IMG/VR virus record: IMGVR_UViG_3300008261_000017 | Span: 1-61,335 of that record | Source of the DNA: a virus | Lineage: Duplodnaviria > Caudoviricetes | Strand: one strand, 5' to 3' | Length of the DNA stretch: 61,335 nt | In this document: in pieces, positions 1 to 61,335 of the stretch | How positions within the stretch are numbered: position 1 is the first letter of the stretch | Layout of the letters: every line of letters begins with the position of its first letter | Notes under the pieces: generated by a model | Databases searched by the model: none | Seen by the model: the letters and a program-made list of their open reading frames with translations, nothing else | Told to the model about the DNA's origin: nothing | Translations under genes and position numbers: made by a program

Positions 1-1
1 T

Positions 2-517
2 CGTTGGTCAGTTGAGAAGTTCAAGGGTCTTATCTTCCAAATCGAGCGTGATGCAAACCAGATTGCACAAAGAACTCGTAGAGGAAAGGGCAACATGATT
101 CTCTGCTCTGCAGATGTTGCTTCCGCACTCACCCACGCAGGACTTCTTGATTACACTCCTGCACTCAATGCAAACCTCAACGTTGATGACACTGGCAACA
201 CCTTCGCAGGTGTTCTCAATGGTCGTTACAGAGTTTACATTGACCCATATGCAGCAAACAACAGTGCTAACCAGTACTACGTTGTTGGTTATAAGGGTTC
301 TTCACCTTATGATGCTGGTCTCTTCTATTGCCCATATGTACCTCTCCAGATGGTACGTGCAGTTGGTGAGAATAGCTTCCAGCCTAAGATTGGCTTTAAG
401 ACCCGTTACGGCATTGTTGCAAACCCATTCGCAGAGGGAACCAATGCTGGTCTCGGTGCTCTAACTGCCAACAGCAACCGTTACTACAGAAGAGTACGTG
501 TTGACAACCTAATGTGA
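2..517 (+). CDS. g23: major capsid protein gp23, C-terminal part (5' truncated by window)
   Basis: Frame open from base 2 (RWSVEKFKGLIFQIERDAN...); GLFYCPYVPLQM and FQPKIGFKTRYG are T4 gp23 motifs. Confidence 0.98.
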   Translation, partial: RWSVEKFKGLIFQIERDANQIAQRTRRGKGNMILCSADVASALTHAGLLDYTPALNANLNVDDTGNTFAGVLNGRYRVYIDPYAANNSANQYYVVGYKGSSPYDAGLFYCPYVPLQMVRAVGENSFQPKIGFKTRYGIVANPFAEGTNAGLGALTANSNRYYRRVRVDNLM

Positions 518-536
518 TTCATCACTAAGGTAATCG

Positions 537-562
537 AGAGGGTCTTCGGACCCTCTTTTTTT
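537..562 (+). terminator. intrinsic terminator with cUUCGg tetraloop
   Basis: AGAGGGTC-TTCG-GACCCTCT followed by T-run directly after g23. Confidence 0.92.
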
Positions 563-567
563 ATGCA

Positions 568-575
568 AATAAATA
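568..575 (+). promoter_or_regulatory. T4-type late promoter (gp55)
   Basis: AATAAATA upstream of g3. Confidence 0.7.
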
Positions 576-602
576 GTTAAAAATAATTTTGAGATTAAAC
601 AA

Positions 603-1157
603 GTGTCAGAAACTTTATTACCATTACAGAGGCAATTAAGTAATAGGAATTTTTTAACAACAACTGGATTCAAATTTACTTTAGCAAAATATCCAAAGGT
701 TGATTTTTTTTCTAATACTGCACTTGTCCCATCTATAAGTTTAGGAGTTGCTGCTCAACCATCTTACTTAAAAGACATCCCAATTCCTGGAGATAAGTTA
801 AGTTATGATGATTTTTCTCTGGACTTTCTTGTTGATGAAAATTTTGAAAATTACTTATTGGTACATAATTGGTTAAGGGGATTTGGTTACCCAGAGTCAC
901 TGGAAGAGTATCAAGAGTTATTGAATGATGACTCTTATACTCCAGGAAAGCAAACTGCACTGTCTGGACAATCAGATGGCACTCTAGTTGTTTATAATAG
1001 TAATTTTCAACCAATTGTAAATATAATTTTTTCTGGTTTATTTCCAGTATCTCTTTCTACGATTAACTTTGATGCAAAGGACTCAAATGCAAATTATGTC
1101 ACAGCATCAGTAACATTTAAATATACAATTTATAATATTAAAAAAATTGACTTATGA
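603..1157 (+). CDS. g3: tail tube terminator/completion protein gp3
   Basis: NRNFL..GFKF..K.PKVDFF motif; g23-g3-uvsY-uvsW synteny. Confidence 0.85.
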   Translation: MSETLLPLQRQLSNRNFLTTTGFKFTLAKYPKVDFFSNTALVPSISLGVAAQPSYLKDIPIPGDKLSYDDFSLDFLVDENFENYLLVHNWLRGFGYPESLEEYQELLNDDSYTPGKQTALSGQSDGTLVVYNSNFQPIVNIIFSGLFPVSLSTINFDAKDSNANYVTASVTFKYTIYNIKKIDL

Positions 1158-1582
1158 ACATTGATGAAATTCAAACATTATGGGAAGAAGATTCAAAACT
1201 AGATCCAGATAATCTCCACACTGAGTCTATAAAAATACCTTCTTTGCACTCAAAATATTATAAAATTTATAATAATATTCTCTTATTAAAAAAGATGGAA
1301 GAGAATAAATTTAAAATATTAAAAAAAGAAAAATGGATGTACTATACTGGAAAAGCAGATCCAGAAGTATACAAAGAAAACCCATTCGATCATAAGGTAT
1401 TAAAACCAGATATAGATAAGTATATGGATGCAGATGAAGAAATAATTAAATCTGTATCTAAAATTGAATATTTTCAGACAATGTTAAATTATTTGGATAG
1501 TATTTTAAAGACAATCTTAAATAGAACTTACCAAATAAAAAATGCAATTGAATTCATGAGATTTACTGCTGGATATGACTGA
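1154..1582 (+). CDS. uvsY: recombination mediator UvsY
   Basis: ESIKIPSLHSKY, RTYQIKNAIEF motifs; synteny. Confidence 0.92.
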   Translation: MNIDEIQTLWEEDSKLDPDNLHTESIKIPSLHSKYYKIYNNILLLKKMEENKFKILKKEKWMYYTGKADPEVYKENPFDHKVLKPDIDKYMDADEEIIKSVSKIEYFQTMLNYLDSILKTILNRTYQIKNAIEFMRFTAGYD

Positions 1583-3038
1583 CATTAAAATTAGAAAAAA
1601 GAACGAAATATATTTGACAATAACTGCTGATCCTCATATTCATCAGGAATTGAGTGACTATTTTACATTTGATGTTCCAGGTGCAAAATTTATGCCCCAG
1701 TACAGAAGTAAGTATTGGGACGGAAAGATACGTCTATTCTCTACTGCTACTGGTGAGATTTATGTTGGTCTTTTAGATAAAGTTATTTCTTGGGCAAAGA
1801 AATCCAATTACACAATAGAGTTTGAAAATAATAAGTTCTACGGAACACCTTTTGAGGAAAATGACAATGTTTCCTATGAAGGAATTAAAGATTATATGAT
1901 TCGTATCTCTAAGCATAAGCCAAGAGATTATCAGGTTGATGCAGTTTATGATGCCCTTAGATATAACCGTAAACTTTTAATTTCACCAACTGCTTCTGGA
2001 AAGTCGTTGATGATTTATTCTATTGTCAGATACTTTGCTGAAAGAGATCAAAAAATTCTTCTAGTGGTTCCTACAACGTCACTGGTTGAACAAATGTTCA
2101 AAGACTTCCAAGACTATGGATGGAACGCAGAAGACTACTGCCACCGCATCTACAGTGGTCGTGAGAAGACTAGCAATAGTTTAGTGACAATTACCACTTG
2201 GCAATCAATTTACAAACTACCTAGAAATTTTTATGAGTCCTTTGATGTGGTAATTGGAGACGAAGCACACCAATTCAAATCTAAATCACTAGTTGGTATC
2301 ATGACTAAACTAGACAATACTAAGTATAGATTTGGATTTACTGGTACTTTAGATGGGTCTCAAACTCATAAGTGGGTATTAGAAGGTTTATTTGGTCCAT
2401 CATACAAGGTAACTCAAACAAAAGAACTCATTGAAAAAGGTCATTTATCAAAACTTCAGATAAAAGTTCTTCTGTTAAAGCATAATGAACATCAATTTAA
2501 TGAGTATGAGGAAGAAATTCAATATATAATCAGTCACGAAAAAAGAAATAAGTTTATTAAAAATCTTGCTTTAGACTTGAAAGGAAATACTTTAGTTCTT
2601 TTTAACAGAGTGGAAACTCATGGAGTCCCCATTTATAATTTAATAAATAATTCTGCTTCAAAAAATAGAAGAGTATTTTTTGTTTATGGTGGGGTTGATG
2701 CTGAAGAAAGAGAAAAGGTAAGAGAAATAACAGAAAAAGAATCAGATGCAATTATTGTTGCATCCTATGGAACGTTCTCTACTGGAGTAAATATTAAAAA
2801 CCTACACAATGTGATATTTGCTTCACCCTCTAAGTCAAGGATTAGAAATCTCCAATCTATTGGAAGAGTCTTAAGGAAAGGAGACAATAAATCAAAAGCA
2901 ATTCTTTATGATATTGCAGATGACATTACATACAAGTCTAAAAAAAATTATACTTTAAATCATTTAATTGAAAGAATTAAAATCTATAACGAAGAAAATT
3001 TTAATTATGAAGTACTACAAATCAACTTTAAAGAGTAA
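1575..3038 (+). CDS. uvsW: SF2 helicase UvsW
   Basis: SPTASGKS Walker A, GDEAH, QSIGRVLR. Confidence 0.97.
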   Translation: MTDIKIRKKNEIYLTITADPHIHQELSDYFTFDVPGAKFMPQYRSKYWDGKIRLFSTATGEIYVGLLDKVISWAKKSNYTIEFENNKFYGTPFEENDNVSYEGIKDYMIRISKHKPRDYQVDAVYDALRYNRKLLISPTASGKSLMIYSIVRYFAERDQKILLVVPTTSLVEQMFKDFQDYGWNAEDYCHRIYSGREKTSNSLVTITTWQSIYKLPRNFYESFDVVIGDEAHQFKSKSLVGIMTKLDNTKYRFGFTGTLDGSQTHKWVLEGLFGPSYKVTQTKELIEKGHLSKLQIKVLLLKHNEHQFNEYEEEIQYIISHEKRNKFIKNLALDLKGNTLVLFNRVETHGVPIYNLINNSASKNRRVFFVYGGVDAEEREKVREITEKESDAIIVASYGTFSTGVNIKNLHNVIFASPSKSRIRNLQSIGRVLRKGDNKSKAILYDIADDITYKSKKNYTLNHLIERIKIYNEENFNYEVLQINFKE

Positions 3039-3046
3039 CCATACAT

Positions 3047-3439
3047 ATGGAAGAAGAATTTTATGCAGTTATTAAATTAATTTCAGGAGAAGAAATATTT
3101 TCAAAAGTTTGTCCTTGTGAAGAGGATGAAAGAACCCTTTTGATACTTGACAACCCTGTTACAATAGAAACTGTTAACTTAAAACAATTTGGGGTTACTG
3201 GAATCAAAGTTAACCCATGGATTAAATTTACTGATGATTCAATGTTCATTGTTAATATGGACAAAGTTCTTACAATGTCTGAAGTAACAGATGAAGATAT
3301 TCTTAAAATGTACAACAAGTATATTAGAAATAAGAATAAGGATTCAAAAGCAAATAAACCAACATCTGACATGGGATACTTATCCTCTATTGCTGATGCT
3401 AGAATTTATCTAGAAAAGTTATATAGATTAGAAAATTAA
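3047..3439 (+). CDS. conserved T4-like cyanophage hypothetical (Sm-like fold suspected)
   Basis: IKLISGEEI N-terminus; position between uvsW and g55. Confidence 0.75.
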   Translation: MEEEFYAVIKLISGEEIFSKVCPCEEDERTLLILDNPVTIETVNLKQFGVTGIKVNPWIKFTDDSMFIVNMDKVLTMSEVTDEDILKMYNKYIRNKNKDSKANKPTSDMGYLSSIADARIYLEKLYRLEN

Positions 3440-3471
3440 GGTATAGTATAATCATCAAACTCCACAGAGTT

Positions 3472-3501
3472 ATTTTACACATTAAGACCAACCCTTGTCA
3501 A
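3472..3501 (-). promoter_or_regulatory. antisense sigma70-type promoter
   Basis: Minus strand TTGACA-N18-TAAAAT. Confidence 0.55.
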
Positions 3502-3524
3502 CTTTTGGAAATCAGTGTTATAAT
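3495..3524 (+). promoter_or_regulatory. sigma70-type promoter for g55
   Basis: TTGTCA-N18-TATAAT with extended -10 (TGT-TATAAT). Confidence 0.7.
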
Positions 3525-3558
3525 TCAAACATTAAAACATAACTTAACCCAAAACATA

Positions 3559-4029
3559 ATGAGTAAGGAAAGGAAAAATCCCCACTACGTTAATAACAAA
3601 GATTTTCATTTAGCTCTTATTGAGCATAAAAAGAAAGTAGATCTAGCAAAGAAGAAAGGACTACCACCCCCAAGAATTTCAAATTATCTTGGAGACTGTT
3701 TTCTTAAAATTGCCAACCATTTATCTTATCGTCCCAACTTTGTTAACTATATGTTTAGGGAAGATATGATTAGTGACGGTGTGGAAAATTGTGTTCACTA
3801 TATCAATAACTTTGATACAGAAAGAACAAATCCATTTGCATACTTTACTCAAATTGTTTATTATGCTTTTCTAAGGAGAATCCATAAAGAAAAGAAGCAA
3901 ATGGAGATTAAAGAAAAAATCATTGAAAGAAGTGGTTACGACCAAGTTTTTTCTGTGGATGGTGACAGAATGAATAGTTCCGAGTACAATAGCATTAAGG
4001 ACAACATTCAAATTAAACTATATCAATGA
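3559..4029 (+). CDS. g55: late transcription sigma factor gp55
   Basis: HYVNNKDF, YRPNFVNYMFREDMISDG, NPFAYFTQI motifs; ATG 3559 preferred over TTG 3505. Confidence 0.96.
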   Translation: MSKERKNPHYVNNKDFHLALIEHKKKVDLAKKKGLPPPRISNYLGDCFLKIANHLSYRPNFVNYMFREDMISDGVENCVHYINNFDTERTNPFAYFTQIVYYAFLRRIHKEKKQMEIKEKIIERSGYDQVFSVDGDRMNSSEYNSIKDNIQIKLYQ

Positions 4030-5069
4030 AAATTGCTTTAATAACTGATACTCATTATAATTTTAAAAAAGCAAATAAAAACTTTCATGATTATTTTGCA
4101 AAATTTTATAAAGATATATTTTTTCCTTACTTAGAAGAAAACAATATAAAAACAGTTATTCACCTTGGTGATGCCTTTGATAATCGTAAGGGGATTGATT
4201 ATTGGGCATTAGATTGGGCAAAAAGAAATGTTTATGATGTATTTAAAAAATTAAACATTAAAGTTTATAGTATAGTTGGAAATCATGATACTTACTATAA
4301 AAATACTAATGAAGTAAATTCAATTGATATTTTGTTAGATGAGTATGAAAATATTGTAAAAATTTCTTCTCCAATGGAAGTGAGTATTGGTGGGTTAGAT
4401 ACTCTATTACTTCCTTGGATTTGCTCAGAAAATCAAGAAGAAGTTTTTTCATTATTAGAATCTACAGAAGCAAAAGTTGTTTTTGGGCATCTTGAACTTC
4501 AGGGATTTTTTGTATTCCCTGGTCAATCCCAACCTCATGGAATGGATAAAAATATTTTTAATAAATTTACGAGAGTATTTTCTGGACATTACCATACTCG
4601 AAGTGATGATGGGAAAATATTTTACATTGGAAACCCATATCAAATGTTCTGGAATGATTATAATGATATGAGAGGATTTAATATTCTTGATACAAAATCA
4701 TTAAATCTTCAGTTTGTTAAAAATCCTTATACTATTTTTGAAAAAATTTATTATGAAGATAGTAAATTTGAAGAAATTGATGAAGAAAAATGTAAAAATA
4801 AAATAGTAAAGTTAATTGTTAGGAAAAAAAGCAATCAGAAACAGTTTGATTTATTTTTAGATAAACTAACTAAAATACCTTTTCTTGAATTAAAGGTATC
4901 TGAAATATTAGATGTTGATGATTCAAATTATCAGTATAGTGAAACAGAAGTAGAAGATACTTTGACTATTCTGAATGGGTATGTTGAAGAATCAGATTTT
5001 CAGTTAAATAAAGATATTGTTAAAAAAATTATAAAAGACATTTACAATGAGGCATTGGAAGTTGAGTAA
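4026..5069 (+). CDS. g47: recombination endonuclease subunit gp47 (Mre11/SbcD-like)
   Basis: DTH, LGD.FD, GNHD, SGHYH metallophosphoesterase motifs. Confidence 0.95.
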   Translation: MKIALITDTHYNFKKANKNFHDYFAKFYKDIFFPYLEENNIKTVIHLGDAFDNRKGIDYWALDWAKRNVYDVFKKLNIKVYSIVGNHDTYYKNTNEVNSIDILLDEYENIVKISSPMEVSIGGLDTLLLPWICSENQEEVFSLLESTEAKVVFGHLELQGFFVFPGQSQPHGMDKNIFNKFTRVFSGHYHTRSDDGKIFYIGNPYQMFWNDYNDMRGFNILDTKSLNLQFVKNPYTIFEKIYYEDSKFEEIDEEKCKNKIVKLIVRKKSNQKQFDLFLDKLTKIPFLELKVSEILDVDDSNYQYSETEVEDTLTILNGYVEESDFQLNKDIVKKIIKDIYNEALEVE

Positions 5070-5096
5070 ATAAATAAAAATAATACACTTACCCAT

Positions 5097-5387
5097 GTGA
5101 TGTACATATTAACAATCAAAGGGCAAGAAGATGAAGGTGCATATGCTGTTCTTAATGAAGATGGAGAACAGTATGTATATTTTTTTGAGGAAGAAGACGA
5201 TGCAGAAAGATATGCTGGTCTTTTAGAGGCAGAGGATTATCCACCAATGTCTGTAATAGAGGTTGATGGAGATTTGGCAGTTAAAACTTGTGAGATACAT
5301 GACTATAGTTATGTTATAATCACTAATAATGATTTTGTAATTCCCCCAAGAACCAATGATTATTTTCGACAAAATAAGATTTCGTAA
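5097..5387 (+). CDS. conserved cyanophage hypothetical between g47 and g46
   Basis: Acidic ORF, FEEEDDAERYA; synteny. Confidence 0.75.
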   Translation: MMYILTIKGQEDEGAYAVLNEDGEQYVYFFEEEDDAERYAGLLEAEDYPPMSVIEVDGDLAVKTCEIHDYSYVIITNNDFVIPPRTNDYFRQNKIS

Positions 5388-7074
5388 TTTTTTATCAACA
5401 GGAAATACCTTTACAGAAATAAATTTAAAGGAAACCAATACAACATTAATTATTGGTAGTAATGGAAGTGGTAAGTCCACTTTACTGGATGCTTTATGCT
5501 TTGTTCTTTTCAATAAGGCATTTAGAAAAATTACAAAAAATCAGTTAATTAATTCTACAAACGAAAAAGATTGTTTGGTTGAGATAGAATTTAATACAGC
5601 ATCCTCTAAATGGATGGTAAGACGAGGCATAAAACCAGCTGTATTTGAAATCTACAAAGATGGAGAACTTGTCAATCAACTAGCATCCAATAATGACCAG
5701 CAAGATTGGTTAGAACGGCAAGTATTAAAATTGAATTATAAGTCTTTCACGCAAATTGTTATTCTTGGAAGTGCTTCTTTTGTGCCATTTATGCAGTTAT
5801 CTACGGCACATAGGAGAGAAATAGTTGAGGATTTGCTTGATATTAAGATATTCTCTTCTATGAATTCCATAGTAAAAGAAAAAATAAAAAATACTAATGA
5901 TAAAATAAAAGAAATAACAGTCACTCACAAGTTGACTGAAGAAAAAATCGAAATGCAAAAGCAATTTATTGAAAGTGTAGAGAATGATATTAAAAAACAA
6001 ATAAAAAATAAAGAGGATAAGATATCTGAAATTGAATCTAGGATAAAAGAAGTAGAGGAGGAAAATCAAGGTAAGCAAAAAAAAGTTGAAACTGAGTTGC
6101 AAATAGAGATGGAAGAGTTATCTTCTTGCACAAAAAAACTTAAACAACTATCTACTTTAAAAGTCAAAATACAAGAAAAACTTAACTCATTCAATGAGCA
6201 AAAGGAGTTTTTCAACAGCAGTTCGGAATGCCCAACCTGCACACAAAAGATAGAAGAAAGTTTTAGGTTAAATAAAATTGAAGAATGTGAGGAAAAATTA
6301 AATGAATTAGAGAAGGGTTGCATTGAATTAAAGAAATCAATTCTCGAAGAAGAGGATAGAGAAAAGAAATTCAATCAAGTTTCTAAGCAAATTCTAACTC
6401 TAAACAATGAAGTATCTAACAACAACGTTAAAGTTTCTCAATTTAATAGGCAAACCAGAGAACTTCAGCAAGAAATTCAAGAACTTAAAACAAGAGACCA
6501 AGATAAAAATTCTGAAAGAAGTGTTTTAAAAAAATTAGAAGTTACTTTATCCAAACTTGAAGAGGATAGAGCAAAATATAGAGAACTTAATACTTACTAT
6601 GAATTTTCACAAAACCTATTAAAAGATGGTGGAGTAAAAGCAAAAATTATTCAAAAATATCTCCCGATTATGAATCAGCAAATAAACAAATATTTGCAGA
6701 TGATGGATTTTTATATTAATTTTACTCTCGATGATGAGTTTAATGAAAGTATAAAATCACCTATACATGAAGATTTTAGTTATGAATCATTCAGTGAAGG
6801 TGAAAAAATGAGAATAAATCTTGCTCTCCTTTTTACCTGGAGAGAAATTGCAAGAATGAAAAATTCTATTAGAACTAATTTGTTGATACTTGACGAAGTA
6901 TTTGACAGTTCACTTGATGGTACAGGAATTGAGTATTTTACAAAAATAATAAGGTATGTTATTAATGACTCAAATATATTGGTCATTTCACATAAAACTG
7001 ATGAGATGATTGATTTATTTGACAGGGTTATTAAAGTCGAAAAAGTAAAGGGATTCAGCAAAATCGTTCCTTGA
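5356..7074 (+). CDS. g46: recombination ATPase gp46 (Rad50/SbcC-like)
   Basis: GSNGSGKST, coiled coil with CPTC hook, FSEGEK, LILDEVFD. Confidence 0.97.
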   Translation: MIIFDKIRFRNFLSTGNTFTEINLKETNTTLIIGSNGSGKSTLLDALCFVLFNKAFRKITKNQLINSTNEKDCLVEIEFNTASSKWMVRRGIKPAVFEIYKDGELVNQLASNNDQQDWLERQVLKLNYKSFTQIVILGSASFVPFMQLSTAHRREIVEDLLDIKIFSSMNSIVKEKIKNTNDKIKEITVTHKLTEEKIEMQKQFIESVENDIKKQIKNKEDKISEIESRIKEVEEENQGKQKKVETELQIEMEELSSCTKKLKQLSTLKVKIQEKLNSFNEQKEFFNSSSECPTCTQKIEESFRLNKIEECEEKLNELEKGCIELKKSILEEEDREKKFNQVSKQILTLNNEVSNNNVKVSQFNRQTRELQQEIQELKTRDQDKNSERSVLKKLEVTLSKLEEDRAKYRELNTYYEFSQNLLKDGGVKAKIIQKYLPIMNQQINKYLQMMDFYINFTLDDEFNESIKSPIHEDFSYESFSEGEKMRINLALLFTWREIARMKNSIRTNLLILDEVFDSSLDGTGIEYFTKIIRYVINDSNILVISHKTDEMIDLFDRVIKVEKVKGFSKIVP

Positions 7075-7098
7075 CTAATCCCTTGAATCTGTTATACT
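7071..7098 (+). promoter_or_regulatory. sigma70-type promoter
   Basis: TTGACT-N16-TATACT. Confidence 0.6.
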
Positions 7099-7120
7099 GA
7101 TATGGAGATAAAAATTTATT

Positions 7121-7678
7121 ATGGACAGCAGCAATTTTACTACTTTTACAGTTAAAACGGACAATCTCCCTGCTCAAAATGATGTAGTTACTACAACTAA
7201 TTCTAGTGATGTGATTTCTTTTGGTGATAAAATTGTTGGGTCAAGTGGTGGTGACACCATTTACCCAGCAGACCATCCCAGTCAACAATTTTGGTATGAG
7301 GATGGGTTTAGTCTTACTGGAAATCCTGGACCCTACTCACCCGATACAATCACATTTACTTCTTCTACGATTAATCAAACTATGAGTCAAGAAAATAATA
7401 ATGGTTTTTGGAAATATAACGAAGATAAAATTTTGAAGCAACTTGAAGAATATATTAAAGGCACATATAGGCAACATTATGTTGACCGAACTGGTGGAGG
7501 ATCAGAGCAAACACTAGACAAAATCAAGCATAATCGTCGTGAAGGATTCTGTGCTGGAAACGTTACAAAGTACATTGACCGTTACGACACAAAAGGAACT
7601 CCTAGGCAAGACTTGTTTAAAGTGCTACACTACACTATCCTGCTTATCAACCACCTAAACCTTATTGAAAACAAGTGA
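7121..7678 (+). CDS. DUF3310-like protein (T7 gp1.7-like nucleotide kinase family) with low-complexity N-terminus
   Basis: QHY...GFCAGNVTKY..RY..KG...DL.K..HY. Confidence 0.7.
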   Translation: MDSSNFTTFTVKTDNLPAQNDVVTTTNSSDVISFGDKIVGSSGGDTIYPADHPSQQFWYEDGFSLTGNPGPYSPDTITFTSSTINQTMSQENNNGFWKYNEDKILKQLEEYIKGTYRQHYVDRTGGGSEQTLDKIKHNRREGFCAGNVTKYIDRYDTKGTPRQDLFKVLHYTILLINHLNLIENK

Positions 7679-7692
7679 GATTAATTTCTGAT

Positions 7693-8358
7693 ATGAAACT
7701 TTCTGCTGAAACAATCACAGTCCTTAAAAACTTTTCTTCTATTAATCAATCTATTTTGGTTAAATCTGGTTCTAAACTTAGAACTATCTCTGTCATGAAA
7801 AATATTCTGGCAGAAGCAGATGTAAAAGAAACTTTTGCGAGAGACTTTGCAATTTATGACCTTAATCAATTTTTGAATGGTCTCAGTCTTCACCAAGACC
7901 CAGATTTGAATTTCACTAATGAATCTTATATTGTTATTAGTGAAGGAAAAAGAAAGGTAAAATACTTTTTTGCCGACCCTGAAGTAATTGTCACACCTCC
8001 AGAAAAAGAACTTGAACTTCCTTCTCAGGATGTTTGCTTCCAACTAGAACACTCTCAGTTGGACAAACTCATTAAAGCATCTGCAGTGTATCAACTTCCA
8101 GACTTGTCTGCTATTGGTGAAAATGGTGTAATTCGTTTAGTTGTCAGAGATAAAAAGAACGATACTTCAAATGAGTTTTCAATTGATGTTGGTGAAACAA
8201 CTAGTGATTTTGTATTTAACTTTAAAGTTGAAAATATTAAAATCATTCCAGGAACTTATGATGTGGTAGTTTCTAAAAAACTATTGTCCAAATTTAGTAA
8301 TGAGAGATATAATCTCAATTATTACATTGCATTGGAACCTGATTCTTCCTTTGGATGA
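7693..8358 (+). CDS. g45: sliding clamp gp45
   Basis: MKLS..T..VLKNFSSINQSI; YYIALEPDS. Confidence 0.96.
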   Translation: MKLSAETITVLKNFSSINQSILVKSGSKLRTISVMKNILAEADVKETFARDFAIYDLNQFLNGLSLHQDPDLNFTNESYIVISEGKRKVKYFFADPEVIVTPPEKELELPSQDVCFQLEHSQLDKLIKASAVYQLPDLSAIGENGVIRLVVRDKKNDTSNEFSIDVGETTSDFVFNFKVENIKIIPGTYDVVVSKKLLSKFSNERYNLNYYIALEPDSSFG

Positions 8359-8501
8359 AGTATAAAGTAAAATATAAACTTCCAGGTGACAATCGTTACC
8401 TGGAACTCATTGTTGATGCAGATAGTCAGTCTCAAGCAAAAAGAATTGCTCAAGCACAGATTCCCTCTGCAATTATTATTGGCGGTCCTCAACCTATTTG
8501 A
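8355..8501 (+). CDS. small hypothetical, 48 aa (not in ORF track)
   Basis: MKYKVKYKLPGDNRYLELIVDADSQSQAKRIAQAQIPSAIIIGGPQPI; ATGA overlap with g45, fills gap to g44. Confidence 0.7.
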   Translation: MKYKVKYKLPGDNRYLELIVDADSQSQAKRIAQAQIPSAIIIGGPQPI

Positions 8502-8503
8502 TT

Positions 8504-9448
8504 ATGAGAGATGATTTTTTGTGGGTCGAAAAGTATCGACCCAAGACCATTGAAGATTGTATTCTTCCTGAAAATATTAAGAAAACCTTTAAAGATTTTC
8601 TAAATAAGGGTGAAGTGCCAAACTTGCTTCTTGCTGGACCTGCTGGTTGCGGTAAGACTACAGTTGCTAAAGCACTCTGCAACGAATTGGGGGTAGATTT
8701 CTATGTCATTAACGGATCCGACGAAGGTAGATTCCTTGATACTGTCCGAAACAATGCGAAAAACTTCGCTTCGACCGTCTCACTTACGGCAACTGCTAAA
8801 CACAAAGTCATCATCATTGATGAGGCAGATAACACAACCAACGATGTACAACTCCTCCTACGGGCGTTTACTGAGGAATTTAGTGGGAATTGCCGATTCA
8901 TCCTCACATGTAACTATAAAAACAAAATTATTGAACCACTTCACTCAAGGTGTGCAGTCGTCGAATTTTCAATACAGGGGAGACAAAAACCACAAATTGC
9001 AGGGCAATTCTTTAGAAAATTACAACAAATCCTTGATGGTGAAGGAATCAAATATGAACCCAAAGTTCTTGCAGAACTCATCAACAAGCACTTTCCCGAC
9101 TGGAGGAGAGTCCTCAACGAATGTCAAAGATATTCGGTTAGTGGAGAGATTGACACTGGCATTCTTGCGTCTTTTTCGGAAGTAAAGACAGATGAACTTA
9201 TTAGAAGTCTTAAGGAAAAAAACTTTGCTGAAGTACGCAAGTGGGTCGTCAGTAATCTGGATAATGATTCTGGGGTACTTTTGCGTCGTGTTTATGATGC
9301 TTGTTATGAAACCCTTGATGGTCCTTCTATTGCTGCTGCTGTGCTCATTGTTGCTAAGTATCAGTATCAGGCAGCATTTGTGGCAGACCAGGAAATAAAT
9401 CTCCTTGCAGCATTAACTGAAATTATGGTGGAGTGCAAATTCAAGTGA
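8504..9448 (+). CDS. g44: clamp loader large subunit gp44
   Basis: WVEKYRP, GPAGCGKTT, IIDEAD, SRC. Confidence 0.97.
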   Translation: MRDDFLWVEKYRPKTIEDCILPENIKKTFKDFLNKGEVPNLLLAGPAGCGKTTVAKALCNELGVDFYVINGSDEGRFLDTVRNNAKNFASTVSLTATAKHKVIIIDEADNTTNDVQLLLRAFTEEFSGNCRFILTCNYKNKIIEPLHSRCAVVEFSIQGRQKPQIAGQFFRKLQQILDGEGIKYEPKVLAELINKHFPDWRRVLNECQRYSVSGEIDTGILASFSEVKTDELIRSLKEKNFAEVRKWVVSNLDNDSGVLLRRVYDACYETLDGPSIAAAVLIVAKYQYQAAFVADQEINLLAALTEIMVECKFK

Positions 9449-9831
9449 CATTGGAACTAAAGGATTGGTTGAATAGTATTAATCAAACCAAAAAGAATTT
9501 AATTGATGAAGATTCTTCATTAGAAAAAGAATATTCTCCTTATATTATTAATCGATGCCTTTCTGGATATATTGATTGCATTATGTATGCAAACGAAATG
9601 AATATCTACAATCGACTAAATAAAAAACTTCAATATGATTTCTTTATAAATATAATCAGAATCAAGAAGAGATTTTCTCCTTGGGTCAAAAAAGAAAAAA
9701 TCAAAGATATTGAATACGTCAAAACTTACTATGGTTATAGTAATGAAAAGGCAGAACAAGCTTTGAGGATTCTTAGTAAAGAACAAATTAATTTTATTAA
9801 ACAAAAACTTGATGTTGGAGGAACAAAATGA
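9445..9831 (+). CDS. g62: clamp loader small subunit gp62
   Basis: LKDWLNSIN, YIINRCLS, YYGYSNEKA; start uncertain. Confidence 0.92.
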   Translation: MTLELKDWLNSINQTKKNLIDEDSSLEKEYSPYIINRCLSGYIDCIMYANEMNIYNRLNKKLQYDFFINIIRIKKRFSPWVKKEKIKDIEYVKTYYGYSNEKAEQALRILSKEQINFIKQKLDVGGTK

Positions 9832-10271
9832 GCGTCGTTCAAGAGCCTGAAGTGAAGTGGTCTACCGATCAAATGGTGGAAGTGATTCTCAATGAACCCG
9901 ATGATTTTTTGAAAGTTCGTGAGACGTTGACTCGTATCGGAGTTGCTTCAAGGAAAGAAAAGAAAATTTATCAGTCTTGTCATATTTTGCATAAGCAAGG
10001 CAAATATTACCTAGTTCATTTCAAAGAACTGTTTGCACTTGATGGAAAACCAGCAAATTTGACTGTAAATGATATTCAACGTAGGAATAGAATCACCCAA
10101 TTGCTTGCTGATTGGGGTCTGATTACTGTCGTTGATGTTACTAAAATTTCTGATATTGCACCTTTAAATCAGATTAAAGTTTTGTCTTTTAAAGATAAAG
10201 GTGATTGGATTCTTGAAACCAAATATAACATTGGGGCAAAGAAAAAAAGAGGTGAAGAGGAAACCGAATAA
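9828..10271 (+). CDS. regA: translational repressor RegA
   Basis: DDFLKVRETLTRIG, CHILHKQG.YY.VHFKELF. Confidence 0.97.
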   Translation: MSVVQEPEVKWSTDQMVEVILNEPDDFLKVRETLTRIGVASRKEKKIYQSCHILHKQGKYYLVHFKELFALDGKPANLTVNDIQRRNRITQLLADWGLITVVDVTKISDIAPLNQIKVLSFKDKGDWILETKYNIGAKKKRGEEETE

Positions 10272-10277
10272 ATTTGT

Positions 10278-10302
10278 AGGGAGGTCCACACCTCCCTTTT
10301 TT
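10278..10302 (+). terminator. intrinsic terminator
   Basis: AGGGAGGT-CCAC-ACCTCCCT plus T-run. Confidence 0.8.
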
Positions 10303-10379
10303 ATTGATTTTTGATATATAAATGTAGGATGCCGAAAGGGTCCACAAAATACAAACTCGCTTTTAAAGGAGCTACTATA

Positions 10380-10814
10380 ATGACAAACCTTACAAGGTAT
10401 ACTGCTGCGGATTTGCCTGCCTTAATGGATAGGATTACCCGACATAGCATTGGAATGGATGAATATTTTGACCGTTTGTTTAATCTTCATGAGACAACAT
10501 CCAACTACCCACCCTACAATCTCGTTCAAGTTAGTAACGTAGAATCAAGATTAGAACTTGCACTTGCTGGATTTAAAAAGGAGGAAGTACATGTATACAC
10601 GGAGTATGGAAAACTTTTTGTCGAGGGACAGAAGGATGACAAGGAATCTTCTACCCACTACGTCCATAAGGGACTGGCTCAACGATCTTTCAAAAGAGCA
10701 TGGACGTTATCAGATGACACAGAAGTACGTGAGGTCACCTTTGAGGATGGATTATTGACCGTTACATTGGGCAAAATTGTTCCAGAACATCATGCACGTA
10801 AGGATTATCTATAA
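10380..10814 (+). CDS. hsp20: small heat shock protein Hsp20
   Basis: NYPPYN, LALAGF, HKGLAQRSF, FEDGLL; AAGGAG SD. Confidence 0.95.
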   Translation: MTNLTRYTAADLPALMDRITRHSIGMDEYFDRLFNLHETTSNYPPYNLVQVSNVESRLELALAGFKKEEVHVYTEYGKLFVEGQKDDKESSTHYVHKGLAQRSFKRAWTLSDDTEVREVTFEDGLLTVTLGKIVPEHHARKDYL

Positions 10815-10845
10815 ATAGATTTGAATATCGTCGGCGCAATGCCAC

Positions 10846-10898
10846 AGAGGGGTAACTGGCAAAATCCAGTTGACACCCCTCTTTTTTATTGCTATAAT
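10846..10898 (+). promoter_or_regulatory. terminator hairpin overlapping a consensus sigma70 promoter
   Basis: AGAGGGG...CCCCTCT plus T-run; TTGACA(10870)-N17-TATAAT(10893). Confidence 0.8.
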
Positions 10899-10920
10899 TT
10901 TTTGAGGAAACTGAAAAAAC

Positions 10921-11274
10921 ATGACTGTTAAACTTGCTGTACTTAAATCTGGAGAAGATGTCGTAGCAGATATTAAAGAATTAGTAGATGAAGATGGAAA
11001 TATCGTCTCTTTAATTTTTTCAAATCCAGTTGTAGTAAAATTAATCTCACCTCAAGTTCTTCTTGAAAGTGAGAAAGAACATGAATATAAAATTGCTTTT
11101 TATCCTTGGATGCCTTTGTCTTTTGATAAAAATATTCCAATTAAAAAGGATTGGATTGTGACTATTGTTGAACCAGTAGAAATGGTGAAAAAATCTTATG
11201 AGGAGAGAATGAATGGAAACGAACAAGACAATAATGTTGATTCTATTAATGAACAATACATTCCTGATATCTGA
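10921..11274 (+). CDS. conserved cyanophage hypothetical (Sm-like fold suspected)
   Basis: KLAVLKSGEDVVADIKE, PWMPLS. Confidence 0.75.
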   Translation: MTVKLAVLKSGEDVVADIKELVDEDGNIVSLIFSNPVVVKLISPQVLLESEKEHEYKIAFYPWMPLSFDKNIPIKKDWIVTIVEPVEMVKKSYEERMNGNEQDNNVDSINEQYIPDI

Positions 11275-11476
11275 AATAGAGGAAGTAGTAGTTGATTTTG
11301 GTGAACCAAATTGCAGACTAATAAACCCATGCCTACTTACTGGTGAAAGTGAGATGGCACCATGGATTGAAGAATATACAGATGCAAATGAATTAATGAT
11401 TAGTTCAGATAAGATTCTGACAATCATTGAACCAAAGAAAACCTTGCTTGACAAATATCTAGAACTTACACAATGA
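11213..11476 (+). CDS. conserved cyanophage hypothetical upstream of g43
   Basis: GEPNCRLINP, ISSDKILTI.EP. Confidence 0.75.
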   Translation: METNKTIMLILLMNNTFLISEIEEVVVDFGEPNCRLINPCLLTGESEMAPWIEEYTDANELMISSDKILTIIEPKKTLLDKYLELTQ

Positions 11477-13971
11477 GATTTTACACCAACGTCTATGAAA
11501 AATTTAATAAAATGTTGGTCCGTGGATATGACAATGGTGAGTATTTCCAAATAGAAGAAGATTATCAACCTACTCTATTTGTTCCTTCAAAGAAAAAAAC
11601 AAAATATAAAACACTGGATGGATATGCAGTAGAACCCATTCAACCTGGAAAGATTTCTGATTGTAAGGAATTTCTTGATAAGTATTCTAAGGTTGAGGGT
11701 TTTACTGTTTATGGTAACGACAACTATAAAGCACAGTATATCTCCGATAAGTATCCAGAAGAAGAAATTAAATTTGACATTGCAAAGATTAGACTCTTTA
11801 CAATTGACATTGAGGTTTCTGCTGAAAGTGGATTCCCTAATGTATTTGATTGTGCAGAAGAAATTCTCACAATTACTCTTCAAAATTATGCAACAAAGCA
11901 AATTATTTGTTTTGCAAACAGAAGAGAGTATTTAAACAATCGTAAAGACCTTGCTTACGTCAAGTGTTCTGATGAGATTGATTTGATTCATCGGTTCCTT
12001 GCATTTTGGCAACAAAATACTCCAGATGCCATTACTGGATGGAACTGTGAACTATATGATATTCCATACATTGCGGGACGCATTGAACGTATTCTTGGGG
12101 AGAAGGAGGCACGTCGTCTTTCTCCTTGGGGAAACATTCGTAAAAAAGAACTGGTTATTCAGGGTAGGGAACAAATCTCTTATGAGATTGCAGGAGTATC
12201 TGTGATTGACTATCTTGATTTGTATAAGAAGTTTACTTATACCAACCAGGAGTCATATCGTCTTGACCATATTGCATTTGTGGAACTTGGTCAGAAGAAA
12301 TTGGACCACTCCGAATTTGATACTTTCCGTGAGTTTTATACAAAAGACTGGCAAAAGTTTGTTGATTATAACATCAAAGACGTTGAACTTGTTGACCAAT
12401 TGGAAGACAAGATGAAACTTATTGAGTTGTGTTTGACGATGGCATACGATGCTAAGGTCAATTATAATGATGTGTTTTTCCAGGTAAGAACTTGGGATGC
12501 TATTATTTACAACTATCTAAAGAAACGTAACATCGTTATTCCTCCAAAAGATAAATCATCAAAGGATGAAAAATATGCGGGGGCATATGTCAAGGAACCG
12601 ATTCCTGGGATTTATGATTGGGTGGTCAGTTTTGACCTTAATAGCCTGTATCCTCATCTTATTATGCAATACAACATCTCACCAGAAACACTCCTTGAAG
12701 AGAAACATCCACAAGCAACAGTTGATAGAATACTTGGTGAACAAATAAACTTTGAACTGTATAAAGATTATGCAGTTTGTGCTAATGGTGCGATGTATCG
12801 CAAGGATGTGAAAGGATTTCTCCCAGAATTGATGGAGAAAATGTATGGTGACCGAGTTATCTTCAAGAAGAAGATGATTGAGGCAAAGAAGGAATATCAA
12901 AAGACTCCTACCAAAGAATTGGAAAAGGAGATTGCTCGTTGCAATAATATTCAGATGGCAAAGAAGATTTCTTTGAACTCTGCTTATGGTGCTATTGGTA
13001 ATCAGTATTTTCGATATTATAAACTCGCAAATGCTGAGGCAATTACTTTGTCTGGGCAAGTATCAATTCGTTGGATTGAGAGCAAAGTAAATAAGTATCT
13101 AAATAAGGTATTGAAAACTGAAGACGTAGATTATGTTATTGCTTCTGATACTGATTCCATTTATATTAATATGGGTCCTTTGGTTGACCGTGTATACCAG
13201 GGAAGAAAGGAGACTCGTGAGAAAGTTGTCACGTTCCTTGACAAGTTGTGTAAGGTGGAACTTGAGCCTTATATTGAAAGTTCTTATCAAGAATTGGCGG
13301 AATACGTGAATGCGTATGAACAAAAAATGCAGATGAAACGGGAGAATATTGCTGACCGTGGAATCTGGACTGCAAAGAAACGATACATTCTTAATGTATG
13401 GGATAGTGAAGGTGTTCGATATGAACAACCAAAACTTAAGATTATGGGACTAGAAGCAGTTAAGTCTTCTACTCCTGCTCCTTGTCGTCAGATGATTAAG
13501 GATGCCCTTAAGTTGATTATGACCAAGACTGAAGATGATATGATTGATTATATTGAGCAATCTCGTAAGGAGTTTACTAATCTTTCTGTGGAAGAAATTT
13601 CTTTCCCAAGAACTGTATCTGATGTTATTAAACATAAAGCACACTCAACAATTTATGGAAAGGGAACACCAATTCACGTTCGTGGTGCCCTTCTTTATAA
13701 TCACTTGATTAAAGAGAAGAAACTTGATAAAAAGTATGCAGCAATTCAGAATGGTGAAAAGATTAAATTTTGCTATTTGAAACTTCCCAATCCAATCCGA
13801 GAGAATGTGATTTCCTACATTCAGGAATTTCCAAGGGAACTCGGTCTGGACAAATACATTGATTATGAACTACAATTTAACAAAGCATTCTTGGAACCAA
13901 TGAGGGTTATCCTTGATGCTATTGGTTGGAAAGTAGAAAAAACAATTACCCTAGAATCATTTTTTTCCTAA
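11473..13971 (+). CDS. g43: family B DNA polymerase gp43
   Basis: DIEV exonuclease, SFDLNSLYP, KISLNSAYG, SDTDS; uninterrupted. Confidence 0.99.
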   Translation: MRFYTNVYEKFNKMLVRGYDNGEYFQIEEDYQPTLFVPSKKKTKYKTLDGYAVEPIQPGKISDCKEFLDKYSKVEGFTVYGNDNYKAQYISDKYPEEEIKFDIAKIRLFTIDIEVSAESGFPNVFDCAEEILTITLQNYATKQIICFANRREYLNNRKDLAYVKCSDEIDLIHRFLAFWQQNTPDAITGWNCELYDIPYIAGRIERILGEKEARRLSPWGNIRKKELVIQGREQISYEIAGVSVIDYLDLYKKFTYTNQESYRLDHIAFVELGQKKLDHSEFDTFREFYTKDWQKFVDYNIKDVELVDQLEDKMKLIELCLTMAYDAKVNYNDVFFQVRTWDAIIYNYLKKRNIVIPPKDKSSKDEKYAGAYVKEPIPGIYDWVVSFDLNSLYPHLIMQYNISPETLLEEKHPQATVDRILGEQINFELYKDYAVCANGAMYRKDVKGFLPELMEKMYGDRVIFKKKMIEAKKEYQKTPTKELEKEIARCNNIQMAKKISLNSAYGAIGNQYFRYYKLANAEAITLSGQVSIRWIESKVNKYLNKVLKTEDVDYVIASDTDSIYINMGPLVDRVYQGRKETREKVVTFLDKLCKVELEPYIESSYQELAEYVNAYEQKMQMKRENIADRGIWTAKKRYILNVWDSEGVRYEQPKLKIMGLEAVKSSTPAPCRQMIKDALKLIMTKTEDDMIDYIEQSRKEFTNLSVEEISFPRTVSDVIKHKAHSTIYGKGTPIHVRGALLYNHLIKEKKLDKKYAAIQNGEKIKFCYLKLPNPIRENVISYIQEFPRELGLDKYIDYELQFNKAFLEPMRVILDAIGWKVEKTITLESFFS

Positions 13972-14135
13972 TGGATTTGCCTATTAACGACAAAGAATTG
14001 GATACGATTGTAAAAGCAATGGCTCTTGGAGGAGACACTGCGTTATATCAAAAACTAAAACTTGTGAAGGACCTGAAAGAGCAGGGACTTCCTTATAAAA
14101 AAATACTTCGTGAAGAATACGGGATGGTAGCTTGA
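13971..14135 (+). CDS. small hypothetical
   Basis: [10 protein letters not shown]..., coupled to g43 stop and uvsX start. Confidence 0.7.
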
Positions 14136-15142
14136 TGGATTTCCTTAAAGATATTGTAAAAGAGATTGGTGGTGAGTATACGCAACTCGCATCTGATATT
14201 GATGAGACTGAGACTTATGTTGACACAGGTTCGTTTATTTTTAATGCACTGGTTTCAGGTAGCGTTCTTGGTGGTGTATCTGGGAACAAGATTACTGCTA
14301 TTGCTGGAGAGTCTTCTACTGGAAAGACTTTCTTCAGTCTCGCCGTGGTTAAGAATTTCCTCGATAATAATCCCGATGGTTATTGTCTCTACTTTGATAC
14401 TGAGGCTGCCGTCACTAAATCCCTCTTGGAATCACGAGGCATCGACACATCACGTCTTGTCGTGGTTAATGTTGTCACTATAGAAGAGTTTCGTTCAAAG
14501 GCACTTAAAGCAGTTGATTTGTATCTAAAGAAAAAAGAAGCAGAACGCAAACCTTGTATGTTTGTGTTAGACTCTCTGGGAATGCTTTCAACTGAAAAAG
14601 AAATTCAGGATGCTTTAGATGACAAACAAGTTCGTGATATGACGAAATCACAACTTGTCAAAGGTGCCTTTAGGATGCTAACCTTGAAGTTGGGTCAAGC
14701 AAAAATCCCAATGATTGTCACTAATCACACTTATGATGTAGTTGGTTCTTATGTTCCAACTAAAGAAATGAGTGGTGGTTCTGGTCTTAAGTATGCTGCG
14801 TCCACAATCATCTATCTTTCTAAAAAGAAAGAAAAAGATGGCACAGAAGTTGTTGGTAATATCATTAAAGCAACAACTCATAAATCTCGATTGAGTAAAG
14901 AGAATAAAACTGTTGAGGTTCGTTTGTTCTATGATGAACGTGGACTTGACAAGTATTATGGTTTACTTGACCTTGCTGAGAAGTATGAAATCTTTAAGAA
15001 GGTTGGAACACGATATGAAACACCAGACGGAACTTCTCAATATGGGAAGACTATTATGGAGAATCCAGAAAGATTCTTTACTGGTGACGTAATGCAAGCA
15101 CTTGATGAAGCAGCACAAAAAGAATTCTCATACGGAGGGTAA
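14135..15142 (+). CDS. uvsX: RecA-like recombinase UvsX
   Basis: [26 protein letters not shown]. Confidence 0.95.
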
Positions 15143-16515
15143 TGGAAAAAGTCGAAACTACTATCCTCAGGAATCTTCTCTTCAATAATGATTATTGTAG
15201 AAAAGTTCTACCATTTATTAAAAATGAATACTTTGAAAACTTGCACGAGAAAGTAGTTTTTGAGGAGATTTGTAAGTTTATTGTTGCTTACGAAAAACTT
15301 GCAACTAAAGAAGTTCTCCTTATTGAAACTGAAAAAAGAACAGATATTACTGAGGACACATATAAAACTATTTGTGATTATGTGTCTAAACTGGACAACA
15401 ACGATGTTGACTATAAGTGGTTAGTAGATACTACTGAGAAGTGGTGTAGAGACCGTGCTATATACCTTGCATTGATGGAATCTATTAAGATTGCAGATGG
15501 TCAGGATGAAAAAAAGAATCGAGATGCAATTCCAAGTATTCTTTCGGATGCTCTAGCAGTTTCGTTTGACAATAATATTGGACACGATTACTTCAAGGAC
15601 TTTGAACGAAGATATGAGTTCTACCATCAACGTGAGGAAAAGATTCCTTTCGATTTGGAATTCTTCAACAAAATTACAAAGGGTGGACTTCCTAATAAAA
15701 CTCTCAACATTGCTCTTGCAGGCACTGGTGTGGGCAAGTCTCTCTTTATGTGCCATGTTGCTGCTTCTGTCCTACTTCAAGGTAAGAATGTTCTTTATAT
15801 TACTTTGGAGATGGCAGAAGAAAGGATTGCGGAACGTATTGACTCGAATCTTTTGAATATTAATATTCAAGATATTGAATCTCTTCCAAAGATGATGTTT
15901 GAATCAAAAGTGAATAGCATCAGCAAAAAGAGTCAGGGAACTTTGATTATTAAAGAGTATCCAACTGCATCCGCACACGCAGGGCACTTTAGAGCACTTC
16001 TTAACGAGTTATCACTTAAGAAATCTTTCAAACCAGATATTATCTTTATTGATTATCTGAATATCTGTGCGTCTTCACGTTATAAGGGAAATAGCAATAT
16101 CAACTCATACACTTTTGTGAAAGCAATTGCTGAAGAACTTCGTGGATTGGCAGTTGAAACTAATGTCCCTATTGTCTCTGCTACTCAGACTACTCGTTCT
16201 GGTTATGGTAATTCCGATGTTGAACTCACTGATACTTCTGAAAGTTTTGGTCTTCCTGCTACTGCTGACCTTATGTTTGCTCTTATCTCGACGGAAGAAT
16301 TAGAGCAACTTGGTCAGATTATGGTCAAACAATTGAAGAACAGATATAATGACCCAACAATGAATAAAAGATTCGTTGTTGGTATTGATAGAGCAAAGAT
16401 GCGTCTTTATGACGTAGAGCAGAGTGCTCAAAAGGATATACTTGACTCTGGGCAAGAGGAAGAGTATAGTTATGACGAAGAAAAAACAAGTAAATTTTCT
16501 GGATTTAAATTTTAA
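15142..16515 (+). CDS. g41: replicative helicase gp41
   Basis: AGTGVGKS, IDYLNI, SATQTTR, SESFGLPATAD, KNRY. Confidence 0.98.
   Translation: MEKVETTILRNLLFNNDYCRKVLPFIKNEYFENLHEKVVFEEICKFIVAYEKLATKEVLLIETEKRTDITEDTYKTICDYVSKLDNNDVDYKWLVDTTEKWCRDRAIYLALMESIKIADGQDEKKNRDAIPSILSDALAVSFDNNIGHDYFKDFERRYEFYHQREEKIPFDLEFFNKITKGGLPNKTLNIALAGTGVGKSLFMCHVAASVLLQGKNVLYITLEMAEERIAERIDSNLLNINIQDIESLPKMMFESKVNSISKKSQGTLIIKEYPTASAHAGHFRALLNELSLKKSFKPDIIFIDYLNICASSRYKGNSNINSYTFVKAIAEELRGLAVETNVPIVSATQTTRSGYGNSDVELTDTSESFGLPATADLMFALISTEELEQLGQIMVKQLKNRYNDPTMNKRFVVGIDRAKMRLYDVEQSAQKDILDSGQEEEYSYDEEKTSKFSGFKF
16482..16515 (+). repeat. 34-bp direct repeat, copy 1 (end of g41)
   Basis: AAAAACAAGTAAATTTTCTGGATTTAAATTTTAA identical to 17344-17377. 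Confidence 0.95.
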
Positions 16516-17301
16516 GTGAAAAGAAATATAATTGAATTTATTTCACATAATGAATATAAAGATATTATATGTGAACCTTATCCTTCTTATAAAAATTTTC
16601 CTTCTTGGTTTTCTAATACTAAACTTGTTTCTAAAAAGTCAGAATGTCCATTTGTATTTCTTCATCGGGATAATTTTTCTGATGTTGATAGAGAAACAAA
16701 TGTCACTGGATGCCCAGGAATAATTGATTATTCCTCTATGGGATATATTGTTCCTTCTTGGAATAACTTCTTAATCAGAAATGATGATAATCAATTATAT
16801 ATTACTTGGGAGCATGATTTTAGAGATAAGTATTCCCTTCATGAAACAGAACATCATATTCCTGGATTTTCTGAAAATGAGAAACCAAAGTATGGTGGAT
16901 TTTCTAAACTTTTTACTCCATGGTACATAAAAACAAGTCCTGGGATATCCTGTTTAATAACACATCCAGTTTTGTATAGGGAAACTCGATTCACTACTTC
17001 AAGTGGTATAATGCATACAGATAAATTTCCCGTTCCATTAACTTGGTTTTTTGAATGGAATAATGAAATAAAAATTGGATTAGAAGAAAACAAAATACCA
17101 AGAGAACAACTAATAACAATTGGAACACCCCTAATTCATATTATACCTTTTCAACGAAAAGATTTTAATTCAGAGGTAAAATATTTAGATAATTCTAGTA
17201 TGAATTTATTAAAATATAAAACTAGTGTATTCCTTCATGATTGGAGTGGAAATTCACTTTATAATAAATTTAGGAAAACAATAAAAAATATGTTTAGGTA
17301 G
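16516..17301 (+). CDS. hypothetical protein (CPG..D...GY..P family)
   Basis: 261-aa AT-rich ORF, GTG start directly after g41 stop; function not recognised. Confidence 0.7.
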   Translation: MKRNIIEFISHNEYKDIICEPYPSYKNFPSWFSNTKLVSKKSECPFVFLHRDNFSDVDRETNVTGCPGIIDYSSMGYIVPSWNNFLIRNDDNQLYITWEHDFRDKYSLHETEHHIPGFSENEKPKYGGFSKLFTPWYIKTSPGISCLITHPVLYRETRFTTSSGIMHTDKFPVPLTWFFEWNNEIKIGLEENKIPREQLITIGTPLIHIIPFQRKDFNSEVKYLDNSSMNLLKYKTSVFLHDWSGNSLYNKFRKTIKNMFR

Positions 17302-17305
17302 ATTC

Positions 17306-17333
17306 TTGACTTGGGTTAAAATTGTAGTATAAT
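17306..17333 (+). promoter_or_regulatory. sigma70-type promoter for mazG
   Basis: TTGACT-N16-TATAAT. Confidence 0.7.
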
Positions 17334-17343
17334 TACAAAGAAG

Positions 17344-17377
17344 AAAAACAAGTAAATTTTCTGGATTTAAATTTTAA
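17344..17377 (+). repeat. 34-bp direct repeat, copy 2
   Basis: Identical to 16482-16515; last A is the A of the mazG ATG. Confidence 0.95.
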
Positions 17378-17805
17378 TGGAAACTAAAACTGAAACTGTA
17401 AAGCACGTTGATTTTGATAAGTATGCAGAGTTTGTTGATGCCGTAACTTCTGACGCATCTAAAGATTTTGTGGCACTTGCAGATAGGTTGGTTGAACTTG
17501 ACGAAAAAGGTGCTAATATTGAACGTCTCATGACTGCTGCTGTTGGTATTAATGCCGAAGGTGGTGAGTTTATGGAAATTGTCAAGAAAATGGTGTTCCA
17601 AGGAAAATCATGGAACCAAGATAACAAAGAGCATTTGATTATTGAACTCGGTGACATCATGTGGTATGTTGCTCAAGCATGTATGGCACTTGAAGTTTCT
17701 ATTGATGATGTAGTTGCTCGTAATGTTCAAAAACTTCTTAAGCGTTATCCAGAAGGAGTTTTTGATGTTTATTTCTCCGAAAACCGTGCTTCTGATGACC
17801 GATGA
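17377..17805 (+). CDS. mazG: MazG nucleotide pyrophosphohydrolase
   Basis: AEGGEFMEIVKK, ELGDIMWY, KRYP. Confidence 0.93.
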   Translation: METKTETVKHVDFDKYAEFVDAVTSDASKDFVALADRLVELDEKGANIERLMTAAVGINAEGGEFMEIVKKMVFQGKSWNQDNKEHLIIELGDIMWYVAQACMALEVSIDDVVARNVQKLLKRYPEGVFDVYFSENRASDDR

Positions 17806-17981
17806 CTAAAGAAAAACAAGTAACAATTAAAATGGGTCTTCGTGCTGCTGCAGCAGTACGTCAAGTTTTGTTTGATTCCCAAAAAGGTTATACTTCTGGT
17901 CCTTCAACTCCAGAACGTGTTTTTGAAATTCGTGAAGTTATTACTGATTTGGATGATTCCATAGAGCAAGCAATTAAATAA
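17802..17981 (+). CDS. small hypothetical, 59 aa (not in ORF track)
   Basis: MTKEKQVTIKMGLRAAAAVRQVLF...; ATGA overlap with mazG. Confidence 0.7.
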   Translation: MTKEKQVTIKMGLRAAAAVRQVLFDSQKGYTSGPSTPERVFEIREVITDLDDSIEQAIK

Positions 17982-17986
17982 CTCTT

Positions 17987-18022
17987 AAACTCCTTTTCTA
18001 AATACAGAAAAGGAGTTTTTTT
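17987..18022 (+). terminator. terminator hairpin with late-promoter core spanning its loop
   Basis: AAACTCCTTTTCT-AAATAC-AGAAAAGGAGTTT plus T-run; CTAAATA across loop. Confidence 0.75.
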
Positions 18023-18029
18023 ATTTGCA

Positions 18030-18989
18030 ATGGCAGGAACTAGATCGGCACAAGAGATAAATTTAGTAAATGGAGTAAATGCTTTCATAAAAGCATGTGG
18101 AGGAGGACCAATTACAATAAAGTTTACTAATAGTTATTTGGGTCAAGGATTGCTTGCCGATGTAATGAGTTTTGATGAAAACCTCAATGGTGATAGATCT
18201 CCTGTAGATATAATTGCTAGAACTAGCTCTACCCCATATAAAATATCATGTAAACAAGATAATCCAATTAGTTTTTGTGGTTCTGGTTTAAAAAGTTTTT
18301 CTAAAGAACTGATGATGAGGAAATTTTTGAATAGAGCATTGGGAAGAGCAGCAGGAACTTTAAAGGCAATATTAGAACCCTATAAAAAACCAATTGAAGA
18401 CATGGTTGTTGCTCATGCTAGACAATATGGAGGGCAGGCATTTACTGCAGCCGAAAAAAAGAAATTTGATGTTCTCGTTTCAAAGTTAAATAATGTCCAG
18501 TTACCTGATTTGTATATAAAACTTCCAAAAAGTATGAGATTTGCTTTATTGAGTGGTCAGGGAGAATTGGATGCACCAATAACACATTATATTACTGGTG
18601 GAATAGCAAATCCTGCCATGATGAAAAAGAACATTAAAACTAAAACACTTGAAATTACTGATTGTGAAGTACACACAATTCAGGAGATGGTTGATGATGG
18701 TGGAATTAATTTGTTTTTAGTAATAAGAAAAAGAAGAGCAGATCAAGCATTGGAAATTATAGATTCTAAACTTCCAGGTTCTCCTCCAATAAAAGACACT
18801 AAAGGATTTCTCAATGTCTATGGTAGATCTAAAGGAAATCCAAGTGAATTTGGAAGAAGACTGCAAATTAGAGAAAGAAGTCAACTTCCAAAATCTTTGC
18901 GAACTTCTCTTTTTGAGGACAATGATGGAGTCACACCTATTAAAAGAGCACCTGCCAACTCTCAAATTATTGAAGTTGAATGGCCATAA
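18030..18989 (+). CDS. hypothetical, possible PD-(D/E)xK nuclease-fold protein
   Basis: SPVDII...KISCKQ resembles the D...(E/S)xK core; weak. Confidence 0.5.
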   Translation: MAGTRSAQEINLVNGVNAFIKACGGGPITIKFTNSYLGQGLLADVMSFDENLNGDRSPVDIIARTSSTPYKISCKQDNPISFCGSGLKSFSKELMMRKFLNRALGRAAGTLKAILEPYKKPIEDMVVAHARQYGGQAFTAAEKKKFDVLVSKLNNVQLPDLYIKLPKSMRFALLSGQGELDAPITHYITGGIANPAMMKKNIKTKTLEITDCEVHTIQEMVDDGGINLFLVIRKRRADQALEIIDSKLPGSPPIKDTKGFLNVYGRSKGNPSEFGRRLQIRERSQLPKSLRTSLFEDNDGVTPIKRAPANSQIIEVEWP

Positions 18990-19013
18990 TAAATAATTAA
19001 AAACTAAGTTTTA

Positions 19014-20180
19014 ATGAAGAGTTTTATAAAGTTTTTTACAGAAGCAGTAGAAACATTGGCATCTACTGAAGCAAAAAATCGTGGACTTATCGGTGACGGT
19101 CATGGTGACTGGTACGATAGGCAAGGAAATCTTGTCGCAAAAACAGTAGGTGGAAAATTAAAATATTTCGGACAAGGGCAATCACAAAGTGATTCTGGTC
19201 AAGATGCTGGGGCATCAGGCAGTTCAGGAGCAACAGGAGGTGCTGCTGCCAATCAAAATCCAGATCAAGAGCAAGCACAAGAGGCAAAGGGTGTTGTAGT
19301 TGTTGTGGGTAGATTTAATCCTCCATCCAAAAATCATCAGCAGTTATTGAAAGCAGGATTCTCTCAAGCAAAACGTAGAGGATTTGAATATAGAATTTAT
19401 CCAAGTCGAATTCAGGATTCTACTTCCAACCCACTTAATCCTACATTGAAGATTTCTTATATGAAATCGATGTTCCCTGAATATGGGGATTATATTGTTG
19501 ATAGTGAAGATGCAAAAACTATTTTCGATATTCTCCAATCACTTTATTCTGATGGGTATAGTGATGTTACATTGGTTGTTGGACAAGAAAGACTTGGTGA
19601 ATTCCAAAGTTTAGTTCACAAAGCAGAGGGGCAAGGATATGAGTTTTCTAATCTGGAAGTAATTACAGCAGGAGTTAAAGACCCAGATAGTGAAGTAGAA
19701 TCCCCAGGATCATCTGCTCTCATGAAAGCTGCTGTTGCTATGAATGACTTTTATAAGTTTGAAGCAGGATTACCTGCAGAGATGGACCAAGGAGAGAAGG
19801 AAGAACTATTCAGTACCCTTAGAAAGTCTATGAAAGTGAATGAGTCAACTGAAGCATGGAGAATAGAACCAGAATTTGATTATGATGGATTGAGATGGAA
19901 TTATAAAAATAATAATCTATTTGAAGTTGGTACTTTTATTGAAAATGTTAATAGTGGATTAGTTGGAAAAATTATTAGAAGAGGAGCAAATTACTTAATT
20001 TGTGTTACTGAAGATAATTTAATGTTTAAGAGTTGGTTAAAAGATGTTAGAGAAGTTCACGAGATTGGAACTGACGAATATCGAGAGTATGTTCAATCTG
20101 TAACACCAGGAGAAAAGGTTAGAAATTTCCTAGTTGGTAGAAATAAAAAGACCGTAAACTCATCTAAAAACTATAAATAA
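19014..20180 (+). CDS. cytidylyltransferase-like protein with capsid-targeting-like N-terminus
   Basis: GRFNPPSKNH motif; MKSFIKFFTEA; upstream AATAAATA. Confidence 0.8.
   Translation: MKSFIKFFTEAVETLASTEAKNRGLIGDGHGDWYDRQGNLVAKTVGGKLKYFGQGQSQSDSGQDAGASGSSGATGGAAANQNPDQEQAQEAKGVVVVVGRFNPPSKNHQQLLKAGFSQAKRRGFEYRIYPSRIQDSTSNPLNPTLKISYMKSMFPEYGDYIVDSEDAKTIFDILQSLYSDGYSDVTLVVGQERLGEFQSLVHKAEGQGYEFSNLEVITAGVKDPDSEVESPGSSALMKAAVAMNDFYKFEAGLPAEMDQGEKEELFSTLRKSMKVNESTEAWRIEPEFDYDGLRWNYKNNNLFEVGTFIENVNSGLVGKIIRRGANYLICVTEDNLMFKSWLKDVREVHEIGTDEYREYVQSVTPGEKVRNFLVGRNKKTVNSSKNYK
20172..20179 (+). promoter_or_regulatory. late promoter
   Basis: TATAAATA. Confidence 0.75.
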
Positions 20181-20207
20181 AGATATAACGGGTACTTTTT
20201 AATCTAA

Positions 20208-21854
20208 ATGACTTACTGGGAAAAGTATATTTCTGAAGCAAAATATAATAAAAAAACTGAAAAGAAAGAACTTTCTATAAAAAAGAGAAAGGCTGCCCAA
20301 AAGGTGTTAGATGATCTTGCGAAAAAGAAAGATAAAAATAAAGAAAAGGAAAGTGAATATACAAAGTACCTGAAGCAACAACTTGAATTCAAAAAGCAAA
20401 AGTACGAAGAGCAAAAGAAAAGACAGCTTGAAAAATCAAAAGATGCTGGTCAAAAAGATAAGGCAAAAGCAAAAGAAGCATTATCTAAAATAAATCTTCA
20501 AAGAATTAGTTATAAGGATAAGGACCTCACTGCTCATTCAAAGGCAATCGAGAATCTTGGTTCTTCAGTACTTGGTCTTGCCAAAGCTGCACATCATGGA
20601 TTGGAATCACGCAGAAAGAGAAAAGAAGCAGAAAGAAAAGCACTAGAGAGTCAAAATGAAAAGAAAGAACCAGGTAAACCAGGAAGACCAAAAAAGAAAT
20701 CAGAAGAAGGCAAAAAAACAGAAGTTAAAGGACAACTGACTGGAACACCAGAAAGAAAGGCACTTCCACCAGGAAGACCAGTAAGCAAGAGAAAGAGACT
20801 TCCTGCATCATCCGAAGGAGAATCGAGAGTTGGTCAACCAGCAGCAGGATCACGTCCTCAGTTACCTGGAAGTATGAAGAAAAGAATGCTCCCATCTTCT
20901 TCTGAAGGTGAGAAGAGAACAGGACAACCTGCAAAAAGGATTGGTCAACCAACACCAGAAAGACCACAACTTTCTCGTGGACTTGATAAAAGAAAAATGC
21001 TTCCACCATCTTCTGAGGGTGGGAAGAGAACTGCTGGTCCTGCTCAAGGATCTAGAACAGAACCAACAATGGGACAAAAGGCAAGACAGAATCCAGAACT
21101 TAAAGCAAAAATGATTAAAGCAAGAATGGAAGAGTATTCAAATTGGAGAGAAGAATTTTTATTTGAAGTTGAAGATAAAAAAAATAAATCAGAAAAGAAA
21201 AAAGTTATTGATATTATGTCAGGTACTAATAAAATTGAAATGAATCCAAGAATTATGGAGGACCATAAAGAGATTGAAAGTGGTCATAAAAAAGATGATG
21301 AAGGATATATGGCTAACGTTGAGTTGGACCAAATGGAAAGAGCAATCAAATCACTTCGAAAAAAGATAAAAAAAGCAGATATGCAAATGCCTGCTTGGGT
21401 TCAATCAAAAATCACAAGAGCAGCAGATTATATTGATACTGCTTCTGAGTATATGCAGAGTGATGAAAAACTTTCAGAAGAAGTGGATAAAAAAAAACTC
21501 TTAATGTTGCTCGTTTTAAAAGCATTAGATAATGCAAAGAGGAGAAAAAATTCTCAACTAATTAATGGAATTATCGGTGAAGCAGTTGATAAGTCTAAGA
21601 TGAAGTGCAATAAACCAAAGGCACAAGCACACGGATCTGGAGAGTCTGGGAAGTCTCACATTGTAAAAGCATGTGAAGGTGGAAAGGAAAAAATAATTCG
21701 TTTTGGCCAACTTGGAGTAAAAGGTTCTCCAAAAAAAGAAGGAGAATCTAAAGAATACGCAAGTCGTCGTCATAGATTTCAAACAAGACACGCAAAAAAT
21801 ATTGCACAAGGAAAGATGAGTGCGGCTTATTGGGCAAATAAGGTTAAGTGGTAA
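20208..21854 (+). CDS. basic modular protein, putative internal head polyprotein
   Basis: MTYWEKYISEA; three LP.SSEG..R repeats; PAWVQSKIT.A.DY and IIRFGQ...SAAYWANKVKW modules. Confidence 0.65.
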   Translation: MTYWEKYISEAKYNKKTEKKELSIKKRKAAQKVLDDLAKKKDKNKEKESEYTKYLKQQLEFKKQKYEEQKKRQLEKSKDAGQKDKAKAKEALSKINLQRISYKDKDLTAHSKAIENLGSSVLGLAKAAHHGLESRRKRKEAERKALESQNEKKEPGKPGRPKKKSEEGKKTEVKGQLTGTPERKALPPGRPVSKRKRLPASSEGESRVGQPAAGSRPQLPGSMKKRMLPSSSEGEKRTGQPAKRIGQPTPERPQLSRGLDKRKMLPPSSEGGKRTAGPAQGSRTEPTMGQKARQNPELKAKMIKARMEEYSNWREEFLFEVEDKKNKSEKKKVIDIMSGTNKIEMNPRIMEDHKEIESGHKKDDEGYMANVELDQMERAIKSLRKKIKKADMQMPAWVQSKITRAADYIDTASEYMQSDEKLSEEVDKKKLLMLLVLKALDNAKRRKNSQLINGIIGEAVDKSKMKCNKPKAQAHGSGESGKSHIVKACEGGKEKIIRFGQLGVKGSPKKEGESKEYASRRHRFQTRHAKNIAQGKMSAAYWANKVKW

Positions 21855-21912
21855 ATTGTTAATTTATTGTTAATTGACATAAATATTTTTAGTCCAATTC
21901 AAAGGGGTTATT

Positions 21913-22086
21913 ATGGGCGCAGTAGTCGCAGTGGTAAAACCACTTCTAATTCAAATTGCTACTCATCCTGCAGTCAAAAATCTTGTTCTTGATTTGCTCA
22001 AGAAATATGTAGATAGCACCGACAATAGCATTGATAATGTTGTTTATGAACTAGTTAAGGATAAACTCTTTACTCCACAAGCATGA
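21913..22086 (+). CDS. small hypothetical, 57 aa (not in ORF track)
   Basis: MGAVVAVVKPLL...STDNSIDN; after CATAAATA (21878) and AGGGG SD. Confidence 0.75.
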   Translation: MGAVVAVVKPLLIQIATHPAVKNLVLDLLKKYVDSTDNSIDNVVYELVKDKLFTPQA

Positions 22087-22238
22087 TTACTTGCTTTGTA
22101 ACTAATTGGGGAATAACCATTTTTCTTGGATTGTTGTTAACTGCATCCGAGTGGTTGGCAAAAACAAAAAGATTTAAAGAAAATGGTTTACTTGATTTAA
22201 CGACTAACTTTTTAAAGGTAATTTTAAAGAAGGGGTAA
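22083..22238 (+). CDS. small membrane protein, 51 aa (not in ORF track)
   Basis: MITCFVTNWGITIFLGLLLTASEWLAKT...; ATGA overlap. Confidence 0.65.
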   Translation: MITCFVTNWGITIFLGLLLTASEWLAKTKRFKENGLLDLTTNFLKVILKKG

Positions 22239-22265
22239 ATTGCAACTTTACCCCTTTTATAAATA
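22230..22265 (+). promoter_or_regulatory. terminator hairpin followed by late promoter
   Basis: AAGGGGTAAA-N7-TTTACCCCTT then TATAAATA at 22258. Confidence 0.75.
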
Positions 22266-22298
22266 AGTTTAGGAAATTTTTTTACGGAAAAGAACAAG

Positions 22299-22817
22299 AT
22301 GGCACTCTGGGGTAAAAAAGACGACGTTTATTCTGCTGGTACAATTACAGTCAATTATGCTACAAAAACTGTGACTGGAAGTGGTACTACTTTCACTGCA
22401 TTGAGTGTAGGTGATGTAATTTCCATCGGAACGGGTAATACTTTTGGACAAGCTGTAGTATCTGGTATTACTTCAAATACCGTTATTTCAATTGCATCCA
22501 CACAGTACCTCAGTGGTGCTGCAATCTCTGGACAACAGTGGACAGCATCCCAAAGACCAAAGTATACATTATTTGATTCAAACTATAGATCAACAGAGAT
22601 TTATGGTGTGTCTGATGATGAAGTTGCAGTAGCACGTACAACTGCATATTCAGTTGCTCATGGTGGATGGGTAGGAATTCACACATATACTGATAATCAT
22701 GGTAATTTAAGAGTTAAGCATGAAGTTCTTGTTGCAATGTCTGGAATTACTACTGGAATTGCTGGAACAACAGGAACAGGTGGAGATGCAGCAGACGATA
22801 GCAAACTTTTACCATAA
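22299..22817 (+). CDS. putative virion structural protein (Gly/Thr-rich)
   Basis: MALWG start, VTGSGTTF, HGGWVG, EVLVAMS; late promoter. Confidence 0.65.
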   Translation: MALWGKKDDVYSAGTITVNYATKTVTGSGTTFTALSVGDVISIGTGNTFGQAVVSGITSNTVISIASTQYLSGAAISGQQWTASQRPKYTLFDSNYRSTEIYGVSDDEVAVARTTAYSVAHGGWVGIHTYTDNHGNLRVKHEVLVAMSGITTGIAGTTGTGGDAADDSKLLP

Positions 22818-22826
22818 TGTCGGCAT

Positions 22827-23198
22827 ATGAGATTTGATGAGTTGAATGAAGATAATTATCTCCTTTTTGCTATTAAACATTATGAAAATCCTCAAGCAGT
22901 AACCAAAGAAGATTTTTATGATGATTTAAAAAGATTTAAGTGGATAAAAAAATTACTTAGAAGATATAAAAAAGAAGGTGAATTGAAAATTCATCTTCTA
23001 ATCAATCATTTTATTATTTTATATAATGTTTTTGGGGATGCTGCAACTCCTTTGCTGTTTTATAAAATAGATAAAGAATTTTGGGGTGTATTAAAAACTT
23101 TTGTTGTTTATCTAGATAGACTTCCTGAATTTCCACATACTGGTATTCATGATGTTGATATTGATTCGGAATGCATGAAACAACTAAAATCCATTTAA
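22827..23198 (+). CDS. conserved T4-like hypothetical
   Basis: FAIKHYENP, F.DDLKRFK, LINH.I.LYNVFG. Confidence 0.8.
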   Translation: MRFDELNEDNYLLFAIKHYENPQAVTKEDFYDDLKRFKWIKKLLRRYKKEGELKIHLLINHFIILYNVFGDAATPLLFYKIDKEFWGVLKTFVVYLDRLPEFPHTGIHDVDIDSECMKQLKSI

Positions 23199-23200
23199 AG

Positions 23201-23404
23201 ATGAAAAAATATTTATTGGAAAAAATTATAAACTTCATAAGAGAAGAAATGGGTGCATCAGTAGCACCTACAAATAATGTTGGTGATGGAAAAATTGCTG
23301 GAACTCCAGAGTCAGACCCTGGCAATCCGCCAGTTAAATTGACGGGCAGAAAAACAAAAAAATATATTTACGGGAAGGGTTATCGTAAACTTTGGAAACC
23401 TTAA
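23201..23404 (+). CDS. small hypothetical
   Basis: IREE...PTNNVG.G.IAG. Confidence 0.65.
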   Translation: MKKYLLEKIINFIREEMGASVAPTNNVGDGKIAGTPESDPGNPPVKLTGRKTKKYIYGKGYRKLWKP

Positions 23405-23408
23405 GGCA

Positions 23409-23840
23409 ATGTTTTCACAAGAATCAAAGTTAGCAGTTTTGGAAAGTAAATTGAATATATATGAAGATTTATCTCGTGAGATGCTCTCGAAGTTAGAATC
23501 TGCTGTAGAAAAGATATCGGAAGGCAATAATCGTATTGCTACGATTCTTGCAAAGCATGATGAAAGAATTGAACAAAGTATTAAAACTGATGAACTTCTT
23601 GTAAGAATGATTGATGAAATTAAAGGAGAAAATGAAAAGGATCATCAAGAAATAAATAAAAAGTTTGAAAAGATAGAGCAAAAGATAGAAGAATTAGTTA
23701 AGTTTAGATGGCAAGTTGGTGGTGTTGCTGCTGTTGCTGTTGTAGTAATTACCATTATCAATGCCTTTGTCCCAAAATTTTTAGGCAATTCACAATTGAC
23801 ACCTGCTCAATATCCGAGTAGCATAGAGAGAGCAAGGTGA
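23409..23840 (+). CDS. coiled-coil protein with C-terminal TM helix
   Basis: KLAVLESK...HDERI, FRWQVGGVAAVAVVVI; 3' end contains TTGACA-N17-TAGCAT (23796) ahead of g61. Confidence 0.75.
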   Translation: MFSQESKLAVLESKLNIYEDLSREMLSKLESAVEKISEGNNRIATILAKHDERIEQSIKTDELLVRMIDEIKGENEKDHQEINKKFEKIEQKIEELVKFRWQVGGVAAVAVVVITIINAFVPKFLGNSQLTPAQYPSSIERAR

Positions 23841-23852
23841 ACCCCATTTGAA

Positions 23853-24854
23853 ATGAGTTTTATTGATTCCAAGTATATCGGGTTGGTCTCTTCCCGACTA
23901 CAGAAGTTCGCTAAGAAAAAAGAAGGTCTTTATAATTTTCGTTGCCCTTATTGTGGAGACAGTCAAAGAACAAAAAGTAAAACAAGAGGATATATCTATA
24001 AATTAAAAAATGACCATAACTTCAAGTGTCATAACTGCGGGGTGTCTAGGACGTTTACCAACTTCCTTAAAGACATGGATGCGGTCTTGTATGACCAGTA
24101 TGTGATGGAAAGGTATAAGAATGGTCTAACAGGAAAAGGAAGTCAAACAAAGACTCCAGAATTTAAGTTTGAAAAACCTAACTTTTCAAAAAAGTCTTTT
24201 GACCTGCCTACCATAGCAGAACTAAATAAAGAACACTTGGCAAGACAATATCTAGAGAACAGAAAAATTCCAAAAGAATATTTTCGTGACTTGTATTTTT
24301 GTCAAAACTTCAAAGAGTGGACAAACACTCAGAAGCACACATTCGATAATTTGGACAACGACGAACCAAGAATCATCATTCCTCTTATCAATCATGGAAA
24401 AATCTTCGGGTTTCAAGGTCGTAGTCTGAATAAGAATTCAAAAGTTAAATATATTACAATTATCCTAGACGACAACCATCCAAAAATATATGGTTTAGAT
24501 AAAGCAGACTATACTAAAACTGTTTATGTCGTTGAGGGACCAATCGATAGTATGTTTTTAGATAATGCGATTGCTATGGTTGGGGCAGATATTGATCATA
24601 TGTTTTTTCTTTCAAACTTTGAAACAAATTTCGTGATGGTTTATGACAATGAAAAACGTAATAAACAGATTGTTCAAAGAATGGAAAAAGTAATTGATAT
24701 GAAATTTCCTATTGTAATTTGGCCAAATGACTTGAAAGAAAAAGATATCAATGATATGATAATGGAAGGCATTGATGTCAACAAAATTGTTAAAGAAAAT
24801 ACCTTTATGGGGTTAGAAGCAAAAGCAAAACTTATTGGTTGGAAACGAGTATGA
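23853..24854 (+). CDS. g61: DNA primase gp61
   Basis: CPYCGDS..CHNC zinc finger, VVEGPIDS TOPRIM, KDIND. Confidence 0.97.
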   Translation: MSFIDSKYIGLVSSRLQKFAKKKEGLYNFRCPYCGDSQRTKSKTRGYIYKLKNDHNFKCHNCGVSRTFTNFLKDMDAVLYDQYVMERYKNGLTGKGSQTKTPEFKFEKPNFSKKSFDLPTIAELNKEHLARQYLENRKIPKEYFRDLYFCQNFKEWTNTQKHTFDNLDNDEPRIIIPLINHGKIFGFQGRSLNKNSKVKYITIILDDNHPKIYGLDKADYTKTVYVVEGPIDSMFLDNAIAMVGADIDHMFFLSNFETNFVMVYDNEKRNKQIVQRMEKVIDMKFPIVIWPNDLKEKDINDMIMEGIDVNKIVKENTFMGLEAKAKLIGWKRV

Positions 24855-27151
24855 GTAACGGTACAAAAGTCATCAAAAGAAATGGTTCTGTTGAAAGACT
24901 AGATCTTAATAAAATTCATTTGATGGTTGGTGAGGCATGTAAAGATTTGGCAGGAGTATCTGCATCACAAGTTGAGATGCAGTCTGGTATTCAGTTTTAT
25001 GATGGAATTACTACAGCAGAGATTCAGGAGATTCTAATTCGTTCTGCATCTGATTTAATTGACTTAGAAAACCCAAATTATCAGTTTGTAGCAGCAAGAC
25101 TTCTTCTTTTTTCTGTCAGGAAATCACTGTATGGAAAAATTCAAGACCATCCAACATTTTTAAATCATATTGAAAAATGCGTAGAGTTGGGTGTTTATGA
25201 TAAAAAAATTCTACAAGACTATACTCATGAAGAGATTAATAGACTTGGTTTGTATATTAATCATAATCGTGACTATCTATTCACTTATGCAGGTTTACGT
25301 CAGGTCGTTGATAAGTACCTCGTGCAAGACAGAAGTAGTGGGAGGGTTTATGAAACCCCACAATTTATGTACATGATGATTGCGGCAACCATTTTTGCTC
25401 AATATCCCAAAGAAACCAGAATGTCATACGTCAGGAGGTACTATGACGCAATCTCGAAGCACAAAATCAACATTCCTACACCAATCATGGCAGGTGTTAG
25501 AACCCCACTTCGTCAATTTGCAAGTTGTGTTCTTGTTGATTCTGACGATACCCTTGACAGTATCTTCAGTTCTGATATGGCAATTGGTCGCTATGTTGCT
25601 CAAAGAGCAGGAATTGGTATCAACGCAGGTCGCATCCGTGGCATCAACAGTAAAATCCGAGGGGGAGAAGTTGCTCATACAGGGGTTGTCCCTTTCCTCA
25701 AAAAGTTTGAAGCAACTGTCCGATGCTGCACTCAAAATGGCATCCGAGGTGGAAGTGCGACAGTCCACTTCCCAATCTGGCACCAAGAAATAGAAGATAT
25801 TCTGGTTCTTAAAAACAACAAGGGTACGGAAGATAATCGTGTCCGTAAACTTGACTATTCAATTCAGATTAGTAAGTTGTTCTATGAAAGATTTATTCAA
25901 GACGGTGAGATCACACTTTTCTCTCCACATGATGTACCTGGACTTTATGATAACTTTGGACTCCCTGGTTTTGATGAGCTCTACTGTGCGTATGAAAAAG
26001 ATTCGACCATTCCGAAAAAAGTTGTTAAAGCACAAGAACTCATTCTCAGCCTCCTTAAAGAGAGGGCTGAAACGGGTCGTATCTACATCATGAATATTGA
26101 CCATTGTAATTCTCATTCTTCCTTCAAGGACAAAGTTGAAATGAGCAATTTGTGTCAAGAAATTACTCTTCCAACCAAACCTTTACAACACATTGATGAC
26201 CCTAATGGAGAAATTGCTCTGTGCATTTTATCTGCGATTAATGTCGGTAGAGTAAAAGATGATGAAGAATTTGAAGAACTTTGTGACCTTTCTGTTCGTG
26301 GACTGGAAGAACTAATTGATTATCAGGACTACCCTGTGATTGCTGCAGAAAAGTCTACTAAAGCACGTCGTTCACTTGGTGTTGGATTTATTGGTCTTGC
26401 ACATTATTTGGCAAAACTTGGATTTGATTATGATTCCCAGGAAGCATGGGATGCTGTTCATGGACTTTCTGAGTCATTCCAGTATTTCTTGCTGAAGTCA
26501 TCTAATCAAATTGCCATCGAAAAGGGTGCCTGTGAATATTTTAATCGCACTAAGTATGCAGATGGACTTCTTCCTATCGATACATACAAGAAAAATGTAG
26601 ACGAAATTTCTTCTATTGAACTTCAACATGATTGGGAAACTCTTAGGTCATCTATCTTGGAACACGGTCTCAGACACTCAACACTGTCCGCACAGATGCC
26701 ATCGGAGAGCAGTTCCGTTGTGTCAAATGCCACAAATGGAATCGAACCACCTAGAGGGTACTTGTCCATTAAAAAATCGAAGAAGGGTCCACTCAAGCAG
26801 ATTGTTCCTCAGTATCAACATCTCAAAAACAATTATACTCTTCTTTGGGACATGCCTAATAATAATGGTTATATCAATGTTGTTTCGGTGATGCAAAAGT
26901 TTTTTGATCAAGCAATCAGTGGAAACTGGTCTTATAATCCAGAGAACTACCCAGACAATGAAGTACCAGTAAGTGTGATGGCAAACGATTTCCTCAAAAC
27001 TTACAAGTATGGTTGGAAGACATCTTATTATCAGAATACATATGATATTAAGACCGATGAAGTAAAGGAGGAGAAAAAATCAGCAGACGATTTAATTGCA
27101 GAAATTTTAAATTCAGAAGGAGAGGAAGACTGTGAATCATGTAAAATTTAG
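24851..27151 (+). CDS. nrdA: class Ia ribonucleotide reductase alpha
   Basis: ATP cone, SNLCQEI, MPSESSS, C-terminal CESC; no intron or intein. Confidence 0.98.
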   Translation: MSNGTKVIKRNGSVERLDLNKIHLMVGEACKDLAGVSASQVEMQSGIQFYDGITTAEIQEILIRSASDLIDLENPNYQFVAARLLLFSVRKSLYGKIQDHPTFLNHIEKCVELGVYDKKILQDYTHEEINRLGLYINHNRDYLFTYAGLRQVVDKYLVQDRSSGRVYETPQFMYMMIAATIFAQYPKETRMSYVRRYYDAISKHKINIPTPIMAGVRTPLRQFASCVLVDSDDTLDSIFSSDMAIGRYVAQRAGIGINAGRIRGINSKIRGGEVAHTGVVPFLKKFEATVRCCTQNGIRGGSATVHFPIWHQEIEDILVLKNNKGTEDNRVRKLDYSIQISKLFYERFIQDGEITLFSPHDVPGLYDNFGLPGFDELYCAYEKDSTIPKKVVKAQELILSLLKERAETGRIYIMNIDHCNSHSSFKDKVEMSNLCQEITLPTKPLQHIDDPNGEIALCILSAINVGRVKDDEEFEELCDLSVRGLEELIDYQDYPVIAAEKSTKARRSLGVGFIGLAHYLAKLGFDYDSQEAWDAVHGLSESFQYFLLKSSNQIAIEKGACEYFNRTKYADGLLPIDTYKKNVDEISSIELQHDWETLRSSILEHGLRHSTLSAQMPSESSSVVSNATNGIEPPRGYLSIKKSKKGPLKQIVPQYQHLKNNYTLLWDMPNNNGYINVVSVMQKFFDQAISGNWSYNPENYPDNEVPVSVMANDFLKTYKYGWKTSYYQNTYDIKTDEVKEEKKSADDLIAEILNSEGEEDCESCKI

Positions 27152-28316
27152 AATTAATAACGAAGAATCTAATGATATTACTGGAATGACGGTATTCAAC
27201 ACAGAAGAATATGACGTTAAAAAGCAACCCATGTTTTTTGGAAAACCATTGGGAGTTCAAAGATATGATTCATATAAGTACCCTATTTTTGAAAAACTAA
27301 CCACCCAACAACTTGGGTATTTCTGGAGACCTGAGGAGGTCTCCCTTCAAAAAGATCGTGCCGATTATCAAACACTTCGTCCAGAACAAAAGCATATCTT
27401 TACTTCTAATTTGAAGTATCAGATTCTTCTCGATTCTGTTCAGGGTCGTGGTCCTGGCATGGCATTTATCCCATATTGCTCTCTTCCAGAATTGGAAGCA
27501 TGTATGACCGTATGGGAATTCATGGAAATGATTCATAGTCGTTCTTATACGTACATTATTAAAAATGTATATTCAAATCCTTCTGAAGTATTTGATTCAA
27601 TTTTATCAAATGAAAAAATTCTAGAAAGATCTGATTCTGTAACTAGTGCATATAATGATTTTATTAACTCTGCACAACAGTATGGAATATCTAATGATTG
27701 GTTGTTTGCTCAAGAAGGTGCTGGATATGCCAGAGAAGGAAGAATAGAACTTAAAAGAAAACTTTATCGTGCTATTGCAAATGTCAACATTCTCGAAGGT
27801 ATCAGGTTTTATGTCTCGTTCGCTTGCAGTTTTGCGTTCGGAGAACTTAAAATTATGGAGGGATCCGCTAAAATTATCTCTCTCATCGCAAGAGACGAAA
27901 ATCAGCACCTTGTCATTACTCAAAACATCCTCAATAAGTGGCGTGAAGGGGATGATCCAGAGATGCAACAGATTGCTAAAGAAGAAGAGGAGTGGGTGAA
28001 AACTGCTTTTGAAAACTGTGTTAATGAAGAAAAGCGTTGGGCAGAATATCTGTTCAAAGATGGTTCAATGATTGGTCTAAATGATAAACTTCTGCATCAA
28101 TACGTTGAATGGATTGCAAATCGCAGAATGAAGGCAATTGGAATTAAACCAATTTATGACATTCCTGCAAAAAATAATCCACTTCCTTGGACTGAGCATT
28201 GGATTTCATCTAAGGGTCTCCAAGTTGCTCCACAAGAAACAGAAGTAGAGTCATATGTTGTTGGTGGCATTAAACAGGATATGAAAAAGGATACTTTTGC
28301 TGGATTCCAACTTTGA
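27132..28316 (+). CDS. nrdB: ribonucleotide reductase beta
   Basis: FWRPEE, EMIHSRSY, DENQH, QVAPQETE. Confidence 0.98.
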   Translation: MNHVKFRINNEESNDITGMTVFNTEEYDVKKQPMFFGKPLGVQRYDSYKYPIFEKLTTQQLGYFWRPEEVSLQKDRADYQTLRPEQKHIFTSNLKYQILLDSVQGRGPGMAFIPYCSLPELEACMTVWEFMEMIHSRSYTYIIKNVYSNPSEVFDSILSNEKILERSDSVTSAYNDFINSAQQYGISNDWLFAQEGAGYAREGRIELKRKLYRAIANVNILEGIRFYVSFACSFAFGELKIMEGSAKIISLIARDENQHLVITQNILNKWREGDDPEMQQIAKEEEEWVKTAFENCVNEEKRWAEYLFKDGSMIGLNDKLLHQYVEWIANRRMKAIGIKPIYDIPAKNNPLPWTEHWISSKGLQVAPQETEVESYVVGGIKQDMKKDTFAGFQL

Positions 28317-28323
28317 TATACTG

Positions 28324-28352
28324 GGGGCATATGCCCCCTTTTTTTATAAATA
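28324..28352 (+). promoter_or_regulatory. terminator then late promoter
   Basis: GGGGCATATGCCCC plus T-run, then TATAAATA at 28345. Confidence 0.8.
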
Positions 28353-28374
28353 ACTAAAAAACTAGAGTATAAGA

Positions 28375-31300
28375 ATGTCCAGTATTAACGATATAAAAAA
28401 TTTGTATACCCAAATTAAAGTTTCTGAAACAAAGGGAACTCTCCTTTCTGAAGCAAGTTTTGATATTGGTCCTGGACATAAAGATGCCCAGAAAACTCAA
28501 AAGTTATATAATAAGGGTTCAAGGACAGATAATCCTCATGAAAAAGAGCAGTTCTTAAAGAGAACTGGACCACAACTTCCATTGGCAAAAGGAAAGTCGG
28601 GAATGCAAGTTTCTAGTTATGAACTAGAAGGTGATCTTCTCGGAGAAAAAGAAGATAGTCCATATGAAAAAGCATCTGATGCTGCGTTGGATTCTAGATA
28701 TGGATATGGTAGAGCATCTGGTGATAAACGTTCTTTTGGTAGAGCAGCAAATCGTGCTTCTGCTGCAGCAATGTTGAGAAGACTCAGAAGAGATAGAGAC
28801 GAAGGTAGAGAGACTTCAAGGGAAGCAGGTGCTGATGCAGTTCATCAAGGTTGGGCACATACTGCAAGAACAAGTAAAGACCAAACACCAGAAAAGAAAG
28901 AAAGAAGAGCAAAACTTGCTGATACTCCTTATTCAAAATTACCAGAGGATGAAAAGGAAAAGGATAGAGTTTCTGCTGATGCGGTAAGAGCAGTTTATAA
29001 AGGCAGAAAAAATAAGATTAATTCTAATTATGAATTAGAAGGTGATCAACTTGATGAAATTGTTGGTCCTTTACTTAGAATTGGATTGGCTGCTGGTGGT
29101 GGTGCTCTTGCATCGAAAGGAATACAGCATCTTCAGAAAAAGGCAAATCAGGCAATTGATTCTGCAAGAAAGACCACAAAAATTGGTGGAGACAATAGAG
29201 TTCCTCAAATGAACTCATATGAAGTTGAAGGTAATGATGTATCAGAAGAAAATGAGAAGTCAGAAAGAACTGGTATGTCAAGAAAGCAAACTTATGATAT
29301 GTTGAAGGGTCACAAATATACAAGAGAAGACCTTTGGAGTATGCAAAAGAAAGCAACCAAAGAAGGTGACCATGGAATGGCAGCAGGAATATATGATAGA
29401 TGGAAAGAGATGAATGAAGAAATCATAATGCTAGAAAGAGAAATGACTACTGACGAAATGAAAAAGGAAAAGAAGTTGAAAGATAAGTATGATGACTCCG
29501 ACATGAAGAAAAATATGATTGATAAGTATGGAGAAGAAAAGGGAACACAAATTTATTTCGCAACTATCCGCAAGCAAGCAATGAAAAAATCATCAGACAA
29601 AAACGAAGAGTTTGATATGCAAGAAGAATTCTATGCATATGTAATCGAGTCATTAGTTCAACTTGAATATGCAGAAGATGAGGATGCTGCAGAAACTATG
29701 TTTGAGCACCTAAGTGATGAAATTCTTGCTACTTTTGCTGAAACTTATTTAGAAGAGAGTGGACTATTCCCAAATTATCATGATTATGTTGGACCATATG
29801 ATAAAAAGGATATCAAGATTAAAAATACTATGAAGAAAAAAGGAGCAGAGTATAAAAATAACTCTTCTCTAAGAGCAAAATATAAAAAAAGTTTAGCAGA
29901 TGATAGTGATGAGAATGCTCCATCATTTAATGAGAAAGGTGAATTTGTAAGAAGAAAGAAAAAAACTCAGAACGAGGAGTACATCGAAGAAAAGGCAAGA
30001 GGTACTAGAAAGAAAACAACCGTTCATGCATATGATGTTGATGAAACTCTTTTTGGGCATGGAAAAAAAGGAAAGCCAAATGTTCAAGTTCATGTAAATG
30101 ATGAATCTGGTAAGAGAGTTCAGAGTTTAAGTAATCAAGAATTTAATACTCATAAACTAAAACCAGGACATAAGTATGACTTCAGTGAGTTCCAGAGTGC
30201 TAAGACATTTTCTAAAACTTCTAGTCCAAATAAAAAAGTAATTAAAGACATTAAGAGAAAGCAGGCAAGAGGTCAAAACGTTCACTTGATTACTGCTCGT
30301 TCAAAGTTTGACAATCCAAGTGAATTTCAAGCACATCTTAAGAAGCATGGAGTTGATGTAGATAAGAAAAATATTCATTATACTGGTGGAATGAGAGGTG
30401 GTGATATTGGTAAGAAAAAGGTTGATGTTGCTAATGCAGTAGCAAAGCAAAGTGGTGCTAAGAGCATTCATATGTATGATGATGCTGCTAAAGTTCATAG
30501 AGCTTTTGAAGCAGAAAAGAAAGAAAAACCAAAATCAAAGAAAATTAAAACTCACATGGTCGCACCAGACAAAAAAGGTGAGGCAAGAGTTCGTTCTTAT
30601 CAAGCAACAAAGAATGAAGAGATGTCTGCTTACGAGTATTGGAAGCAATTTATTTCTGAGGCACCTGGTGGTCAGGCAAAATTCTGGGATAGTAATATGG
30701 GAAAGTTTGTGACAAAGGTTTCCGATACTGCTAAGTCTGCAGGAGAAAAGGTTTCCGATACTGCTAAGTCTGCAGGAGAATACCTTGCACCATCACCAGA
30801 AAGATCTGCAGAACCATCTGTTCGTGCTGGAATTAGAAAACCAACTACTGGATTTTCTCACGTAGATAGTATAGATAAAGCACCCAAACCAGCAGGACCA
30901 GAGAAGGCAAAAGCAAAACCAAAGGCAATGACTTCAGACTCTGGAAGGGGTGGTGATGCTGCTTTCCGTGCTGGAGGAGGAAATGCTGCACTTAAACCAG
31001 GAACATCTAGGCAAGATGTTCAGGCAAAAGGAATGGCAGCAATCAGATCTAAACCAAAAGTGGGAAATATTCCACCACAAGAAGGAACAGGAAAAGGTAG
31101 TCCAACTGATAAACCAGTATCAAAAGTTATCGATGCTAAGAATATTGCAGGAAAGCAACAAAAAGTAACTACAAATAAAGCATATGATGTCACTGTTGGT
31201 GGTAAAAAAGGAACTGCAACCTATGGTGATAAGGGCCAGAGAATGATTCGTGCAAACATTGGTAATGCTGGTGTTAATCAAGTGGCAGCAGGAAAAGCAA

Positions 31301-31434
31301 AAGTTGGGCAGTCTTATGGAGCAACATTAGGTGGAGTAAAAGGTTCTGTTAAATATGATGCAAAAGGAAATAGAACTTTCCAAGCATTACAAAAACCAGC
31401 AGCACCAGCAAAACCACCAAAACCAGCAAAGTGA
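28375..31434 (+). CDS. 1019-aa modular putative internal head polyprotein with RyR-like and HAD-like modules
   Basis: Recurring (S/N)YE(L/V)EG linkers; HQGW...PYSKLPEDEKEKDR; YDVDETL...ITAR...MYDD. Confidence 0.7.
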   Translation: MSSINDIKNLYTQIKVSETKGTLLSEASFDIGPGHKDAQKTQKLYNKGSRTDNPHEKEQFLKRTGPQLPLAKGKSGMQVSSYELEGDLLGEKEDSPYEKASDAALDSRYGYGRASGDKRSFGRAANRASAAAMLRRLRRDRDEGRETSREAGADAVHQGWAHTARTSKDQTPEKKERRAKLADTPYSKLPEDEKEKDRVSADAVRAVYKGRKNKINSNYELEGDQLDEIVGPLLRIGLAAGGGALASKGIQHLQKKANQAIDSARKTTKIGGDNRVPQMNSYEVEGNDVSEENEKSERTGMSRKQTYDMLKGHKYTREDLWSMQKKATKEGDHGMAAGIYDRWKEMNEEIIMLEREMTTDEMKKEKKLKDKYDDSDMKKNMIDKYGEEKGTQIYFATIRKQAMKKSSDKNEEFDMQEEFYAYVIESLVQLEYAEDEDAAETMFEHLSDEILATFAETYLEESGLFPNYHDYVGPYDKKDIKIKNTMKKKGAEYKNNSSLRAKYKKSLADDSDENAPSFNEKGEFVRRKKKTQNEEYIEEKARGTRKKTTVHAYDVDETLFGHGKKGKPNVQVHVNDESGKRVQSLSNQEFNTHKLKPGHKYDFSEFQSAKTFSKTSSPNKKVIKDIKRKQARGQNVHLITARSKFDNPSEFQAHLKKHGVDVDKKNIHYTGGMRGGDIGKKKVDVANAVAKQSGAKSIHMYDDAAKVHRAFEAEKKEKPKSKKIKTHMVAPDKKGEARVRSYQATKNEEMSAYEYWKQFISEAPGGQAKFWDSNMGKFVTKVSDTAKSAGEKVSDTAKSAGEYLAPSPERSAEPSVRAGIRKPTTGFSHVDSIDKAPKPAGPEKAKAKPKAMTSDSGRGGDAAFRAGGGNAALKPGTSRQDVQAKGMAAIRSKPKVGNIPPQEGTGKGSPTDKPVSKVIDAKNIAGKQQKVTTNKAYDVTVGGKKGTATYGDKGQRMIRANIGNAGVNQVAAGKAKVGQSYGATLGGVKGSVKYDAKGNRTFQALQKPAAPAKPPKPAK
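30715..30780 (+). repeat. perfect 33-bp tandem duplication (KVSDTAKSAGE x2)
   Basis: AAGGTTTCCGATACTGCTAAGTCTGCAGGAGAA twice. Confidence 0.95.
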
Positions 31435-31435
31435 T

Positions 31436-32023
31436 ATGAAAACTTTTTTAGAATTTTACGAAGAAGCATCTGGACTTCAAGAAATTTGGAATCCATTTGC
31501 TTCAAAACCAAAACCAGATAAAAAGGTACTTGCATACAAGAACTACAAATCTGGTGAATTGGACAAGTCTACTGGAAAATTTACTCAAAGAGCACATAGT
31601 CCAGAAGAACAGAAACGTTATGGATGGAAACCAGTAAAAGCATCTGTCTATGCTCCTGGTGATAAATTTACTCCAAATAAAACTACCGCAACTGGTGATC
31701 CACACAATTGGACTACTAGAAATGCTGCGGTTCCTTTTAAGCATAAAGAGGGACAAGCACCAAAAGGTCAGGAAGGTAAACCCTCAATTCCATATGGTTC
31801 TAAACTCAGATTAACTTCAAAACCAATGGGTAAAGATACAAAATCAACAACAGCAAAGATTAACGATGTTGGTGATTTTGGTAGAACAGGAAATGTTAAT
31901 AGAGACGTTTCCTTTGATGTATCTCCACAAATTACAAAAGATATTGCAGGCAAAAATACCACTCCAGAAAAGTGGGGTAAGAGAATGGTGTATGCAAAAG
32001 TTACAGCACCACCAAAAAAATGA
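31436..32023 (+). CDS. RlpA-like double-psi beta-barrel protein with capsid-targeting-like N-terminus
   Basis: MKTFLEFYEEA; ASVY...TATGD...AA...PYGS.L.LT...INDVG...FDVS. Confidence 0.65.
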   Translation: MKTFLEFYEEASGLQEIWNPFASKPKPDKKVLAYKNYKSGELDKSTGKFTQRAHSPEEQKRYGWKPVKASVYAPGDKFTPNKTTATGDPHNWTTRNAAVPFKHKEGQAPKGQEGKPSIPYGSKLRLTSKPMGKDTKSTTAKINDVGDFGRTGNVNRDVSFDVSPQITKDIAGKNTTPEKWGKRMVYAKVTAPPKK

Positions 32024-32424
32024 AATTTAATTTTTCATTCGGAAATAAAAAACCAGATAAAAAACAAATTATTATCGTAAGTGTAGTTTGTTCTATACTA
32101 ATAACTACCTTATCTCAGTGTACTGGTGCATCTGAAAATAGTCTTTGGGATTTATTGGATGAGATTCAAAGAAAGTATTTTCCACAAACAGTCTTAAATG
32201 AGGTGATTCGTCAAGACCCTAATAAGATAGAAAGAAGAGTTGAACGTGATGTGAATAATGCGATAAGACAAGTTACTCCAGAATATGATCGTATTATTGA
32301 AGAATCAAACAAAAAATATAAACCAAAGTATGTAGAAAAAGAATCTGATGGTAGCGAAGCACAAAAATTACTTGGTGGAGAGATGAGAATTTGTGCTCCT
32401 TGGGTGAGTGATTGCACCAATTAA
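32020..32424 (+). CDS. hypothetical membrane-anchored protein
   Basis: N-terminal hydrophobic helix; LWDLLDEIQR. Confidence 0.7.
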   Translation: MKFNFSFGNKKPDKKQIIIVSVVCSILITTLSQCTGASENSLWDLLDEIQRKYFPQTVLNEVIRQDPNKIERRVERDVNNAIRQVTPEYDRIIEESNKKYKPKYVEKESDGSEAQKLLGGEMRICAPWVSDCTN

Positions 32425-32492
32425 TAATAGTGCTAAGGTTAAATAAAGAATAAATATATTTATAAAGAGTACTTTTTACTACCCTCGGTAAG

Positions 32493-34223
32493 ATGAATAA
32501 GGAAGATTTTGGTGCGGTTAAAAATTTATATGAAAGTATTATTAATGAAGCTCCTTTGAGGGACGAACCACTATGGGATGGACCAGGCAATAACAGACCA
32601 GCAGGACCAGAAAAGGCAAAACCAAAACCTTCTGCGCCTGGAAATGAAAAACCAGGATACTCTGGTCCTCCTACACCAGGAACAGAGACTGCTCCACTAA
32701 AACCAACTTCTGTAAAACCTGCTAAACCAGGAACATCATCACCTGCGAATGCAACAACTGCACAGAAAATTAAAGGTGGGATGGAAGTTTATAAGTCTCA
32801 AATCAAATCAGGAAATACCAAAGGTGCAGAAGAGACTGGAAAAGCAACTTGGGCATTAAAAAACCCAACACTTGCAGCAAAGGTAAATGCTGATGGGACT
32901 CAGAAGGGAACTGGACAAAGCAAAATGTCTCAGCAAGCTGCAGAGTTAAGAGATATGCAGAAGGCATCTCAAGGAAGGCAGCAAGGTGCAAATGTTATAA
33001 GTGATAGGGTTACAAGTGTAAGAAAGGATGTTGAGAGATTCAACAAACCAGAAGTCCTAAATAAACCAGCACCTGCTGGATCTGCTCTTGCAGCACAGCA
33101 AGCACAACAAGCAAAAGCAAAAGCAACTGCAGCAGCATCTGCAGTAAAACCAACACCTTCAACATCACCAATCAAAAAACCAGGTGCGGTGATGAGTTCA
33201 TTCGAGTGGGGAACTATGTCAACAATCAAAGATGTCTCAAATTTATATGCTTCAATCTATGAAGGAAAGAAAAAGGACCAAGATGGTGATAAGGATAAAG
33301 ACTTTGCAGATGTAATGATTGCAAGAATGATGGCATCTGGAATGTCAAGAGCAGAAGCAATCGCAGCAGTCAAGAATAAGGAATATAATGAAGAGTTTGT
33401 AACTGAAGACCCAGTACAAGACTTTAGAGATATGAGGAGAGCAAAGGAAAATGCTGCAGGATTGAGAGGTTCCGAACTATCTAATAGTGCTAGACCTGCA
33501 GGGTCGGCAGCACAAAAACCACAACCAAGAAGCAGAGAATTTGAAAAGGTTCTTCCTTCTGGCAGTAAACCCAAACCATCTGGTGGTGGAAGTGCGGCAA
33601 TGAGAACAACAGGACCTTCATCACCTGGGTACGATACAAGAAGATTGGGTGGTTCTGATTTGAGAAGACTTTCGAATTCTTATGAATTTGAGGGGAGTAT
33701 GGTTGATGAAGCAACCAGAATGAGAAAGGAACTCGGTAAGGAAGGTGAAACTGCAACTCGTAAAGAACTTGCGGCACGTTCTAAAGCATACAATCGTTCT
33801 GGTAGTGTAGATAAGACCATCGCAGCAGCGGAGAGAGGTGCTGCCCGTCCTTATATCAAGCACAAACGTGATGAGTCTGATGAAGACCGTAAGAAGAGAG
33901 AAGAGAAGCAAAGCAGAACTTTAAGAGGACTTGCATCATCAAGAAGAGGTTCAGTAAGAGATAAACCTAGAGTAAGTTTAAGAGGTTATGCCGCTAAGGT
34001 AGAAGGTTCTGATAGGGACTTACAAAGAGCAAGATCAAGTGCAATGTCTGCGGGAACTCTAACTCCAAAAGAGAAGAAGCAATTGGGTGAAGAATATGCA
34101 GTTTATGAGATTGTAGCATCATACCTTTTAGAGAACAATTTTGCAGAAACACTCAACGATGCAAATGTAATTATTGAAAATATGAGTGAAACTTGGGTTG
34201 CTCAAATTTTAGAGTCTTTTTGA
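32493..34223 (+). CDS. 576-aa modular putative internal head polyprotein
   Basis: VKNLYESIINEA, SNLYASIYEG, DQDGDKDKDFAD, NSYEFEG, C-terminal YLLE..FAET...MSE.W; AATAAATA upstream. Confidence 0.65.
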   Translation: MNKEDFGAVKNLYESIINEAPLRDEPLWDGPGNNRPAGPEKAKPKPSAPGNEKPGYSGPPTPGTETAPLKPTSVKPAKPGTSSPANATTAQKIKGGMEVYKSQIKSGNTKGAEETGKATWALKNPTLAAKVNADGTQKGTGQSKMSQQAAELRDMQKASQGRQQGANVISDRVTSVRKDVERFNKPEVLNKPAPAGSALAAQQAQQAKAKATAAASAVKPTPSTSPIKKPGAVMSSFEWGTMSTIKDVSNLYASIYEGKKKDQDGDKDKDFADVMIARMMASGMSRAEAIAAVKNKEYNEEFVTEDPVQDFRDMRRAKENAAGLRGSELSNSARPAGSAAQKPQPRSREFEKVLPSGSKPKPSGGGSAAMRTTGPSSPGYDTRRLGGSDLRRLSNSYEFEGSMVDEATRMRKELGKEGETATRKELAARSKAYNRSGSVDKTIAAAERGAARPYIKHKRDESDEDRKKREEKQSRTLRGLASSRRGSVRDKPRVSLRGYAAKVEGSDRDLQRARSSAMSAGTLTPKEKKQLGEEYAVYEIVASYLLENNFAETLNDANVIIENMSETWVAQILESF

Positions 34224-34245
34224 GTGATAGATTTCACATAATTTT

Positions 34246-34298
34246 ACACCCTCTTGACGGGGGTGTTTTTTTATGACTAAAATGACTCTGTGGAGTTT
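34246..34298 (+). promoter_or_regulatory. terminator plus sigma70 promoter with downstream shared motif
   Basis: ACACCCTC-TTGAC-GGGGGTGT plus T-run; TTGACG-N18-TAAAAT then GACTCTGTGGAGTTT. Confidence 0.65.
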
Positions 34299-34343
34299 CA
34301 AGAATAATCTAGGTTCTAAATAGCTCAAAATAGATTACTTACT

Positions 34344-34769
34344 ATGAGTTATGAAAACCCTTGGAGATTCAATGGGGAAATTTTTGAGTCTGATAATATT
34401 CAAGATAATTTTGGTTTTGTTTATCTTATACACTGCATTCCGACTGGTCGCAAGTATATTGGTCGAAAGTATTTCTGGAGTTTCCGCACACCAAGAGGAA
34501 AATCTAGAAAGGTTAAGTCGGAGTCCGATTGGAAAAAGTATTACGGTTCCTGTCCTGAACTCAAAGACGATGTTAACCTTTGGGGAAAAACATCCTTCAA
34601 CAGAAGCATACTTAGCCTCCATAAAACAAAAGGAAAATGCAACTATGAAGAAACCAGACAACTCTTTGTAAATAATGTCTTGACAGAAGCACTTGACGAT
34701 GGGACTCCTGCGTATTATAATTCGAATGTCCTAGGAAGATATTATCGGAAGGATTACTTTAATGAATGA
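34344..34769 (+). CDS. GIY-YIG-like nuclease domain protein
   Basis: GFVYLI...KYIGRK...YYGS...YYN. Confidence 0.8.
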   Translation: MSYENPWRFNGEIFESDNIQDNFGFVYLIHCIPTGRKYIGRKYFWSFRTPRGKSRKVKSESDWKKYYGSCPELKDDVNLWGKTSFNRSILSLHKTKGKCNYEETRQLFVNNVLTEALDDGTPAYYNSNVLGRYYRKDYFNE

Positions 34770-34959
34770 CCTAAAAGTTAAGAAAGTCTGCAATAGTCTT
34801 ATTCAAGAACACATTAATCGTATGCATGAATTGTGTGATGAAGGTCGAATTAAAGACGCTGAAAGTGTTTATGGTGAGATTCGAGACTGGGTAATTCAAA
34901 AAGAAAATCTAGAAGTAATGTCTTTGGACTATATAAGTGGTTATTTTTGCGATTTTTAA
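34762..34959 (+). CDS. small hypothetical
   Basis: ORF track; coupled to previous gene. Confidence 0.65.
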   Translation: MNDLKVKKVCNSLIQEHINRMHELCDEGRIKDAESVYGEIRDWVIQKENLEVMSLDYISGYFCDF

Positions 34960-35016
34960 GTCAAACTAAATAATCACTTATAATGATATACATCATGAGA
35001 GTTTGAGGTGAAAATT

Positions 35017-35080
35017 AGAGCCGTGGAGATTGCCTTCTGAGAAGAGGGATGTGCGCTTTCTCTATACGGATGTAGAGTTC
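35017..35080 (+). ncRNA. candidate structured 5' leader RNA
   Basis: GC-richer island with CCTTCT-GAGA-AGAGGG and CTCTATA-CGGA-TGTAGAG hairpins. Confidence 0.45.
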
Positions 35081-35091
35081 AATTAATTTTA

Positions 35092-35757
35092 ATGCAAAAC
35101 ATCTTTACTGTAGCCCTGCCCCTTCTGGCAACGGTTACAACCAATGCGGCAACACTGCCATTCGTCAACTACAAGATGCAAGGACCTCCACCTCCAGTGG
35201 AACAAAAAATTTCCTTGAATGAGATTAAAAATTTGAATCTTGTAGATGAAAAGAAGACAGCAATCCGAGAGGTTGCTCCCGAAAAGCCAAAAGAGAAAAG
35301 GCTAATTTGTAAAGGGTGTTCACAACATGAACAACTTGCTCTGGATTTTTTCCAAGATCAAGGAATCAAAGACAGAAACGCCCTTGCTACCATTATGGGC
35401 AATATTAAGCAAGAATCTATGTTCGTGCCTAATATTTGTGAAGGTGGTAGTAGGACTAGTTGGAATAACTGCTATGGCGGTTATGGACTAATCCAATGGA
35501 CATCTGCCAATCGTTATTATGGATTGGGTGATTTTGCTAAGAGGTATGGTGGTTCTCCATCAGACCTTGACACGCAACTTCGTTATCTAACTAATGAAGT
35601 TCAATGGAAACGAATTGAAGATAGAATGAAAATGCCTGGAAAATCTATCAATCGTTACATGGACTATGCGTACAGTTGGATTGGTTGGGGTATTCATGGA
35701 TCCCGTACACATTATGCTCATGAGTATGCCAACAAACTGATTACGGTAGAAGTTTGA
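35092..35757 (+). CDS. phage tail-type lysozyme (Phage_lysozyme2-like) with signal peptide
   Basis: ATIMGNIKQES, GYGLIQWT, TQLRYL. Confidence 0.8.
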   Translation: MQNIFTVALPLLATVTTNAATLPFVNYKMQGPPPPVEQKISLNEIKNLNLVDEKKTAIREVAPEKPKEKRLICKGCSQHEQLALDFFQDQGIKDRNALATIMGNIKQESMFVPNICEGGSRTSWNNCYGGYGLIQWTSANRYYGLGDFAKRYGGSPSDLDTQLRYLTNEVQWKRIEDRMKMPGKSINRYMDYAYSWIGWGIHGSRTHYAHEYANKLITVEV

Positions 35758-35829
35758 CAAACTGAATAGAGTGGGGGAGTTTGTAGATTCTTCTCCCCCC
35801 TTGACAGGTTGCTTTATAATATAATAATT

Positions 35830-35900
35830 GCGGACATGGTGTAGAGGTAACACGTCATCCTTCCAAGTTGAAATCACGAGTTCGATCCTCGTTGTCCGCT
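35830..35900 (+). tRNA. trnG: tRNA-Gly(TCC), CCA not encoded
   Basis: Acceptor GCGGACA/TGTCCGC, anticodon loop CTTCCAA, T-loop TTCGATC. Confidence 0.93.
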
Positions 35901-35923
35901 TACTATTAAATTGGAATAGAAAA

Positions 35924-36175
35924 ATGTTAAAAGTAAGATGTAAAAATTGCAACATAGAGTTAGAGTCACATTCAACACAATCAAAATGTTGTGGTTGCGA
36001 TAATATGACTACAATTAATAATGAAAAAATTAGTGCTTTAGACTTGTCTTTAGTTGAAATGATTAGTTCCAATAAAGGAAAGGAAACTAAATCAGTTTTA
36101 ACTAGAGAAGATTTGATGTATCAAGAAGCAAGAAGAAATAGAAAAGTAAGAAAGTTAGATTTTGAGATTCGCTAA
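35924..36175 (+). CDS. small Cys-rich hypothetical
   Basis: CKNC...CCGCDN; start moved downstream of tRNA. Confidence 0.75.
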   Translation: MLKVRCKNCNIELESHSTQSKCCGCDNMTTINNEKISALDLSLVEMISSNKGKETKSVLTREDLMYQEARRNRKVRKLDFEIR

Positions 36176-36276
36176 AAATTTAATAATGTCTTAATGAGTG
36201 TGTCGTATTGAACACAAATTGTTGACGTTTGAGGTTCGGTAATTAGTATATAGTAGTATACTAATTTTAAAGACCT

Positions 36277-36426
36277 ATGGATCAGCACACCTATGACAAT
36301 TGGGTGAAGATCAAGGAGACCTTCGAACAGTCTGGCAATACAGACAATATGTTTTACAAAAGAGCTTGTGTAATTGTAAAAACCCGAAGAGACCCACTCG
36401 CAAAGTTTCTCGGAGATGAAAAATGA
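36277..36426 (+). CDS. small hypothetical, 49 aa (not in ORF track)
   Basis: MDQHTYDNWVKIKETFEQSGNTDNMFYKRA...; overlaps next ATG. Confidence 0.75.
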   Translation: MDQHTYDNWVKIKETFEQSGNTDNMFYKRACVIVKTRRDPLAKFLGDEK

Positions 36427-36626
36427 TGCACGAACAAGAAGAATTTATTACTAGAACTGAAGTCCAGGAGATGATTGATGCTGCTATACGACAGCACAAT
36501 AGAAATGCTTCCATTATTAGTATGTGTGTTGGTTGGGTGGTTCTTGCTTTATTTGCTGAAGGACTTCTAAGACTAATTGGAGTAATTCCACCTGTATTCC
36601 CATGGTTGAACATTACTCTCCAATAA
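36423..36626 (+). CDS. small membrane protein
   Basis: QEMIDAAIRQHNRNASIIS plus TM helix. Confidence 0.75.
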   Translation: MMHEQEEFITRTEVQEMIDAAIRQHNRNASIISMCVGWVVLALFAEGLLRLIGVIPPVFPWLNITLQ

Positions 36627-36895
36627 TATTTTTAGTTCCCTGGTTTGTTCTAGTTGCGATTGCATTATCAATGATTGTGCAGGGGTGGATGATTATGAAT
36701 GCTCATCATGGGTATTCAAAAAGTCCAAAGGTTAAGCATCCAGAAATGAACGACGTAAAAGCAGGAGACCCACTACTAGTGATTAAGTTTACAGACGAAG
36801 ACTTAGAACAATTACAAAGAAAAGTTCTTCAACAAAAAATGGAGGAACTTTTTGAAGAACCATCTACCTATGAGGATGAAGAAAATGACGAGTGA
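36602..36895 (+). CDS. DUF2973-like membrane protein
   Basis: TM helix then KHPEM...GDPLLVIKF. Confidence 0.7.
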   Translation: MVEHYSPIIFLVPWFVLVAIALSMIVQGWMIMNAHHGYSKSPKVKHPEMNDVKAGDPLLVIKFTDEDLEQLQRKVLQQKMEELFEEPSTYEDEENDE

Positions 36896-37010
36896 AGATT
36901 GGATTATTTTTATTTCATTTGTCTCGCATTTACTTTATATGTTTGTAGCATTTATGTGTGGAATGATTATTGGGTATATTGTTGGATTTAGAAACGGAAA
37001 CGGAGAATAA
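36885..37010 (+). CDS. single-TM microprotein, 41 aa (not in ORF track)
   Basis: MTSEDWIIF...AFMCGMIIGYIVGFRNGNGE. Confidence 0.6.
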   Translation: MTSEDWIIFISFVSHLLYMFVAFMCGMIIGYIVGFRNGNGE

Positions 37011-37014
37011 TTTT

Positions 37015-37104
37015 ATGGGAAACTTAATTTTTTCAACGGGTTGTATTTTTTCAATAATTGTAATTTTTATTTATTGGGGTCTCAACAACGCATATCCACA
37101 ATGA
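37015..37104 (+). CDS. NdhQ-like microprotein, 29 aa (not in ORF track)
   Basis: MGNLIFSTGCIFSIIVIFIYWGLNNAYPQ resembles NdhQ TM/C-terminus (..LIWWALHTAY); ATGA overlap. Confidence 0.55.
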   Translation: MGNLIFSTGCIFSIIVIFIYWGLNNAYPQ

Positions 37105-37292
37105 AACACGCACTCATTCTTAGTTTATGTTTTTTGCCTTTAGCAATTATCTACATAATAATGAAACTATCTTTATGGTTATCGACTAGTGTATCTGAAG
37201 TAAAATATGTCAGAGAAGATGCTAAACAACCACATGGACCCTACCTGGAAAATGCATATGCAGACATTGATGAAAATGAAGAGACAGATTGA
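37101..37292 (+). CDS. single-TM small protein
   Basis: MKHALILSLCFLPLAIIYI...HGPY. Confidence 0.65.
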   Translation: MKHALILSLCFLPLAIIYIIMKLSLWLSTSVSEVKYVREDAKQPHGPYLENAYADIDENEETD

Positions 37293-37425
37293 AACTAAAG
37301 AGATTATTGAAACTGCAATAGAAGAGTGGTATTTCGAAAACGGAAAAGAAATTCCCAATTGGAAAATAAACAAGGACCCTCAGTGGTGGATTGATTATTT
37401 AAAAGAATTGGAAAAAGATAGATAA
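37276..37425 (+). CDS. small Trp-rich hypothetical
   Basis: IPNWK..KDPQWWIDYL. Confidence 0.6.
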   Translation: MKRQIETKEIIETAIEEWYFENGKEIPNWKINKDPQWWIDYLKELEKDR

Positions 37426-37429
37426 AACT

Positions 37430-37636
37430 ATGAAACCAGAACATAGATGTTGGAACTTTGTTATGTCTTCTTTTGCTAGAATTTATGGTGTTAATAAGGC
37501 AAAAAGTGACGAAAGAATTCATGCATTTTCATTAGAATGGTGTGATGAAAACAATTATAGTTGCAATATTCATTTAGATGATTTGAGAAAAGTTGATGCT
37601 TATTTCAAACAACAATACGAAAATTGGGAGAGTTAA
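37430..37636 (+). CDS. small hypothetical
   Basis: ORF track; abuts gnd. Confidence 0.65.
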   Translation: MKPEHRCWNFVMSSFARIYGVNKAKSDERIHAFSLEWCDENNYSCNIHLDDLRKVDAYFKQQYENWES

Positions 37637-38671
37637 ATGAAAGTAGGATTGATTGGACTGGGACGCATGGGAGAAGGAATGTCCCGTCGTATGATGAAAG
37701 CAGGTATAGAAGTTTGGGGGTATCGAAGGAGTTATGAAAAAGCAAATGAAGCATATGAAAAGGGATATGTGGATGGAATTACAACTACTATTGAAAATCT
37801 TGTTAAAGTAGTTAAACAAAATAAAAATGGCAAATATCAACCAGGCATATTTCAGATGGTTGTCCCTGCCGAAACTGTAGAGGAGACAATCAATGAGTTA
37901 TTACGATATTGTAGTGAAGGAGATATTATTATTGATCATGGCAATAGCAATTTTAAGGACAGTAGGAAAAGAGCAGAACGTCTGGCAAAAATTGGTATCC
38001 AATATATTGATTGTGGCACTAGCGGTGGTGTTTACGGTTTGGATCGTGGATACTGTCTTATGGTTGGTGGCGGAAATACTGCGGTCTCCACTTGTGCGAG
38101 GATTTTTGATGCCCTCTCTCCAGGAATCAACGCTGCCCCAAGGACTCAATTTGACTCGGACATAACCTCTGCAGAACATGGGTGGTTGCATTGTGGTGGT
38201 CCTGGTGCGGGGCATTTTGTAAAGATGGTGCATAATGGTATCGAGTATGGTATTATGCAGGCATACGCAGAAGGATTTAATATTATTAAAAATGCAAACG
38301 CAGGTGCAAAGTATGTTAAGGAAGGAGATGCCGAGGTTGCTCCAATGGCAGATCCAGAAAGTTATTGCTATGATATTGACGTTGCTGAGGTGGCTGAGTT
38401 ATGGCGTAGGGGTAGTGTTGTTGGGTCTTGGTTACTTGACCTTACCGCTGATGTTTTACGGAATGATGGTCAACTTAAACAGTTCTCTGGAGGGGTATCC
38501 GACAGTGGTGAGGGTCGTTGGACTGTTTCTGCCGCTGTGGACCTTGGTGTACCTGCCCCTGTCATTACCACTGCGCTTTTTGAAAGATTTAATTCACGCA
38601 ATCTGGGCACTTTCGCAGCCAAGATTTTGAATGGTATGAGATACATGTTTGGTGGTCATCATGTTAGGTAA
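37637..38671 (+). CDS. gnd: 6-phosphogluconate dehydrogenase (decarboxylating, short type)
   Basis: GLGRMG, DCGTSGG, GHFVKMVHNGIEYG, SGEGRWT, FGGH. Confidence 0.97.
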   Translation: MKVGLIGLGRMGEGMSRRMMKAGIEVWGYRRSYEKANEAYEKGYVDGITTTIENLVKVVKQNKNGKYQPGIFQMVVPAETVEETINELLRYCSEGDIIIDHGNSNFKDSRKRAERLAKIGIQYIDCGTSGGVYGLDRGYCLMVGGGNTAVSTCARIFDALSPGINAAPRTQFDSDITSAEHGWLHCGGPGAGHFVKMVHNGIEYGIMQAYAEGFNIIKNANAGAKYVKEGDAEVAPMADPESYCYDIDVAEVAELWRRGSVVGSWLLDLTADVLRNDGQLKQFSGGVSDSGEGRWTVSAAVDLGVPAPVITTALFERFNSRNLGTFAAKILNGMRYMFGGHHVR

Positions 38672-38780
38672 GGCACTTTTATTTGTTGCTATTCCTTTTG
38701 TATTATCTACTCTTTATTTTGGGACAAAGGGGGGTTATTATGATTCTGACGATTATAAAGGAAATGGAACAGCACACTAA
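38661..38780 (+). CDS. ndhP: NDH-1 subunit NdhP homolog, 39 aa (not in ORF track)
   Basis: MLGKALLFVAIPFVLSTLYFGTKGGYYDSDDYKGNGTAH matches NdhP signature FGT..G.YD.D.Y.GNG.AH. Confidence 0.85.
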   Translation: MLGKALLFVAIPFVLSTLYFGTKGGYYDSDDYKGNGTAH

Positions 38781-38922
38781 TATTGTATTTAAACTTGTGG
38801 AGATTTTAGCATCAAGTCCAATATGGTTAGGAATTTGTGGAGCAGGCTTGACAATCGCACCCATTATGGGCATAATGATAATACACAGGCAACCGAATTC
38901 TGATGGAAAAAATCACGATTGA
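38764..38922 (+). CDS. single-TM microprotein
   Basis: ...GAGLTIAPIMGIMIIH; ATG 38764. Confidence 0.6.
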   Translation: MEQHTNIVFKLVEILASSPIWLGICGAGLTIAPIMGIMIIHRQPNSDGKNHD

Positions 38923-39073
38923 AAATTTTCAAAAGGATTTTGATAATCTTATGAATAGAGTTGAAAATGGTGAATCTTTTCTAGTCGAAGATGAAACAGG
39001 AAAGTCTGTTGTTGTTACGCCATGTGATGAAGAAGTAATTCGTATACATACAGAACATAATGATGCAAGTTAG
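38903..39073 (+). CDS. Phd/YefM antitoxin-like small protein, 56 aa (not in ORF track)
   Basis: ITIENFQKDFDNLMNRVENGESFLV....SVVVTP. Confidence 0.55.
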   Translation: MEKITIENFQKDFDNLMNRVENGESFLVEDETGKSVVVTPCDEEVIRIHTEHNDAS

Positions 39074-39138
39074 TGAATAAAAAATAGTCACGGATGGACT
39101 ATAACAGTACTGGTCGGAGTTGCCTTAAATGTTAAATC

Positions 39139-39366
39139 ATGTCTAAAACCAGTCTTCTCAGATATATTGGTAATTTTTTATTAGTTATTGGATATTTTGT
39201 TTTACTTTGGGGAGATTTTAAATATGGTTTATTGATTAAATGTGTAGGTGGGTTTTTAACTATCCCCTTTGCTATTAAACTTAAACTCTGGGATGTTTTG
39301 CTTCTCTGTGTATTCTACGGAATCATAGAGTTCACAAAACTTACACAACTTTTCCTAGTTTCGTAA
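39139..39366 (+). CDS. small multi-TM protein inside the RNA element
   Basis: 75-aa hydrophobic ORF whose stop falls within a repeat hairpin. Confidence 0.7.
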   Translation: MSKTSLLRYIGNFLLVIGYFVLLWGDFKYGLLIKCVGGFLTIPFAIKLKLWDVLLLCVFYGIIEFTKLTQLFLVS

Positions 39367-39428
39367 AACTAGGTGGTGGAGCCGAGAAATCGAACAGTTA
39401 AATTACACACACATACAGGAGTAAAATC

Positions 39429-39629
39429 ATGACACCTTACGAATTAAGATTTGAAATTTTTAAGCAAGCATATACTATGCTAAATGATGAGTTTTGTGTA
39501 AAGTATGATGCTGCTAGAGAAAGGAATACTAAATTTGGAAAATCAGAAATTGACTATCCAAATTTTCCCTCACTAAAACAAGTTTTAGATCAGGCAGAAA
39601 TTATCAATACTTTTGTAAGTTCTAAATAG
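39429..39629 (+). CDS. small hypothetical inside the RNA element
   Basis: MTPYELRFEIFKQA...FPS...AEIINTFVS; AGGAG SD. Confidence 0.75.
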   Translation: MTPYELRFEIFKQAYTMLNDEFCVKYDAARERNTKFGKSEIDYPNFPSLKQVLDQAEIINTFVSSK

Positions 39630-39712
39630 GTTTCCAATTTCCTTAAAGAATTGGTGGTGCGGATGGGATAACTCCCGCCTGGTTTTATTTCCAGTTAAAA
39701 AATAAATCATAA

Positions 39713-39749
39713 AAGAGGGGTTTACAAGACCCCTCTTTTTTAGTATGAT
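39713..39749 (+). promoter_or_regulatory. terminator overlapping sigma70 promoter of the glycosylation island
   Basis: AAGAGGGGT...ACCCCTCTT plus T-run; TTTACA-N17-TATGAT. Confidence 0.7.
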
Positions 39750-39784
39750 ATATACTAAAGAATTATTATTTTCTTGATTAAAGT

Positions 39785-40840
39785 ATGGGTCAATACATTA
39801 AGAAAGCACTTGTTTTGGGTGCTGGTGGGTTCATTGGAAGTCACATGGTTAAAAGATTACGTTCTGAGGGATATTGGGTTCGTGGTGTAGACCTCAAGTA
39901 TCCTGAGTATTCTCCAACTGAAGCAAACGAATTTATTCAAGGAGATCTTCGTGATGTAGATTTTGTTCGTCGTGTACTTGAATATAAGGGAGATAGAGGA
40001 AACTTTTATCAGTCAGTTCCTTATCGTTATATTCAGACCTTTGATGAAATTTATCAGTTTGCTGCTGATATGGGTGGTGCAGGATTCGTTTTCACTGGAG
40101 AAAACGATGCGGATATTATGCACAACTCGGCAACAATTAATCTGAACGTTCTTGAAGAACAGCATAAATTAAATGAAAGATTCGGTAAAAACAGTACTAA
40201 AATTTTCTATTCTGGTTCTGCTTGCATGTATCCTGAGCATAACCAACTTGATCCCGATAACCCTGATTGTCGGGAGTCTTCTGCTTATCCTGCCAATCCA
40301 GATTCTGAATACGGTTGGGAAAAACTTTTTAGTGAGCGTTTATATTTTGCTTACCATCGTAATTATGGTATTCCTGTACGTGTTGCTAGATATCATAACA
40401 TTTTTGGACCAGAGGGAACCTGGGAAGGGGGAAGAGAAAAAGCTCCTGCTGCGATTTGTAGAAAGGTGGCATATCTTCCGACTGAGGGAGGTTCTATCGA
40501 AGTATGGGGAGACGGAAAACAAACTAGATCTTTCCTCTATATTGATGAATGTATCGAAGCAACAAGAAGATTGATGGACAGTGACTTTATTGGACCTGTA
40601 AATATTGGTTCCGAAGAGATGGTCACTATTAATCAACTTGTGGAAACTGCTGCAAAGGTTGCAGATAAAGATGTGCAAAAAATGCACAAGTTGGATGCAC
40701 CTCTTGGTGTTCGTGGTCGTAACTCAAATAATGATTTGATTCGGGAAAAACTTGGTTGGGATTATTCTCAAACTCTTGAAGAAGGTATTCGCAAAACATA
40801 TAATTGGATTTCTGAACAAATTGCCAAAAAAGAATCATGA
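39785..40840 (+). CDS. NAD-dependent epimerase, GDP-mannose 3,5-epimerase-like
   Basis: GAGGFIG, AADMGG.GF, YGWEK, GGREKAPAA.CRK. Confidence 0.88.
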   Translation: MGQYIKKALVLGAGGFIGSHMVKRLRSEGYWVRGVDLKYPEYSPTEANEFIQGDLRDVDFVRRVLEYKGDRGNFYQSVPYRYIQTFDEIYQFAADMGGAGFVFTGENDADIMHNSATINLNVLEEQHKLNERFGKNSTKIFYSGSACMYPEHNQLDPDNPDCRESSAYPANPDSEYGWEKLFSERLYFAYHRNYGIPVRVARYHNIFGPEGTWEGGREKAPAAICRKVAYLPTEGGSIEVWGDGKQTRSFLYIDECIEATRRLMDSDFIGPVNIGSEEMVTINQLVETAAKVADKDVQKMHKLDAPLGVRGRNSNNDLIREKLGWDYSQTLEEGIRKTYNWISEQIAKKES

Positions 40841-41526
40841 GTTGGAGAAGTTCATTATTAGATATTGCGATTAATGACTATAATAGTTTTGATCGAAATG
40901 AACTGGTAGAATATGATATTTACCAGTTTGGGGTTTTTAATGGAGGTTCAATGAAAGAAATTGCCTCAATTTTAAATAAACATAAAATTGAGGTAAATTC
41001 TTTTTATGGATTTGATGTTTTTACTGGAATGCCAAAAGAAACAGCAGAACCAATTTTTCAGGACTCTTGGAATCCAGATATTTTCCCAGACGAATTTAAT
41101 GTATTAAAATACATGAATCTCACCACACCTGAAGAGTGTGCATCACATATACAGACAGAAGTAAAAAATATTTTTGTTTCTAGAGAAAATAATACAAAGG
41201 TATCAGTTGTTCCTGGTTTAGTTGAGGAAACTCTACCTTCTCAAAAAGATTTAAAACCAGCATTTTATGTTGATTTTGACCTTGACATTTATTCTCCAAC
41301 AAAATATGCGTTTAATTATTTGATGGAGAATAACTTGATTGTTCCTGGTACTTTGATTGGATATGATGACTGGGGTGGAACTCCTGGATTTGAAGAATTC
41401 AAAGACGGAGAATCAAGAGCACATAAAGAAATCATAGATCAGTGGGGAATTGCTATGACTAAATTGTATCAAAGTGGAAACACATACCCACATGTACAAA
41501 CTATTTGGATTGTTGAAGAGGTTTAA
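40837..41526 (+). CDS. TylF/MycF-like O-methyltransferase
   Basis: QFGVFNGGS, GFDVF.G.P, DFDLDIYSPT, YDDW. Confidence 0.75.
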   Translation: MSWRSSLLDIAINDYNSFDRNELVEYDIYQFGVFNGGSMKEIASILNKHKIEVNSFYGFDVFTGMPKETAEPIFQDSWNPDIFPDEFNVLKYMNLTTPEECASHIQTEVKNIFVSRENNTKVSVVPGLVEETLPSQKDLKPAFYVDFDLDIYSPTKYAFNYLMENNLIVPGTLIGYDDWGGTPGFEEFKDGESRAHKEIIDQWGIAMTKLYQSGNTYPHVQTIWIVEEV

Positions 41527-42192
41527 ATGAAAACATTAGTTTATATTGGTGCCAATCAAGGGCATAGTTTGGGTATGCTTGTTAATACTTTTGAAAAAGT
41601 TTATGCATTTGAACCAGACCCAGAAATGTTTTCTACTTTGAAAAGTAGATTTGGCACATTAAGTCATGTCACATTGGTAAATGCTGCATGTTCTCTTGAG
41701 GATGGTGAAGCAAATTTTTATGTTACTGGAAATAGAGTAGCAAGTAGTCTCGGTGATGGTTCAAAAGAGTTTAAGGATTATCACGGATATAATGCATCAG
41801 TGATTAAAGAGATTGCAGTTAAGACAATTAATCTTTATGATTATCTTGAAAGTGAAGGTGTGGAATTTATTAGTCTTTACTATTCTGATTGTCAAGGCAG
41901 TGATTTAAATGTCCTAAAAACTATGAAAAAGTTTGTGGATGAAAAAAGAATTGGTGAACTCTTTATGGAGACTCATGCTGACGGAACTTTTTTATATGAA
42001 GGGTTAGATAATCAATTTAGTGGATTCAAAGAAATTCTTTCAGAGAACTATGAGTTTATTCATGCAAGTTTAGGTGCATTTAATGGTAGAATTGTTGATG
42101 AAGACAATTTGGTTCCTGGAGATCCAGAATGGGATAGTTACTGGAGATTAAAAGGTTATACTGAAACAAACGGATTAAATTTGAGGGCATAA
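41527..42192 (+). CDS. FkbM-family methyltransferase
   Basis: IGANQG, AFEPDP, DCQGSD. Confidence 0.8.
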   Translation: MKTLVYIGANQGHSLGMLVNTFEKVYAFEPDPEMFSTLKSRFGTLSHVTLVNAACSLEDGEANFYVTGNRVASSLGDGSKEFKDYHGYNASVIKEIAVKTINLYDYLESEGVEFISLYYSDCQGSDLNVLKTMKKFVDEKRIGELFMETHADGTFLYEGLDNQFSGFKEILSENYEFIHASLGAFNGRIVDEDNLVPGDPEWDSYWRLKGYTETNGLNLRA

Positions 42193-42195
42193 TAA

Positions 42196-43050
42196 ATGAA
42201 AGTTTTAATTTTAGGTTCAAGTGGTCAAGTTGGTGCATATCTTTCTGAGTATCTTCGTGAAAAAGGACACGCAGTTATTGATTTTGATAAAGTTGAAACA
42301 CCAAATCATGATATGACTGTGATTCCAAATCAATATCTTGAGAATGCAATTGAGACTGCAGACTTTGTATTCTTCCTTGCATTTGATGTTGGTGGTTCAC
42401 GATACCTTAAAAAATATCAGCACACATTCCAGTTCATTGATAATAATGCCCGTTTGATGGCAAATGCATTTGGACTTCTTAAGAAATATAATAAGAGGTT
42501 TATCTTTGCATCATCTCAGATGAGTAACATGAGTTATTCTCCTTATGGTGTACTCAAGAACGTTGGAGAACTTTATACTAAGTCACTGAATGGTTTGATT
42601 GTAAAGTTTTGGAATGTTTATGGTATTGAAAGAGACCATGAAAAGGCACACGTTATTACAGACTTTATTCGTAAAGGATTTGAAACTGGTGTGATTGATA
42701 TGCTTACTGATGGACAGGAAGAAAGGGAGTTTCTTTATGCAGAGGACTGCTGCGAAGCACTTGAGACTATTATGGAGAATTTCAATGATTTTACGTCGGA
42801 AGATAACCTCCACATCACGAGTTTCCACCCGACAAAAATTATTGATATTGCTGGGATAATTAATGGACAATTTAATTTGATTGGAAAGGAAGTTAAAATT
42901 CAACCATCTGATCAAAAAGATAGTGTCCAGATGGATAAAAAGAATAAACCAGATACTTATTTGACAAAGTGGTGGATGCCTAAAACGACAATTGAGCAGG
43001 GCATTGCTAAAGTATTCGAGGCAATGAAGAATGAACAAGTTCAAAATTAA
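42196..43050 (+). CDS. NAD-dependent sugar epimerase/dehydratase
   Basis: GSSGQVG, YGVLK, NVYG. Confidence 0.85.
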   Translation: MKVLILGSSGQVGAYLSEYLREKGHAVIDFDKVETPNHDMTVIPNQYLENAIETADFVFFLAFDVGGSRYLKKYQHTFQFIDNNARLMANAFGLLKKYNKRFIFASSQMSNMSYSPYGVLKNVGELYTKSLNGLIVKFWNVYGIERDHEKAHVITDFIRKGFETGVIDMLTDGQEEREFLYAEDCCEALETIMENFNDFTSEDNLHITSFHPTKIIDIAGIINGQFNLIGKEVKIQPSDQKDSVQMDKKNKPDTYLTKWWMPKTTIEQGIAKVFEAMKNEQVQN

Positions 43051-43831
43051 TCTTTATTGTAACGATTCACTTCTTCCATCTACTTCAGATAAGAATACTT
43101 CCAAATATACAGAATGGGTTTATGATGGTTCAGGAGAAGTTAATTTTTATGTAAATCAACGTTCTCTTGAAGCATTTTCTTCTGTGCAAACAAAACCAAC
43201 TTATATTTGGTTGCTTGAATCCAAGCAAATTATTAAACCAATTTATGATTGGATAATTAAAAACTATGAGTTTGCAGTATCACGGGTAGATGGAATTTTC
43301 AGTTGTGATAAAGAACTATGTGAAAAATATCCAAAAATTATCTATTCATTATCTAATGCTGCTCCTTGGGTAGAAGATAGAAAAATTTTTGAGAAAACAC
43401 AACTTGTTTCAATGATTTCATCAAACAAGTCTATGGTTCCTGGACATAGAAAAAGACTAGAATTTGTAAATAAGTTCAAAGAGAAAGTCCATTTGTATGG
43501 AAGAGGGTTTAAAGATATTTCTTGTAAAGAAGATGGACTCAGAGACTATATGTTCTCTATTGCAGTGGAGAATGCCGTTTATGATACATACTTTACAGAG
43601 AAACTAACGGACTGTTTCGCAACAGGAACAATCCCAGTCTTCTACGGTTGTAGAGGAGTTACAGAGTATTTCAACGAGGATGGTATTATATTCTTGGATG
43701 ATGACTTTGATGTTTCTACATTGACAGAAGAACTTTATTATTCTAAAATGAATGCGATTAAAGATAATTTTGAACGTTCTTTAACTCTTCCCATTGCGGA
43801 AGATTTTATCTATACTAATTATTTTAAATGA
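43031..43831 (+). CDS. GT10-like (fucosyl)transferase
   Basis: YMFSIAVEN...YFTEKL.DCF..GTIPVFYG. Confidence 0.78.
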   Translation: MNKFKINLYCNDSLLPSTSDKNTSKYTEWVYDGSGEVNFYVNQRSLEAFSSVQTKPTYIWLLESKQIIKPIYDWIIKNYEFAVSRVDGIFSCDKELCEKYPKIIYSLSNAAPWVEDRKIFEKTQLVSMISSNKSMVPGHRKRLEFVNKFKEKVHLYGRGFKDISCKEDGLRDYMFSIAVENAVYDTYFTEKLTDCFATGTIPVFYGCRGVTEYFNEDGIIFLDDDFDVSTLTEELYYSKMNAIKDNFERSLTLPIAEDFIYTNYFK

Positions 43832-44478
43832 GTCAATACAAATATTTTTCAGAAAATAATATTAAACTCGATGGAGTTATCCATGTAGGTGCTCATCGAG
43901 GTGAAGAAATTTTTGATTATGAAAAACTCAATGCAAAACAAATTATCTGGATTGAACCAAATCCAGATGTTTTTGAAGAGTTGCAAATTGCTCTGGAGAG
44001 AGCAGATAGTTTTGTAGAGTCACATGGATTTTGTGTTGCTGCTAGTGACATTGATGCTAAAGATGTTGATTTCCATGTATGCTATGGTCCAGATGCTGGA
44101 TTTATGAAGGGCAATAAAGGTTGTTCTTCCCTATTGAAACCAAAAGGCAGATTTGAATCTTGGCATAAGAAAACAATTAAAGTTGATACAGTTAGACTTG
44201 ATACTCTATTGACTGAAAATGAATTTAACTTTAGTGACTTTCAACTTCTTGATATGGACACACAGGGAGCAGAATTGATGGTTCTCAAAGGTGCTTCTAA
44301 AGTTTTAGAAAATGTCTCTTATGTAACAACTGAAGCAACATGGAGTAATCCAGATTATGTTGATAATGTTATGTTTAATGAGTTAAAAGACTATTTAAGT
44401 TCATTTGGATTTGAACCTGTAGAAACATTCGAACATACCTCTGATTGGGGTGACGTTTTATTTGTAAAGAAAAAGTAG
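43828..44478 (+). CDS. FkbM-family methyltransferase
   Basis: HVGAHRGEE, IEPNP, MDTQGAEL.VLKG. Confidence 0.85.
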   Translation: MSQYKYFSENNIKLDGVIHVGAHRGEEIFDYEKLNAKQIIWIEPNPDVFEELQIALERADSFVESHGFCVAASDIDAKDVDFHVCYGPDAGFMKGNKGCSSLLKPKGRFESWHKKTIKVDTVRLDTLLTENEFNFSDFQLLDMDTQGAELMVLKGASKVLENVSYVTTEATWSNPDYVDNVMFNELKDYLSSFGFEPVETFEHTSDWGDVLFVKKK

Positions 44479-44485
44479 GAGAAAA

Positions 44486-45379
44486 ATGGCAATTTCATTT
44501 AATGGACTTGGTAATGCTGGACGACTTGGAAATCAGATGTTCCAATATGCTGCAATACGTGGAATCGCAGCACATAAAGGATATGATTGGATGATTCCTC
44601 CTGCAGATGCAGATAGGTGTGACAATTATGGTCTTTTTGATGCTTTTAAGTTAGTTAACTGTAAGGAAAAAAATCAAGGGGAACAACCAAAGCAAACAAT
44701 CTCTTGGAGAGAGTTTCATTTTAATGAAAATCTTTTCAATCAATGCCCAGATAATATTGATTTGGATGGATATTTTCAATCTGAAAAATACTTTAAGCAT
44801 ATTACCAAAGAGATTCATGAAGATTTTACATTCAAGGATGAATGGTTAGACCCATGTAAAGAATACATTGAAAGTATTGGAAATAAAAAACTAGTTTTTC
44901 TGCATGTTCGTAGGGGAAATCCAAATCTTCAAGGTGTTCGTGGTGAACGTTGGTCTTATCAAATGCTTCAGCAATACCATCCACTTTGTAAGTTTGAATA
45001 CTATGAAGAGGCACTTAAAGAATTTGATAGTTCTTATCAAGTATTAGTGTTCTCTGATGTTATTGAATGGTGCAAACGTCAAGACTTTTTTAAAGGAGAT
45101 AGATTCCTTTTCTCAGACAATTCTCTTGAGTTGTTCCCTGATGGTGCATCTGTTCCTTATATTGATCTTTGCCTAATGACACTTTGCAGTGATGCAATTA
45201 TTGCAAATAGTTCTTTGTCCTGGTGGGGTGCTTGGTTACAGAAAAACCCAAATAAAAAAGTTATTGCACCTACACCTTGGTTTGGACCTGCTTATGCAGA
45301 TTATATCATGACAGATTTGATTCCAGAAGGTTGGATTGAAAAGTTTAATGACCCGAAAGAAATAGAAGCAGAGGTTTGA
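44486..45379 (+). CDS. GT11 alpha-1,2-fucosyltransferase-like
   Basis: GRLGNQMFQYA, GYFQSEKYF, HVRRG, ANSSLSWWGA. Confidence 0.9.
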   Translation: MAISFNGLGNAGRLGNQMFQYAAIRGIAAHKGYDWMIPPADADRCDNYGLFDAFKLVNCKEKNQGEQPKQTISWREFHFNENLFNQCPDNIDLDGYFQSEKYFKHITKEIHEDFTFKDEWLDPCKEYIESIGNKKLVFLHVRRGNPNLQGVRGERWSYQMLQQYHPLCKFEYYEEALKEFDSSYQVLVFSDVIEWCKRQDFFKGDRFLFSDNSLELFPDGASVPYIDLCLMTLCSDAIIANSSLSWWGAWLQKNPNKKVIAPTPWFGPAYADYIMTDLIPEGWIEKFNDPKEIEAEV

Positions 45380-45380
45380 C

Positions 45381-46199
45381 ATGAAACTTGATTTTCTAAT
45401 GCCATGTCGTATTGAAAGTGAAGATAGATTAAAAAATATAATTACGACAGTCTCCTTTCTTCTTCATAATTTTCCTGAATCCAATGTCATAGTAAAGGAA
45501 GTTGATACTCGTTCTAATTTTAAATTTAGAGCAATCCCAGAGATTAAAAAATACGTAGATACTTCTAATCTAATTCATATCTACGAAGAAAGTGATGAAA
45601 GAGCATTTCATAAAACACGTATACTGAATGATCTATTATTGGAATCAAAGTCCGACATTGTTTTCAATCATGATGTTGATATGATTCTCCCTGTACAGTC
45701 ATATCACTTAGCATATGCTGCATTGTCTGAAGACCAGTGCGATGCAATTTATCCATTTGGATGTGGAATTTATCAACGAGCAGTTGATTATCCAATGGAA
45801 ACATATGAGTCTTTTTTGAATTCTAAGTTTGATTACAGTATTTTAGATTCAAATTCTAGACTTGCATCTTCAACTATTGGGTGGGGGCAGATGATTAAAC
45901 GTGAAGTTGAAATAAATGTTGGAATGTGGAATGAGAACTTTATTTCTTGGGGTGCAGAAGATTGTGAATTCCACTATCGACTTAATCTTTTTAACTATCG
46001 AGTTGGAAGAGTAAACGATGTAGTTTATCATCTTGAGCATGGTAGAACTTTTAACTCACACTATAACAATCCAAAGTTTTTAGATAATCATAATCTTTGG
46101 CAATGGTTCAGAAATCAAGATAGGGATACTGTAGTAAAATATTATCAACAGCAGGAGTATTTAATTAATAGGGGAGGGAAACTAAATGCTAGCGTTTAA
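45381..46199 (+). CDS. GT-A glycosyltransferase (GT7 C-terminal-like)
   Basis: HDVD, NENFISWGAED.EF..R, YHLEH. Confidence 0.8.
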   Translation: MKLDFLMPCRIESEDRLKNIITTVSFLLHNFPESNVIVKEVDTRSNFKFRAIPEIKKYVDTSNLIHIYEESDERAFHKTRILNDLLLESKSDIVFNHDVDMILPVQSYHLAYAALSEDQCDAIYPFGCGIYQRAVDYPMETYESFLNSKFDYSILDSNSRLASSTIGWGQMIKREVEINVGMWNENFISWGAEDCEFHYRLNLFNYRVGRVNDVVYHLEHGRTFNSHYNNPKFLDNHNLWQWFRNQDRDTVVKYYQQQEYLINRGGKLNASV

Positions 46200-47043
46200 T
46201 GGACTTGGTAATAATGGCAGATTAGGAAATCAAATGTTCCAATATGCAGCATTAAAAGGAATTGCAAGACGTAGAGGATATGATTTTTGTATTCCTCCTT
46301 ACAATGCAAAAAGAATTGACAACTATAGTTTGCATGTATGTTTTAAACTTTCAAATGTCAATACTGGTAATTTGAAATTTTTGGACAATGGACATGCACC
46401 AGTTGTAGTAGAGAAGGACTTTCACTATGATCCAATTCTCCATGATTTGTGTCCAGACGATGTGACCTTGTTTGGATTTTTTCAATCTGAAAAATGGTTT
46501 AAAGATATTGAACCAGAAATTCGTGAGGATTTCACTTTTGAGGAAGGTATTCTCAACCCATGCAAAGAATTTATTTCTGAATTTGAAAAACTACCAATCT
46601 TTTTACATGTGAGAAGGGGTGACCCAAATCTAGTTGATGCTCGTGGATTTAAGTGGGCATATGTAAATTTGGCAGATACTCATCCTGTTCAACCTATTGA
46701 ATATTATGAGAAAGCACTTTCCGAATTTGATGATGATCAACCAGTAATTGTATTCTCGGATTCTCCTGAGTGGGTTAAAGAACAAGAAATTTTCCAACCT
46801 GATAGATTTTTTATCTCTGAACCACAAGAGAAATATCCCGATGGTTCTTATACTCCATATGTTGATTTGTGTTTGATGTCTCTCTGTTCTGGGGGCATTA
46901 TTGCAAATTCATCTCTTTCTTGGTGGGGTGCTTGGTTGCAAAATCGTAGAGGAAAAATTGTTGCACCAAAGATGTGGTTTGGTCCTGCTTATGCTGATAA
47001 AGACACTAAAGATTTGTATTGTGAAGAATGGAAAGTAATCTAA
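46186..47043 (+). CDS. GT11 alpha-1,2-fucosyltransferase-like (paralog)
   Basis: GRLGNQMFQYA, HVRRGD, ANSSLSWWGA. Confidence 0.9.
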   Translation: MLAFNGLGNNGRLGNQMFQYAALKGIARRRGYDFCIPPYNAKRIDNYSLHVCFKLSNVNTGNLKFLDNGHAPVVVEKDFHYDPILHDLCPDDVTLFGFFQSEKWFKDIEPEIREDFTFEEGILNPCKEFISEFEKLPIFLHVRRGDPNLVDARGFKWAYVNLADTHPVQPIEYYEKALSEFDDDQPVIVFSDSPEWVKEQEIFQPDRFFISEPQEKYPDGSYTPYVDLCLMSLCSGGIIANSSLSWWGAWLQNRRGKIVAPKMWFGPAYADKDTKDLYCEEWKVI

Positions 47044-47831
47044 TGGAAAAAAATAAATCTTCCTATAAACTAAAAAATATTGGTCCTATTTATTACTTAA
47101 ATCTGGATGGTCAACCAGAAAGGAAGGACTACATGGAGGACCAACTTAAGTATTGGGAAATTGAAAACTATACTCGCATCTCTGCATATGATGGTAGAGA
47201 AGATGATTTGAGTGACATTATTTCTGGAAGATATCCACAGTTGATGACTTCTGGTGAAATTGGATGTGTCACTTCTCACTTAAAGGCAATTAAACATTGG
47301 TATGAGACTTCCGATTCTCCATATGCAGTGATTATGGAAGATGATGTTGACTTCCAAATTGTCCAGAATTGGGATTTTACTTGGAGTCAATTTTATTCTT
47401 TAGTCCCATATGATTGGGATGTAATTCAATTATCAATTATTTGTACTGGACCTTTGCACGTTCAACTGCATAAAAGATTTGTCAATGATTTTTCTACCGC
47501 ATGTTATATGATATCTCGTCATCATGCAGAAAAGATTATCAAGCATCATATTAGGGGAGATAAGTATAAACTTGATAATGGGGTAAAACCCAGAGCAGTT
47601 GCTGATGATTTGATTTATAACTCTGGAAATACATTTTCAATTCCAATTTTCTTGTACAGAATTGCCTTGGGTTCTTCTATTCATCCTGAGCACATTGATA
47701 TTTTCCATCGTTCTAGTCATGATGGATTGTTAAATTTCTGGCAACAGAATGGAGCTAATCTTAAAATTGATGAACTGATGAATTATGACCCTTACCTTGG
47801 AAGGATAACTGAGAACAAACAAGAGTCTTGA
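47043..47831 (+). CDS. GT25 glycosyltransferase
   Basis: YLNLD..PER, GEIGC..SH, IMEDD. Confidence 0.85.
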   Translation: MEKNKSSYKLKNIGPIYYLNLDGQPERKDYMEDQLKYWEIENYTRISAYDGREDDLSDIISGRYPQLMTSGEIGCVTSHLKAIKHWYETSDSPYAVIMEDDVDFQIVQNWDFTWSQFYSLVPYDWDVIQLSIICTGPLHVQLHKRFVNDFSTACYMISRHHAEKIIKHHIRGDKYKLDNGVKPRAVADDLIYNSGNTFSIPIFLYRIALGSSIHPEHIDIFHRSSHDGLLNFWQQNGANLKIDELMNYDPYLGRITENKQES

Positions 47832-47917
47832 CAAAACATTAATGGTCATAATATGATACGGAAACCTTAAGGGAACTTAAGGTTTTTTTCATATTCTATA
47901 GAAGAAATAAAAATCTT

Positions 47918-49387
47918 ATGAAACTCAAACAACTGATGCTTGCACCTGTTGCTCTGGGTATGGTTGCTCCTGTTGCTGCGAATGCCGCAGACCTTAATAT
48001 GGCAGCAGTCAACCAATACAATACTTCTGAGCAGGTTACAAGTATTACTCAACTTTCTGATGTGCAACCCACTGATTGGGCATATCAGGCACTAAGCAAC
48101 CTCGTAGAACGTTATGGTTGCGTTGCTGGTTACCCCAATGGCACTTATGGTGGTGGTAAGGCAATGTCCCGTTATGAGGCAGCAGCACTTCTGAATGCTT
48201 GCCTTGATCGTGTGACTGAAGTTACTGATGAATTGAAGCGTCTTGCTGATGAATTCCGCAACGAACTGACTACTATTCAAGGTAGTGTTGCTAAACTCGA
48301 AGCTCAAGTTGGAGAATTGGAGGCAACTCAGTTCTCCACCACTACCAAACTGCGTGGTGAAGCAAACTTTGTTCTTGGTGGTGTTGATGATTATCAGACT
48401 AAGACTGGTGACATTACTCATACTGCATTCAATTACGATTTGCGTCTGAACCTGGATACTTCATTCACTGGCAAAGATCTGCTGAAAACTCGTCTGCGTT
48501 CTGCTAACTTCAGCAGCAATCCTTTCGGTTCTAGTTCGTCTATCTTCAAACTGGATAAGGCAGACAACACCACCAGTGAAGTTGGTAACAACGTAGTTAT
48601 CGACCGTCTGTATTATTCATTCCCTGCGTTCAACAACAAAGCAACCCTGACTGCTGGTGCTCTGGTTCGTAACACTGAGATGGCATGGATTCCTACTGCA
48701 TATAAGTCTGGCATCCTTGACTTCTTTGCTGTTGCAGGTACTCCTGGTGTGTACAACAAAGCAACTGGTTCTGGTTTTGGTGCTCAGTATGGCAAGAAGG
48801 GTCTTGTTGCTGGTGTAAACTATGTTGCACAAAATGGTCAAGACAGTTCTACTGGTGAGTTTGACAAGACTGGTGCTCTGAATACTCTGGCACAAATCGG
48901 TTATCGTGGCACTAACTGGGGTGCTGCTTTCGGTTATCGTTATGGCACCGAAGGCACTCGTGTTCGTACTTATAACGGTCTGAATGGTGCTTCTGGCACT
49001 CTGGTTCCTGGTCAAACCTCCAATGGTTATGCCCTGAACGCATACTGGCAACCCGAGAAAGCAGGTATTGTTCCTTCTATCTCTGCTGGTTATGGTTGGA
49101 ACACTGTAAGTGGTACTGTTAGTGATGCTACCGATAGTCAGTCTTGGTTTGCTGGTCTAACTTGGGATGACGTGTTTGTTGATGGCAACTCTGCTGGTGT
49201 TGCTATCGGTCAAGCACCTACTGGTGAGAACCTTGAGAAGTCCACGATGCTTGAAATCTTCTACAAGTATCAAGTATCTGACAACATTAGTGTCACTCCT
49301 GCTATCATCTACGGTAGTGACAACCAACGTCTTGCTAACAACTCCTCCAACTGGGGTGGTGTAATCCAAACTACCTTCAAGTTCTGA
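47918..49387 (+). CDS. cyanobacterial-type outer membrane porin with SLH domain (SomA/OprB-like)
   Basis: Signal peptide, SDVQPTDWAYQAL..LVERYGC, FSTTTKL.GE, terminal TTFKF. Confidence 0.93.
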   Translation: MKLKQLMLAPVALGMVAPVAANAADLNMAAVNQYNTSEQVTSITQLSDVQPTDWAYQALSNLVERYGCVAGYPNGTYGGGKAMSRYEAAALLNACLDRVTEVTDELKRLADEFRNELTTIQGSVAKLEAQVGELEATQFSTTTKLRGEANFVLGGVDDYQTKTGDITHTAFNYDLRLNLDTSFTGKDLLKTRLRSANFSSNPFGSSSSIFKLDKADNTTSEVGNNVVIDRLYYSFPAFNNKATLTAGALVRNTEMAWIPTAYKSGILDFFAVAGTPGVYNKATGSGFGAQYGKKGLVAGVNYVAQNGQDSSTGEFDKTGALNTLAQIGYRGTNWGAAFGYRYGTEGTRVRTYNGLNGASGTLVPGQTSNGYALNAYWQPEKAGIVPSISAGYGWNTVSGTVSDATDSQSWFAGLTWDDVFVDGNSAGVAIGQAPTGENLEKSTMLEIFYKYQVSDNISVTPAIIYGSDNQRLANNSSNWGGVIQTTFKF

Positions 49388-49480
49388 TAAGTCAGGAAAT
49401 CTAAATAAAATCTTAAGAGGGGTCTTGACAGACCCTTTTTTTTGCTATATACTTTTGTAATACTTCTTTACAAAAGTACA

Positions 49481-49690
49481 ATGACTGTTACAAAAAACGA
49501 GTTCGGGCAAATGAATATGTTTGCCAAAGAACCTTCGATGTATATGACCAAGGAAGACCTTGAACGTTATGGCATCGAACCCTATGCTGAGAAAGCGGAG
49601 AAAATGAATGGACGTTGGGCAATGCTCGGTATTGTTGCTGGTGCTATTTCTTATTCTCTCACTGGGCACCTCTTCTTTGGAGTAGTTTGA
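49481..49690 (+). CDS. hli: high-light inducible protein
   Basis: NMFAKEP, AEKMNGRWAMLG. Confidence 0.92.
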   Translation: MTVTKNEFGQMNMFAKEPSMYMTKEDLERYGIEPYAEKAEKMNGRWAMLGIVAGAISYSLTGHLFFGVV

Positions 49691-49699
49691 GACTTGACA

Positions 49700-49786
49700 A
49701 TGACTTCACTTATCTTTACAATGACATCCGTTGCCTTTTTTGTTTTACTGGCAGCATCTGTTGAAAAACTTTGCGAGACTTACTAA
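49700..49786 (+). CDS. single-TM microprotein, 28 aa (not in ORF track)
   Basis: [28 protein letters not shown]; TAATG overlap with petF. Confidence 0.55.
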
Positions 49787-50079
49787 TGACCGTTTTTAAT
49801 GTCACTCTTCAATCTCCTGATGGCACCGAAACTACAATTCAATGTCAAGATGACCAATACATTCTTGAAGCAGCAGAAGAAGCAGGTATCGACCTTCCTT
49901 CTTCATGTAAAGCAGGTGCTTGCTCGGCTTGTGCTGGAAAACTCATCTCTGGCACCGTAGATAATGAGGAGCAATCATTCCTTGATGATGAGCAGCAGGC
50001 AGAAGGTTGGGTGCTGACTTGTGTAGCATATCCCACTAGTGACTGTGTTATTCTTACTGAGCAGGAAGAGAACCTGTGA
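49786..50079 (+). CDS. petF: plant-type [2Fe-2S] ferredoxin
   Basis: [10 protein letters not shown]...LTCVAYP. Confidence 0.96.
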
Positions 50080-50357
50080 GCAGTGCTAGCATGTTAGGGC
50101 AGTTTGCTATTGCTCTTGAAACACTTGGATGGGATAAAGATGATGACATCTCAGTTGAAATTGGTGGAGTAGCAGTAACAGGAACTGCTACCAGTCCAAA
50201 CGCAAACCCAAAATGGGCAAAACCTTTTGGAACAGTCAGTTATCAAAATGATGCTTTCATCGTAATTAAAAACAAATCAAGGAACCCAGTTGTTCCTTCA
50301 CAACCAAATCCTGAACTTAAACAACGACACCCTTATAATGGAACACTCACTAATTGA
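50076..50357 (+). CDS. conserved hypothetical
   Basis: [24 protein letters not shown]. Confidence 0.7.
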
Positions 50358-50523
50358 ACTGCTGACTTATTATGTAATCGTTGCTGCTCTGTTTATTGGA
50401 GCACCAGCAGTATTTTTTACAATCGTTTTCATGCCAGCACTTATGAATACAAAAGGTGCTGTGGTCGGGTATAAAATTCACCGAGATTATGGTGAAACAT
50501 CTATCTATTCTAAAGTAAAGTAA
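50338..50523 (+). CDS. single-TM small protein
   Basis: IGAPAVFFTIVFMPALMNTKG. Confidence 0.7.
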   Translation: MEHSLIELLTYYVIVAALFIGAPAVFFTIVFMPALMNTKGAVVGYKIHRDYGETSIYSKVK

Positions 50524-50538
50524 TTAAGGAGAAAAACA

Positions 50539-50646
50539 ATGAACGAAAGAGCTGAGCGTATTAATGGATGGGCAGCAATGATTGGTATTGTCGCTGCTAT
50601 TGGCAGTTATGCCGCTACTGGTCAAATCATCCCTGGTATTTGGTGA
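50539..50646 (+). CDS. hli: high-light inducible protein, 35 aa (not in ORF track)
   Basis: MNERAERINGWAAMIG...TGQIIPGIW; AAGGAG SD. Confidence 0.92.
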   Translation: MNERAERINGWAAMIGIVAAIGSYAATGQIIPGIW

Positions 50647-50647
50647 T

Positions 50648-50791
50648 ATGAAGTGTAAAGTGCAGTTGTATGTGGCAGGTAAGGTCTTTCACGAAATCGT
50701 AGAGGCAAGAGATTATAAAGATGCAAGAGAAACTGCACTTGCACGAAATCCAAATGCCAAAGTTGTTGGAGTTACTGCTGTTTTTGATTGA
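50648..50791 (+). CDS. small hypothetical, 47 aa
   Basis: MKCKVQLYVAGKVF.E.VEARDY.DA..TALARNP. Confidence 0.75.
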   Translation: MKCKVQLYVAGKVFHEIVEARDYKDARETALARNPNAKVVGVTAVFD

Positions 50792-50796
50792 TACTT

Positions 50797-51369
50797 ATGT
50801 TTAATATTTTTAAGAAAAAAGAGAATACTATGGAGGTTCCTGTGCGTAAAGAAAAATATATTATTCCTGCTGTTGATTTTGTGTTTCGTGAGAACAGTGA
50901 ATTTGTAACTCGTACTAGTGGTGAATTGTTTGATGGTAAACGAGTAATCATTTTCTCACTCCCTGGTGCTTTTACTCCAACTTGTTCTGCATATCAACTT
51001 CCTGGATTTGAAGATAGGTATGAGGAATTTAAAGTACTTGGAATTGATGAAATTTATTGCATCTCTGTCAATGATGGATTCGTGATGAATGCTTGGGCAA
51101 AGGAGCAAAATATTCAAAAAGTAAAACTGATTCCTGACGGTAATGCATACTTCACACGTTCTATGGGATATCTTGTCACTAAATCTAACCTTGGTTTTGG
51201 TGATAGGTCTTGGCGTTATGCTGCGGTCGTGGATAATGGAGTCATCGAGAAACTATTCGTTGAAGATGGTATGCGTGACAACGCAGACACCGACCCATAT
51301 GAAAAGAGCACACCAGAAAACGTTCTTGAGTATGTGAAGTCTACGGTGCGTGAAACTGCAACTGTTTGA
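50797..51369 (+). CDS. peroxiredoxin (Prx5/type II)
   Basis: LPGAFTPTCS, SVND.FVM.AW, RSWRYA; start may be 50830. Confidence 0.93.
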   Translation: MFNIFKKKENTMEVPVRKEKYIIPAVDFVFRENSEFVTRTSGELFDGKRVIIFSLPGAFTPTCSAYQLPGFEDRYEEFKVLGIDEIYCISVNDGFVMNAWAKEQNIQKVKLIPDGNAYFTRSMGYLVTKSNLGFGDRSWRYAAVVDNGVIEKLFVEDGMRDNADTDPYEKSTPENVLEYVKSTVRETATV

Positions 51370-51389
51370 AACAATAAGAAATAATACTC

Positions 51390-51423
51390 ATCTCTGCCCT
51401 ATATAAAGGGCAGAGATTTTTTT
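51390..51423 (+). terminator. intrinsic terminator
   Basis: ATCTCTGCCCT-ATATAA-AGGGCAGAGAT plus T-run. Confidence 0.8.
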
Positions 51424-51428
51424 ATGCT

Positions 51429-51590
51429 ATGCCTAGAGGACAAATTACAAAAGACCTCATTAAATATGAAGTTTTAAAGATAAAAGCAGAATTGGATAAA
51501 GATAATCATTTATGGGGACAAGACCCGAAGAGTATTGCACATAGATATTTGAATAAAATTTTAGATAAAATAGAAGAATATGGATACTAA
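51429..51590 (+). CDS. small hypothetical, 53 aa (not in ORF track)
   Basis: MPRGQITKD...AHRYLNKILDKIEEY. Confidence 0.7.
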   Translation: MPRGQITKDLIKYEVLKIKAELDKDNHLWGQDPKSIAHRYLNKILDKIEEYGY

Positions 51591-51628
51591 ATAATCAAAT
51601 CCCAATTTTGGGCATTTAAGTTAAACAT

Positions 51629-51823
51629 ATGTCTAATTTAACTAGAGAGGTATTGATTAAAACCATTGTCGCAGAAGAGATGATGGGGTGTACAGGGGAG
51701 GATTATCACCAAAGATTGAAGTCTCTTTATCATAAATGGGAACATGAGTCTAGTGAAAATATATGCAAAAAATATAATGAATTAGAAACAACCCACCTTA
51801 CCGTAGATGACCTAAAACCATAA
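51629..51823 (+). CDS. small hypothetical
   Basis: ORF track; after CTAAATA. Confidence 0.7.
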   Translation: MSNLTREVLIKTIVAEEMMGCTGEDYHQRLKSLYHKWEHESSENICKKYNELETTHLTVDDLKP

Positions 51824-51851
51824 ATATCTTCAGTGTCAAAAATAGATATCT

Positions 51852-52523
51852 ATGACCTTAGATCTTCATAACTTTTTTAAATTTTATGATGATAAGAACC
51901 CCAACCACGTTGCTGCGGTTCAGTGGCTAGAGGACAATCTTCCAGAGAAGTTTTTGGATGATGCACAATCCGATTGGGTTAGTATTTTTAGAACTGCTCC
52001 ACCTACACCAGCAATACTGCCTGTTCCTTATTTTAATCAGGTAGATAATTATAGAGATGCACATAGAACTTGCAATTCTTCTTCTTGTGCAATGTGCCTT
52101 GCTTATTTAAAACCAGGTTCAATTAAAGGTGATGATGAGTACGTTAAGAAAGTATTCGCAATTGGTGATACAACTGACCATGCTGTGCAGACGAAAGTTC
52201 TTGCAGGTTATGGAGTCAAGTCACACTTTAGTTACAATTTATCTTTTGCTGATATTGATAAGAGTCTTGATGCTGGAAAACCCGTTGTTATTGGTATTCT
52301 TCACAGGGGTTCTTTATCTGCACCTACTGGTGGGCATATGTGTGTTGTAATCGGCAAGACTCCAGACGGTAAAGGGTATTACGTAAATGACCCATATGGT
52401 TCACTGAACGACAATTACAGTGGTCCAGTCACAAATGGTAAGAAGACCATTTACACCAAAGCAGTTCTTAAGCATCGTTGGTGCCCAGGTGGCAACGATG
52501 GTTGGGGTAGAATTTTTGATTGA
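51852..52523 (+). CDS. C39-like cysteine peptidase with N-terminal LHNFFKFYD domain
   Basis: VPYFNQ, RTCNSSSCAM, GGHMCVVIG, VNDPYG; late promoter CATAAATA 51819. Confidence 0.8.
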   Translation: MTLDLHNFFKFYDDKNPNHVAAVQWLEDNLPEKFLDDAQSDWVSIFRTAPPTPAILPVPYFNQVDNYRDAHRTCNSSSCAMCLAYLKPGSIKGDDEYVKKVFAIGDTTDHAVQTKVLAGYGVKSHFSYNLSFADIDKSLDAGKPVVIGILHRGSLSAPTGGHMCVVIGKTPDGKGYYVNDPYGSLNDNYSGPVTNGKKTIYTKAVLKHRWCPGGNDGWGRIFD

Positions 52524-52537
52524 TAGGAGAATAACAA

Positions 52538-52762
52538 ATGGCAAGAGTAGACTTACATAACTTTTTTAAGTTTTACGACGAGAGAAATCCAAGTCATATC
52601 AAAGCAGTTCAATGGTTAGAAGATAATCTGCCAGCAACATATCTTGAGGATAATGCTGATTGGGCAGATATTTTTAGAGGTAAAAAATCTGCTTCTGGTT
52701 CATCTGAACCTGCTGCTAGTGGAGATGTTTGCCCACATTGTGGCAAATCTTTGGGAAAGTAG
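52538..52762 (+). CDS. LHNFFKFYD-domain protein; N-terminal part of probable frameshifted endolysin
   Basis: AGGAG SD; near-identical to N-terminus of the upstream peptidase; ends TTG GGA AAG TAG. Confidence 0.8.
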   Translation: MARVDLHNFFKFYDERNPSHIKAVQWLEDNLPATYLEDNADWADIFRGKKSASGSSEPAASGDVCPHCGKSLGK

Positions 52763-52782
52763 GAGGGGCAGCTCCTTCTACT
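52753..52782 (+). promoter_or_regulatory. putative -1 ribosomal frameshift signal
   Basis: In-frame G_GGA_AAG heptamer then hairpin AGTAGGAGGGG-CAG-CTCCTTCTACT. Confidence 0.65.
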
Positions 52783-53274
52783 TCTGGTGCTGCCCAAACT
52801 AGTGGTGATGATGTCCCAATGATGGGCATTAAATTAATTAAAGAATTTGAAGGATGTCATTTAAATGCTTATCCCGACCCTCTAACAGGTGGACTTCCAA
52901 TTACTATTGGTTGGGGTTCAACAAGAGATAAGAATGGTAAACCATTCCAAATGGGTGATAGTATCACTCAACAAGAAGCTGATGAGTTATTAATCAGTCA
53001 GTGTAAGAATCAGTTTCTTCCAGCACTTAGAAAAATCCCACATTGGAATGAGATGTCAGATGGAAAAAGAGGCGCTCTGCTCAGCTTTGCTTATAATCTC
53101 GGTGCTGGTTTCTACGGTGGTGATAACTTTAATACTATTACTAAACGCCTAAAGAATAAAGAATGGGACTTAGTTCCCGATGCTCTTTATCTTTACCGTA
53201 ATCCTGGTTCAAATGTAGAAGCAGGTTTGGCACGTAGAAGAAAAGCAGAAGGAGAATCTTGGAAAAAGGGATGA
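52759..53274 (+). CDS. GH24 lysozyme/endolysin domain (-1 frame)
   Basis: LIKEFEG, AYPD, TIGWGST, ALLSFAYNLG, GLARRR.AE; no evident SD of its own. Confidence 0.9.
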   Translation, partial: VGGAAPSTSGAAQTSGDDVPMMGIKLIKEFEGCHLNAYPDPLTGGLPITIGWGSTRDKNGKPFQMGDSITQQEADELLISQCKNQFLPALRKIPHWNEMSDGKRGALLSFAYNLGAGFYGGDNFNTITKRLKNKEWDLVPDALYLYRNPGSNVEAGLARRRKAEGESWKKG

Positions 53275-53280
53275 TAAATA

Positions 53281-53370
53281 GTTTCAACCATTGAGTTGAA
53301 ACAACTCGACCACACACCACGGTGAGTTGCGTTTGGTAGTTCTTGGAGATAACTGCTAAACCAACCACCG
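53281..53370 (+). ncRNA. candidate three-hairpin leader RNA after late promoter GATAAATA (53273)
   Basis: GTTTCAAC/GTTGAAAC; CAACTC..ACC/GGT-GAGTTG; GTTTGGTAGTT/AACTGCTAAAC. Confidence 0.5.
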
Positions 53371-53377
53371 TATTTTT

Positions 53378-55525
53378 ATGTCTAACTACACGCAAAGGGC
53401 GCTGTCACTAGCGTCTGCGCTTCTTATTGGAGTGCCAACCGCAGCATTCGCAGAAACAATATCTGGAACAGATTTTGAGACTGGAGACACTTCGGGATGG
53501 AACACTGGAACTCAAACTGGAACATTGGATAGTACTATCACGGGAGGAGGGACTGGTGTTAGTGTCGTAGATAATCCAGTTATCTTCAATGCTGATTCTT
53601 TTCAGGCAATAGGAAGTCCAACATTACAAGATGGTTCTCCTAATCCATATTATGCACCCGCAGTAACACCAACCACTTGGGAGTTTGCTCCTTACGGAAC
53701 TGCTGGTGCTGCATTACAACCAAACGGTCAACAAACATTTAACCAAGCAACAGAAGCACTTGGTTTAACACCAGAACAAAATCAAGCAATAAGAGACCTT
53801 CTTATTCAACAACAGCAAGCATCAGGACTTGGAAATCCAAACCCAACTGATGCTGCTTGGATTACAAAATCAGTCACCTTAGAGACTGGAAAAATCTATA
53901 CAATGTCTTGGAACTACATTGGAACTGATTATGTTCCATTCAATGATGGTTCCATTACTTCACTTGTTTATCAAGGTTCAGGTTCTTCTCCATCAGTAAC
54001 AGTTAATAACCAACTTCAGAACTATGCGTTACTTGGATTTACTAATCCAGGAACAGGTGATTATTCTACAGGTTCTTTTGGTTCTACTGGATGGCAGTAT
54101 TCAACTTATCAGGTAGGTGCTGATGGTGATTATCTCTTAGGATTTGCAGTATTCAACCTTGGAGATACAGCATTATCACCAGTTCTTTTAGTTGATAGTC
54201 AACCTGGAACTACAACAGCAAACGGAGAGACATTCACTCCTGTTGCTCCAAACAATCCAGATGCACCATCTGTTGATGAGGTAGCACCAACTCCAACACC
54301 AGAACCAGAACCCACACCAGAACCAGAACCAACTCCAGAACCAACCCCTGAACCTACACCAGAACCAGAGCCAACTCCTGAACCAACTCCTGAACCTACA
54401 CCAGAACCAACTCCTGAACCTACACCAGAACCAACTCCTGAACCTACACCAGAACCAACTCCTGAACCTACACCAGAACCAACTCCTGAACCTACACCAG
54501 AACCAGAACCACCAACATTATTAAACTCTGTGACTGTTCCTGCACCAGGACTTCCAGTTGTTGTTACCACAGAAGTAACTCATACGGCAACAGAAGAAAA
54601 TGGAGTTCAGAAGATTAGGAGAGATGCGGAAATTACAACTAAAACTCCACTATTGAAGCAAGATACTTATAGTGATGGAACTGTTGTAGCATCATTAATT
54701 CTTTCTGTTGATACTGAAAATAAGCATAATGTTATTTCTGGTCGTGTAGATCAACATGAAGTTTTAGATAAGATTGGTGGTGGATTACAAAATCTGTTTA
54801 TCTACGAACCAACTGAGCCAAGCACAGACAGAGTAAGAGTATTTAATAACAACTATTATGCATGGTCTTCTGGTGAGAATGGATACAGTGGTAAGACTTT
54901 AATCATTGGTGGTGGATTAGAGATTGATATTAAACCAACTTGGACTGTTGGTGCTCAATACAATAATATGAATATTGATTTAGGTGGAGTTGATAGTACT
55001 TCTAAACTTCTGAAAAATCATTATGGAATATTCAATATGTTCCGTGGAAATACATTTTCACTCCTAACTAATGCTGGATTTACCCAGAACAAATATAAAG
55101 TTAAGAGAACAGTTCAAGGTATCTTTGGAAATGAAAGTTCATCACAGGGAAAAGAGTGGTTTGTAAATAACAAACTATTCTGGCACCTCAATAAGAATAT
55201 AACTCCATTTGTTGGATACACTGTTGGTAACTATCAGAGAGATGGGTTTACTGAAAGTGGATCAATTATATCAAGAAGAACTGTTGATGCCATTAATGAA
55301 ACTTCACACTCTGGTGAGGTGGGTCTAAATATTTCACACCGTTTTGGTGGAAAGAAAAAGGACTTATTTGGAATGGGTGTTGCTGGTTCTTATGATACTA
55401 CTGGAATGATTGAAGTATCCGCTTCTGCTGATTATAAGGAGATGGTCATTATTGAAGGAATACATCAAATCAATGATGGTGTTTCTAATACAGCAGTTTC
55501 CGCAAAAGTGAAATTTAAGTTCTGA
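53378..55525 (+). CDS. autotransporter-like protein: signal peptide, beta-rich passenger, PE/PT linker, C-terminal beta-barrel
   Basis: AFA signal; (PEPT)n; aromatic-girdle strands; ends VKFKF. Confidence 0.7.
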   Translation: MSNYTQRALSLASALLIGVPTAAFAETISGTDFETGDTSGWNTGTQTGTLDSTITGGGTGVSVVDNPVIFNADSFQAIGSPTLQDGSPNPYYAPAVTPTTWEFAPYGTAGAALQPNGQQTFNQATEALGLTPEQNQAIRDLLIQQQQASGLGNPNPTDAAWITKSVTLETGKIYTMSWNYIGTDYVPFNDGSITSLVYQGSGSSPSVTVNNQLQNYALLGFTNPGTGDYSTGSFGSTGWQYSTYQVGADGDYLLGFAVFNLGDTALSPVLLVDSQPGTTTANGETFTPVAPNNPDAPSVDEVAPTPTPEPEPTPEPEPTPEPTPEPTPEPEPTPEPTPEPTPEPTPEPTPEPTPEPTPEPTPEPTPEPTPEPTPEPEPPTLLNSVTVPAPGLPVVVTTEVTHTATEENGVQKIRRDAEITTKTPLLKQDTYSDGTVVASLILSVDTENKHNVISGRVDQHEVLDKIGGGLQNLFIYEPTEPSTDRVRVFNNNYYAWSSGENGYSGKTLIIGGGLEIDIKPTWTVGAQYNNMNIDLGGVDSTSKLLKNHYGIFNMFRGNTFSLLTNAGFTQNKYKVKRTVQGIFGNESSSQGKEWFVNNKLFWHLNKNITPFVGYTVGNYQRDGFTESGSIISRRTVDAINETSHSGEVGLNISHRFGGKKKDLFGMGVAGSYDTTGMIEVSASADYKEMVIIEGIHQINDGVSNTAVSAKVKFKF
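54287..54513 (+). repeat. Pro-Glu-Pro-Thr tandem repeat
   Basis: Repeated CCAGAACCAACTCCTGAACCTACA 24-mers and variants. Confidence 0.95.
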
Positions 55526-55564
55526 TTTACCTAAATATGAGGTAGAACATCATCACAAAGACTG

Positions 55565-55954
55565 ATGGATAAACAAAAAGAAAATCGTATGAGTACATTG
55601 ATTCGTATTGCTATCTTGAGTTGGTCCGCTGCTCTTCTGACAGCAAGTTATGCAGGTGCTCTTGCTAAAATGGACCCGACATTTATTGCAACAGTATTCA
55701 CTGCATCTGCTGCTACCTTTGGTATCAATACTATGAAGAAAGGTGGTGATGAAGATGATGAAAAGAAACCAGAACCAAGAAGAGAGGAGTACGTAGTCAC
55801 TCCTCCAGTTTTTCAAACTCCAGAAGTTGAATCCCCCGTTATTCTCTCTGAAGAAACTTCAGAAAGTCAAGGTGATTCTTCTTTAGTCGAAAGAGTGGAA
55901 GCACTTGAAGCAAAAGTTGATGAAGAAAAGCCATACCAAAGAGGAGAACTTTGA
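55565..55954 (+). CDS. two-TM protein with acidic tail
   Basis: ILSWSAALLTASY, MDPTFIATVFT. Confidence 0.75.
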   Translation: MDKQKENRMSTLIRIAILSWSAALLTASYAGALAKMDPTFIATVFTASAATFGINTMKKGGDEDDEKKPEPRREEYVVTPPVFQTPEVESPVILSEETSESQGDSSLVERVEALEAKVDEEKPYQRGEL

Positions 55955-56067
55955 TGGCAAAGTCTGCAAATAAAGGTAAAAAAGGTTCTGCTGGAGGTAA
56001 GCAATCCAAGCAAAATCAAGGCAATGCAATTGCTAAAAAAGCAAAGAATGGTGGGAAGAAAAAATGA
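55954..56067 (+). CDS. Lys/Gly-rich basic peptide, 37 aa (not in ORF track)
   Basis: MAKSANKGKKGSAGGKQSKQNQG...; GAGGAG SD; coupled stop/start. Confidence 0.65.
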   Translation: MAKSANKGKKGSAGGKQSKQNQGNAIAKKAKNGGKKK

Positions 56068-56243
56068 TTGAATTTGTGACTTTGATTGTGGTTGGTCATG
56101 TATTAGTTGGACCTGATTTATGCCAAACTGATTTTTTCGGTGATAACCAAATATACACATTTACATACTTATGCCAAGAGAATGGAACACTCCTAAACGA
56201 GAGTGTTGGAATGCTCCCATCCACCAAATACTTAAAGCAATAG
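56064..56243 (+). CDS. small hypothetical, 59 aa (not in ORF track)
   Basis: MIEFVTLIVVGHVLVGPDLCQTDF...; ATGA overlap; overlaps next ORF by 73 nt. Confidence 0.5.
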   Translation: MIEFVTLIVVGHVLVGPDLCQTDFFGDNQIYTFTYLCQENGTLLNESVGMLPSTKYLKQ

Positions 56244-56371
56244 ATAACCACACCCGTCTCTACATGCAGACGGGTGATTTTTGGCATGAAGAACAGGCCC
56301 AGATATTGAGAAAGTATGTAAAAGATTTGAAAGTCTGGATACATAAGGAAGAAGGTTGGTGGAACGAATGA
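56171..56371 (+). CDS. small hypothetical
   Basis: WNAPIHQILKAIDNH. Confidence 0.7.
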   Translation: MPREWNTPKRECWNAPIHQILKAIDNHTRLYMQTGDFWHEEQAQILRKYVKDLKVWIHKEEGWWNE

Positions 56372-57114
56372 AAAAGTTATTCACCTCAATTGGTCTAGTT
56401 TTATCGTTAGCATTTCCTGCTATATCATCATCATTAGAACCAAAACAACCAACAGTAAGACCTTATAGTGCAGAGGCAATGGGTTGTATGATACTTCTAG
56501 AATGTACTGAAGGAGTGGAAAAACTCACAGTAGATTCTGAACTACTAAAGGATCCAGACTTTGATCCATTCAGAGAAGAACTAAAAAGGATTATTATTGC
56601 TCTTGATGGTGTAAATGTTCCTGTTTATGTTGCACCAGAAAGATATTTTACTCCAAGAACAGTGGGATTATATAAACCAAACTATAATAGATTTTTTGTA
56701 AATGAAACTCTTCTGAAAGACCCTAGAGAGTTTCTAGGAACAATGAGACATGAAGGGTGGCATGTTGTTCAAGATTGTATGGGTGGTGGATTGCAAACAT
56801 CCTTCATGGCACAAGTACATCAAGATAGTGAAATACCTGCTTGGGTAATGAAGCAGACTAGATTGACTTATGAATCAATGATGCAAAGTCGTGCTGTTCC
56901 CTGGGAAGCAGATGCTAACTGGGCAGAAGAACAGTCAAATGTGACTGCTGAAAAAATAGAGATGTGTGGAAAAGGTCCTCTTTGGGAACAAATTCGTCCT
57001 ACACCAATGACTATGGACTGGTTAATTGGTTGTGGATGGATGAAACCACAAGAGGGTAAGTATCCTTATTATCCAAATAAGAAAGTAGAATATTGTACGG
57101 AAGGTAAGTATTGA
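56368..57114 (+). CDS. secreted HExxH metallopeptidase-like protein
   Basis: Signal peptide; RHEGWHVVQDC, WEADA. Confidence 0.7.
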   Translation: MKKLFTSIGLVLSLAFPAISSSLEPKQPTVRPYSAEAMGCMILLECTEGVEKLTVDSELLKDPDFDPFREELKRIIIALDGVNVPVYVAPERYFTPRTVGLYKPNYNRFFVNETLLKDPREFLGTMRHEGWHVVQDCMGGGLQTSFMAQVHQDSEIPAWVMKQTRLTYESMMQSRAVPWEADANWAEEQSNVTAEKIEMCGKGPLWEQIRPTPMTMDWLIGCGWMKPQEGKYPYYPNKKVEYCTEGKY

Positions 57115-57263
57115 TGGAATTTCCTTGGGGAGTGGTGATTATACTTTCTTGTGGTCTTATATTCACTTTATATTGTATATACTACATATTAAATCTAGCT
57201 CATAAGGAGATGAACGATGAAACAATTAAGTCTGATACTGTCTCTCACAAGTCTAAGCATTAG
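57114..57263 (+). CDS. single-TM microprotein, 49 aa (not in ORF track)
   Basis: MEFPWGVVIILSCGLIFT...; TGATG coupling. Confidence 0.55.
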   Translation: MEFPWGVVIILSCGLIFTLYCIYYILNLAHKEMNDETIKSDTVSHKSKH

Positions 57264-57429
57264 TGCTGCGATTGGTGTAGGGGCATATATCACATATCAA
57301 AAGGCACAAAAGATTCTGGACAATCCAGAAGAGTTTGTTGGTAAAGTTGTGGAGAATCAAGTTAATAAAGCATTTGAAAAATTACCTATTCCTAAACTAA
57401 ATACTGAGAAGTTTAAATTACCATTCTAA
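57217..57429 (+). CDS. small membrane-anchored protein
   Basis: AAGGAG SD; N-terminal TM. Confidence 0.7.
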   Translation: MKQLSLILSLTSLSISAAIGVGAYITYQKAQKILDNPEEFVGKVVENQVNKAFEKLPIPKLNTEKFKLPF

Positions 57430-57857
57430 TGTCAGAGAAAGACCCATATATTTACAGAATCAAATCAGTAGGAAAAGTTGTAGATGGTGACACTATTGAT
57501 GCTGATATTGACCTTGGTTTTGATATCTCCCTTACTAAGAGAATTCGTCTTGCTGGTATTGATACCCCAGAAAGTCGCACGAAAGATGTCGAAGAAAAGA
57601 AACTTGGACTAGATGCAAAAGAATGGTTAAAGCATCGTCTTCATGGTGCCGATGATATTATCATTCGTACAGAACTTCCAGACTCTACCGAGAAGTATGG
57701 TCGCATCATTGGACACCTCTATATCAATGGTGAAGAAGCATCTCTTAATAACCAAATGATTACTGAGGGTTATGCCCTTGCTTATGATGGTGGAACAAAA
57801 GATAAGGACTGGGAACCACTCAGAGAAATTCGTAGAGCAAAAGGAACTCTTGTATAA
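57429..57857 (+). CDS. thermonuclease (SNase-like)
   Basis: VVDGDT, RLAGIDTPE, KYGRIIG. Confidence 0.9.
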   Translation: MSEKDPYIYRIKSVGKVVDGDTIDADIDLGFDISLTKRIRLAGIDTPESRTKDVEEKKLGLDAKEWLKHRLHGADDIIIRTELPDSTEKYGRIIGHLYINGEEASLNNQMITEGYALAYDGGTKDKDWEPLREIRRAKGTLV

Positions 57858-58057
57858 TGATATACTTTAATATTGTTAGATTGTTTATTATTATCTGGGC
57901 AGCATTTATGATTTCTGCCGTGGAATCTGTTGCCATAAAAACAGAAGGACAAGTAGAACTAGAAACTACAAGTAGAGATGCGTATGCAAAAGTACTTGTA
58001 CTTGCAGTGGGTTCTTTTCTTGGAGATGCAGCATTTAAATTGAAAAATAGAAAATAG
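57857..58057 (+). CDS. small membrane protein
   Basis: ORF track; TAATG coupling. Confidence 0.65.
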   Translation: MIYFNIVRLFIIIWAAFMISAVESVAIKTEGQVELETTSRDAYAKVLVLAVGSFLGDAAFKLKNRK

Positions 58058-58151
58058 TTTTGTTAGCATAATAAAACAGAGTAACTTAAAAAAACGTTAC
58101 AATGTGATACCAAATTATTAAATAGTAAAGATTTAATTAAGGTCTTTACAG

Positions 58152-58307
58152 ATGACCCAGGCACCAGCAAAGATTGAATCGGAACAAGAAATTAAACAAA
58201 AAAAAGTCGAGAAAGATAATATCCTCCTCGAAATACTTTATAATCTTGTAGTTCAACTTCCTGTGATTGCAGTTACTTGGGTTATTTCTAAATTTGAATG
58301 GGATTAG
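58152..58307 (+). CDS. small hypothetical, 51 aa (not in ORF track)
   Basis: MTQAPAKIESE...; converges with minus-strand operon. Confidence 0.5.
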   Translation: MTQAPAKIESEQEIKQKKVEKDNILLEILYNLVVQLPVIAVTWVISKFEWD

Positions 58308-59197
58308 ATTGATAAACGAGCAGATAGTTTTTTAGCAATTTTTTTAGCAGGGGCAAAGAGAGGTTTAAATCTTTCTTTGCCTTCTTTCGTAAATTTATCT
58401 TTTATCACGTCATCAATAATAATCTTGTTATCTATCTCATAGAGAGCATTGATTTCAACTTGGTCACGAATGTATTGCTCTACATTTGTAACTTGTTCTA
58501 CGAGACGAGTTCCATCTGCAGAGTATTCAAATACATCAATGTGTCCTCCTTCTGCTAGAACATAATGAAGGACTGGTTTGACCTGTTTGATTTTAATTTT
58601 AAACTTATTCTTTGTTGCTTCTTTAATGATTGGTTCCGCAGCATTTTTTAGTGCATTGAGAACTGTAGTAGATGCAATAGTTGCAGCAGTTGTGACTACT
58701 GCGACAGCACCAGCCGTAGCAACAAGAGAAGGGTCAGGTAAATTAATATTGATTCCACCGACAGTAAAAGTGGGTTGAGGTTTATTTGCTGGAACTTCTA
58801 CAACTGGAGTAGGAGTTTGAGTGGGGGGAGTTTGAACAACTTGAGGCAGTTGAGGTGGGGGGGTAGTATCTGGTAAACCCCTTGATTTTTCCTGTTGTTC
58901 TTGTGCCTGTTTTTCACGTTCTGCTTTTACAGCAGCATCAAACTCTGCTTGAGTTGGTACATTAATAACTGGATATTTAATCGCAGTATTTGGTACATCA
59001 ATTACAGGAACTTCAAGACCACGCACAACAGGTTGTTCCACATTACGAATAGTTGGTTTATCTATAGTTGAGATTACAGATGGACCAGATATTCGATTGA
59101 TACTTGTATTTGGTATGTTTGCGTTTGGTACGTTAATCGGATTATTTCCGATTATGGGTCTTAAATTTGCACTATCAATTGATTGTATTGGTTCCAT
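58304..59197 (-). CDS. Pro-rich membrane-anchored hypothetical
   Basis: Long ORF with central hydrophobic helix; last gene of minus-strand operon. Confidence 0.75.
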   Translation of the reverse strand: MEPIQSIDSANLRPIIGNNPINVPNANIPNTSINRISGPSVISTIDKPTIRNVEQPVVRGLEVPVIDVPNTAIKYPVINVPTQAEFDAAVKAEREKQAQEQQEKSRGLPDTTPPPQLPQVVQTPPTQTPTPVVEVPANKPQPTFTVGGININLPDPSLVATAGAVAVVTTAATIASTTVLNALKNAAEPIIKEATKNKFKIKIKQVKPVLHYVLAEGGHIDVFEYSADGTRLVEQVTNVEQYIRDQVEINALYEIDNKIIIDDVIKDKFTKEGKERFKPLFAPAKKIAKKLSARLSI

Positions 59198-59753
59198 TAA
59201 CCACATCCTCAACTCTTGGGTATTTCACAACAACATCTGCACAAACTTTGTAGTAAGGACTATCAGGATGGAACATGATTCCTGCCTTATATGCTTCACC
59301 GCATTTTAATAATCTTACAAGTTCAAAATCTAAACGTGCTTTATCTGCTTCGGCTTGTTGTCTTGAGATTTCGACCCTAGCTCTTGATTTACAAAGTTCT
59401 TGTAAAGAACCATCTAAGGGAATATTAAATCCCATGGATAATCCAGCATTTCCAGAGTAAGATGAGAATTGTTCTGGATCTTGACTAGCATTGCCATTAC
59501 CAATGATGAATGGAGCCAGAGAAAATGTTGGTCCCTGACAGGAAACACCAGCACCAAAAGTATTCATAGCATAAGGACCTTGAAGAACTTGAACTGCCTG
59601 GTTTGTTACATTACCAGTAGCAGATGCTGAAGGTCCTGCGATGTTTGTATTCGATGGAGCTTGTTGAGCAAATGCAGTTCCTGTTGAGATTATTGCGTAA
59701 AGACAGAGATTGATGTAGTGGTTGATTGGGTTTCTGTGGTGCGATCTATCCAT
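59175..59753 (-). CDS. secreted hypothetical (start uncertain)
   Basis: ASATGNVTNQAVQ, GVSCQGPT, DFELVRLLKCGE. Confidence 0.75.
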   Translation of the reverse strand: MDRSHHRNPINHYINLCLYAIISTGTAFAQQAPSNTNIAGPSASATGNVTNQAVQVLQGPYAMNTFGAGVSCQGPTFSLAPFIIGNGNASQDPEQFSSYSGNAGLSMGFNIPLDGSLQELCKSRARVEISRQQAEADKARLDFELVRLLKCGEAYKAGIMFHPDSPYYKVCADVVVKYPRVEDVVNGTNTIN

Positions 59754-60055
59754 GTTTCTTTTGCCACTCCAGGACCGAGATAGGTTTCACTGAACTGGAA
59801 TGGAGCACCTTGAGTCATCACAGAATATCCAGCACCCCTCTGTGGAGATCCAGGAATGTTAATGTTTGTACCAGTTACAGTATAAGATTCACCAGTTGTA
59901 TATTCAACTTGGCGGATTGCTTCTACAATTTTTGTTGTAGATTCTGTTGTTGCATTGATTGTGCCTCTAGTAAAATTAGGCACAACACTCTCAGCATAAA
60001 CGGGAGTACAAGTGACTCCCGCTGCTAAAAGCAAAACGGGAGTTAAATGTCTCAT
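59690..60055 (-). CDS. secreted beta-rich hypothetical
   Basis: Signal peptide; VVPNFTRG, FQFSETYLGPG. Confidence 0.75.
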   Translation of the reverse strand: MRHLTPVLLLAAGVTCTPVYAESVVPNFTRGTINATTESTTKIVEAIRQVEYTTGESYTVTGTNINIPGSPQRGAGYSVMTQGAPFQFSETYLGPGVAKETWIDRTTETQSTTTSISVFTQ

Positions 60056-60513
60056 TTGAATACACTTAATTCGATGCTTCTTTGAGCAGTAGCACTTGTA
60101 CCTGCACCACCAGCAGTAACAGTTGGGACACCAGTTGGGGAAAGAGTACCTGCAAGGGTTCCTTTCTCACCACCAACTTGAGTCACACTATCTCCGTATA
60201 GATTTGGTGTTCCAATAACACCATTAGTAACTGTTTGGGTAGTAACGGGAGTATCGGCAGCATTGAAACTTTCTGAGAAAGTAAATGCTTGACCTGGAGT
60301 ATTGATATCGTAGGTTCCAGCACCGCCCACACCACCAAAGGATGTGGATTGGATATTGGTTCCTGATGCAGAGTATGATGCACCTATTCTAGTTGATTGA
60401 ACAGCAGCACCATCAACTTTTAGTTGAACAGAATCGGTGATTTTTGAGGTGATTTCAGCAGCACTTGTAGGAATGGTGAAGAATAACGAAAAGGCCAATA
60501 ATAGTCTTTTCAT
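60052..60513 (-). CDS. secreted Gly/Thr-rich hypothetical
   Basis: MKRLLLAFSLF signal; minus-strand late promoter GATAAATA at 60547-60540. Confidence 0.75.
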   Translation of the reverse strand: MKRLLLAFSLFFTIPTSAAEITSKITDSVQLKVDGAAVQSTRIGASYSASGTNIQSTSFGGVGGAGTYDINTPGQAFTFSESFNAADTPVTTQTVTNGVIGTPNLYGDSVTQVGGEKGTLAGTLSPTGVPTVTAGGAGTSATAQRSIELSVFK

Positions 60514-60577
60514 TTTCTTATGTTGGTGAACACTATAATTATTTATCGAATCCAATTTCAAATCTGGCACACCCCCC

Positions 60578-60611
60578 TTGACTTCCTGGTGGACTACTGG
60601 TATGATAAATA
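60578..60611 (+). promoter_or_regulatory. psbA sigma70 promoter overlapping a late promoter
   Basis: TTGACT-N17-TATGAT, with GATAAATA at 60604. Confidence 0.75.
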
Positions 60612-60655
60612 GGTAAACAAATGTTACGAACCTTAAAGGACTTGTAACATTGTCG

Positions 60656-60760
60656 AACTCCCACTAACCGAGACCTATGGGGAGTATAAAAACGTCTCTC
60701 ATACCCACAGTGGAGGGTGCTGTGGGGAATACTCGTAACGGTTCGTCCCCCCGAACTTTT
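60656..60760 (+). ncRNA. PhotoRC-II-like psbA leader RNA
   Basis: ACTCCC..GGGAGT stem, GAGAC/GTCTC pairing, CCCACAG..CTGTGGG hairpin upstream of psbA; family from recall. Confidence 0.7.
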
Positions 60761-60780
60761 ATCTAACTCTCTTAATTCAA

Positions 60781-61335
60781 ATGACTGCTACAATTTCACA
60801 ACAACGACAATCAAATACTTGGGAACAATTCTGCAACTGGGTTACATCAACCGATAATCGTCTTTATGTCGGTTGGTTCGGAGTCCTGATGATTCCTTGC
60901 CTGCTTGCTGCAACTATCTGCTTCATCGTTGCCTTCATTGCTGCTCCCCCTGTGGACATTGATGGTATCCGTGAACCAGTTGCTGGTTCTCTGATGTATG
61001 GAAACAACATCATCTCTGGTGCTGTTATTCCTTCTTCTAACGCAATCGGTCTTCACTTCTATCCCATCTGGGAAGCTGCCTCACTCGATGAGTGGCTATA
61101 TAACGGAGGACCTTTCCAACTGGTCGTCTTCCACTTTCTGATTGGTATCTATGCTTACATGGGTCGTGAATGGGAACTTTCTTACCGTCTTGGTATGCGT
61201 CCCTGGATTTGCGTTGCTTATTCTGCTCCTGTTGCTGCTGCTTCTGCGGTGTTCCTTGTTTATCCTTTCGGTCAAGGTTCCTTCTCTGACGCAATGCCTC
61301 TCGGAATCTCGGGTACGTTTAACTACATGCTCGTC
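60781..61335 (+). CDS. psbA: photosystem II D1 protein (3' truncated by window)
   Basis: [34 protein letters not shown]...[13 protein letters not shown]. Confidence 0.99.

Follow-up and report, generated by a model that had tools for sequence, protein, structure and literature searches.

The window analysed here, the whole 61,335-nucleotide stretch of IMG/VR record IMGVR_UViG_3300008261_000017, comes from a freshwater cyanomyovirus of Synechococcus type; this 61-kb fragment has a completeness rating of 30%. Among cultured phages, DSL-LC02 and DSL-LC03 come closest to it over parts of its length, and metagenomes of freshwater, lakes and estuaries in 10 studies contain near-identical DNA. On the plus strand at 37015–37104 (stop codon included) lies a small open reading frame that begins with an ATG at 37015–37017 and terminates with a TGA at 37102–37104, with a GGAG Shine-Dalgarno-like site at 37002–37005 on the same strand, 9 nucleotides upstream of the ATG. 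Its translation is identical to the 29-residue peptide that a first-pass annotation, made from the sequence alone, had quoted for this interval and likened to NdhQ. The product is a microprotein with a continuous hydrophobic run across residues 4–23 and one transmembrane helix, and it is in all probability a phage homologue of the helix and the C-terminal WGLxNAYP of picocyanobacterial NdhQ; we refer to it as vNdhQ. A longer frame beginning at a TTG codon (36970–37104; 44 residues) contains vNdhQ, but, as judged from the sequences, the in-frame upstream extension is not part of the gene, because it is unconserved and is an other-frame reading of the gene that precedes it.

That preceding gene is a small transmembrane ORF of 42 residues from its ATG (36882–37010, plus strand), which ends 4 nucleotides upstream of the vNdhQ start; its out-of-frame reading recurs upstream of vNdhQ, and the position is the same in many related loci. 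When the 42-residue ORF was sought in five host genomes there was one weak match (E 0.036) within a 337-residue frame, which we take to be a chance match. The vNdhQ stop overlaps the start of the next ORF in the sequence ATGA (37101–37104), and this downstream ORF (37101–37292, plus strand) encodes a 63-residue membrane protein of the phage family phrog_2832 (E 4.8e-22). It is followed on the plus strand by a 68-residue ORF (37430–37636) with the motif (A/I)MSSF(A/V)R(I/M)YG, relatives of which often adjoin vNdhQ in other phages, and then by gnd, encoding 6-phosphogluconate dehydrogenase (37637–38671, plus strand; PF03446 E 2.3e-34, PF00393 E 1.3e-21). The end of gnd is overlapped by ndhP (38661–38780, plus strand), whose product is 39 residues long from its ATG, or 43 counted from the TTG at 38649; its matches include NdhP in the PDB (6khi_P, E 5.3e-9; 6hum_P, E 6e-8) and phrog_2173 (E 1.6e-21), and the start of the NdhP family, MLGK..., is conserved. 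Further along the same strand is petF (49771–50079; PF00111 E 6.5e-25), which encodes a ferredoxin with 58–66% identity to cyanobacterial petF, ferredoxin being the electron donor of NDH-1L. The arrangement is the one described in the first-pass annotation, with ndhP 1.6 kb downstream of vNdhQ, gnd between them and petF elsewhere in the window. Neither ndhD nor ndhF was found in the window, and as the record is rated only 30% complete the phage may still hold one or the other. Contigs from metatranscriptome libraries (four libraries in two studies) include relatives 85–95% alike over parts of 36400–38800, among them 37057–37337, although RNA libraries can hold DNA; these contigs do not cover the bins 36922–37008 and 37444–37617.

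The vNdhQ frame does not stand alone but belongs to a conserved family of cyanomyoviruses. A pattern scan of IMG/VR returned at least 599 stretches, and with confirmation by tblastn relatives of vNdhQ are encoded on at least 364 IMG/VR contigs; 80 loci were kept for reading. The same small frame is present in all 80, with an invariant methionine 20 residues ahead of the tryptophan and a stop 0–4 codons past AYP, and together with the window these 81 loci yield 50 distinct peptides, nearly all of 28–32 residues; one of the 50 is without its stop and extends to 63 residues. GGAGG-like sites occur at the same distance upstream in most members of the family. Seven positions (M1, F12, W21, G22, L23, A26 and Y27) are invariant in an alignment of 43 phage sequences, hereafter A3, and the mean pN/pS among 43 distinct 29-codon DNA versions is 0.41. 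The vNdhQ frame is more than a chance ORF and is a conserved coding gene.

The gene has nonetheless been nearly invisible to standard annotation. It carries no annotation in any of the seven isolate records viewed (DSL-LC03, Sf-CH3, S-MbCM7, S-CAM9, ACG-2014f, S-CAM4 and S-RIM12), and the 29-residue peptide matched no family of Pfam, NCBIfam or PHROGs even at E ≤10. A tblastn search of 50,697 phage records produced weak matches, in cyanophages only, with 54 records at E ≤10, and every matched place that was read had the same small frame. A search of a 5.8-billion-cluster protein set with the family alignment, the first row of which was the 44-residue TTG-started frame, gave one candidate, and none was scored.

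The relationship to NdhQ was examined with A3 and two host alignments, A4 (16 picocyanobacterial NdhQ sequences) and A5 (a second, NdhQ-like host family). Comparison of A3 with A4 by hhalign gives a probability of 97.3% and E 1.9e-11 over 25 columns, with 40% identity and a score of 50, and the single window peptide matches A4 with E 2.2e-8; by BLASTP the window peptide is 40% identical over 25 residues to one freshwater Synechococcus NdhQ, with E 4e-6 for that single comparison. Host genomes were reached by way of petF, the gnd bait having matched only non-cyanobacterial bacteria at 48–53% identity. When A3 was run against all six frames of five picocyanobacterial genomes, the best match in four of them was a small NdhQ ORF (E 4.8e-6 to 5.7e-5), and in these four genomes the host NdhQ profile matches the same ORFs at the same coordinates (E 1e-19 to 1e-26); the fifth genome, of 1.7 Mb, has no NdhQ match with either the phage or the host profile. 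The host ORF found by A3 ends in GGIG-x-FI-x-WGL-x-NAYP, and its cluster contains entries named 'NADH dehydrogenase subunit NdhQ' from Synechococcus BIOS-E4-1 and BIOS-U3-1, with WH 8101 reached through homology search. The reciprocal comparison, with A4 as query, picks the vNdhQ ORF as best match in all five phage records searched (E 4e-8 to 6e-6), the match in the window lying at 37057–37101. Four of the invariant residues at the phage C-terminus (W21, L23, A26 and Y27) fall in columns that are likewise invariant in the 16 host NdhQ sequences, and the W-x-L-x-x-A-Y end after the helix is also found in the solved NdhQ chains and in 17 other cyanobacterial NdhQ proteins.

The solved structures of NDH-1L provide a second point of reference. 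Searching 177,635 PDB sequences with A4 places three NDH-1L chains at the top, 6khi_Q, 6l7o_Q and 6hum_Q (E 9.2e-5, 1e-3 and 0.047), and this match spans 35 columns with the N-terminal segment included. With A3 as the direct query NdhQ ranks first and third of the 177,635 sequences, at the non-significant E values of 0.19 (14.9 bits) and 0.61; a profile of five phage sequences had given 0.4 for the best NdhQ, which moved to 0.19 with 43. A3 aligns with 6l7o_Q without gaps, phage positions 5–27 lying on residues 22–44 of the chain and reaching its C-terminus, and both the C-terminal end of cyanobacterial NdhQ that the first-pass annotation had given and the gap-free spacing it had described agree with these residues. 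Searches with single sequences were unproductive: phmmer with the window peptide, run against the PDB to E ≤10, misses NdhQ and returns only chance helices (E 3 and 5.4), phmmer with one host NdhQ sequence likewise misses the PDB NdhQ, and tblastn with a single host NdhQ has no match among the 50,697 phage records. The link between the phage peptides and NdhQ therefore rests on profiles, and the connection to structure-verified NdhQ appears to hold through an intermediate, from phage to picocyanobacterial NdhQ and from there to the solved NDH-1L chains.

Could the resemblance simply be that of one hydrophobic helix to another? A generic phage membrane microprotein, acting in membrane targeting or in the timing of lysis, might come to look like NdhQ through composition or convergence, and there are hints in this direction: vNdhQ is a very short, hydrophobic peptide, it is flanked by small membrane ORFs, and its direct E values against solved NdhQ exceed 0.1, with the helix of an unrelated transporter (8ybq_A) scoring E 0.44 with A3, about equal to the PDB NdhQ. 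Composition would not readily produce reciprocal best matches in six-frame genome searches (four of five hosts and five of five phage records), however, nor does it account for the polar NAYP, which lies beyond the hydrophobic helix and is C-terminal in both the phage and the host proteins. Moreover, the control comparison of A3 with the NdhP family, another single-helix microprotein, gave an hhalign probability of 0.7% and E 0.08. We therefore disfavor this explanation and regard it as very improbable. That vNdhQ is an NdhQ homologue we hold with high confidence, and the identity suggested in the first pass is supported by the profile comparisons at both steps, phage to host and host to solved chains. 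The first pass had named the lack of both a significant profile match and an association with NDH-1 as refuting its reading, and by way of host NdhQ a significant match does exist.

A closer competitor is the family in A5, host proteins of 43–51 residues labelled 'putative membrane protein' that have the same C-terminal motif and perhaps act outside NDH-1L; vNdhQ might mimic these rather than NdhQ itself. They share WGLxNAYP with the phage peptides, A3 matches A5 with an hhalign probability of 94.3% and E 9.6e-8 over 20 columns, and in one host genome A3 matches one member (E 0.0015). NdhQ is nevertheless matched with greater significance and over more of its length (E 1.9e-11 and 25 columns against E 9.6e-8 and 20; score 50 against 33), and in the genome that has both proteins A3 gives NdhQ 27.7 bits and the paralog 20.4. 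The paralog is present in only one of the five host genomes, A5 consists of just four close sequences, and the family is itself NdhQ-like (A4 against A5, E 5.2e-8); a search of the PDB with the paralog found nothing. Mimicry of this second family thus seems to us improbable, if a little less so than a generic microprotein.

At the N-terminus vNdhQ departs from NdhQ. The first-pass annotation had remarked that the host N-terminal arm is missing, and indeed none of the 50 distinct phage peptides has the arm's conserved G-(S/A)-(E/D)-S-(T/P) segment; this segment is present in all 16 picocyanobacterial NdhQ sequences, in the 17 other cyanobacterial NdhQ proteins and in the solved chains. These 17 come from a sample of the phylum in which NdhQ was matched in 18 of 61 genomes (G001 is left out); many of the sampled genomes with no NdhQ match are small and are taken to be from non-photosynthetic lineages. 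Arm length changes stepwise, from about 20 residues in other cyanobacteria to about 10 in the marine picocyanobacteria and none in the phages, with the arm longer and of low complexity in the NdhQ of two freshwater picocyanobacteria.

The C-terminus offers a clue to where the phage gene came from. The 17 sampled proteins begin MSDLNRGIMKFxGADSP and mostly end WALQxAYA, with WGL in one of the 17 and NAYP in none, whereas all 16 picocyanobacterial NdhQ sequences end in WGLx[NH]AYP and the phage peptides end alike. Because this end is common to phages and picocyanobacteria and is rare or absent in other NdhQ proteins, the phage gene is of picocyanobacterial type, which would fit with capture of vNdhQ from the phages' own hosts. 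Marine phage versions (S-CAM4 and S-RIM12) keep a host-like LGG/LGS stretch in the helix. The best explanation of these sequence patterns is that vNdhQ derives from the NdhQ of the Synechococcus/Cyanobium/Prochlorococcus clade, the helix and WGLxNAYP being kept and the short arm lost. In the window, this apparently host-derived gene is carried in a cyanomyovirus beside gnd, ndhP and petF.

The company that vNdhQ keeps in other phages is informative as to whether it belongs to a fixed module. An NdhP HMM detects ndhP in 21 of the 80 loci, always downstream on the same strand and 0.37–2.8 kb off, and where at least 2.5 kb of downstream sequence is available (56 loci), 20 have it; the motif of the 68-residue ORF occurs in 13 of the 80. 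Among isolates, gnd, petE or PTOX adjoin vNdhQ, and the gene order in ACG-2014f is ndhP, one gene, vNdhQ. Protein and profile searches found no ndhP in any of the four vNdhQ-bearing phage genomes that are rated 96–100% complete, so that vNdhQ and ndhP are not an obligatory pair. The module with ndhP envisaged in the first-pass annotation therefore survives in part: ndhP and gnd frequently accompany vNdhQ, with ndhP no more than 3 kb downstream in those 21 loci, but the partnership does not extend to the near-complete genomes.

What such a peptide might do is suggested by what is known of its host counterpart. NDH-1L serves cyclic electron flow and respiration. The structural reports place NdhP and NdhQ at the distal end of the membrane arm, sandwiching NdhD1 from opposite faces and in contact with NdhF1, lipids and a beta-carotene (PMC6992706, PMC7021789). 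In a further study, deletion of ndhP or ndhQ causes about half of NDH-1L to drop to NDH-1M and deletion of both affects nearly all of it, and the two subunits are described as a 'molecular glue' for the NdhB–NdhD1 joint, holding the NdhD1/NdhF1 module on NDH-1M (PMC11794437). Most economically, vNdhQ would be made during infection, enter the thylakoid membrane and take up the place of NdhQ on host NdhD1, where it would help NDH-1L to stay assembled; the assembled complex would then sustain ferredoxin-driven cyclic flow and the supply of ATP as host protein synthesis declines, with vNdhQ acting alongside the phage ndhP, petF and gnd. Here we infer the expression of vNdhQ, its insertion at the NdhQ site, and an effect that stabilises rather than disturbs. 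Taken as a whole, the reading of vNdhQ as a viral NdhQ with a stabilising role at the NdhQ site is one that we find reasonably probable and prefer.

Structure modelling, which had been proposed as a check in the first pass, was run on host NdhD1. NdhD1 was taken from a 553-codon freshwater Synechococcus frame that adjoins ndhF1 and matches 6hum_D with E 8.7e-245; residues 24–553 were modelled with a natural 30-residue member of the vNdhQ family, an alignment being supplied for each. The model scored 0.56 (runs of 0.56, 0.57 and 0.52) and the best of three controls 0.00, the controls being unrelated 30-residue proteins and not hydrophobic helices. The pLDDT of the small peptide partner is at least 78, and the runs agree in at least 97% of contacts. 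Of 80 solved complexes 58 attain the mark used, as do 2 of 110 mismatches, with only 7 of those 80 and both mismatches at or below 0.60, and as the like complex, NDH-1L, has already been solved, a pass may reflect likeness rather than binding. The model thus lends weak support to binding of host NdhD1 by the vNdhQ family member.

Occupying the NdhQ site need not mean strengthening the complex. As a truncated modulator, the arm-less vNdhQ could take the site with no gluing effect and, in competition with host NdhQ, leave NDH-1L loosened or remodelled; the NdhD1/NdhF1 module would, for example, be shifted off NDH-1M, or the proportion of NDH-1L to the CO2-uptake forms would change. Both the NdhQ homology and the NdhD1 docking apply equally to this proposal and to a stabilising role, and the loss from every distinct phage peptide of an arm segment conserved in all host NdhQ proteins read means that a plain substitute role for vNdhQ is not assured; the occurrence of vNdhQ with no ndhP in the four near-complete genomes points the same way. 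On the other hand, petF, petE, PTOX, ndhP and gnd, the genes of this region, are usually interpreted as keeping up electron flow and the supply of ATP and NADPH. The picocyanobacterial arm is, moreover, already shorter than that of other cyanobacteria, which precede it with MSDLNRGIMKF, so that arm length is evidently tolerant, and the accessible portions of the literature searched hold no report of a role for the NdhQ arm. We accordingly consider a modulator to be unlikely, and continue to prefer a stabilising role.

The same uncertainty has a more speculative side, namely that a minimal arm-less vNdhQ re-tunes NDH-1 by occupying the NdhQ face of NdhD1 and affecting the NdhB–NdhD1 joint differently. 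We give this only a small chance of being correct, but if it were true, infected cells would run a phage-modified NDH-1L with altered cyclic flow, proton pumping or output of reactive oxygen species, in concert with phage NdhP where that is present and with no NdhP elsewhere, and the 29-residue viral peptide would be a natural probe of small-subunit control in complex I-type enzymes.

With vNdhQ and ndhP together, some cyanophages, that of the window included, carry the two small subunits by which NDH-1L is defined and held stable. By carrying a shortened NdhQ, phages may prop up host cyclic electron flow during infection, and that phages protect or alter NDH-1L during infection is a claim that can be tested in cultured phage–host pairs. 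Phage ndhI, ndhD and ndhP are on record in earlier reports (PMC10452541, PMC12801897, PMC3877843). No described phage NdhQ was known to the first-pass annotation, and none is reported in the literature searched (subscription papers and supplements lay outside the search), where NdhQ stands beside phage or cyanophage only in the title of a reference. We take vNdhQ to be a host-derived NDH-1 small subunit in cyanophages, in shortened form. It is widespread and yet invisible to gene callers and family libraries, an example of how microproteins of fewer than 30 residues escape inventories of viral auxiliary metabolic genes.

Among known proteins the nearest to vNdhQ is picocyanobacterial NdhQ (A4; for example QNI53491.1 and QNI57728.1), in which, likewise, a single transmembrane helix leads into F-I-x-W-G-L-x-N-A-Y-P close to the C-terminus. 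The host protein is at least 39 residues long, however, and has an N-terminal stretch of about 10 residues or more that includes a conserved G-S-E-S-T-like segment, whereas vNdhQ starts 4–5 residues before the helix, and Phe, Ser and Ile are more frequent in the phage helix, at places occupied by Gly and Leu in the host. Thermosynechococcus NdhQ (6khi_Q, 6l7o_Q and 6hum_Q) also shares the W-x-L-x-x-A-Y end in a gap-free alignment, but it has about 20 N-terminal residues that are missing from vNdhQ, and it ends in WWALHTAY rather than the phage WGLNNAYP. The second marine Synechococcus family (A5; QNI53784.1 and WP_255482993.1) has the W-G-L-A-N-A-Y-P end in common with vNdhQ (E 9.6e-8), but differs in its basic N-terminal segment, MARKIQLP..., and in a helix unlike that of vNdhQ, and its match is weaker than that of NdhQ. 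Within the phages themselves, the closest parallel is phage NdhP (phrog_2173), like NdhQ an NDH-1L-specific single-helix subunit, found in the same variable region of cyanomyoviruses and mostly labelled 'hypothetical protein'; the two sequences are unrelated (hhalign E 0.08), and phage NdhP is of full length relative to that of the host whereas vNdhQ is arm-less.

The region around vNdhQ (37015..37104, +), the 29-residue phage homolog of NdhQ, is flanked by small membrane ORFs, and a small membrane protein encoded at about 38780..38922 (+) is a third conserved microprotein of the vNdhQ/ndhP region. It has a conserved helix (...GL/CG...VP/API.GMW/IMI.H...), lies 3′ of ndhP in the window and 3′ of vNdhQ in the isolates S-CAM4, S-CAM9, S-RIM12 and S-MbCM7, and is entered as gp123 in two phage records; copies lie in phage loci L001 (2759-2896), L004 (2544-2714) and L242 (1578-1736). 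Immediately 5′ of vNdhQ is a 42-residue membrane ORF (36882..37010, +) whose upstream position is kept across many related loci; Pfam and PHROGs scans gave no family above threshold, and the five host genomes searched contained no convincing match. In many cyanophages vNdhQ is also adjoined, on either side, by a 66-92 residue protein with the motif (A/F)(M/L)S(S/A)F(A/S/V)R(I/M)(Y/F)G, found at 37430..37636 (+) in the window and in L001 (2574-2774), L237 (2765-2980) and L242 (1298-1501); a Pfam scan of the window copy returned no families.

The phage gnd (37637..38671, +) is of a kind other than the cyanobacterial one: in a search of contigs representing one genome per species, the 80 best matches kept all came from a range of bacteria outside the cyanobacteria and shared 48-53% identity with it. 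Further downstream is a 56-residue protein (38903..39073, +) with a Phd/YefM-like antitoxin domain match (E = 3.9e-4, under the Pfam cut-off), the relatives of which in DSL-LC03 and Sf-CH3 are annotated as 'prevent host death protein' and 'Phd-like antitoxin'. A glycan-modification block (39785..42192, +) adjoins the photosynthesis-related genes; its domain matches place a sugar-nucleotide epimerase/dehydratase ahead of methyltransferases of the TylF and FkbM types. The SLH and OprB-type porin domains of a 489-residue ORF (47918..49387, +) identify it as a phage copy of a cyanobacterial outer-membrane porin. Relatives of the window petF (86-88% identical) are present on two short contigs, L168 and L169, which had been assigned to MAGs labelled 'Acidibacter' and 'Bacteroidota'; these are probably cyanophage contigs that were mis-binned into bacterial MAGs.

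Marine Synechococcus encode a second membrane protein (P0016-P0020; 43-51 residues) with a basic N-terminus and a C-terminal WGLANAYP, labelled only as 'putative membrane protein'. Its gene was found in one of the five host genomes searched (G002, locus L234, 1441-1569, +). The family resembles NdhQ in an hhalign comparison (E = 5.2e-8) and could represent an NdhQ paralog that is as yet uncharacterised.

A tblastn search with ndhP (38661..38780, +) as the query recovered homologs in 375 phage records, with at least 80% query coverage in 366, and the usual label on these is 'hypothetical protein'. A passage of a 2025 paper (PMC12801897) describes ndhP as uncommon in cyanophage genomes; phage ndhP seems from these matches to be common, yet under-annotated.

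Follow-up and report, generated by a model that had tools for sequence, protein, structure and literature searches.

In tailed phages, programmed -1 frameshifting is textbook knowledge where tail chaperones and capsid variants are concerned, but not in the case of lysis enzymes. The tail chaperone pair G/G-T of phage lambda reportedly arises by such a frameshift, in work said to be that of Levin et al. in 1993 and of Xu, Hendrix and Duda in 2004. An extra free binding-domain subunit is reported for the Gram-positive phage endolysins Lys170, CTP1L and CD27L, where it is said to be made from an internal start codon; one gene there supplies the full enzyme and its non-catalytic domain alone, in a set proportion. 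For dnaX of Escherichia coli (tau/gamma), an excerpt of one account describes the heptamer A_AAA_AAG with a 3' stem-loop about 6 nt away (PMC5009743). Lysins are named in another paper among the genes known to contain a frameshift (PMC10885494; its reference 35, 1994); the 1994 phage lysin may resemble the locus described below in its split reading frame, with host and enzyme unrelated. Genes 39 and 40 of Alteromonas phage H4/4 are annotated with a -1 frameshift and a putative slippery sequence where the endolysin gene ends (PMC5658483). The frameshift product there differs in reportedly being an internal virion protein encoded downstream of the endolysin, and the annotation is a single sentence without conservation analysis. 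A literature search of main texts, with the S-PM2 genome paper and Shearman 1994 outside it, found no paper tying a cyanophage or S-PM2 lysin to frameshifting.

Among cyanophages, the DSL-LC02 lysozyme (223 aa), ACG-2014f gp211 (405 aa) and the S-CREM1 lysozyme (393 aa) are in-frame endolysins that contain the same domains (N-domain, GH24 and C39 peptidase) as the present locus and are homologous throughout. They are single ORFs without the heptamer and without the CPHC cassette, whereas the present locus would reach this architecture only through recoding. It lies in the window, the whole stretch of 61,335 nt that was analysed, which is a metagenome-assembled viral contig of 30% estimated completeness. 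The phage is a freshwater T4-like Synechococcus phage (Kyanoviridae); no picocyanobacterial genome was matched in a genome-contig scan with the window's peroxiredoxin-like ORF. Comparative evidence supports the proposal, made in a first-pass annotation of this DNA, that the domain alone (74 aa) and its fusion to the lysozyme (245 aa) would both be made here by a genuine -1 programmed frameshift at G_GGA_AAG, and a probability of about 85% is given to this reading.

The likeness to lambda G/G-T lies in the identical heptamer, G_GGA_AAG, and, as predicted for the window, in an abundant short product and a rarer long -1 product that share their N-terminal part. Because the N-terminal part is common to both, the ratio of short to long form would be set by translation. 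Unlike G/G-T, the pair is of another gene family, belongs to a lysis module and is not situated between tail tube and tape measure genes; its stop codon follows the heptamer immediately, with a conserved stem-loop 6 nt downstream; and its extension is an enzyme domain. The pair would work like G/G-T but is not a member of that family: the gene upstream encodes a C39 peptidase and the one downstream a secreted protein rich in repeats.

All features lie on the + strand. The zero-frame product, ORF1 (52538-52762, 74 aa), starts at the ATG at 52538, and a Shine-Dalgarno-like AGGAG (52525-52529) read from the sequence 8 nt 5' of it bears out the good ribosome-binding site credited to this ORF earlier. 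An N-terminal helical domain leads through a Ser/Ala/Gly linker to a CPHCGKSLGK tail. The N-domain (residues 1-47, 52538-52678) is common to in-frame lysozyme fusions and to the adjoining gene at 51852-52523, in which a paralogous N-terminus of the ORF1 type continues in frame into a cysteine peptidase of C39-like type (Pfam Peptidase_C39_2 at 1.5e-14; phrog_3617 and phrog_10051, 'endolysin'). Residues D5, L6, H7, N8, F9, F10, Y13, D14, N17, H20, Q25, W26, E28, W42 and R47 are invariant. AF2 models the domain as four short helices spanning residues 6-47, with a mean pLDDT of 68.9. A Pfam search gave no match and an ESM Atlas search no usable one; Foldseek comparison of the model with the PDB returned nothing with an E value up to 0.001, and the best VIA-align Z was only 2.2. 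The CPHC (CxxC) knuckle of the cassette (52730-52741) is kept as a peptide among the relatives while its third codon positions change synonymously, and a Cys knuckle also occurs in a few in-frame fusions (CPHC in P0113 and P0114, CSKC in L357). Of the short-protein homologues, drawn from several sources and clustered at 90% identity, 81 of 111 clusters have the exact CPHCGK[PS]LGK end.

The last codons of ORF1 are TTG (52751), GGA (52754), AAG (52757) and TAG (52760). This register places the slippery heptamer G_GGA_AAG (52753-52759) in the X_XXY_YYZ frame of ORF1, with the zero-frame stop TAG (52760-52762) immediately 3' of it, as had been claimed. A TAA or TAG immediately follows the heptamer in all 38 sequences (the window and 37 contigs). 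In a scan of IMG/VR that allowed Leu-Gly-Lys as YTN GGN AAR, every one of the 37 in-context cassettes had exactly YTG GGA AAG, and the heptamer is invariant among them; a 38th match was an unrelated high-GC gene, out of context, and was discarded. In the same genes Gly is encoded by GGA in 24% of cases, Lys by AAG in 47% and Leu by CTG or TTG in 23%, from which the chance of YTG GGA AAG is about 2.6% per lineage, and the adjoining Gly and Lys codons of the cassette do vary (GGC, GGT, GGA and GGG; AAA and AAG). Since YTG GGA AAG is found in 37 of 37 cassettes against the 2.6% expected, and Gly and Lys codons close by vary, the nucleotides of the heptamer are evidently under selection, synonymous codons being available yet unused. 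Broader scans with VCPHCGK and CPHCGKPL gave listed matches that include unrelated zinc-knuckle genes; among those matches, at least five (VCPHCGK) and at least nine (CPHCGKPL) in-context loci were read, all with the heptamer. These broad scans brought nothing beyond the 37-contig and codon-relaxed scans.

Downstream of the heptamer, a predicted stimulatory stem-loop occupies 52766-52795 (5' arm 52766-52775, loop 52776-52785, 3' arm 52786-52795). The spacer between heptamer and stem is 6 nt (52760-52765), and the stem is present in the minimum-energy fold. A hairpin following the heptamer had been described before. A stem does exist, but the conserved one has the arms just given and is not the 11-bp hairpin at 52758-52782, which can be drawn (two of its pairs being G-U and its loop 3 nt long), is absent from the minimum-energy fold and is impossible in most relatives. 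With the conserved stem at the canonical 6-nt spacer, the earlier caveat that the hairpin began too close to the heptamer falls away.

The stem lies at the same position, with a spacer of 6 nt, in all 22 distinct sequences. At least nine of the ten pairs form at spacer 6 in 20 of these 22 related sequences, the mean being 9.64 with its peak at that spacer, as against at least nine pairs at 4.0% of 7524 positions in control in-frame linkers. Several pair types occur at six of the ten stem positions, indicating compensatory changes. When the alignment of these sequences is fitted to the structure model, 100% of 186 cells pair, which none of 500 shuffles reaches, and the covariation score is 0.289 versus 0.196 (0 of 500 shuffles); slid controls pair at 27-84%. 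Folding energy was rejected as evidence for the stem. Medians of the best 45-nt minimum free energy are -17.8 kcal/mol for in-frame linkers versus -21.1 kcal/mol, some 10-mer with at least nine pairs can be found in 77 of 83 in-frame linkers, and the z-score of the window's own stem is only -1.94; stability alone is no evidence here because Ala/Gly/Ser-rich linkers fold almost as stably in frame. The comparisons nevertheless point to a conserved 3' structure with covariation at the canonical 6-nt spacer, within linkers of low complexity.

No stop interrupts the -1 frame from 52720 until the TGA at 53272-53274; it reads (GK)VGGAAPSTSGAAQTSGDDVPMMGIKLIKEFEG... The continuation that would be read after a slip covers 171 codons and the TGA (52759-53274), so that slippage at the heptamer would give 74 + 171 = 245 aa. 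It passes through a linker, VGGAAPSTSGAAQTSGDDVP (52759-52818), into a GH24 lysozyme domain (52819-53271; Pfam PF00959 and PHROGs). The domain is complete, in agreement with the first-pass annotation: Phage_lysozyme PF00959 matches with an E value of 3.1e-22 and 79.7 bits against a cut-off of 22.3, over profile positions 1-125 of 125. PHROG matches are to the endolysin families phrog_7 and phrog_28234, and also to phrog_3617. By eye, the E of EFEG, the D of YPD and the T of ITIG are presumably the catalytic residues of T4-lysozyme type, going by T4 lysozyme numbering.

In 30 distinct linker sequences the -1 frame contains no stop (0/30), whereas each of the other frames is interrupted in 30 of 30. 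Distances from heptamer to lysozyme are 62, 65, 68, 74, 77 and 80 nt, all six being 2 mod 3, so that every one of the six linker length classes preserves the predicted -1 relation. The two frames overlap by four codons only, heptamer included, in 15 of 27 distinct variants. The -1 linker of one split locus (L089, VEGAVSSSGTAQPQTSGDDMP) matches the linker that P0113 reads in frame (…CPHCGKPLTGEVEGTSPSPVAAQPQKSGDDMP…). The linker thus appears to be translated in the -1 frame, given the lack of -1 stops, the distances of 2 mod 3 and the four-codon overlap in 15 of 27 variants. A tryptic peptide at the junction, VGGAAPSTSGAAQTSGDDVPMMGIK, could be produced only by -1 reading of the linker that follows the heptamer's Lys.

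If instead ORF1 were free-standing and the lysozyme started at the ATG codons at 52819/52822, perhaps by re-initiation after the TAG at 52760, no frameshifting would be needed. Many cyanophage genes lack a strong Shine-Dalgarno sequence, which counts for such a two-gene arrangement; an ATG-ATG precedes the lysozyme domain in 25 of 27 distinct variants, so that some independent initiation is conceivable; and in S-SRM01 the lysozyme (154 aa) stands alone, its ATG overlapping the stop upstream of it. In the window itself, reading of the sequence before ATG 52819/52822 found no SD-like AGGAG, as had been remarked earlier. There is no sigma-70-like promoter on the + strand in 52538-52830, between ORF1 and the lysozyme, and no TATAAATA motif, the T4 late promoter consensus, near the locus. 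The motif to which the Met-Met pair belongs, DD[VM]P[MQ][MT]G, is kept in in-frame fusions as well, where the pair cannot act as a start signal. L105 (two contigs) has none of the codons ATG, GTG and TTG on the way from the heptamer to the catalytic EFEG, and L088 has only a TTG, 3-5 codons before EFEG. With two of the 27 variants lacking an ATG and the motif kept in fusions, an independent start here, which the first-pass annotation had set down as a point to check, is unlikely as a general route. In an untranslated spacer, moreover, stops would not be missing from precisely the -1 frame in all 30 of 30 sequences, nor would six length classes all remain at 2 mod 3. Separate initiation would also leave unexplained why the synonymous sites of the heptamer are invariant, why the stem sits at a fixed distance of 6 nt downstream and why the -1 linker is homologous to an in-frame one. 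Two independently translated genes are accordingly considered improbable.

Thirty-seven IMG/VR contigs, with 30 different assembly prefixes among them, contain the split cassette. A 364-nt Logan DNA contig from run X1, which may derive from the source sample, is identical to the window across 52601-52964. An assembly or sequencing error, for which the metagenomic origin and the 30% completeness of the contig might be cited, would not recur as the same frame relation in 37 other contigs (30 prefixes), 81 protein clusters and the Logan DNA contig; the indel error that had earlier been raised as a doubt can be discounted for practical purposes. Of the 80 closest loci, 64 are in-frame fusions (N-domain-linker-lysozyme, 220-231 aa), 15 are -1 splits and one is cut by the contig end. 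All 15 splits carry the heptamer, which answers the earlier question of whether relatives keep the split together with the slippery site, and no other kind of split occurs among the 80. The split allele thus coexists with in-frame alleles and is not indispensable.

This coexistence, with in-frame alleles the commoner (64 versus 15 of the 80 nearest loci), would also fit a tolerated frameshift mutation, in which the fusion is dead or nearly so, the C39 peptidase lyses the cell and the slippery appearance is left over from an indel. In-frame P0114 has Leu-Gly-Glu at the same spot (CPHCGKPLGE), where the loss of one base could create GGA AAG TA, and translational 'correction' of indels is given as a known use of frameshifting in the abstract of a review. 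A dead portion would, however, gain stops and out-of-frame indels, whereas the linker is open and the lysozyme domain of split-bearing contigs is 82-97% identical to that of the window. Synonymous sites nearby vary, yet heptamer, stop position and stem are all retained, and the same design recurs at another junction with a different heptamer. A tolerated mutation therefore seems very unlikely, somewhat more so than two separate genes.

Trees of the lysozyme domain and the N-domain, which rest on few sites (300 and 141 nt) and resolve weakly, show the split allele clustered but not as one clade, with five and eight state changes. One guess is that the split allele came from an in-frame one by loss of a single base in Leu-Gly-Glu. 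Viral and metagenome scans, each of which gave 80 in-frame loci, did not recover the DNA encoding P0113 and P0114, the in-frame proteins with CPHC; Cys pairs among those loci were confined to L357/L517 (CSKCGKGL) and L595 (DCPRSDCPR).

A second junction of this kind is found in S-PM2 and 16 related contigs, in which a C39 ORF ends in A_AAA_AAG and the lysozyme follows in the -1 frame. For S-PM2, a model phage cultured on Synechococcus WH7803, the predicted stretch at the junction is VTSSTSRSKYDIPVK, and a 72-aa protein of this phage is annotated 'putative lysin'. The stop is immediate in 12 of the 17 and one codon later in the other five, 15 of the 17 lysozymes have no ATG, and the junctions with an immediate stop have a covarying 10-13-bp stem 4-6 nt downstream. 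Four loci of the group, L447 and L449 (TCATGA) and L444 and L446 (TTGA), resemble overlap coupling and to that extent favour two separately initiated genes. In ACG-2014f the same three domains are in frame. The S-PM2-type junction appears to be an independent parallel, with another heptamer and separate from the junction of the window. The two designs are N-domain-CxxC|lysozyme with G_GGA_AAG in the window and N-domain-C39 peptidase|lysozyme with A_AAA_AAG in S-PM2.

In its heptamer the S-PM2-type junction is that of dnaX, and a heptamer with a stem-loop about 6 nt downstream is likewise what dnaX has, according to the excerpt cited (PMC5009743). By the same excerpt dnaX differs in that its frameshift product is the short one and in that an upstream SD-like element helps; no conserved upstream element of that kind is present in the aligned cassette sequences of the window's relatives. 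The S-PM2-type junction also contains a run of six A, and polymerase slippage is stated in that excerpt to serve for dnaX in Thermus (PMC5009743), both of which would suit a frame corrected in the RNA, by transcriptional slippage or editing, and not by the ribosome. The window's slippery site has no run of more than three identical bases, however, and the X_XXY_YYZ register with a stem 6 nt downstream consists of ribosomal signals. No indel is listed within 52720-52762, the nearest being a 3-nt in-frame deletion at 52716; this is weak evidence, as depth over the interval comes from two DNA runs (X1 and X5) as contigs, in which rare variants are dropped, and the RNA contigs of X15 and X17 do not cover 52702-52785. 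Correction at the RNA level is scarcely credible at this locus.

Under the favoured reading, a programmed -1 frameshift, ribosomes would start at the ATG at 52538 and proceed through the N-domain, the linker and the tail CPHCGKSLGK. Once GGA occupies the P site and AAG the A site, most would reach the TAG and release the 74-aa protein, while a fraction would slip back one base, from GGA to GGG and from AAG to AAA, aided by the stem-loop of about 10 bp 6 nt downstream and perhaps also by a slow stop codon beside the heptamer. Slipped ribosomes would continue in the -1 frame through the 20-residue linker and the GH24 muramidase to give the 245-aa protein. Both the occurrence of slippage and its efficiency we infer. 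The excerpt of PMC5009743 calls G_GGA_AAG highly shift-prone in E. coli and also ties the shiftiness of A_AAG to hosts with a single tRNA-Lys(UUU), a requirement that may count against the frameshift reading here. Efficiency may possibly be tuned by phage-borne tRNA-Gly(UCC) and tRNA-Lys(UUU).

The short form would be produced by termination at 52760, not by internal initiation, and the domain shared with the long form is N-terminal, in contrast to the C-terminal binding domain and internal initiation of Lys170, CTP1L and CD27L. Because the shared domain is (as predicted) N-terminal, it is termination versus frameshifting that would do the job in the window. The free N-domain is probably a wall-binding or assembly module common to the C39 peptidase. 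As a best guess, it is the ratio that matters, the muramidase being held as a fixed minority beside free N-domain in excess; control of lysis through a set ratio, which the first-pass annotation had suggested, we likewise infer. Short and long forms may act as a mixed wall assembly through the N-domain that they have in common, and the CxxC knuckle may provide a metal or redox link. A broader generalization, advanced tentatively and judged rather less likely to be right than wrong, is that T4-like cyanophages have repeatedly put a GH24 muramidase behind a -1 site, in at least two independent designs, in both of which the muramidase is always attached, as a fixed minority, to the end of an abundant partner; the two forms may then act together, and frameshift efficiency would serve as a built-in dosage control of lysis.

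If the frameshift reading is true, many cyanophage genomes would be mis-annotated, as with the 72-aa 'putative lysin' of S-PM2, and the 72-80-aa 'hypothetical proteins' of the 81 clusters would be the short arm of an endolysin. The locus would provide a natural and widespread test case for frameshift efficiency in cyanobacteria, in which recoding has hardly been studied, and the split and in-frame alleles of close phages would be ready-made natural controls. It would also offer a testable idea of how a dangerous wall-cutting enzyme may be dosed against a non-catalytic or peptidase partner.

The 74-aa gene ORF1 (52538–52762, + strand) has an AGGAG at 52525–52529 (+), 8 nt upstream of its ATG, and its final codons are TTG GGA AAG TAG, which places the slippery heptamer G_GGA_AAG (52753–52759, +) in the X_XXY_YYZ register with the stop immediately after it. 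The −1 frame is open throughout from 52720 to a TGA at 53272–53274 (+). Its translation beyond the slip point, VGGAAPSTSGAAQTSGDDVPMMGIKLIKEFEG..., matches the Pfam Phage_lysozyme model over the entire profile (E 3.1e-22); a slip at the heptamer is predicted to yield a product of 74 + 171 = 245 aa. Sequence, ORFs and Pfam match thus confirm the heptamer position, the immediate stop and the −1 frame that would give the 245-aa lysozyme fusion proposed in the first-pass annotation.

The window is an IMG/VR contig of 61,335 bases with an estimated completeness of 30 %. Its closest named relative is DSL-LC02, a Synechococcus phage from fresh water (Kyanoviridae), which matches 87 % of a 1.6-kb query at 81 % identity. 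DSL-LC02 encodes the N-domain (the first 47 residues of ORF1) and the lysozyme, joined by a shorter linker, in a single 223-aa gene, in which the CPHC motif and the heptamer are absent. DSL-LC02 also has an additional ORF of ~128 aa (L001, 2168–2557) between the C39 and lysozyme genes, absent from the window; its N terminus is signal- or lipoprotein-like (MKKVFALIFLASISSPAFA) and it is a possible spanin-like accessory to lysis. With the −1 ORF as query, IMG/VR yielded 599 relatives. Among the best 80 of these 599, 64 are in-frame fusions of 220–231 aa (12 of the 64 read FFQFYD), 15 are split in the −1 frame as in the window (L005–L015, L019, L021, L026 and L027) and one (L016) is interrupted by a contig end; no disruption of any other type occurs in this set. 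Each of the 15 split loci has CPHCGK[SP]LGK together with the heptamer and the immediate stop. The first-pass annotation had asked whether relatives keep the split together with the slippery site, or are all in-frame fusions that lack the heptamer; against the 64 in-frame loci, the 15 split loci retain both.

A pattern scan located the cassette (the CPHCGK[SP]LGK end of ORF1, heptamer included) in 37 IMG/VR contigs with 30 different assembly prefixes. These contigs and the window all have a TAA or TAG directly past the heptamer and a −1 frame open into the lysozyme. When the final three codons were allowed any synonymous form (YTN GGN AAR), 38 matches were obtained: the same 37 contigs, each with the exact heptamer, and one unrelated high-GC zinc-ribbon gene. 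From codon usage in the same genes (GGA 24 % of Gly, AAG 47 % of Lys, G-ending 23 % of Leu), YTG GGA AAG is expected in ~2.6 % of cases per independent lineage; elsewhere in the cassette, codon choice for Gly and Lys varies freely. Short homologues in the protein database form 111 clusters at 90 % identity, of which 81 have the exact C terminus CPHCGK[PS]LGK and 27 are fragments of in-frame forms. The other three (P0003, P0047 and P0062) extend beyond the heptamer, reading ...LGKQEGQLL..., the gene caller having taken TAG as Q; this extension evidently arose in annotation, as an artefact of the recoding site. An indel error had been raised as an alternative. A DNA contig from sequencing run X1, possibly the window's own source, is identical to the window over 52601–52964, and no indel is listed within 52720–52762 in four runs, with depth there only in X1 and X5; the nearest listed indel is a 3-nt in-frame deletion at 52716. 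These comparisons indicate that the split is not an error and that the heptamer is under selection.

From the heptamer to the lysozyme motif, the −1 frame contains no stop in any of 30 distinct sequences, and each of the other two frames is stopped in all 30. The intervening distances are 62, 65, 68, 74, 77 and 80 nt, all 2 mod 3, in a tally that counts twice those contigs occurring in both locus sets. Of 27 distinct variants, 15 have a −1-frame TAA four codons upstream of the slip point, so that the overlap of the frames is limited in these to the heptamer and the two preceding codons. Independent initiation of the lysozyme at the ATGs at 52819/52822 had been considered, and is unlikely to be the general route. 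L105 (two contigs) has no ATG, GTG or TTG from the heptamer to the catalytic EFEG, and the window's Met-Met is part of a motif kept also in the in-frame fusions; in locus L088 the sole start-type codon is TTG, 3–5 codons ahead of EFEG.

The database protein P0113, a 247-aa fusion, has CPHCGKPL followed by TGEVEG... in place of the GK-stop, and the −1 linker of locus L089 is plainly homologous to its in-frame linker. Some full-length enzymes thus have the CxxC knuckle as a feature of the protein, which makes it more than a component of the signal. Linker Cys pairs are found in a few in-frame N-domain–lysozyme fusions (P0113, P0114, P0148, L357, which lies on the same contig as L517, and L595) as CPHCGKPL, CSKCGR, CSKCGKGL and DCPRSDCPR, and thus recur as a protein feature.

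The hairpin originally placed at 52758–52782 is neither the predicted nor the conserved one. Folding of 52760–52810 gives a stem between 52766–52775 and 52786–52795 (+), with seven pairs, a U-U mismatch and two further pairs (−20.1 kcal/mol, z −1.94). A stem of 8–10 pairs starting exactly 6 nt past the heptamer is present in all 22 distinct 62-nt segments, with loops of 5 to 11 nt. In an offset scan the mean number of pairs was maximal at 6 nt (9.64 of 10, with at least nine pairs in 20 of 22 sequences), compared with 6.9–7.4 at 0–1 and 9–10 nt. Pair types vary at 6 of 10 stem positions (for example G-C/C-G at position 2 and C-G/G-C/U-A at position 7). GCN and GGN codons abound in these linkers, and in-frame ones fold almost equally well (median −17.8 vs −21.1 kcal/mol for split linkers), so energy is no evidence here; the evidence for the stem is its fixed position and compensating changes. 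Some 10-mer with at least nine pairs occurs in 77 of 83 in-frame linkers, but such 10-mers account for just 4.0 % of the 7524 positions. A covariance model derived from seven sequences locates the element beside the heptamer in all 38 sources. In the model-fitted alignment, where the fit biases values upward, every one of the 186 cells is paired (none of 500 shuffles matches this; 27–84 % pair in slid controls), the covariation score is 0.289 vs 0.196 (0 of 500 shuffles) and two pairs are changed on both sides.

A second junction is found in the marine model phage S-PM2 (L003, 2163–2672; NC_006820, 116208–116717). Its p156, an N-domain plus C39 peptidase, ends GCA AAA AAG TAA, with A_AAA_AAG in register and then the stop; the −1 frame behind it reads VTSSTSRSKYDIPVKGVELIKEFEG... 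into a complete lysozyme that lacks a start codon, where the RefSeq annotation is limited to a 72-aa 'putative lysin'. A stem starts 5–6 nt downstream (−16.4 kcal/mol, z −3.06; equalled by none of 200 shuffles). This junction occurs in 17 of 80 IMG/VR loci matched by the S-PM2 lysozyme (L437–L453, S-PM2 included). A_AAA_AAG is present in all 17, ATG is absent from the −1 frame in 15, and the stop is immediate in 12 and one codon later in five. The immediate-stop loci have a 10–13-bp stem 4–6 nt downstream; the 5′ arm covaries with the 3′ arm, where part of the conserved GVELIKEFEG motif is encoded. Four of the five later-stop loci resemble ordinary start/stop overlaps, TCATGA (L447, L449) or TTGA (L444, L446). 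Phage ACG-2014f has the three domains in a single 405-aa frame, S-CREM1 has them in a different order, and PHROG models 3617 and 10051 describe these fused forms. The S-PM2-type loci are an independent parallel to the window; the lysozyme thus lies behind a −1 site at two different junctions with two different heptamers.

A near-copy of the N-domain heads the C39-like peptidase gene (51852–52523, +), an in-frame N-domain fusion directly upstream of ORF1; the N-domain is thus a module attached by this phage to wall-degrading enzymes. No Pfam family matched the N-domain. It is predicted, with moderate confidence, as four short helices, and a structure-comparison search of the model found no match. 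Its partners are GH24, C39/C70 or M15 domains in variable order, behaviour that would fit a wall-binding or assembly module. More distant phage lysozymes (L460–L512) have a related module (…[FY]Y[KR]xLPHQxAAxxxLE…W[FY]xxW…) at the N terminus, ahead of GH24 and then a C39/C70 or M15 peptidase; the family thus appears much wider than the cyanomyoviruses, and lacks a Pfam model. The gene following the lysozyme (53378–55525) encodes a 715-aa protein that starts like a signal peptide, contains a long (TPEP/EPTP)n repeat and resembles a beta-barrel in its C-terminal part; the homologue in DSL-LC03 bears the annotation 'autotransporter outer-membrane beta-barrel protein'. Such a gene is odd cargo beside a lysis module.

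The comparisons establish the signal, its conservation and a protein architecture that a slip would restore. Ribosomes that do not slip would stop at 52760 and release the 74-aa N-domain–CxxC protein, and slipping ribosomes would produce the 245-aa enzyme. The adjoining stop may offer the P-site tRNA-Lys a second slip while the A site awaits release factor, by analogy with shift-prone sites in general. The window encodes a tRNA-Gly(UCC) (35830–35900) that reads the heptamer's GGA/GGG. In a small sample (with L607, L608, L611 and L615), one of three long split-bearing contigs has tRNA-Lys(UUU), one tRNA-Gly(UCC) and one both, and two in-frame phages have tRNA-Gly(UCC), with no tRNA-Lys shown; this is at most a hint, cyanophage tRNAs being mostly of U34 types in any case. 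According to a review (PMC5009743), G_GGA_AAG is highly shift-prone in E. coli, and the shiftiness of A_AAG depends on a single tRNA-Lys(UUU).

A full-text literature search found no paper in which frameshifting is connected with the lysin of a cyanophage. The closest candidate precedents are a single-sentence frameshift annotation in Alteromonas phage H4/4 (PMC5658483) and a paper of 1994 on a Lactococcus lysin. The mechanism is classical; the gene context is new. Our preferred reading is one of dosage, in which the muramidase would be a fixed minority beside an abundant non-catalytic partner, the predicted 74-aa product, whose N-domain is common to the C39 peptidase.
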